A stretch of 25,972 nucleotides of DNA, the filler included, from Pelomyxa schiedti (taxonomy: Eukaryota > Protista > Evosea), in the NCBI GenBank assembly GCA_020536535.1. It is 2 parts of 2 records of this genome, joined end to end, with 100 filler letters (N's around TTAATTAATTAA, not from the genome) between each part and the next. Parts side by side here need not be neighbours in the genome. Positions count along the whole stretch, not along the records: positions 1 to 20,516 come from JAHLWZ010001088.1; 1 more part is not named here. The stretch is one strand, 5' to 3'. The position numbers and the translations under genes were made by a program. Positions within the stretch are counted from its first letter, which is position 1. Every line of letters starts with the position of its first letter. The notes below the pieces were generated by a model. It made no database searches and was not told where the DNA came from. It saw only the letters and a list, made by a program, of their open reading frames with translations. This document shows, piece after piece, positions 1-25,972 of this stretch.

Positions 1-191
1 GGTGTAAGTGTGAAGACGTCCCCTGTGTCGGATCCGTGCCACCAATTCATCAAAAATTTTTGCTTTCGTCCAGCCAAGTCTCTGTTTCCGAGTTGTGGCC
101 CCATTCTTCTAGCCTTTAACTGCCCGATGAAGCAGTATTTGCAGGGTTCCATTTTAGCCTGGAACATCGATATTCTGTCCAGGCCCATCAT
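1..191 (-). CDS. Possible 5' part of an unidentified gene running off the left edge, divergent from the SRA gene
   Basis: Stop-free minus-strand frame from ATG at 191 (MMGLDRISMFQAKMEPCKYCFIGQLK...MNWWHGSDTGDVFTLT) to the window edge. No family recognised. Confidence 0.25.
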   Translation of the reverse strand, partial: MMGLDRISMFQAKMEPCKYCFIGQLKARRMGPQLGNRDLAGRKQKFLMNWWHGSDTGDVFTLT

Positions 192-331
192 CCAGTGTCA
201 CCATCAATTCCTGAAAAATCATGATTATGCGAAGGGATGGGAGCAGCGAAAAGCCCTGAGGCACCGGCACCGGTGATGGCAAAAGCGACAGGCACAATCA
301 AATAGATCTCCAACCAAAATAACCGCGGGTG

Positions 332-1965
332 ATGTCCGAGTCGCAAATTCGGAAAGACGGCGCTAACGTCACATACACCGTTAGTTTTTTTCCACTTTTT
401 TTGTTGCTGTTAGCGTCCTCTCTCTTTCTTTTTTGTGTGAATGTGGTTTTTTTTTTCAGGTTGGACAACGTTTCCCTACGTTCAAGGCGATGGGCGCGGC
501 AGGAATGCACCGCGCACCGCAAGGTGGAATCAGCCCAGCTGGCGACTCATCAATCGCGGAAAGCATTGTTGTATGCAAGCAGTATTGGGACGACGATGAT
601 CAAGGTAAATTTACCTACTGCTCCCCTCTCCCGTGCTCGCTACCCGCAAAAACACACTCGTTCGTAGCGATAGTGTATTCAATATCATGCTAATGATCAC
701 TTTTCCACAGGGGATACTCTGTGGTTCACGGGACAGGGGATGGAGGGGGATCAACAATTGATACGAGGCAACGCCGCTCTTTCAAACGCTTACGACAGAG
801 ACTCACCGATACGCGTGATCAGGGGCTGCAATTGCAGAGCTGGGGTTGCACCCTCCTGGGGGTACAGATACGACGGGCTCTACAAAGTCGTGACCTATGA
901 GCAAAGGGTTGAAGGGGAAGAAGGAGGAAGACTGGTGTGGAAATTCTTACTTCAGAGGTTGGAGGTAAAATCAAAAACGTGTTGACAGTTTTAATTTAAC
1001 TAAATCATGCAGGGGCAGCCTGAGGCACCCTATAAAAAGCGGGTAACATCTCCCCCTTCTTGCACACCAACATTATATTTCTAACGTGCAGTTTCAGGAA
1101 CCGTCACCACCACCGCCAGTTGATATAAAATATGCCAAGAGAGATACCAGGCTGATGAGGATGCCGAAGCCTCGTGTCAAACCAAAGAAGTTAGCACCCA
1201 GAAACAAGAAACCTCGCCTCTCTCCTCCTTCCCGTTCCTCATCTTCCGAATCACTGAGCAGCGCTTCTAGCAGTGACACAAGTTCATCAGATACAAGTGA
1301 CACAGAGACAGAACCTGAATCACCAATGGTGCTGAGAAGGGCACCTGTATTTGTATGCCACTCGGTTCTCAACTCCCCACGGCAGCAGCGGTCTTCCCTG
1401 CAGCAACCACCCTTGAACAACCGCTTCAAAAAGAAATTGTCCTTGGACCGTAAGCTGCCAATATTCCCGTATATTTATGGTTACAAATTAATTCAGAGTT
1501 CCTGAGTATTCATTCGGCGTTCATCGTCATGTCGCTCACTGAGATATCAGAGTGGATGTCTCGCGGATTGTGTGCATTTTGCCGTGCTCCGCTCCATTCT
1601 CTGACTTTGGAAGCGTGTCGACAAGTTTGTTCCTTATCCCTATATATTCATTTGAATTAACTTTTAATGAAGCATTTTGGGGCTCACTTGAAGGTGGCGA
1701 AATCGTACCTGCCAAAGAAGCAAGAGGCACTACTTCAACAGAAGGAAAACACCCCCAGAGGCACACCCCCTGACCCATCAGCACCCACATCGGCAGACGA
1801 AATCCCATTAGGGATGGACCTGAACTCCGGTACAAGGCAATTGTATTGAATGCGAACTCACAACAATCAGACCGGGAAGCACTTGAGTACCTCCTTGCCG
1901 AGAGTACTGTTCCCACAACAATAAACACAACTGCATCCGCATCCGCATCAACACAAAAAACCTGA
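332..1965 (+). CDS. SRA/YDG (SAD) domain protein, multi-exon, with Lys/Ser-rich low-complexity C-terminal region
   Basis: Exons 332-379, 460-604, 711-964, 1013-1042, 1092-1449, further short exons, and 1871-1965 join through GT-AG introns. They give VGQRF...GMHRAPQGGIS...AESIVV...YWDDDDQGDTLWFTGQG...DQQLIRGNAAL...PIRVIRG...GYRYDGLYKV...WKFLLQRLEGQP, the SRA signature motifs of UHRF1/SUVH. Exons between ~1497 and 1829 are less certain. Confidence 0.9.
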
Positions 1966-2280
1966 AAAGACACTATCCTCTATCGTCGATATCCCACATT
2001 TACACGTTTCGCCTAGCCGTTCGTGTGCAAGTCACACTCCTCATAAAACTGGTTTGCAGAGTTGATTTTGCTGTTGTATTTGGGCTCTTTTTCAAGAGCA
2101 ACAAGGTGGCGCTGTGGAAGCCATCAGCCAATACCTTTTTTCGCCGAAATCGAAAATTTTCGAAAGAAAATGCTGTACTGGTGCCTGGTGACACAGCGGT
2201 CAGGCACCCTGGTTGTGAAGCACGAGGGTGACACAACAACAGAGGTAGCGGCACTGACCAGGCAGCTGGCACACAGACAC

Positions 2281-5200
2281 ATGCACAGCACTGAGGGAGC
2301 GTACGAGGAGGTGGCGGGGGGGACAGGCGCCGCGGCGAGTACTAGTACAACCACAACGGCCCGAGGTGATGCCAATGCCGATGGCGGTGGCCAGAGCAAT
2401 CGTACTGATGAACGAGGGGACGCCCCTGTTTTTATACGTAAGAATTATTGGAGGGCAACATATACCTTGGGGGTGACGGTACTTTTGGTTTGGGGTAAGG
2501 GGATTGATTGGCAAAAGATAACCAGAAAAAGCAGGTATCCAACACTGTCCAAAACGGGAATATCTTTCTTACAAGAGATGTGGGACCACTGTTTTGCGTT
2601 GTATCTTCTCCTGGAGCTTCCTGCGCCTGTGCGATGCAAGAGAGAACTCACTCGAGCTCCGAATACAGGGAAATCTTTGCCTTCCTGAGTGATCTGCTTT
2701 CTGTTGCTGAGGGAGTTCCTCCTTATACCTCCCCTGTGTTGTCATCACAAGACAACAACGGAGGTACCAGCACCGTTACTACTTTACCTGTGACGGACTT
2801 TTCCTCCTTTGTTGGACCACCCCAGAGTTTGGAGGAATATCTTGGCAAGATTCAGGACTCATATTTTGGATTGAGGGGAGAGGTTACCACCATTGGTCCA
2901 TCATTGGGGAGACAACTTCTCCTTCCCATTTGTGAAGTCTCTATTGAAGGCTGTCTTGTTGGCCTCATGGGATCATACACGATTGCTTACACGTTCCGCA
3001 ACTGCACAGAGCTCCCTCTGGAAACCACATTTCGCTTTCCTTTATGGGGCCAGTTTCCTACCTTGAAGGGTTTCAGTGCTGACATGAACGGGAATTTAAT
3101 CTCTGGTATGTGTTACCGAAAGGAGCGCTCTTTTACTATGTGAGAGAAAACCCTCCTCTCGTAAACAATATCTCTCCTATTTTCTTGGGAAATTTACATT
3201 GATACTAGACACAACAATCCAATTGCTTCAGGTCTGTCTCGTTTTCTGCTTGAACCGGACAGCGATGACGTTTTACAACTATCACTTGGAAATTTAGCAC
3301 CAGGGGCCCAAGCAAAAATATTGGTTGAATGTGTTACTCAACTTTCCTCAGTAAATGTGGGCAATGGAAAGCAGCTCAGAAAGTTCGTAATTCCTTCAAG
3401 GGCTGGTATTACATTCTCATCCTTCTTCCTGCATTTACTTTCTCCCAGTTTATTTTTTCCGCACTGAAGCCTACAAACATTCTCGGGAAGGACTGCAAGA
3501 GCATAATATTAACTGCTGGCCACTTCGCCTTTCCCTTGATATCCGTGTGCCTAACTATACTCTTTTTGTTCGTATTAATTTAAAAAAGGAATGCCTTGCA
3601 AGGCATGTTCCATTGAATCTCCGTCACATGAGGCTCAAATATTGGTATGATGTTGAGTGTGATTACCTTCTGCAACTAAGGAGTTACCTATTTTCTTTTT
3701 CAAGGTTAACAGATCAGAGATTGAAGGAATTGCCAATTTGAGGTGCCACTGTGATGCACTCCATAAAGAAGTAGATTTCTCTTTGGTTATCACTGTCAGT
3801 GAGACGCCAACAGCTGTTATGTATTCAGAGTACAGCCCCCAGCACAACTCTACGTGCATTGCTGTGATTTCTCCCAGCGTCAGTGCGCCACAGAAGCTGT
3901 GCTCCAACGATGACGCGACTGCACAAAGGGAAATTGTACGTATATCCCCCTTTGTTTTAACTTCTATTGCTTCACGATCGTGTGGGTTGAAACTCACTCT
4001 TTCTTTTTTTTTTTTTTGGAAAAAGATCCTCTTGCTTGACCAAAGTGTGTCAATGCGTGGTTACACCATCGCAGGTGCTGCCAGAGCTTTGCTGTTATTT
4101 CTCCATTCAATTCCTGTGTGTAATTCGTTAACTAAGTCCTTGGATTGCTGTTAACATCCACTGCTAGATTGGAACCCGAATGAATATTATTTGGCATTTC
4201 CCAAGAGAAAAAAACCTAAATCAATAACTCAATCAGGTTTGGAACAACATTTTCTTTGATGCACGAAGACAGTGTTTGCTACTCTCAAGCAGAGCTGGAA
4301 CGGGCAACTGTGGAAGTGACAAAGATGAAATGTGCCAATATGGGGAGTACACAGCTGTTGGAACCTCTTGTCCACGTTCTGGGAAAACCGTTTGCAGTAG
4401 ATACCTCGACTAGGTTTGACAAAAAGAAAGGGTCACAGTGCTAATTCCTTCAGGAACGTTGTTGTCATAACGAATGGTGCCGTACAGAACACCGAGGAAG
4501 TGCTGACTGCGGTGTCATCTGCCAGGATGAGAGATAGTAGGTGCCATGTATTTGCACTCGGAATTGACGGCTGTTCGAAATTGCTTATTGATGGTCTCGC
4601 CTTTTCAGGTGATGGTGCATCTGAATATGTTCGAGTTCCAGAAAGAATTGAAACCAAGGCAGATTCTCCATTCATCGTGGTATAAATAATGAAATCAACA
4701 ACCAGGTCATGAGCCTGGTAAAAACCATTCTTCAAGACCGTGTCACCAAGCAAACTTTTACCTGGAGTCCAAGGTTGAATGTCCTGACGACTTTTCCAGA
4801 GGGCTTCCGGGTCAAAAACAACTGCACAACCATGGTTTTTGGTTTGATCTCTGGAAGGTATTCTCTGATATTCATTTGTTTTCTCCTCACCGTAAATATA
4901 TTCCTTCTACACTCAGAGTTGAGCTCAATGAAGATAGTGCAATTACTGAGGGATTTTCATTCTCTGGCGAATTAAGGGGCACAGCTTGCAATTCTCGGAG
5001 TGCCCTTCATTCAAATTTCTTTTTATCGGATGGAGATATGCTTCACTGCCTTGGCGTATGGTATGACTACCTCTTTTTTTTTCTGGGTTCTAATTTGCTT
5101 CTCTCTTGATTTTATGTATTATTATATGCAGGGAACAGATAAAAGAGTTGGAGAGTTCCTTTACATCAGTACGACCAACGAACCTTACACAGCAACAACT

Positions 5201-7221
5201 GGAACACTCAAACTTAGTTGTGGAGCTCTCCACCAAGTACAAGGTTCTCTCGACTCTGACCACGTATGTGGCTGTTCAGCAGAACAGCAACTCCACAAAC
5301 CATAAAACTGCCATCAATGAGGCTGTTGCCTCCAATACCATGCCATCATCAGGAGAAGGCAAAAGAGGGTGCCTGGCATTTTATACATTCAAAAACCTAA
5401 CTCGCACAACCTCTTCACGGAAAGTTCACCATCTGGATGGAACAGTGAGGACTGTTAACATAGATTCGACGAGGCCCCTAAAAGTAAGTGAAATTCTCGT
5501 TGTTATCTCTTTTTATTTTACAAAAGGAAGCAATAAAAACCTTACTTGACCGAATTAACCTCACCTCTGTCCATGATTACTGTTTCTTTGAGGAAGGTGT
5601 TTCGTTTTGTTCTCGCAAAATCAAAATACATTTCACCTTACTTATTTGTAACAATAGGAAGCAGTTTGCCACTCGATTCTCACAAAAGCCTTTTGGAGCA
5701 GGCAGTTGATCCTGACTCTTTCCTTCGCCTCAAAAAGAAGGATTATGGGGAGCGCGATCTGGATCCGGGGAACATGCCACTTATGTATCAGCAGGTGTTA
5801 TAATATTAATTTCGGTATGTGACTGACTCCAGAGCGGGATAGATCAGAGATCAAGTCATACAGGGCACTCTTTTCATCTTGGATCGTAATGAAATGATTC
5901 AGCTTGCATCTTTGGATGCCCAGGTGACCATCGGGGTGTTTGATCCTTCACAAGAAAAATCTTTGAAACGGTATGAATGCGTTCTCATTCTCCCTTTTTC
6001 TATGTATGTCGCCTTCTCACTTTTCCCTTCTTTCATCACAAGGAAACTCCTGGAGTTGCTTCCTGCTCATTTTCAGAAACAAAAGCATATTTCCAAGGAT
6101 ATTGCAAGGGAATGGGAGAAGCACGGCAACCTAGATCCAAGATTTGCAAAGCTCAAATATATCCAGCGTGCCAGCTCTCAACCGACATTTGGAATGTCAG
6201 TTTTTCCTGCCAAGGTACCTTTGTATTTTTCACAGGTGCAGTAAGATTAATCAGTGGAAAGGTCAGAAGGCAGGGATCACTGAAAGATATAATCATTGGG
6301 GTTTCTAGTGACTCAATCAGAGAAATTGATCTTACTTCCAGGGTTTGTTAAAATTCTTCGTTTCCTTTTCTCATTGTTTATATTTCAGGATGTGATACAT
6401 ACTTACTCTTTGAGTCACATCAAAAGATGGGGTGACTCCGCTTCAAGCATGACTCTCGACTTTGGCAAGCACGGCGATGACTTGTTGAATGTCATCACGA
6501 AAGATGGTGCGGCAATTTCCAGGTTGATCTCCAGCTGTACATATACCCTTGCAAAGATGAATCCAGGTTGGAATTGCAATTTCTTCCTTTGACCTAATTC
6601 CCGTAACAGATTCATTCGCCACCCCCGACTCTGATGCTATTAGCACAACAACAACTGGAAGTGGGGGGCAAACCGGCCATTATTCCTCGCGCCAAGTCAT
6701 ACCCAATTACCGGCGGATGTTAGCGGCGGGCGACAAGCTTCTGTCAGTTGTGATGCTGCAAAACGCAAACGGCTCATGGCCGGCCACAGAGTCTGTTGCC
6801 AGTTCCATTGGTGTCACTCTGGGTAAAGTACTCTCAGCAATTCCACCGCTTCCAAATCGGCATCACCCGGAACAACCACAGCAACAACCGCCACAGTCAT
6901 CACCAGTACCAAGCCCGGTGGTGTCATCATCACTATTTTCAGTGGATGTGCAGGAAGTATGGATGACAAATGTGGTTCTAGGTATTATTCTCTCACGCAC
7001 TGCACTGCCCTTTATTTCTAATCTAATCATTCCTGGCAGCGTTCATTGAGAGGGACTTTGATGAACTGCGGGAGGAGTGGGATCTTCTGGTCGAGAAGTC
7101 CCACAAGTGGGTTGAACGCCAGAGCGAGGCCCTGGGGATCATGAGCCACGGCACCAATCTGCAACAACCATCGTCCTGGTGTTCCCTCGCCTCTGCGTTC
7201 GTAATCTCATTGTATTATTAA
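2281..7221 (+). CDS. VWA5A-like protein (VIT + vWA + VWA5A C-terminal region) with an internal talin-type FERM domain; many exons
   Basis: VIT: YTFRNCTELPLETTFRFPL...KGFSADMNGNLISG, GNLAPGAQAKILVECVTQL, SIESPSH. vWA: LLLDQSVSMRG...ALLLFLHSIP, ANMGSTQLLEPL, VVVITNGAVQNTEEVL, HVFALGI. Post-vWA: ELSTKYKVLSTLTTYVAV. FERM at ~5420-6570. C-terminal LQNANGSW...VWMTNVVLAFIE...EEWDLLVEKSHKWV. Stop TAA at 7219-7221. Confidence 0.85.
4659..4705 (+). other. Non-canonical GC-AG intron (47 nt)
   Basis: AAG|gcagat...caaccag|GTC joins ...ERIETK to VMSLVK in frame, continuing the vWA C-terminal helix. The unspliced frame stops at 4683-4685. Confidence 0.6.
5420..6570 (+). other. Talin-head-like FERM domain (F1-F2-F3) coding segment within the VIT-vWA gene
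   Basis: Spliced KVHHLDGTVRTVNIDSTRPLK..LDSHKSLLEQAVD..LRLKKK (F1), LMYQQIRDQVIQG..IQLASLDAQVTIG..AKLKYIQRASSQPTFGMSVF (F2) and IIGVSSDSI..SLSHIKRWGDSASSMTLDFG..VITKDGAAISRLISS (F3). These match remembered talin motifs (LDGTVKTIMVD, LDHGRTLREQG, IKRWAASPKSFTLDFG, TTEGEQIAQLIAG). Confidence 0.85.
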
Positions 7222-7259
7222 TTGTTTCGGTAACCACAATCTAAGTTTCAGAGAAAACG

Positions 7260-8545
7260 ATGACGGACCACCACAACGACGACACGAAACCACCGTGGAC
7301 ACCGAAAGCATTTCCCCAAGGGGCGTCGTGTGAGGTGACACTTCGATTTCGCGACCAGATGGTTGCCCTGTTGATGTCCACTCACCCTCGTTGTGGTGTT
7401 GGTGGTGGCGGTCGCCTGGCGTCATTGTCACATCTGATGAGCCGACAAGCTGCGATCAGGTGCTGGAGTGGATCAGGGGATGTCCCACAATGTTCTTCTG
7501 CCTAAACGCCCCCGTTATGTCCAAGGCCAACGTGATCACATTTGAGGTTTCACCACTGATGGAGTCAATCACAAGTGAGGTACTCTGCTGGCGTGATGAC
7601 AGGCCCTATCATGATGTGGTATGCGTCAACGGCAGCAGTGTCCTTTCGCAGTTTCAGTCAATGACAACATTAAGTCTGCATTCAAGGGACAGACTTGATA
7701 CTGGTGAAGAATTGACGGAATGGAGCCCTGGTTTTAGTCGTGACGTATGTGTGAATGGAAAGTGGTTTATCACGGTGAGTGAGGAAAGGCGGCTGGCCAT
7801 AACACCCCTTTATCTGAAGCACGAGGGTGCGGCTGTTGGTCACCACCCAACACACGAAATTGATTGTCCTCAGGTTCCTTTTGAAGATACTGTTAAATTG
7901 GTATTCAACCACGCTGTCCCTGATGAAGCACTGCTTGCCAGGTTTCACCTTTTCCCTGAATACAGCAGTGCCCAGGCACAACTGACTGTGTTTGACGTGG
8001 CACAATCGTGGTCAGAAAACAAGTTAATTGAATTGAGTTCTACCACCACCATGTTGTATCTTCCTATGATCACAAATGTACAGGCTCCGCTGGATACCAT
8101 CTCATGCCTGGTTCTCACAAAGAGGAACGGTGCTCATGCATTGTTAATATGTTCAAAGGCCTTTGCATGTGGCACTTTTATTGAAGTTGAAGAGAAAACT
8201 GGCCGGCAAACCACACTGACCTGTGAGCCCTCTATTAAAGGGCTCTATCATTTGACTGCATCCTTTTTTTCTGTTGCAACTAGCAGGGGGCTTTGCATTT
8301 GGGACTACAACCACACATGCCGCCTACTCGCAGTTATTTCACTCTCTGATGCGACTGTGAGTTCATTTTCAGAAGGGAGCCTCCTGTTCATCAGGGAGTA
8401 TAAGATGGGGGTCCATAACTGTGTTCTCAAAGTGATACCATACAATACATCATGGTTGTCATTGGGCAGGCCTCTTCTTTGCATCACTTTGCCTCAGCTA
8501 GGAAGGATGGACGCCTTCTCACTTTCCAGCACCAGTACAATGTAA
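7260..8545 (+). CDS. Uncharacterised protein of an apparently lineage-expanded family (N-terminal RDQxxALxxSTHPRCG motif), with a frame discontinuity near 7420-7450
   Basis: ORF 7260-7505 has the ATG and the RDQMVALLMSTHPRCG motif. ORF 7391-8545 (different frame) carries DQVLEWIRG...TFEVSPLM and a long beta-rich body (VCVNGKWFITV, GLCIWDYN). No introns in the long ORF. Confidence 0.6.
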
Positions 8546-8695
8546 AATGCAAGATACCCTTTGTAGTCCTGACAATGACCGTTCTTGAATGTTCCGGACC
8601 TTTGATAATGACGAGGTACTTTCATTGATCTTTGTTCCACCCCAGTGAGTTCTTTTCGCTCCGAAAGCAGACAATCAAACAAAGAACCCTACGTG

Positions 8696-10026
8696 ATGGC
8701 TACCCTGCCCAACAGCGATGATGACGGCCCCAAGTCGAAAATCAGAGTTGTCATACTCTATTACAGCCTCACGGGCAACACCAGACACACAGCTGAGAAA
8801 ATTGCCCAGGGCCTCCAGTCACTCAAGGTGAATAACCTAGCTGTATTCACGACGAGGGTTTTCCCGGTTGTGCCGGTGATCAGGGAGACGTATTTCGGCG
8901 GACCACCCCCGCCGCAGAATTGTGGGTCACAAGCACTCGGTGAGGCCCTTGCTTGGGCCCAAGTTATTGGATGTGGAACTCTGTGTGTTACATTGAAGGC
9001 AACAGGGGGAATCTCACAGTTCCTATGTGATGTATGTTCAACCAACCCCCCCCTCTGCTTTCTTTTTGTTCTGATGTTCTTCATCTGAGTAGTTACCACC
9101 CTCACTTGTTGCTGGAAAACCGGGGTTTGTTTTCACTACTGCGGGGCAGGGAATTGGAGAAAGTAATGCCACTCTGGCTGAATCACTGGCAAAGGCTGGA
9201 GTAAAGCCGGTGCTGTCTCAGTGGGAACTGCTTCTATGTCCGGACACTGGAATGTGGTTCTTACCAAAGAAGCCAAAACGGTTGCTGTGGGGGTCCAATG
9301 TAATCGAGAAAGCCACTGCTTATGGAAAACAGCTCGGGGTACAGCTGCAGCAGTACTTTTTGGATGGAAGAAATGCCACTAGTGTGGTGAAGGAAGGTGT
9401 TACCTCTCATATCAGGAGTCTCGAGGAGGACAGAGCCCAAGGCAGAACTGTACTTGCTCCCCCTTCTCTTGCATTCCTAATGTCGGCTCAGGTTAGGCGT
9501 CTGCTCATCCCGGCAATAATATGTGATACTGCACACTGTGTAAAGTGTGGGAAATGCGCACACTCATGCCCAACGAACTCCATGACATTTTCCAAAGGTG
9601 AATTTCCAGTATGGAGAAAGGATTCCTGTTCTGGCGTATGTTTTTCGCGTCATATCCTCATTACTTAAATGCAGTGTTTCCATTAGTGCACAGCATGCAT
9701 TGCCAACTGCCCAGCAGAGGCACTTTATGTTGAAAATATGAGGCACAAACAATACTGGAGATTCCGCGAAGATAATGTCAGAGGTAGTGCCAAAGCTCCA
9801 CTTCTCCTTATTCACACTCTTGAACAGAGGGTGACAATAACTGGTCAAAACGTGATCTCTGGTAACTCCCTTTTGTTTTCCTTCCCAAAATTCCAACACA
9901 ACTAACAGGGTCTGGGCTTTGAGTGCCGCAATTTGGAGGATTGCCTCGTCGACTAAATTGCGGAGTTGTTTCCTGCTCTCAATCACCATCATTATTGCCG
10001 CTTTGGCTCTGGTGTTCTGGAAGTGA
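8696..10026 (+). CDS. EFR1-like flavodoxin-2[4Fe-4S] ferredoxin fusion, copy 1, with C-terminal transmembrane tail
   Basis: Flavodoxin phosphate loop ILYYSLTGNTRHTAEKIA and GKPGFVFTTAG. Ferredoxin motifs CVKCGKCAHSCP and CSG|CTACIANCP (intron 9636-9686). Last exon ends ...KLRSCFLLSITIIIAALALVFWK* (TGA 10024-10026). Five introns. Confidence 0.88.
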
Positions 10027-10149
10027 TGAGTACATCTATACTGAATACATATCACTTGCTCCGGCAAACGAATTTCCTCGTGCCCCGACAAATTCTTCGT
10101 TGTCTTCATCACTCTTAAAAGGGGGAAAAATGAACCGACACCGGTATCG

Positions 10150-11524
10150 ATGACGACTACAAAAAGCGATTCTAGCAATGGCGATGATGGGAGGTCGTCG
10201 TGTCACGTTGTGATTCTGTGCTACAGCCTCACAGGCAACACACGGCACGCCGCCGACAAAATCGCACACGCTCTCGAATCCGTCAAAAATGGAGGTGGAA
10301 GTGGGGGCGATGGAAGGGCGTTCACGGCGAGGGTTTTTGAGATTGTGCCGGTGATCAAGGAGATGTATTACGGGGGACCGCCGGCGCCACAGAATTGTGG
10401 GACACAAGCACTGGCTGAGGCGCTATCTTGGGCGCACGTTGTTGGGTGTGGGACCATGTGTGTGTTCCTCAATGCCACTGGTGGAATATCTCAGTTCCTG
10501 TGTGATGTATGTTATGTTGTGTTGTAAGTGGTTAGTGGGGGTGCGTGAGAATGAGACCTTGGTGTTGTATTTGTTGAACGGTGTGTTCTAATGTTATCCA
10601 CGCAGTTACCGCCAGCACTGGTTGCTGGGAAGCCGGGGTTTGTTTTCACCACGGCGGGGCAAGCAACTGGGTCAAGCAATGCAACTCTTGCTGAATCACT
10701 GGCGAAGGCCGGAGTAAAGCCGGTGCTGTCTCAGTGGGAAATGATTCTGTGCCCTGACACTGCCGTGTGGTGCCTACCAACCAGGCCAAAACGGTTGCTG
10801 TGGGGTTCTAATGTCATTGAGACAGCCACTGCTTATGGAAAACAGCTCGGAGTTCAGCTGCAACAATATTTATCGACCGGAAAAAATGGAGCTAGTCTGG
10901 TGCGAGAAGGTGCTAGCTCTCACATCAGGAGCATTACTAAAGACAAGTCTCTGGCCAAGAGGGTATTTTCATTTCTTCGCCTCTTTTCCCTGGGTTCACT
11001 TTGTATAGTACCGGCCGTTAAGTGTGCCAGCGGTATTGTGCGATACTGATAAGTGTCTAAAGTGTGGAAAATGCGCTTTCTCATGCCCGACAAACTCCAT
11101 GACTTTCTCGAAAGGAGAATTCCCAGTTTGGGGAAAGGAGTCCTGCACAGCCGTATGTTTTTCTTGTTCTCTCCATCATGATTTCTAATTTTTTGATTGT
11201 AGTGCACAGCCTGTGTTGCCAACTGTCCGGCCGATGCACTTTATGTTTCGGGGATGAAGCACAAGCAGTTCTGGCGATTCCACAAAGAAAATGTCAAAGG
11301 TTTCTCGACCATTCCTTTTTTTTCGCTCTGAAATGCTCCACAGAGGGGGACAACAACTGGACACTATGGGAAATGAGGTTTTTTCCCCCTTTTATGCTTT
11401 AACCAACAACAGGGGCTGGACTTGCCGCTCAGCACTGTGGAGGGCTGTAACATCCAAGAAATTGATGACTGGGCTTCTCTTAACCCTCGTTTTATTCCTT
11501 CTTCTGTGCCACTTGCTGCACTGA
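10150..11524 (+). CDS. EFR1-like flavodoxin-2[4Fe-4S] ferredoxin fusion, copy 2 (tandem paralog), with C-terminal transmembrane tail
   Basis: ILCYSLTGNTRHAADKIA; CLKCGKCAFSCP; CTA|CTACVANCP. Exons 10150-10506, 10606-10962, 11009-11152, 11203-11299, a short exon from 11344, and a last exon ending ...KKLMTGLLLTLVLFLLLCHLLH*. Intron positions are equivalent to copy 1. Confidence 0.88.
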
Positions 11525-11596
11525 AGTCCCTATCTAATGCATAGTTAAAACTATTCCATTTTATCTGTGTCTGTTCGATTTTCAATTCTGTGAATA

Positions 11597-13637
11597 ATGA
11601 CAGACCAGCAAGCCAACCACCAGCCGGATGCGCCGTACTCTCCCCCCGCCGACGACGATGTGGTAATTATCCCGCCGCCCCTCGGTGCTCCCTCTCCCTC
11701 CGCGCTGCTTCTTCGTAATGATGCGGGCAGCAACAGCAGGGCGGAAGGCAGCGGCCGGTTGGGGTGCCCCAGCGAGGCCACGGGGATTGCCGAGGGCCCA
11801 GGCGCGGGCACGGGCGGGGGCGTGGCCGTGGGCGAGGGATGTGGCGGGAGCGGGGCCAGGGTGGGAGTGGGAGCGGGAGCGGGAGTGGCGGTGGGGGGTG
11901 CGGGGTACCACGCCAACGTGGACAACAACCAGGGGGGTATTATGGGATGCCAGGGGAGAGGGGGTGGTGGCGGAGATTGTTGTTGCTGCTGTGGGTGCAC
12001 TGCCGGGGGGGATGCTAACGGCAATGGCAATGGTAATTGTGGGAGGTTGGATCCTGTATCACCCTCATCATCGTCGTGTGGTGGCAGTGGTGGTGGTGGT
12101 GGTGTGATGAATGGAGATATGGAGGGGTCCGCCGCCGCTGCTGTAACAAATACCGGAAGTGATTGTTATTCTTCATCTAAAACCGGAAAGAGAGTCTTTG
12201 ATAGGAGAAGAGCTGAAAGCTGTATGTCTATTCTATTTCCCGAGAAAAAGATTGCCTAACCGATTATAAGCGAGACGCAAGCACTCAGTGGCTCAAAACC
12301 AGACACCTTCGTTAGAAAACATGTCTGTCAGCACTTGCTTGCAACATCTTCAAATGGTAAGACCTTCTGTTGTACTACATACGTTGGCATTAAAAAAAGG
12401 CATTTGAGCTTTTAGATTGAATCAGCAAGTTTGAGGCTTCTCATATGGTCCGTGAACACTCAAGGATGCCGAAGCCTTTACAGTTCTGTTGCCAATGAAA
12501 TCGTAGCAAAGGCCTCTGACGTTATTCAAATCGCAAATGCCATAACAGCATTGTCCCCGATAGGACTACAGGTTATCTCTCATTCAGACAAGTCCTTGCA
12601 CTCTTTACTCACGCACAATTAGCAATCTCTTGGTGATATGCTCTTGACCAAGATACAGCTGCCTCACTCATATCTACATCCGTCGCAAAGGGGTAATAGC
12701 ACCCAACAAGAAGTCTTTAATCCGCAGATCAACACGCCTCTCTGCAATAATAACCTCCAAACGTCTCCACATGATCCAATTCTTACTGTTCCCGGCTCTA
12801 CACCGGTGGTCTTACGTCATCACAATTCGAAGCGCAGTCGCCCAACCCCACAATTTTCAGAGTATCACGTACAGGGGACTTGTTCACAGTCACAATACTG
12901 CACGGCATGTTCTCCAGATTCAATTGGGGACATCACTACAACAACCGCAAGTGGACATAACACAGACAGCGGCGTATGTACCACAACAGCCTCAAATTAC
13001 ACTCCAGCGAACTCCACAAGCCACCATTCTATGGGTCTTCCCACCGACAGAAATGAGGAATACAATGTACAGCAACCACCACTTCCTCTATCAGGTACTG
13101 AACTGCCTCGGGAAGCAATTGCGGAGGAACTAAATACTGTCAATCTCCCCTCCGTCTCAGAAAATGGATGCACACCTCCCGCTGACTTTTCCGGTCTGCC
13201 GGCCGTCCGAAAAAAGCACCACTCAAATAAAAAAAAGGTATTCTTACACATTTGAGAATACAGTTCCTTACTCCAACATGCAGCATCACTCGTCAGGAGG
13301 CTCTCATAAGAAAAGGCGTGTAGCACTCAACCGTGGCGCTAATCTCCCCAACACACAACAAACTCCCACAACCGCGCTGTGCCCTCCTTTACAACAATAC
13401 CCTCTGCAACAACACCAAGACCCATCCTCACTTCAACCTCCCCCAGCACCTTCCACAGAATCACAACAACAGCCGGAAATAAGCACAGCAATGTCGGCAC
13501 CTCAAATATCCCTCCCAGAACAACGATACCCCCAGATACCTACACCCACACAACACACAACACACACAACACCTCCCACTGTTGACCAACAGCAAATCCC
13601 CAGTGGTTCAATCCCAATCGACAAGCTCCTTTGTTAA
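11597..13637 (+). CDS. Hypothetical low-complexity protein (Gly-rich N-terminus, short helical middle, Pro/Gln/Thr-rich C-terminus)
   Basis: ATG at 11597 and successive + strand ORFs (11597-12259, 12431-12622, 12638-13255, 13164-13637) separated by GT-AG intron-like segments. No domain recognised. The 3' end could extend to ~13744 through one more intron. Confidence 0.55.
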
Positions 13638-13955
13638 ATAATACCTGTCTGTGATTGCTTTCTAGGAGGTGTGCACAACAGGCCAATTGGCAACAAGTGT
13701 GGAAAACCCACAAGTGGCGTTACGCAGGAGTGTTGTGTTGAATAACAATGACACATCACTCTGTTCCCCATCGAGATGATGGTGGGAGCAGTGAGTCCTG
13801 GATTATCTCCTCTTTCCGGCCTCTGAAACCATTTTACTGCTCCGGATGTTGACTGTGCTGCAGGAGATTTCCCAAGGCTTCCTTCTCGCCCTCTGCTCCT
13901 TTTTTTTGTCCTCTCTTGATCTACAGTGGCACGTAGAAGAAATCATCTATCGACG

Positions 13956-16900
13956 ATGAACAACGAAGCGACGTCGCCAAACAAAGTAGTGGTTACTATC
14001 CCACGGTTGCACCTTAGGACCAGACCCATAATTGTACACCCTGGGTATTACTACGAGGACCCGTCGTCGCACCACTTTGTCCCCCCGCCCCCACCAACCA
14101 CGCCATCCCATCATTCCAAGTCGCTGTATGGCAGCAACAACAACAGCAGCGGGGGTGGTGGTGGTGCGAGCGGACACAAGGGCGCCGGAGCGAATAATGG
14201 GTGCCGGTGGTGTGCCGTGAACAACGGGATAACCGGCGGGACGCTGGATCAGTTCCAGGCCGACGCACATTTATTTCCCTACTGTGTTGTGTCTCTGTTT
14301 GGGCAGGAGAAAATGACAAGGCCACTATCGAGGCCTCAGGTTGGTGCTATCAAATTCCCTGAGAGGTTCGTTTTTGATGTACCTTCTGTGCCAAATGCAA
14401 CTGCTGCTTCGGCTTCAGGCGATGCTCAGCAGGCTGTTGCCAATGCTCCTAATGCGGTTGCTAATATTCCAACCACTGCTGCTAATACCGGCGTGATACC
14501 ACGCTCGGGAAGTGATCCTGTTCTGGCTTTGCCTGAATCCCCGAGGGATGAGTCACCTGGAGCAAGGTGGAAGCCTGGAATGAACTTGGCTGAGGCATTC
14601 TTGAAGGTCACGGTGATGAATATCAGAATACATGTATGCTTTTCCTATTGGATTTGTCCTATTTATTAGTGTGATTGGTGTAACGTTATCTCAATTTGGA
14701 TCTCATAACTGCCAGAAAACTGTACTTGGTGATAAGAAGATCAATGAAATTGTTGGTGGTTGCTCAATAAGACTTGGCGACATCATCAACTGCGATGACC
14801 TCTTCAACTGGATTTTCGTTATGCGGGAAGCTAGACCCGGTATGGGTAAGTCAATAGCGGGAAGAATCCTCCTTCGGGTTTCTATGTACGACCCTTCCAT
14901 ACTAGCCAGGAGGGAAGCAACCCTGAAGAAGGTTGGTACTTTCTTAGGTTTCCTCTTCCCATGTGTTATTTGCACCAACTGCAATATAGATACTGGAAAC
15001 AGAAATTGACCTCAAACCTCGGCATTCTTCTCCGCCACCGCGGTTTACTCCTCATCCACTCGCACGTGTATCTTTGAGAACAAGCCAAGTCAGCTCTCCG
15101 CCGCTTCGTCCTCTCGCTTATACCAATTCCAGCTCCAGTGAGGTCACCAACATAGAGACAGGAACTTACTCTACCCCTCCACCATCACCTGCCCCTCCAG
15201 CACCACCTCCTCCTCAGCAAGGCGCCTACGAGTCGTACTCATCTGCTCCCTTGAGCGGAAAGGAAAGTTTACCAGAGATTTCTAAAACTCCCAAATGTGA
15301 CTCCCCGGACTTCAGTGAAGAGGCATTATTTTCCTATGATTTCAATGAACGCTTTCAAATACTCACAGAGAGGCTGCATTCCCTAACGTATGAACTTCTC
15401 CTCTAGCTTTACTTACCGTAATTTCAGTGCTCTCAGTAGCTCCTTCAAGGATAAAATAACTATCAACAGTGCCCTCATAGACTTGGCCTCGGACTTTGTC
15501 AATTCAGCGCGAACGTACATCACTTTCTAGCAAGCAAGAGACACTTAATATAACTCCAGGTACGGCAGAATCATTATAAAAGAGCGATTCGTCCCTGAGA
15601 CTCGTAAAGCGAGTACTGTGCACCTGTAATGTTATTCTTATATTGCTCCAGACCATACATGCTGTAAATGTTGGTGGATTTGCAGGAGGTGAAAAGTATA
15701 TTGTTCATAACATTTTATTCAAGGTTCACCCAAAACCAAACAGTCTTTCCATTAACTCCCACAACAGTTTGCTGTAAATTCTCGTGTATGTACCAAGAAA
15801 CAATGATTAGTCTAATCCTTACAGAATCTCTTCCGAAGTGATTCCGACGCTGCTAAAGGTTAACCTTCAGTTTCATTTATTCCCTTAAACTGAATATAGT
15901 TGCTGGGCACGAGTTAAAATCTCTTATTAGCATTTATAATCAAGAACTTGTTGGCATATCTCTACCTCTGATGGCGCTAGTGGATTTCCGTGGATATCGG
16001 TTGATTGCACTGAGTCTTCTACCAATTGGGGACAATACTCTTGTGATGGGCTCTGCAGATGCCATGGCCACTATCCACCAACCCCCACCAGAAATTCAGG
16101 AGGTTTCACCTTTGCCTCTTAGGTTGAAGTAACAAGGGTTTTCATTTCAGATCATGACTAGGCTTTCCACCAAATTGAACTTAAGAACTCATCTTATGCA
16201 GTCTGTTCCTGTGTTCACCTGTGTTGATACTGAGGGTTGCGTGAACCGCTGGCATATCTCTCTCACCCTCATTTCCAGGGCACATAGCTAGTGACGGTCG
16301 ATTTTACTTAGTAGATTTTAGCCGAACGTTTCCACCAGAAGCTCCTCCTCGGAAAGACTTGAAGTTTGATACACCTCTGTAGACTTATCTTATTCTCTTG
16401 CAGAGTACCCCACTTGTTCCAACTGCTAAGACCTGAGTGCGTTCTTCAGTGCCGCAAGCCACTGTGTAGTGACGCCTACAGCAAATTTTTAGCCAACCAA
16501 GGTTGTTAGTTTTCCTTTCCCCTTTTCTCATCTCATACAGAGGCTGAACGGGAGATGAATGAAGATGTTCTTTCTGCGTCACAGAACCTCCAATCGAATA
16601 CAATTCCCGAGGTTGCCAATTCACCAAAGTAATCATAACCAACCTCAATTCTAGTGTGCAGAAAATCTTGTAGACATACTCTGTGGCGAGATGTCCGGCA
16701 ACGATTTACTCGATTTTTCTCTGACTACATTTGTACATAGTTGGTAATCCTCCGAACAACCAATAAGTAGCCTCACAGCTGGAAACAGGGGCGTGAACAT
16801 CCGTCACCTAGGCAAAATGTTCGATTCAATCACACAACAAACTTCTATGTATCCACATACTATAAATGCATGTAAAGATGCCAAGGCATTGGTATGTATA

Positions 16901-18217
16901 GAGATGATAGCGCGGTCTCTTCGCCATGTTTTGGATGTTGAGCAGAGAGCTCTTATGGTACCACCCTTTCTTTTTTTTTTTTTTTTGTGGATGGCTCTTA
17001 ATTTTCTTACAGGAAAAGTTCAAACTCCCCTATGAAGTAAGGAGTGCCTTTTATTCATTCATGTGTAATGAGCCTAGGCACCCTTCACACAGCTGTACCT
17101 GGAATCCTTCCGGCGGTTCTCTAAATGTTCACCAGGATACAGTGACTTTTGGGAAAAAGTAATCTCCCAATCCAAATCTCCATCTAAAAGTGCATAGATT
17201 TTTCTTGATCTTAAAAATGTGTACGACTGGGATATATATCAGAATACGGCGGTTTCCAACCCGGAATCCAACACGGAAGATGTGCTGAAGCAATGCACTG
17301 AATTCTCGGAGGTTTGAAGAGAAATTATGATGTCTCTGATATTCTTTTAAAGGATACAGGGTTCTCCACATCAACGGGATACCTTATGCTTGTGATTCGT
17401 GCACTTAAGCTTTCCGGTTGCAAACTTAAACAACGCTTAATGAAGCAGCTATATTCTAACCCTGCTTTGACTTTTACCACAATGGAAAAAGTACTGTCGC
17501 TCCTAACCAAACTTGCTTTCATTTAACTTCACCTATCGCAGCTTTTTGAAGGTGACATCAAGGTAAACTCCTTTTCGTCCAACAACAACAAACCACGGTG
17601 ATAGGAGATAAAAGAACGGGTCAAGCACATGAATATTATTAACCACGCAAGAGGCTATTTAATGAAAATGCAGGTACCCAACAAAGCAAAGGGAAAAAAA
17701 AAAAACTCACGCCACTCTATCAGGCGAACAACACATCCGACCCTAAACAATACTTTTTCCATTCCAGAAAGAACTTCTTAAAGGCTCTTTCCTCCAGTCC
17801 AAACAACAAAGGTGCAAAGATAAATCAGCATCATCCTTTCCTTAATTTTTACACCAGTGTCCTTGAGAAATTTGGCTCAGATTTCACTTCGAAGCCAGCC
17901 TGCTTGCGTACATGAGCAGGTATAACTCTCAATAAACATTTTTTTCTATCACCCACAAGTATCTAATGTGCCTTAAAAAGCTGTCACAAGTTGAGAGTGC
18001 ATACAATTACTACCGGCATGCCATGCAAACAGACCCTGACGATATCGAAACCCTGTATCAATACGGCGAGTTCCTCTTATGTGAGATGGAAGAAGCAGCT
18101 GCTTCAGAGCAAATTCTTCTTACTCTTGTGGAGAAGGACTGTCACGCAGGAAGAGGTTCGCACTTATTTCAATTACTAGAGAAAATTAACTTTTATTCTA
18201 AGTACTGGAAGCTCTGA
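13956..18217 (+). CDS. C2 domain + CLU (clustered-mitochondria) domain + TPR-like repeat protein, many exons
   Basis: C2-like: PYCVVSLFGQEKMT..IKFPERFVFDV..LKVTVMN..EIVGGCSIRLGDI..NWIFV..GRILLRVS. CLU: YGRIIIKERF..KTIHAVNVGGFAGGEKYIVHNILFKFA, AAKVAGHELKSL, LPLMALVDFRGYRLIALSLLPI, EGHIASDGRFYLVDFSRTFPPE, GVNIRHLG, IEMIARSLR. TPR-like: AYNYYRHAMQTDPDDIETLYQYGEFL. Stop at 18215-18217. Confidence 0.85.
15609..15651 (+). other. Non-canonical GC-AG intron (43 nt)
   Basis: AAA|gcgagt...ctccag|ACC restores ...ETRK-TIHAVNVGGFAGGEKY. The nearby GT donors at 15604 and 15613 give the wrong phase. Confidence 0.7.
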
Positions 18218-18350
18218 GACTCGTCTACCAAAAACTTTGTCTGACTAAAGAGGAAGGAATAATATCTGCCTTCTACAGAAAATTAGTATCTATCCACAAA
18301 ACGAAACTATAAAAGAAAGAGAAAATGAATGCTTGTATGTAATGTCATTT

Positions 18351-20035
18351 TCAAGAAGACTCATTTTCGGGATTATCACCCGTACAATTCATACCCTCCT
18401 GTGCTGTTGTTGTGGACTCGGTTGTAGTTACTGTGTTGGTGGAATCGACAGCAATATCATTGTCATCCGCATTCACTATTCCTTCAGCAGTAATTCTGTA
18501 ATGGCATGTATTTCGGTCAAGGCGAGGGGAAAGACAGACATCAAGCCTTCTACTTTTGCCATTGGTTCCTACTCTTTGGTAAGTTAGAGAGTTTCCTTAA
18601 ATTGCGTGTACGTGAAAGCATCAGCCGGGTGTTGACACAGTGCGACCACATTAGCCCAAGAGTGGGAACATGGTTTTTTAAGTTGTGTAGACCCCAAATT
18701 TGCTGGTTCATGGGGTTGTCATGAAACCAGTCAGTAACCTAGAAATTAGTGATACTAGGAGGTGTAGATAAGGGTGCCAAACCTGGTTCACAATTATCAC
18801 TGGAATTGCGTGTAAAGATGTTATCCTATGAACCGCTTCGGCAATTTTCCACAGTGTAGAAAATTTAGATGCACGTTCCTCCTCCTCCACATCCTCGTAT
18901 TCGTACCTTTAGTACAGGGGTAAATTGACAACCGGGGAAAAATGCGTGTGCTACTGTCTACCGTGTAAGTGCAGCCAAGGAATCTATTACAATCAACTTG
19001 ATATTCTGCTGCGTTATTGTATAATCTAGACTGTAAATGAGTAACGAATGTGCAGTCAAATAGGAATTCCTACTTGCACAAATACTGCAACAGGGGATTG
19101 GTGGCGCGTATTGCCTCTTTAACTAACACTTTATCTGTTGGTGAAGGCAGCCCCTTTTTTTCGTATGTGGAAGCCATTTGCGTTAGTCTCTGTTTGTTAG
19201 TTGATAACTAGGCGGTTCGAAAATAATTTCAGGTGGATTCAGTACATCTATCGGGAAGACTCCATCAGAGTGGAAATACAGCGCGGAACCACCGAGCCCT
19301 CCCATATCCTCTCCCAGTTGCACTTGTAAGCACAGTTGCATGCAAAGTTGGGTCTTGCCGGCTGCGCTCTCACCAAACAGCTCCGTGATCCCGCATACAT
19401 CTATTCCACCCCCCAGTGCTTGATCAATTGCTTCGCACCCGGTGGACAGCTTCTTCTAATAAAACAATTAGACCCACGCGCAGTACTACATCCGAAAATA
19501 TTTGATTGAAGTAAAACAAATAGCTCCTAAAACAAAACAAAACAAAAAAAACTTACATTATAAAGTAAAAAAAAGAAGCACCAAATTTACAAATCAAAGA
19601 CAAATATGGATTTTAGATAACAACCTGGGGGTCCAGGGATAGGGGAATGGGGTTTGCCCAGGGCCCCAGCACATCGGCCGCCACCCCCCGCACCATCCCC
19701 TCCACATCCTCCTCCCTCATACCCCCCGCCGCCGCAGCCCCGCCCATCGCGTCCCGCCCGCCGCGGCCCCTCCCGCACCCGCACCCGCGCGGGCCCATGC
19801 ACAGCGCCCTGCGGTCCGCCTCCGCCATCAGCAACACGCGCCACACGCCCCCCTCGTCGTCTTCCCCGCCCTCCCCCACTGCCGCTGTGTCTCGGGCCGC
19901 CGCGCCCACGCCCCCCCTCGCCTCCGCGTGCCAACACGTGGGCCACAACGCCAGCGGCACGTCCGCCAGCCGCATGCAGTGCCTCTGCGCCAAGTGCCGT
20001 GCCACATCCTCCGGCCTCGGGGGGGCACGTGACAT
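18351..20035 (-). CDS. XRCC3: DNA repair protein XRCC3-like RAD51 paralog
   Basis: Exon 20035-19625, then intron 19624-19456, then KKLSTGCEAIDQALGGGIDVCGITELFGESAAGKTQLCMQLCLQVQL..GGLGGSALY (Walker A). Later exons give KLIVIDSLAAL (Walker B), IPVIIVNQVTD, VPTLGLMWSHCVNTRLMLSR and RRLDVCLSPRL..CHYRITAEGI. Stop TGA at 18353-18351. Confidence 0.85.
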
Positions 20036-20291
20036 CTCACCGTTTCTACTACTTGTTTGGCTGAGGAAACAGTTGATCCCAGAGATCAACAAACCCAGAA
20101 CGAAGATTGTTCGTGTGGAGGTGTGTTCAGCATCACTTCCGTAAGGACGAACTTCATCACCGTCTTTACGGTAACTCTCGGAAGGAGAAACCGCTCTCCT
20201 TCTATAAATAACAAATGTTCGAGTCTAAAGATCGTGATCAGCGTTGTTCCGTGCACAAACACAGAACACAACAAAATTTTCGGGATCGTTG
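20036..20291. promoter_or_regulatory. Probable bidirectional promoter region
   Basis: 256-nt lower-GC interval between divergent ATGs (XRCC3 at 20035 on -, His-rich gene at 20292 on +). Contains TATAAATA near 20203-20210. Confidence 0.4.
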
Positions 20292-20516
20292 ATGAGGCAT
20301 AACAACAGCACCGGTGCGGCTCACCACGACGACACAATCAACGACGGCGACAACAGCGACAACGTCGCCGCAGCGGCGGCGGAGGAGGAGGACAAGGGGG
20401 GGGCCCACCACGCCCGGCACCACAACCACACGAGCAGCAGCAGCAGGCACCACCACCACCACCACGACGGCGGGAGCAGCAGCAGCAAGCACCATCACCA
20501 CCACGCCACCCACTCC
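20292..20516 (+). CDS. 5' fragment of a gene with a His/Ser/acidic low-complexity N-terminus, truncated by the gap
   Basis: ATG at 20292, open to the N-run: MRHNNSTGAAHHDD..AAAAAEEEDKGGAHHARHHNHTSSSSRHHHHHHDGGSSSSKHHHHHATHS. GC-rich like the other first exons here. Confidence 0.5.
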
Positions 20517-20616
20517 NNNNNNNNNNNNNNNNNNNNNNNNNNNNNNNNNNNNNNNNNNNNTTAATTAATTAANNNNNNNNNNNNNNNNNNNNNNNNNNNN
20601 NNNNNNNNNNNNNNNN
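20517..20616. other. Artificial assembly/contig spacer: N44-TTAATTAATTAA-N44
   Basis: Exactly 100 nt and symmetric. The 12-mer is palindromic and places stops in all six frames, typical of a contig-joining linker. Confidence 0.93.
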
Positions 20617-21494
20617 TATGCGTACCCTCTGTGGAATGAGTGATGGTTGGGAAAGTTTTGGGAAAATCAATAATAATGAGAAGGAAGTAGGGGGAGGTAG
20701 AAAGTGCGATGAACCTGGAACATGCAAGGTGCAATGGTGACACGCCACTATGCGCCTCTGTCACATTTACATCACAGTGGCACTCTTCAATCAAGTATCT
20801 TGTGGTATTCACGTATCCTTTATGGCACGCAATGTGCAAAGCATACAAACCTGTTGTTGATGAAATTAAGAACAAAGCTTTCCTTAACAAAATACTCCAG
20901 GAATAATCAGAGAGATGGTTGCACACCATTCCGGTATGGGCGTGTGACCCAAGTTGGATCGTCCTCATTTATGCTTGGCACAGAATCCCCATAGAGGTTG
21001 CGTTCCAGAAGTGCCTCCAGTGGACCCATCTTGTCCAGCTTGGCTCTGATGTGTCTCAACTGCTCGATTCGTTCCCTATTCAGTGCCGCCGACATTGGTT
21101 CAGCTACTTCTCTGGGCTCCAAATGAAGTGGTGATTCTGAAGGTGGTCGCCAATGCGAATCCGAGTCCGACGCGCGACCCCCAGCCACCCTCGATCTCCG
21201 CCCTCGCCCCGTTGATGTTGTTGTACTAGTTGTTGTCGTTGTTGTTGTTGATGATGCGGTGGTGGCCGTTGTCAATGCGGGGGTGGTGACACGCCGCGAC
21301 GTAGACGGTGACGACGAGGTCGTGATGGGGAGGACCGCGCCGCGGCGCGGGGCCGAGGGGGAACGAGGCGACTCCGCTTCGTAGTCGCTGTCGTTGGAGT
21401 CTGAATCATGAGGTGAGTGTTGTTGTGGCTGTTGCTGTGGCCGTTGGTATCCCAGCTCGACGTCGTAATTGTCCCTCCCTGACTTTGCTGTCAT
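20617..21494 (-). CDS. Ankyrin-repeat protein, 5' part, truncated by the gap
   Basis: ATG at 21494 and a Ser/Thr/Gln low-complexity N-terminus, then ankyrin consensus TGLYALHIACHKGYVNTTRYLIEECHCDVNVTEAHSGVSPLHLACS. Confidence 0.8.
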
Positions 21495-21559
21495 TTTTTT
21501 CGAAAAATGGAGGGGAGCCTGGACTTTGTCACTCCATCAAATTGGATTTTGACATCAGT

Positions 21560-24500
21560 TTACTCTATCTTGATGATGTGATCACAACAGGCAGAGAAGG
21601 CGAACCTGAGGGGTGACGGGAGACCACTGCAACACACGCCATCCCTGTAGCAGTCACCGACCCTCACACTCATCGTCCCACCACCAGGGTGAGTCATGTC
21701 CACTGTCACTGTGATCACCGTCCCATCTGGTGTGTTGTCGTACCCGTTCCTGCTGTCACCATTGGGCTGTTGCTTCCCGTTGTGCCACGTGTTGTCCCTG
21801 TTGCCCAGATTGAAGCCCCAGAAGCCCTCCTTGTTGTAGATGCAACCTGATGGTGGTGTGGACGTGATTGCAGGGCCAACCACCCCGATGCATGGGGTAC
21901 CGCAGCTGGTGTTTATTTTTTTGATGAGTGTGATGCGTGCAACAGCCACGGAGCCGGTTGTGATGCACTGTGTTGTCCACACTGTTGTGACTTCATTACC
22001 ACTGACACCGGTTGCAATGTGGTTGCTGTCACTCAGGTTGGTTTTATAGCACGATGAGGGTTCCCACGTGAATGTGCCTGTAATGTCTTATTTTGTGGTG
22101 TGTGGTGTTTTGAAAGGGACACACACGTTTGAACAACGCAACGTTGGACCATGGGCTGGATGCTGAGGGTCCATTGAGTGCACCAACTCTGAACTCAACT
22201 CCAGAGCCACCAGAATTTACCATTTCTGGAGTGATGTCCATGGATGTGGGTGGCTCTTGTTGTTGCGAGGATTTTGTGATCCCTGCCTGTGCCCACCCTT
22301 CCTCGGTGGGTTGTGTTTCCAGTTGTTGGTGGGGATTGTGATTGCTGATACGCCTTGATTGGATGACAAATGAGGATGGTCTGGGGCCATGAGGGTTTGG
22401 AGTCCACTCGAGTGTTGCTGGTCCTTGTTGTTGTGTCACAATCCTCACATTGATTGGTGCAAGTGGTGCTGCCACAAAAAAAAAGTGAATGATGGAGTGC
22501 TGAAAGGAGAAACAACAAACCAGGATCAGGGAGAGTTCTTACAGAGTGAGGTGCAAAGACCCAGTCACCACAACCAAGGTGGTCACACAAACAGCACCTC
22601 ACAATGTATTCCGTGTCTGCTTTCACCACACCCTTTGCTTGGTTTGTTGGGGTGCTGGAACCACCACCAATCGTGCACGTGTTTTCAACACCACAGTAAA
22701 CTTCTTCCCACTGAACTGTGTCAACATCTGTTGTATGCCCTGTAAAAAACAAAGGTATAAGTATTCATCCATCCTTCTGGGGGTGGGGCTGGAGATTCTT
22801 ACCTTTTAATGTTGGTGCTCCTTCACCTTGTTTGGTCTTCTGAGCAATCTCCACAATCACTGAGTCGTTGTGTTTGATACCATTCATGGTGGTTCCCAGA
22901 ACAACAGGGGAGGGAATGAAGTCACATGTGAACTGGAAACCCTCGTGAGTGATGCTCCCAATCCTGATGTTGTTTGGTGTCTTGGGAACTGTGTATTGTT
23001 TGTTGTTTGTTGTGAAGAAGACCTGAGAAGGGTGAAAATACACACCATTGAAAGCTGAAAATCGAATTGGGAGGGTGTTGATTGGCTTGTTTCCACAAAG
23101 GATGTTCATCTTGAATGTTCCCTCCTTCTTGGGAACAACATTCACCTTCCACTTCTTCATCACTTCTTCTTTAAATGTGTCCTCAACAGAGCAACAACAA
23201 CTCACTTCACATCCACCACAGGTTGTTGGGTTTGAAGCTCCTCCTTCTGATTCATGATCTTCCCAGACCTCGGCTGTTATCAGCTCCTGCATTTGCTCCT
23301 GTAGTTGCTGTTGGTTGTTGGATTCTGGAGTGGTGGCTGTGTCAGTGTTTGAACTTGCTGGAGTGGTCCTTATGATTGATTTTGTGTGACTCAGTGACAC
23401 TGAAAACGAAAGTGGCGTGTTGACCCTCCTTGAAGACACGGCATTCAAATCCCCCTTGTTGCTATAGTTTCCTTCTTCTGTTTTGGATGCTCGTTGTGGA
23501 AGTGATCTTGAGGGTGAGTCAATCTCGTCCAGCTGCCACCTGAAGTCATTCTTGGAGACTGGGAGTGGAGGGAAAATAATAATTGTCAGTACTTCAGTGG
23601 CTGAGTGAGGTGAATGACAAACCTGAAAGGACATCACCAAAGTGACTGCAGAGAACAAGGAGATCATCAACGAAGGAGGGAACAAACTGCACACAAGGAA
23701 CCAAGCAAGGTTCACCAAGAACAATTGGAGCATCAACAACACAACGAGCCCTTGACTTGAGCCTTGGGAACACCCTCACAACCTTGTGGTTGTCTGTTGT
23801 CATGGTGGTGCCAGTTCCGATTCCAATCATGATCTCAATTGTCTTGTGTTCTTCCTCAATCGTTTGAAGGTGGCACTCCAACAGTTCTTTTTGCCTTGAA
23901 AGTTCTTTCCCTGTGGTTTTTGGGTGGGATGATATGATGAAAAGTTCTATTCATGACACACCTTTTGAGAGAGATTCCAGAGTGATTTGATTGATGAGTT
24001 GCTCCGATTTCTTCATGATCAGTTCGACTGCTTTCTCTTGTGTGCTGACCACTTCTGATATTGCTTGTTTTGCACTCTGTTGTTTGTTGAACAAAGAAAA
24101 AAGGAGAAGCAATGATTTACCACAGAGAGAAAAACTTCAGACCGCTGAACTGTGTCAATGGTGGACTTCACACAACGTTGCTTCGAAGTCAGTTCCTCTG
24201 AGAGTGACTTCAGTTCTTTCACCTTTTCAAGTGCAGCCTCTTCAATTGGTTTGTTCTTGTGTTGCAAATCACTTTGCTTGTTTTTGTGTTCACCTGAGGT
24301 GTTGGTGGGGGTTAATCCTGATAGACACATTTGAGAGAATACCATCAACCAAGCATGGCCAGCACACTGACTCTTGGCATTCAATACAGAACCGTTTCAA
24401 TGGTTCATGATGGGTCGAGCACACATCTCTATCCTTCACCATCACCAATGCAGTCACTTGTTGTGAGGATGAAGAAGAAGTGCAGCCAGCAGCTTCAGAA

Positions 24501-25475
24501 GAAGTGCCGGCTCCAGTCAGCTTGACCAAATCCGGAGGAACACTGAACTTCTTCAAGTGTCTCTTTTTGGAACCACCAATGCAATCATCACAGACAAACC
24601 ACTGCTTTGTTTCCTTCTGCGAAGAATGACTATGGTGGGTGCATTGGCACTGCCACACAACAGATTCATCTTTGCATAAAACGCACTCGGCTCCTTTTTG
24701 TGAGGTTGCCTTTTCATGGAGTGCACTTATTGCCTGCTGCAGAGATTCATTTGACTGACAACATATATTTGATGGATGTAAGGAAAAAGGGCCGAATGAC
24801 GGCTGCAAATGAGTGTAATTGTCGTACCTTCCAGCAGGAACGAGGAGCATCTGGTGTTGACACGTCGTCCATGTAGTCTTGTATTCTGGTTTCAGCATCA
24901 CATGCAGGGCACCTCACACAAACGATGCCAGCACCACTGCTCTTGGTGGTATCAGCAGCAGTAGCCGTCGCACCTTTGGCCTGTGCAGTGCTCAGTTCCA
25001 CGTCCGGGGCTTAGTTATTACGAGCGAGAGAGTGGGTGGTGTGACTGAGAGAGAAGGAGAGGGTGGGTGTTATACACACGATGTTTTGTTTAGCAGCAGA
25101 CTCCGAGACGTCATTGAGCAGCAAGGCACCGGGGGGAGCACGGGACCACGCCCGCGCGTGGGCCCACACCCTCTCCCCGTCCCGCCGGCACACGCTGTGC
25201 CCGCAACAACGAGATGCCGACGTGGCTGTTGTTGCTGCTGCTGTGTTGGAGTCACCTGGTCGTTGTTGCGCCGACAATGCGGGTGGTGGTTGGGGAGCGA
25301 GAACCACGGGATCGTTGAGCACGCAGAGGCACACTGGGCACTCCACGTCCACAGGCTCCCCACCACCCGATCGGTCCGCAACAACAACAACCGTTGTTAC
25401 TTGTTGTTGTTGTTGTTGGGGCGATGTCGCTATGTTGGTTTCGTAGCGTTGTTGGTCGTGGTTGCTTCCTTGCAT
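21560..25475 (-). CDS. TRIM/RBCC-like E3 ligase: RING - B-box - B-box - coiled coil - filamin/Ig-like - FN3 - FN3 - SPRY-like
   Basis: RING CPVC..CGHSVCRRD..CPAC; B-box1 CVLC..WQCQC..VCDDC..H; B-box2 CSTHHEPLKRFCIECQESVCWPCLVDGEHKNK. Coiled coil at ~23850-24290. Filamin-like WKVNVVPKKEGTFKMNILCGNKPINTLP. FN3 motifs PKTPNNIRI..WEEVYCG..DTEYIVR and PLAPINVRI..LEW..EFRVGALN..SPWS. SPRY-like CIGVV..FWGF..GTVITVTVDM..GTMS..LPSPLRFAFS. Stop at 21562-21560. Confidence 0.8.
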
Positions 25476-25569
25476 TTTCGTTTTTCCGTGAACATGGATC
25501 TGTTGGACAAACGTGATTTTCGCTCATTGTTTGTCCAAAGTCAGGGCGGTTTGTTCACTCCCAGTGGGG

Positions 25570-25972
25570 TGATCACATTGTTGCTCGGTGGTGATGAAGC
25601 ACCCCTTGCCAATCTGTGCAGCCGTCACTAACCATTGTACAAGCGCTGGGCCGCGTCCAGGTTCCTGGCCACTCCGAGGGTGCACAGCACTTGTCCGCAT
25701 GCCGATCTACTCTTGGTTGTAGACGGTAAGACCGCGATGACAAGGTCCAATTGCCTTTGATGAGATGCGACTTTTTTTGATCCAAGCCACAAGGAAAAGA
25801 ATTAGGGGAGCTTGGATTGTTGATGGGCTACAGTGTGACGTCACAGTGCAGGAAGGTGACGAGGATTGGTGACGATCTGAAAGAGTTAGTCTCGGAGGGA
25901 CAAGAAAAATAAAAACAGATCGTGTGAATTTGTTGGTTTGCGGAAATGGGTGACGAGAAAAACGAAGAGCCA
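25570..25972 (-). other. Possible 3' end (terminal exon/UTR) of a minus-strand gene entering from the right edge
   Basis: Minus-strand pyrimidine tract and branch-like ctaac...ttcag acceptor near 25877-25900, followed by a short frame IVTNPRHLPAL*. No domain recognised. Confidence 0.2.

Follow-up and report, generated by a model that had tools for sequence, protein, structure and literature searches.

The 25,972-nt window of Pelomyxa schiedti DNA, by which we mean the whole stretch analysed, carries two six-exon paralogs, both on the + strand, at positions 8696–10026 (gene 1) and 10150–11524 (gene 2). All ten introns are of the GT..AG type, measure 35–99 nt and occupy equal positions in the two genes, and exons 2–5 have the same lengths in both (357, 144, 97 and 34 nt). 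In the protein of each gene, a flavodoxin-like domain bearing an SLTGNT loop is followed by two CxxCxxCxxxCP motifs, the conserved motif EGDNNW, a Trp/Arg-rich helix and an uncharged C-terminal segment of 19–20 residues; exon reading thus bears out the first-pass annotation, which had placed here a pair with a flavodoxin fold, two such cysteine motifs, a Trp-rich stretch and a terminal helix. Inspection shows hydrophilic, acidic N-termini (MATLPNSDDDGPK..., MTTTKSDSSNGDDG...) that enter the first β-strand directly, with no signal peptide or presequence. Between gene 1 and gene 2, dN/dS is 0.10–0.32.

Gene 1 was built from reading frames and GT..AG splice sites, with exons at 8696–9031, 9093–9449, 9492–9635, 9687–9783, 9828–9861 and 9909–10026, and would encode 361 amino acids if its intron 2 is spliced. 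The FMN-phosphate loop of the flavodoxin part, S-L-T-G-N-T, reads directly from 8765–8782. The first CxxCxxCxxxCP motif, providing [4Fe-4S] ligands, lies at 9537–9572, and the second, at 9627–9713, is interrupted by an intron (9636–9686) whose homologue in gene 2 (11153–11202) is spliced in RNA contigs; the eight cysteines of the two motifs are invariant in alignments A1–A3. Exons 1–3 lie outside RNA contig coverage, and the 42-nt segment 9450–9491 (GTACTT..CAG), in frame and free of stop codons, is probably intron 2, because its position matches the RNA-confirmed gene 2 intron 10963–11008 and its removal equalises exons 2 and 3 with those of gene 2. At the 3′ end, RNA contig X2 record 3 aligns at 9721–9781, 9826–9860 and 9908–10056, its GT..AG joints leaving out 44 and 47 nt. 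These are introns 4 (9784–9827) and 5 (9862–9908), either side of the 34-nt EGDNNW exon, and with both removed the last exon is in frame within a contig that reaches 10056. This exon encodes the C-terminal hydrophobic helix (9964–10020), comprising 19 uncharged residues with a mean KD hydropathy of 2.51 and a net charge of +2 in the upstream flank, followed by one Lys and the stop codon at 10024–10026.

Gene 2 is Pelo_16153, labelled ‘hypothetical protein’ in GenBank (P0030, 366 aa), and the translation of every exon (10150–10506, 10606–10962, 11009–11152, 11203–11299, 11344–11377 and 11413–11524) is an exact substring of P0030. RNA joints at 10506/10606, 10962/11009, 11152/11203 and 11299/11344 confirm introns 1–4. 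Its hydrophobic helix, at 11462–11521, consists of 20 uncharged residues up to the last residue of the protein (mean KD 2.25), and the best 17-residue hydropathy window of the whole protein is residues 349–365 of 366 (KD 2.50). The tail had been given as about 17–19 residues with 1–4 residues after it; it measures 19 + 1 in gene 1 and 20 + 0 in gene 2. Five of the 10 Trp residues in the 366-residue protein fall within the 50 residues before the tail. Gene 1 was analysed exon by exon, and whole-protein analyses used P0030 and a paralog, P0001, in its place.

Of the ten introns in the pair, six are spliced out in RNA contigs, among them the two nearest the tail in gene 1, and the genes are intronised as first proposed, with eukaryotic introns that are spliced in RNA. 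Bacterial contamination, or a transferred gene surviving only as a dead relic, might be suspected given that the closest non-eukaryotic relatives are bacterial; it is an exceedingly improbable reading of genes with five spliceosomal introns each, dN/dS of 0.1–0.3, five paralogs on four contigs and other eukaryotic-looking genes on the same contig. The spliced transcripts and the dN/dS values rule out both contamination and a pseudogene.

The last intron of gene 2 (11378–11412, 35 nt) behaves differently from those of gene 1, being kept in both RNA contigs that cover it: X1 record 2 runs unbroken across 11342–11545 and X3 record 6 across 11342–11398. The RNA check suggested for the last two exons therefore gives a split answer, with introns 4 and 5 of gene 1 spliced and the last intron of gene 2 retained. 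Translation of the retained form reaches a stop at 11398–11400 and gives a tail-less product. The last intron could be a regulated retention point, its splicing giving an anchored form and its retention a soluble form ending a few residues past EGDNNW, in which case gene 2 may encode mainly a soluble carrier and gene 1 an anchored one. The two contigs that keep the intron come from two runs, the same contig has lost three other introns, and the gene 1 contig is fully spliced; moreover, the last intron has the same phase-2 position and a length of 35–55 nt in all five close paralogs, and retention leads to a stop within 1–12 codons in five of five. Against this, the contigs have a depth of about 3–5, come from one single-cell sample and do not show minor forms, among which there may be a spliced one, and the retained form may be incompletely processed RNA. 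The tail exon of gene 2, compared with three paralogs, also has a dN/dS of 0.24–0.41, and this purifying selection indicates that it is translated. We regard a regulated switch as unlikely on this evidence.

The top NCBIfam match of the pair is the EFR1 family, NF038196, on which P0030 scores 74.7 bits against a curated cut-off of 75 bits; gene 1 reaches about 65 bits when its exon scores are added up. Paralogs score 56–64 bits and relatives overall 54–89, with P0025, P0032, P0006 and P0016 at 79–89, as compared with 247.6 for a bacterial member. Against Pfam, full-length P0030 matches Fer4 families above cut-off while all flavodoxin models stay below, and single exons likewise give flavodoxin matches that are sub-threshold only. 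The flavodoxin-like part is nevertheless recognisable when the family is taken together: a profile from alignment A3 matches the solved flavodoxins 5wid, 1fld and 2fz5 at E values of 9e-11 to 8e-10, and the S, G, N and T of the SLTGNT loop are nearly invariant in a 25-sequence alignment. We infer FMN binding from this conserved phosphate loop only, as the flavodoxin sequence has diverged so far that every Pfam flavodoxin model misses its cut-off, and the cofactors would presumably be loaded.

The AlphaFold (AF2) model of P0030 has a pLDDT of 90.8 and a pTM of 0.89, and ends in two helices, 326–343 and 345–365. Bacterial EFR1 models in the Atlas align only over residues 12–331, at TM 0.69–0.76. 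Together with the NF038196 score, this fold match upholds the EFR1-like identity proposed at first, with the pair as divergent EFR1-like fusions. The pair shares with bacterial EFR1 a two-domain fold, the flavodoxin-like N-terminus with its xxTGNx loop preceding two CxxCxxCxxxCP motifs. In contrast to bacterial EFR1, to which the proteins are about 20–27% identical, they score at or below 75 bits, as opposed to about 250 for true members, their genes have introns, and they carry about 40–70 more C-terminal residues comprising EGDNNW, an amphipathic helix and the terminal TM helix. They also depart from the compact EFR1 form of about 240–290 aa, which ends 20–50 hydrophilic residues past the second motif. 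A literature search found no account of the function of EFR1, or ‘ferrodoxin’.

Foldseek searches with P0030 return WrbA, flavodoxin and FprA flavodoxin-like domains (E 4e-8 to 2e-6, probability 1.00). The top solved-structure matches are the quinone reductases WrbA and PnpB, along with flavodiiron oxygen reductases in their flavodoxin-like domain, and the pair might accordingly be a membrane-bound, WrbA-like FMN reductase instead of a carrier, using ferredoxin-type input to reduce small acceptors such as quinones, oxygen or nitro compounds at a membrane surface, in detoxification or under oxygen stress. Membrane-embedded versions of the scaffold arose independently in bacteria, which would suit an enzyme of this kind, as would the Spironucleus ‘flavodoxin-related’ genes, whose expression oxygen raises up to 2^7-fold (PMC6397501), if they belong to the pair's family. 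The likeness to WrbA and to short-chain flavodoxins, however, is confined to a flavodoxin-like fold in the N-terminal 200 residues (TM by query 0.30–0.36 for WrbA, identity 11–21%); unlike them, the pair has a large insertion, a fused ferredoxin domain and a predicted membrane tail. Quinone-related context was looked for and not found, and an enzymatic role of this kind seems to us rather doubtful.

Textbook tail anchors consist of an uncharged segment with a Lys/Arg flank near the C-terminal end. Each protein of the pair has one hydrophobic segment within about 30 residues of its C-terminus and no other TM segment, and by hydropathy and position this segment is a predicted tail anchor. Comparable stretches end the relatives: in 15 eukaryote-type proteins and the last exon of gene 1, an uncharged stretch of 12–27 residues lies 0–13 residues from the C-terminus, with flanks that are usually net positive. 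Tail-bearing relatives occur in Mastigella, in Paratrimastix and in metagenomic eukaryotes that are poor in introns. In the five close Pelomyxa paralogs, purifying selection acts on the tail exon, and across Archamoebae and metamonads the tail sequence drifts while its hydrophobicity is kept. The segment is weaker or missing in some members: in the Mastigamoeba homologue there is no more than a weak stretch of 12 residues, the annotated forms of three distant Pelomyxa paralogs (Pelo_11806, Pelo_10157 and Pelo_1044) have no tail, and Monocercomonoides MONOS_4172 was rated ‘not TA’ by Novak et al.

The absence of the segment from these members would fit a protein that is soluble like most bacterial EFR1, with a C-terminal helix that packs against the rest of the protein or serves oligomerisation, and packing could also account for the high confidence of the terminal helices in the AF2 model (block means 86–96). 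This is hard to reconcile with 15–22 uncharged residues of mean KD 2.0–2.9, a Lys/Arg flank and a position 0–13 residues from the end, with the retention of hydrophobicity from Archamoebae to metamonads despite sequence drift, or with the bacterial models, none of which aligned beyond residue 332, and we consider it improbable. A tail-anchored, cytosol-facing redox protein is, in our judgement, the likely product of each gene.

The tail sets the pair apart from bacterial proteins. The window proteins have at least 72 residues beyond the last cluster motif and end in the hydrophobic helix, as opposed to 21–52 hydrophilic residues in the bacterial EFR1 controls (7 from protein searches and 30 of the 30 top Bacillota matches); this sampling covers essentially one phylum, with a further Atlas cluster of bacterial proteins (345 aa, mostly from Spirochaetota) lying outside it. 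None of the 30 high-scoring Bacillota EFR1 proteins has a hydrophobic C-terminus (maximum KD17 ≤0.48). The comparison with prokaryotic homologues that the first-pass annotation had called for hence goes in its favour, the tail being missing from the nearest bacterial group and from all 30 canonical Bacillota EFR1 proteins. Its view of EFR1 as soluble does not extend to the whole family, as 4 of about 81 Bacillota matches (L048, L054, L055 and L056) have a C-terminal extension of 104–131 aa with 2–3 hydrophobic segments. Like the pair, these proteins have a flavodoxin–ferredoxin core with hydrophobic segments after the ferredoxin domain. They differ in that the segments precede the usual RYHEP-type end and are followed by about 25–45 hydrophilic residues, so they are not tail anchors, and in that their place in the tree is with canonical EFR1, on the far side of a 100/98 split that separates them from the eukaryote clade. 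The Bacillota hairpin is a membrane attachment that evolved separately from the eukaryote tail. A word-indexed search for a donor of the tail module, using P0030 residues 296–366, returned only P0030 and one paralog.

In the tree, all 15 eukaryote-type sequences form one clade (support 97/94) nested among bacterial EFR1-like proteins, in line with the lateral acquisition that had been proposed. This clade groups with Oscillospiraceae/Treponema-type bacteria, and the 100/98 split separates both from canonical EFR1. The tail is a shared feature of the single eukaryote clade and is absent from its bacterial sister group. Most likely, the scaffold passed from bacteria to anaerobic eukaryotes once, and the tail would have been added early within the eukaryotic clade. 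A phmmer search with gene 1 exon 2 against 1.84 billion representatives gave 24 matches at E ≤ 1e-3, with no canonical bacterial EFR1 protein among them.

The clade includes a protein already described by others, P0025 (Paratrimastix KAJ4458125.1, ‘flavodoxin-ferredoxin fusion protein’), one of the Preaxostyla ‘Fld-Fd fusion proteins’, whose pathway is given as ‘?’ in a 2023 report that makes no mention of a tail anchor for them (PMC10703272). P0025 reaches 88.7 bits against EFR1, and a hydrophobic stretch of 18 residues lies 11 residues short of its C-terminus. The consecutive numbering of locus tags PAPYR_7260/7261 suggests that P. pyriformis may have a tandem pair as well, and M. balamuthi m51a1_g6092 is a further orthologue. 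P0025 differs from the window proteins in being only about 30% identical to them.

How such a protein might work can be sketched from its parts. An FMN-type flavodoxin-like domain fused to a clostridial-type 2x[4Fe-4S] ferredoxin, the bacterial EFR1-like ‘ferrodoxin’ scaffold, would form the core, extended by a eukaryote-specific module of about 70 aa comprising EGDNNW and the Trp/Arg-rich amphipathic helix, then a basic flank and, at the very C-terminus, a TM helix of 15–22 residues. Lacking an N-terminal signal, the protein would be inserted post-translationally; the genome encodes a Get3/ArsA homologue (G000:C439), and a search for Pex19 gave no match anywhere, controls included. Its target may be an endomembrane, either the ER or the outer membrane of a mitochondrion-related organelle or peroxisome, and insertion there would hold the Fe-S clusters and FMN beside the membrane surface. 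Electrons of low potential, supplied for instance by pyruvate:ferredoxin oxidoreductase, ferredoxin or hydrogenase, could then travel via the clusters and FMN to an acceptor close to the membrane, or the flow could run the other way.

Cytochrome b5 carries electrons at the ER and the outer mitochondrial membrane, where a tail anchor holds it. By analogy, the pair would resemble it in layout, with a redox domain in the cytosol joined through a short linker to a single TM helix at the very C-terminus, and few residues on the lumenal side. The two are not homologous, however, and the pair would use FMN and Fe-S instead of heme, so that its potentials are likely much lower. We also considered the pair as a replacement for missing cytochrome b5/P450 reductase and rejected this, because the Pelomyxa genome keeps both carrier types, with at least three cytochrome b5-domain matches and at least two diflavin-reductase FAD domains (FAD_binding_1) above cut-off, and nothing is missing. 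The earlier suggestion of a heme-free counterpart of cytochrome b5/P450 reductase is weakened accordingly.

A broader reading, which we put forward tentatively as possible but not probable, is that Archamoebae and Metamonada share a eukaryote-invented, tail-anchored FMN/Fe-S protein that brings electrons of very low potential to the side of an organelle facing the cytosol, be it ER, mitochondrion-related organelle or anaerobic peroxisome. It would act as a hitherto undescribed electron hub at the membrane surface, leading from cytosolic pyruvate:ferredoxin oxidoreductase/hydrogenase to membrane acceptors, and retention of the last mini-intron could toggle it between soluble and anchored states. 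Schemes of electron flow in anaerobic protists usually feature small soluble ferredoxins. If the proposal is right, a conserved and expanded membrane-tethered flavodoxin–ferredoxin family would be a missing component of this flow and a target for localisation and biochemistry, with five close copies in Pelomyxa, several in Preaxostyla and probably several in Fornicata. It would also illustrate how a transferred bacterial gene was fitted to the eukaryotic cell by gaining introns and a tail anchor, where some bacteria used an inserted TM hairpin. In related parasites, nitro-drugs are activated by low-potential flavin/Fe-S proteins, and the family may matter for drug action if homologues exist there.

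Within Pelomyxa, the family appears to have expanded to five close paralogs, the tandem pair included, and at least three or four distant ones. The five close paralogs are spread over four contigs. Gene 2 and the paralog on G000:C297 have in common, by nucleotide identity, a gene-conversion-like tract at 10176–10550 (+ strand): positions 10176–10506 are 94.6% identical and 41 nt of intron 1 are identical, as compared with 70–77% in the other exons. DNA and RNA contigs break or show variants within this tract.

The gene pair is well supported as belonging to a tail-anchored branch, specific to eukaryotes, of the EFR1-like flavodoxin-ferredoxin fusions (EFR1, NCBIfam NF038196). The archamoeba Pelomyxa schiedti is free-living and anaerobic, and the assembly holding the window contig (C1088) comprises 52.4 Mb in 5337 contigs. 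Six-frame reading of the + strand gives two genes arranged head-to-tail with a spacing of 123 nt: gene 1, with exons at 8696–9031, 9093–9449, 9492–9635, 9687–9783, 9828–9861 and 9909–10026, and gene 2, with exons at 10150–10506, 10606–10962, 11009–11152, 11203–11299, 11344–11377 and 11413–11524. All 10 introns are GT..AG and 35–99 nt long, their codon positions are the same in both genes, and exons 2–5 are equal in length between the copies. The gene 1 intron at 9450–9491 (42 nt, in frame) is predicted from its positional match to the confirmed intron of gene 2. Each gene 2 exon translates to an exact consecutive piece of P0030 (366 aa), labelled ‘hypothetical protein Pelo_16153’ in GenBank, so the gene 2 model, with its tail, is identical to the public annotation. 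A paralog, KAH3767233.1, is labelled ‘hypothetical protein Pelo_891 [Pelomyxa schiedti]’. Gene 1 was studied exon by exon, and whole-protein analyses used P0030 and the Pelomyxa paralog P0001. The first-pass annotation, which had read a tandem tailed pair from sequence, was correct, beyond chance.

Three single-cell RNA runs and one DNA run, from one P. schiedti study, were mapped onto 8500–11700. RNA bears out the last two exons, as the first-pass annotation proposed, in gene 1: a contig covers 9721–9781, 9826–9860 and 9908–10056, showing introns 4 and 5 precisely spliced out, and extends through the hydrophobic exon to 30 nt beyond the stop, with no RNA coverage over exons 1–3. Gene 2 has RNA joints at 10506/10606, 10962/11009, 11152/11203 and 11299/11344, two of them present in two runs, but its last intron (11378–11412, 35 nt) is kept in RNA, with one contig unbroken over 11342–11545 (X1 record 2) and another over 11342–11398 (X3 record 6). 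With this intron retained, the frame closes at a TAA after ...EMRFFPPFML, upstream of the tail. As contig depth is ~3–5 and contigs mask minor forms, a spliced form may coexist. The last intron is common to all five close Pelomyxa paralogs (35–55 nt, same phase-2 site), and its retention would give a stop within 1–12 codons in each.

Single exons give weak flavodoxin and clear Fer4 matches, and for full-length P0030 the 4Fe-4S families alone pass the Pfam cut-off. In NCBIfam, ‘EFR1 family ferrodoxin’ ranks first with 74.7 bits (cut-off 75); relatives score 54–89 bits and one bacterial member 247.6. In a 25-sequence alignment, the SLTGNT phosphate loop is nearly invariant at S, G, N and T, and all eight cysteines of the two CxxCxxCxxxC motifs are invariant; the profile of this alignment matches the solved short-chain flavodoxins 5wid, 1fld and 2fz5 (E ~1e-10). 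The AlphaFold2 model built from this alignment (pLDDT 90.8, pTM 0.89) combines a flavodoxin-like alpha/beta domain and a ferredoxin domain with two terminal helices at 326–343 and 345–365. Foldseek matches are WrbA, flavodoxins and flavodiiron proteins, the last through their flavodoxin-like domain (E 4e-8 to 2e-6). The nearest ESM Atlas models are bacterial EFR1 clusters and one Fornicata-rich eukaryotic cluster (TM 0.64–0.76); the alignments are always confined to residues 10–332, and the final 35 residues have no counterpart among these models.

The tail comprises 19 uncharged residues followed by one Lys in gene 1 (mean Kyte–Doolittle hydropathy 2.51) and 20 uncharged residues in gene 2 (mean 2.25). 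A basic flank (...SSTKLR and ...TSKK, respectively) precedes it, with a Trp/Arg-rich helix upstream and 5 Trp within the preceding 50 residues, and no other window along the protein is as hydrophobic as this terminal one. The same layout is found in the other three close Pelomyxa paralogs (contigs C71, C793 and C297), a 349-aa metagenome protein, a Paratrimastix pyriformis protein, eight metagenome or Logan proteins, and a Mastigella eilhardi protein, whose tail comes from mRNA, the source being a transcriptome. In the Mastigamoeba homolog the hydrophobic stretch is weak, and three distant Pelomyxa paralogs, as annotated, have no tail. The contigs of the metagenome proteins are intron-poor, with DUF747, histone deacetylase, methionine gamma-lyase-type and ankyrin-repeat genes as neighbours, and Atlas clusters name Preaxostyla and Fornicata; we therefore infer that these proteins belong to metamonad-like eukaryotes.

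Seven bacterial EFR1 proteins from protein searches end after 28–39 hydrophilic residues past the second cluster motif. We sampled 301 genomes of a single phylum, Bacillota, reached via an Oscillospiraceae genome; 56 contain EFR1, with 81 matches. The best 30 of the 81 have 21–52 residues beyond the motif, and none of them has a hydrophobic window there (17-residue hydropathy <=0.48). The earlier view of EFR1 as soluble needs a caveat: of the ten matches that score lower and have long open frames, four (L048, L054, L055 and L056) carry extensions of 104–131 residues, in which two or three hydrophobic segments are followed by the usual hydrophilic RY(H/L/K)(E/A)P-type end. Membrane-embedded bacterial EFR1-like proteins thus exist, as an inserted hairpin and not a tail anchor, a subtype of which we know of no prior description. 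These proteins are 342–382 aa long (Bacillota genomes G108, G226, G064 and G255), and their hydrophobic segments are inserted after the ferredoxin domain, ahead of the conserved RYHEP-type C terminus.

A maximum-likelihood tree was built from 42 cores, which the tail cannot affect because they end 10 residues past the last cluster motif. All 15 eukaryote-type rows fall in a single clade (97/94), adjoining one long-branched bacterial row and an Oscillospiraceae/Treponema primitia-type group; this group, the nearest bacterial one in the sample, is tail-less. A 100/98 split separates the clade and its neighbours from canonical EFR1 proteins, and the TM-hairpin forms fall on the canonical side. 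An earlier 25-row tree gave the same groupings with a weak eukaryote/bacteria split (75/81). For this bacterial sample, drawn essentially from one phylum, the topology fits one bacterial-to-eukaryote transfer, after which the tail module would have been gained within eukaryotes and spread among anaerobic lineages; membrane attachment in bacteria would have arisen independently. The earlier structural proposal, in which a laterally acquired redox module took up introns and a eukaryotic tail anchor, is well supported.

A Get3/ArsA homolog in the genome makes tail-anchor insertion machinery plausible. Replacement of a lost b5/P450-reductase system by the tail-anchored fusion is disfavoured, because the genome retains three cytochrome b5-domain matches together with two or more diflavin-reductase FAD domains; a functional analogy with that system is speculative. 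The computed results indicate no organelle, electron donor or acceptor for the pair. In the open-access literature we found no description of a tail anchor on the flavodoxin-ferredoxin family and no paper on EFR1 function. Preaxostyla Fe-S proteins include ‘flavodoxin-ferredoxin domains containing proteins’ (Novak et al. 2023, PMC10703272), and the tail-anchor screen in that study scored MONOS_4172 ‘not TA’. Its supplement lists two such Paratrimastix pyriformis genes, PAPYR_7260 and PAPYR_7261, whose consecutive tags and one shared query id suggest a tandem pair there too. Spironucleus salmonicida has seven oxygen-induced ‘short-chain flavodoxin-related’ genes (OG5_127162, Giardia ortholog; up to log2 7.2), proposed to encode cytosolic electron carriers for PFO (PMC6397501).

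Between genes 1 and 2, dN/dS is 0.10–0.32 per exon with dS of 0.7–2.0, so the duplication is old and both copies are constrained. A comparison of gene 2 with three paralogs, limited to codons 1–33 of the tail exon, yields dN/dS of 0.24–0.41. In gene 2, a stretch comprising exon 1 and the 5' part of intron 1 (10176–10550) shares 94.6–100% identity with Pelo_3881 (contig C297, L005, reverse strand), compared with just 70–77% in exons 2–6, a pattern that suggests gene conversion or a mosaic. Both DNA and RNA contigs break up around 10176–10550, where variant letters also occur, and a loose end lies at 10176. The GenBank Pelo_3881 model (P0031, 298 aa, on C297) begins at an internal Met (MYYGG...) and seems N-terminally truncated, because a full flavodoxin N terminus, including the SLTGNT loop, extends upstream in frame. 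A distant family member, P0011 (contig C253, L009), makes up the N-terminal half of an annotated ‘nuclear cap-binding protein subunit 2’ of 481 aa, in which two adjacent genes have probably been fused into one model.

Upstream of the pair, an open frame at 2508–3143 (+) weakly matches VIT_2 (vault protein inter-alpha-trypsin; E 1.6e-4, 21.9 bits, cut-off 23) and may belong to a large gene with multiple exons; a 384-aa open frame at 7391–8545 has no Pfam match. A Gly/Cys/Ala-rich low-complexity open frame at 11597–12259 (+) starts 73 nt past gene 2. At the contig end (19000–20500), the sequence is GC-rich (0.54–0.59) and long open frames occur on both strands, a combination typical of low-complexity sequence.
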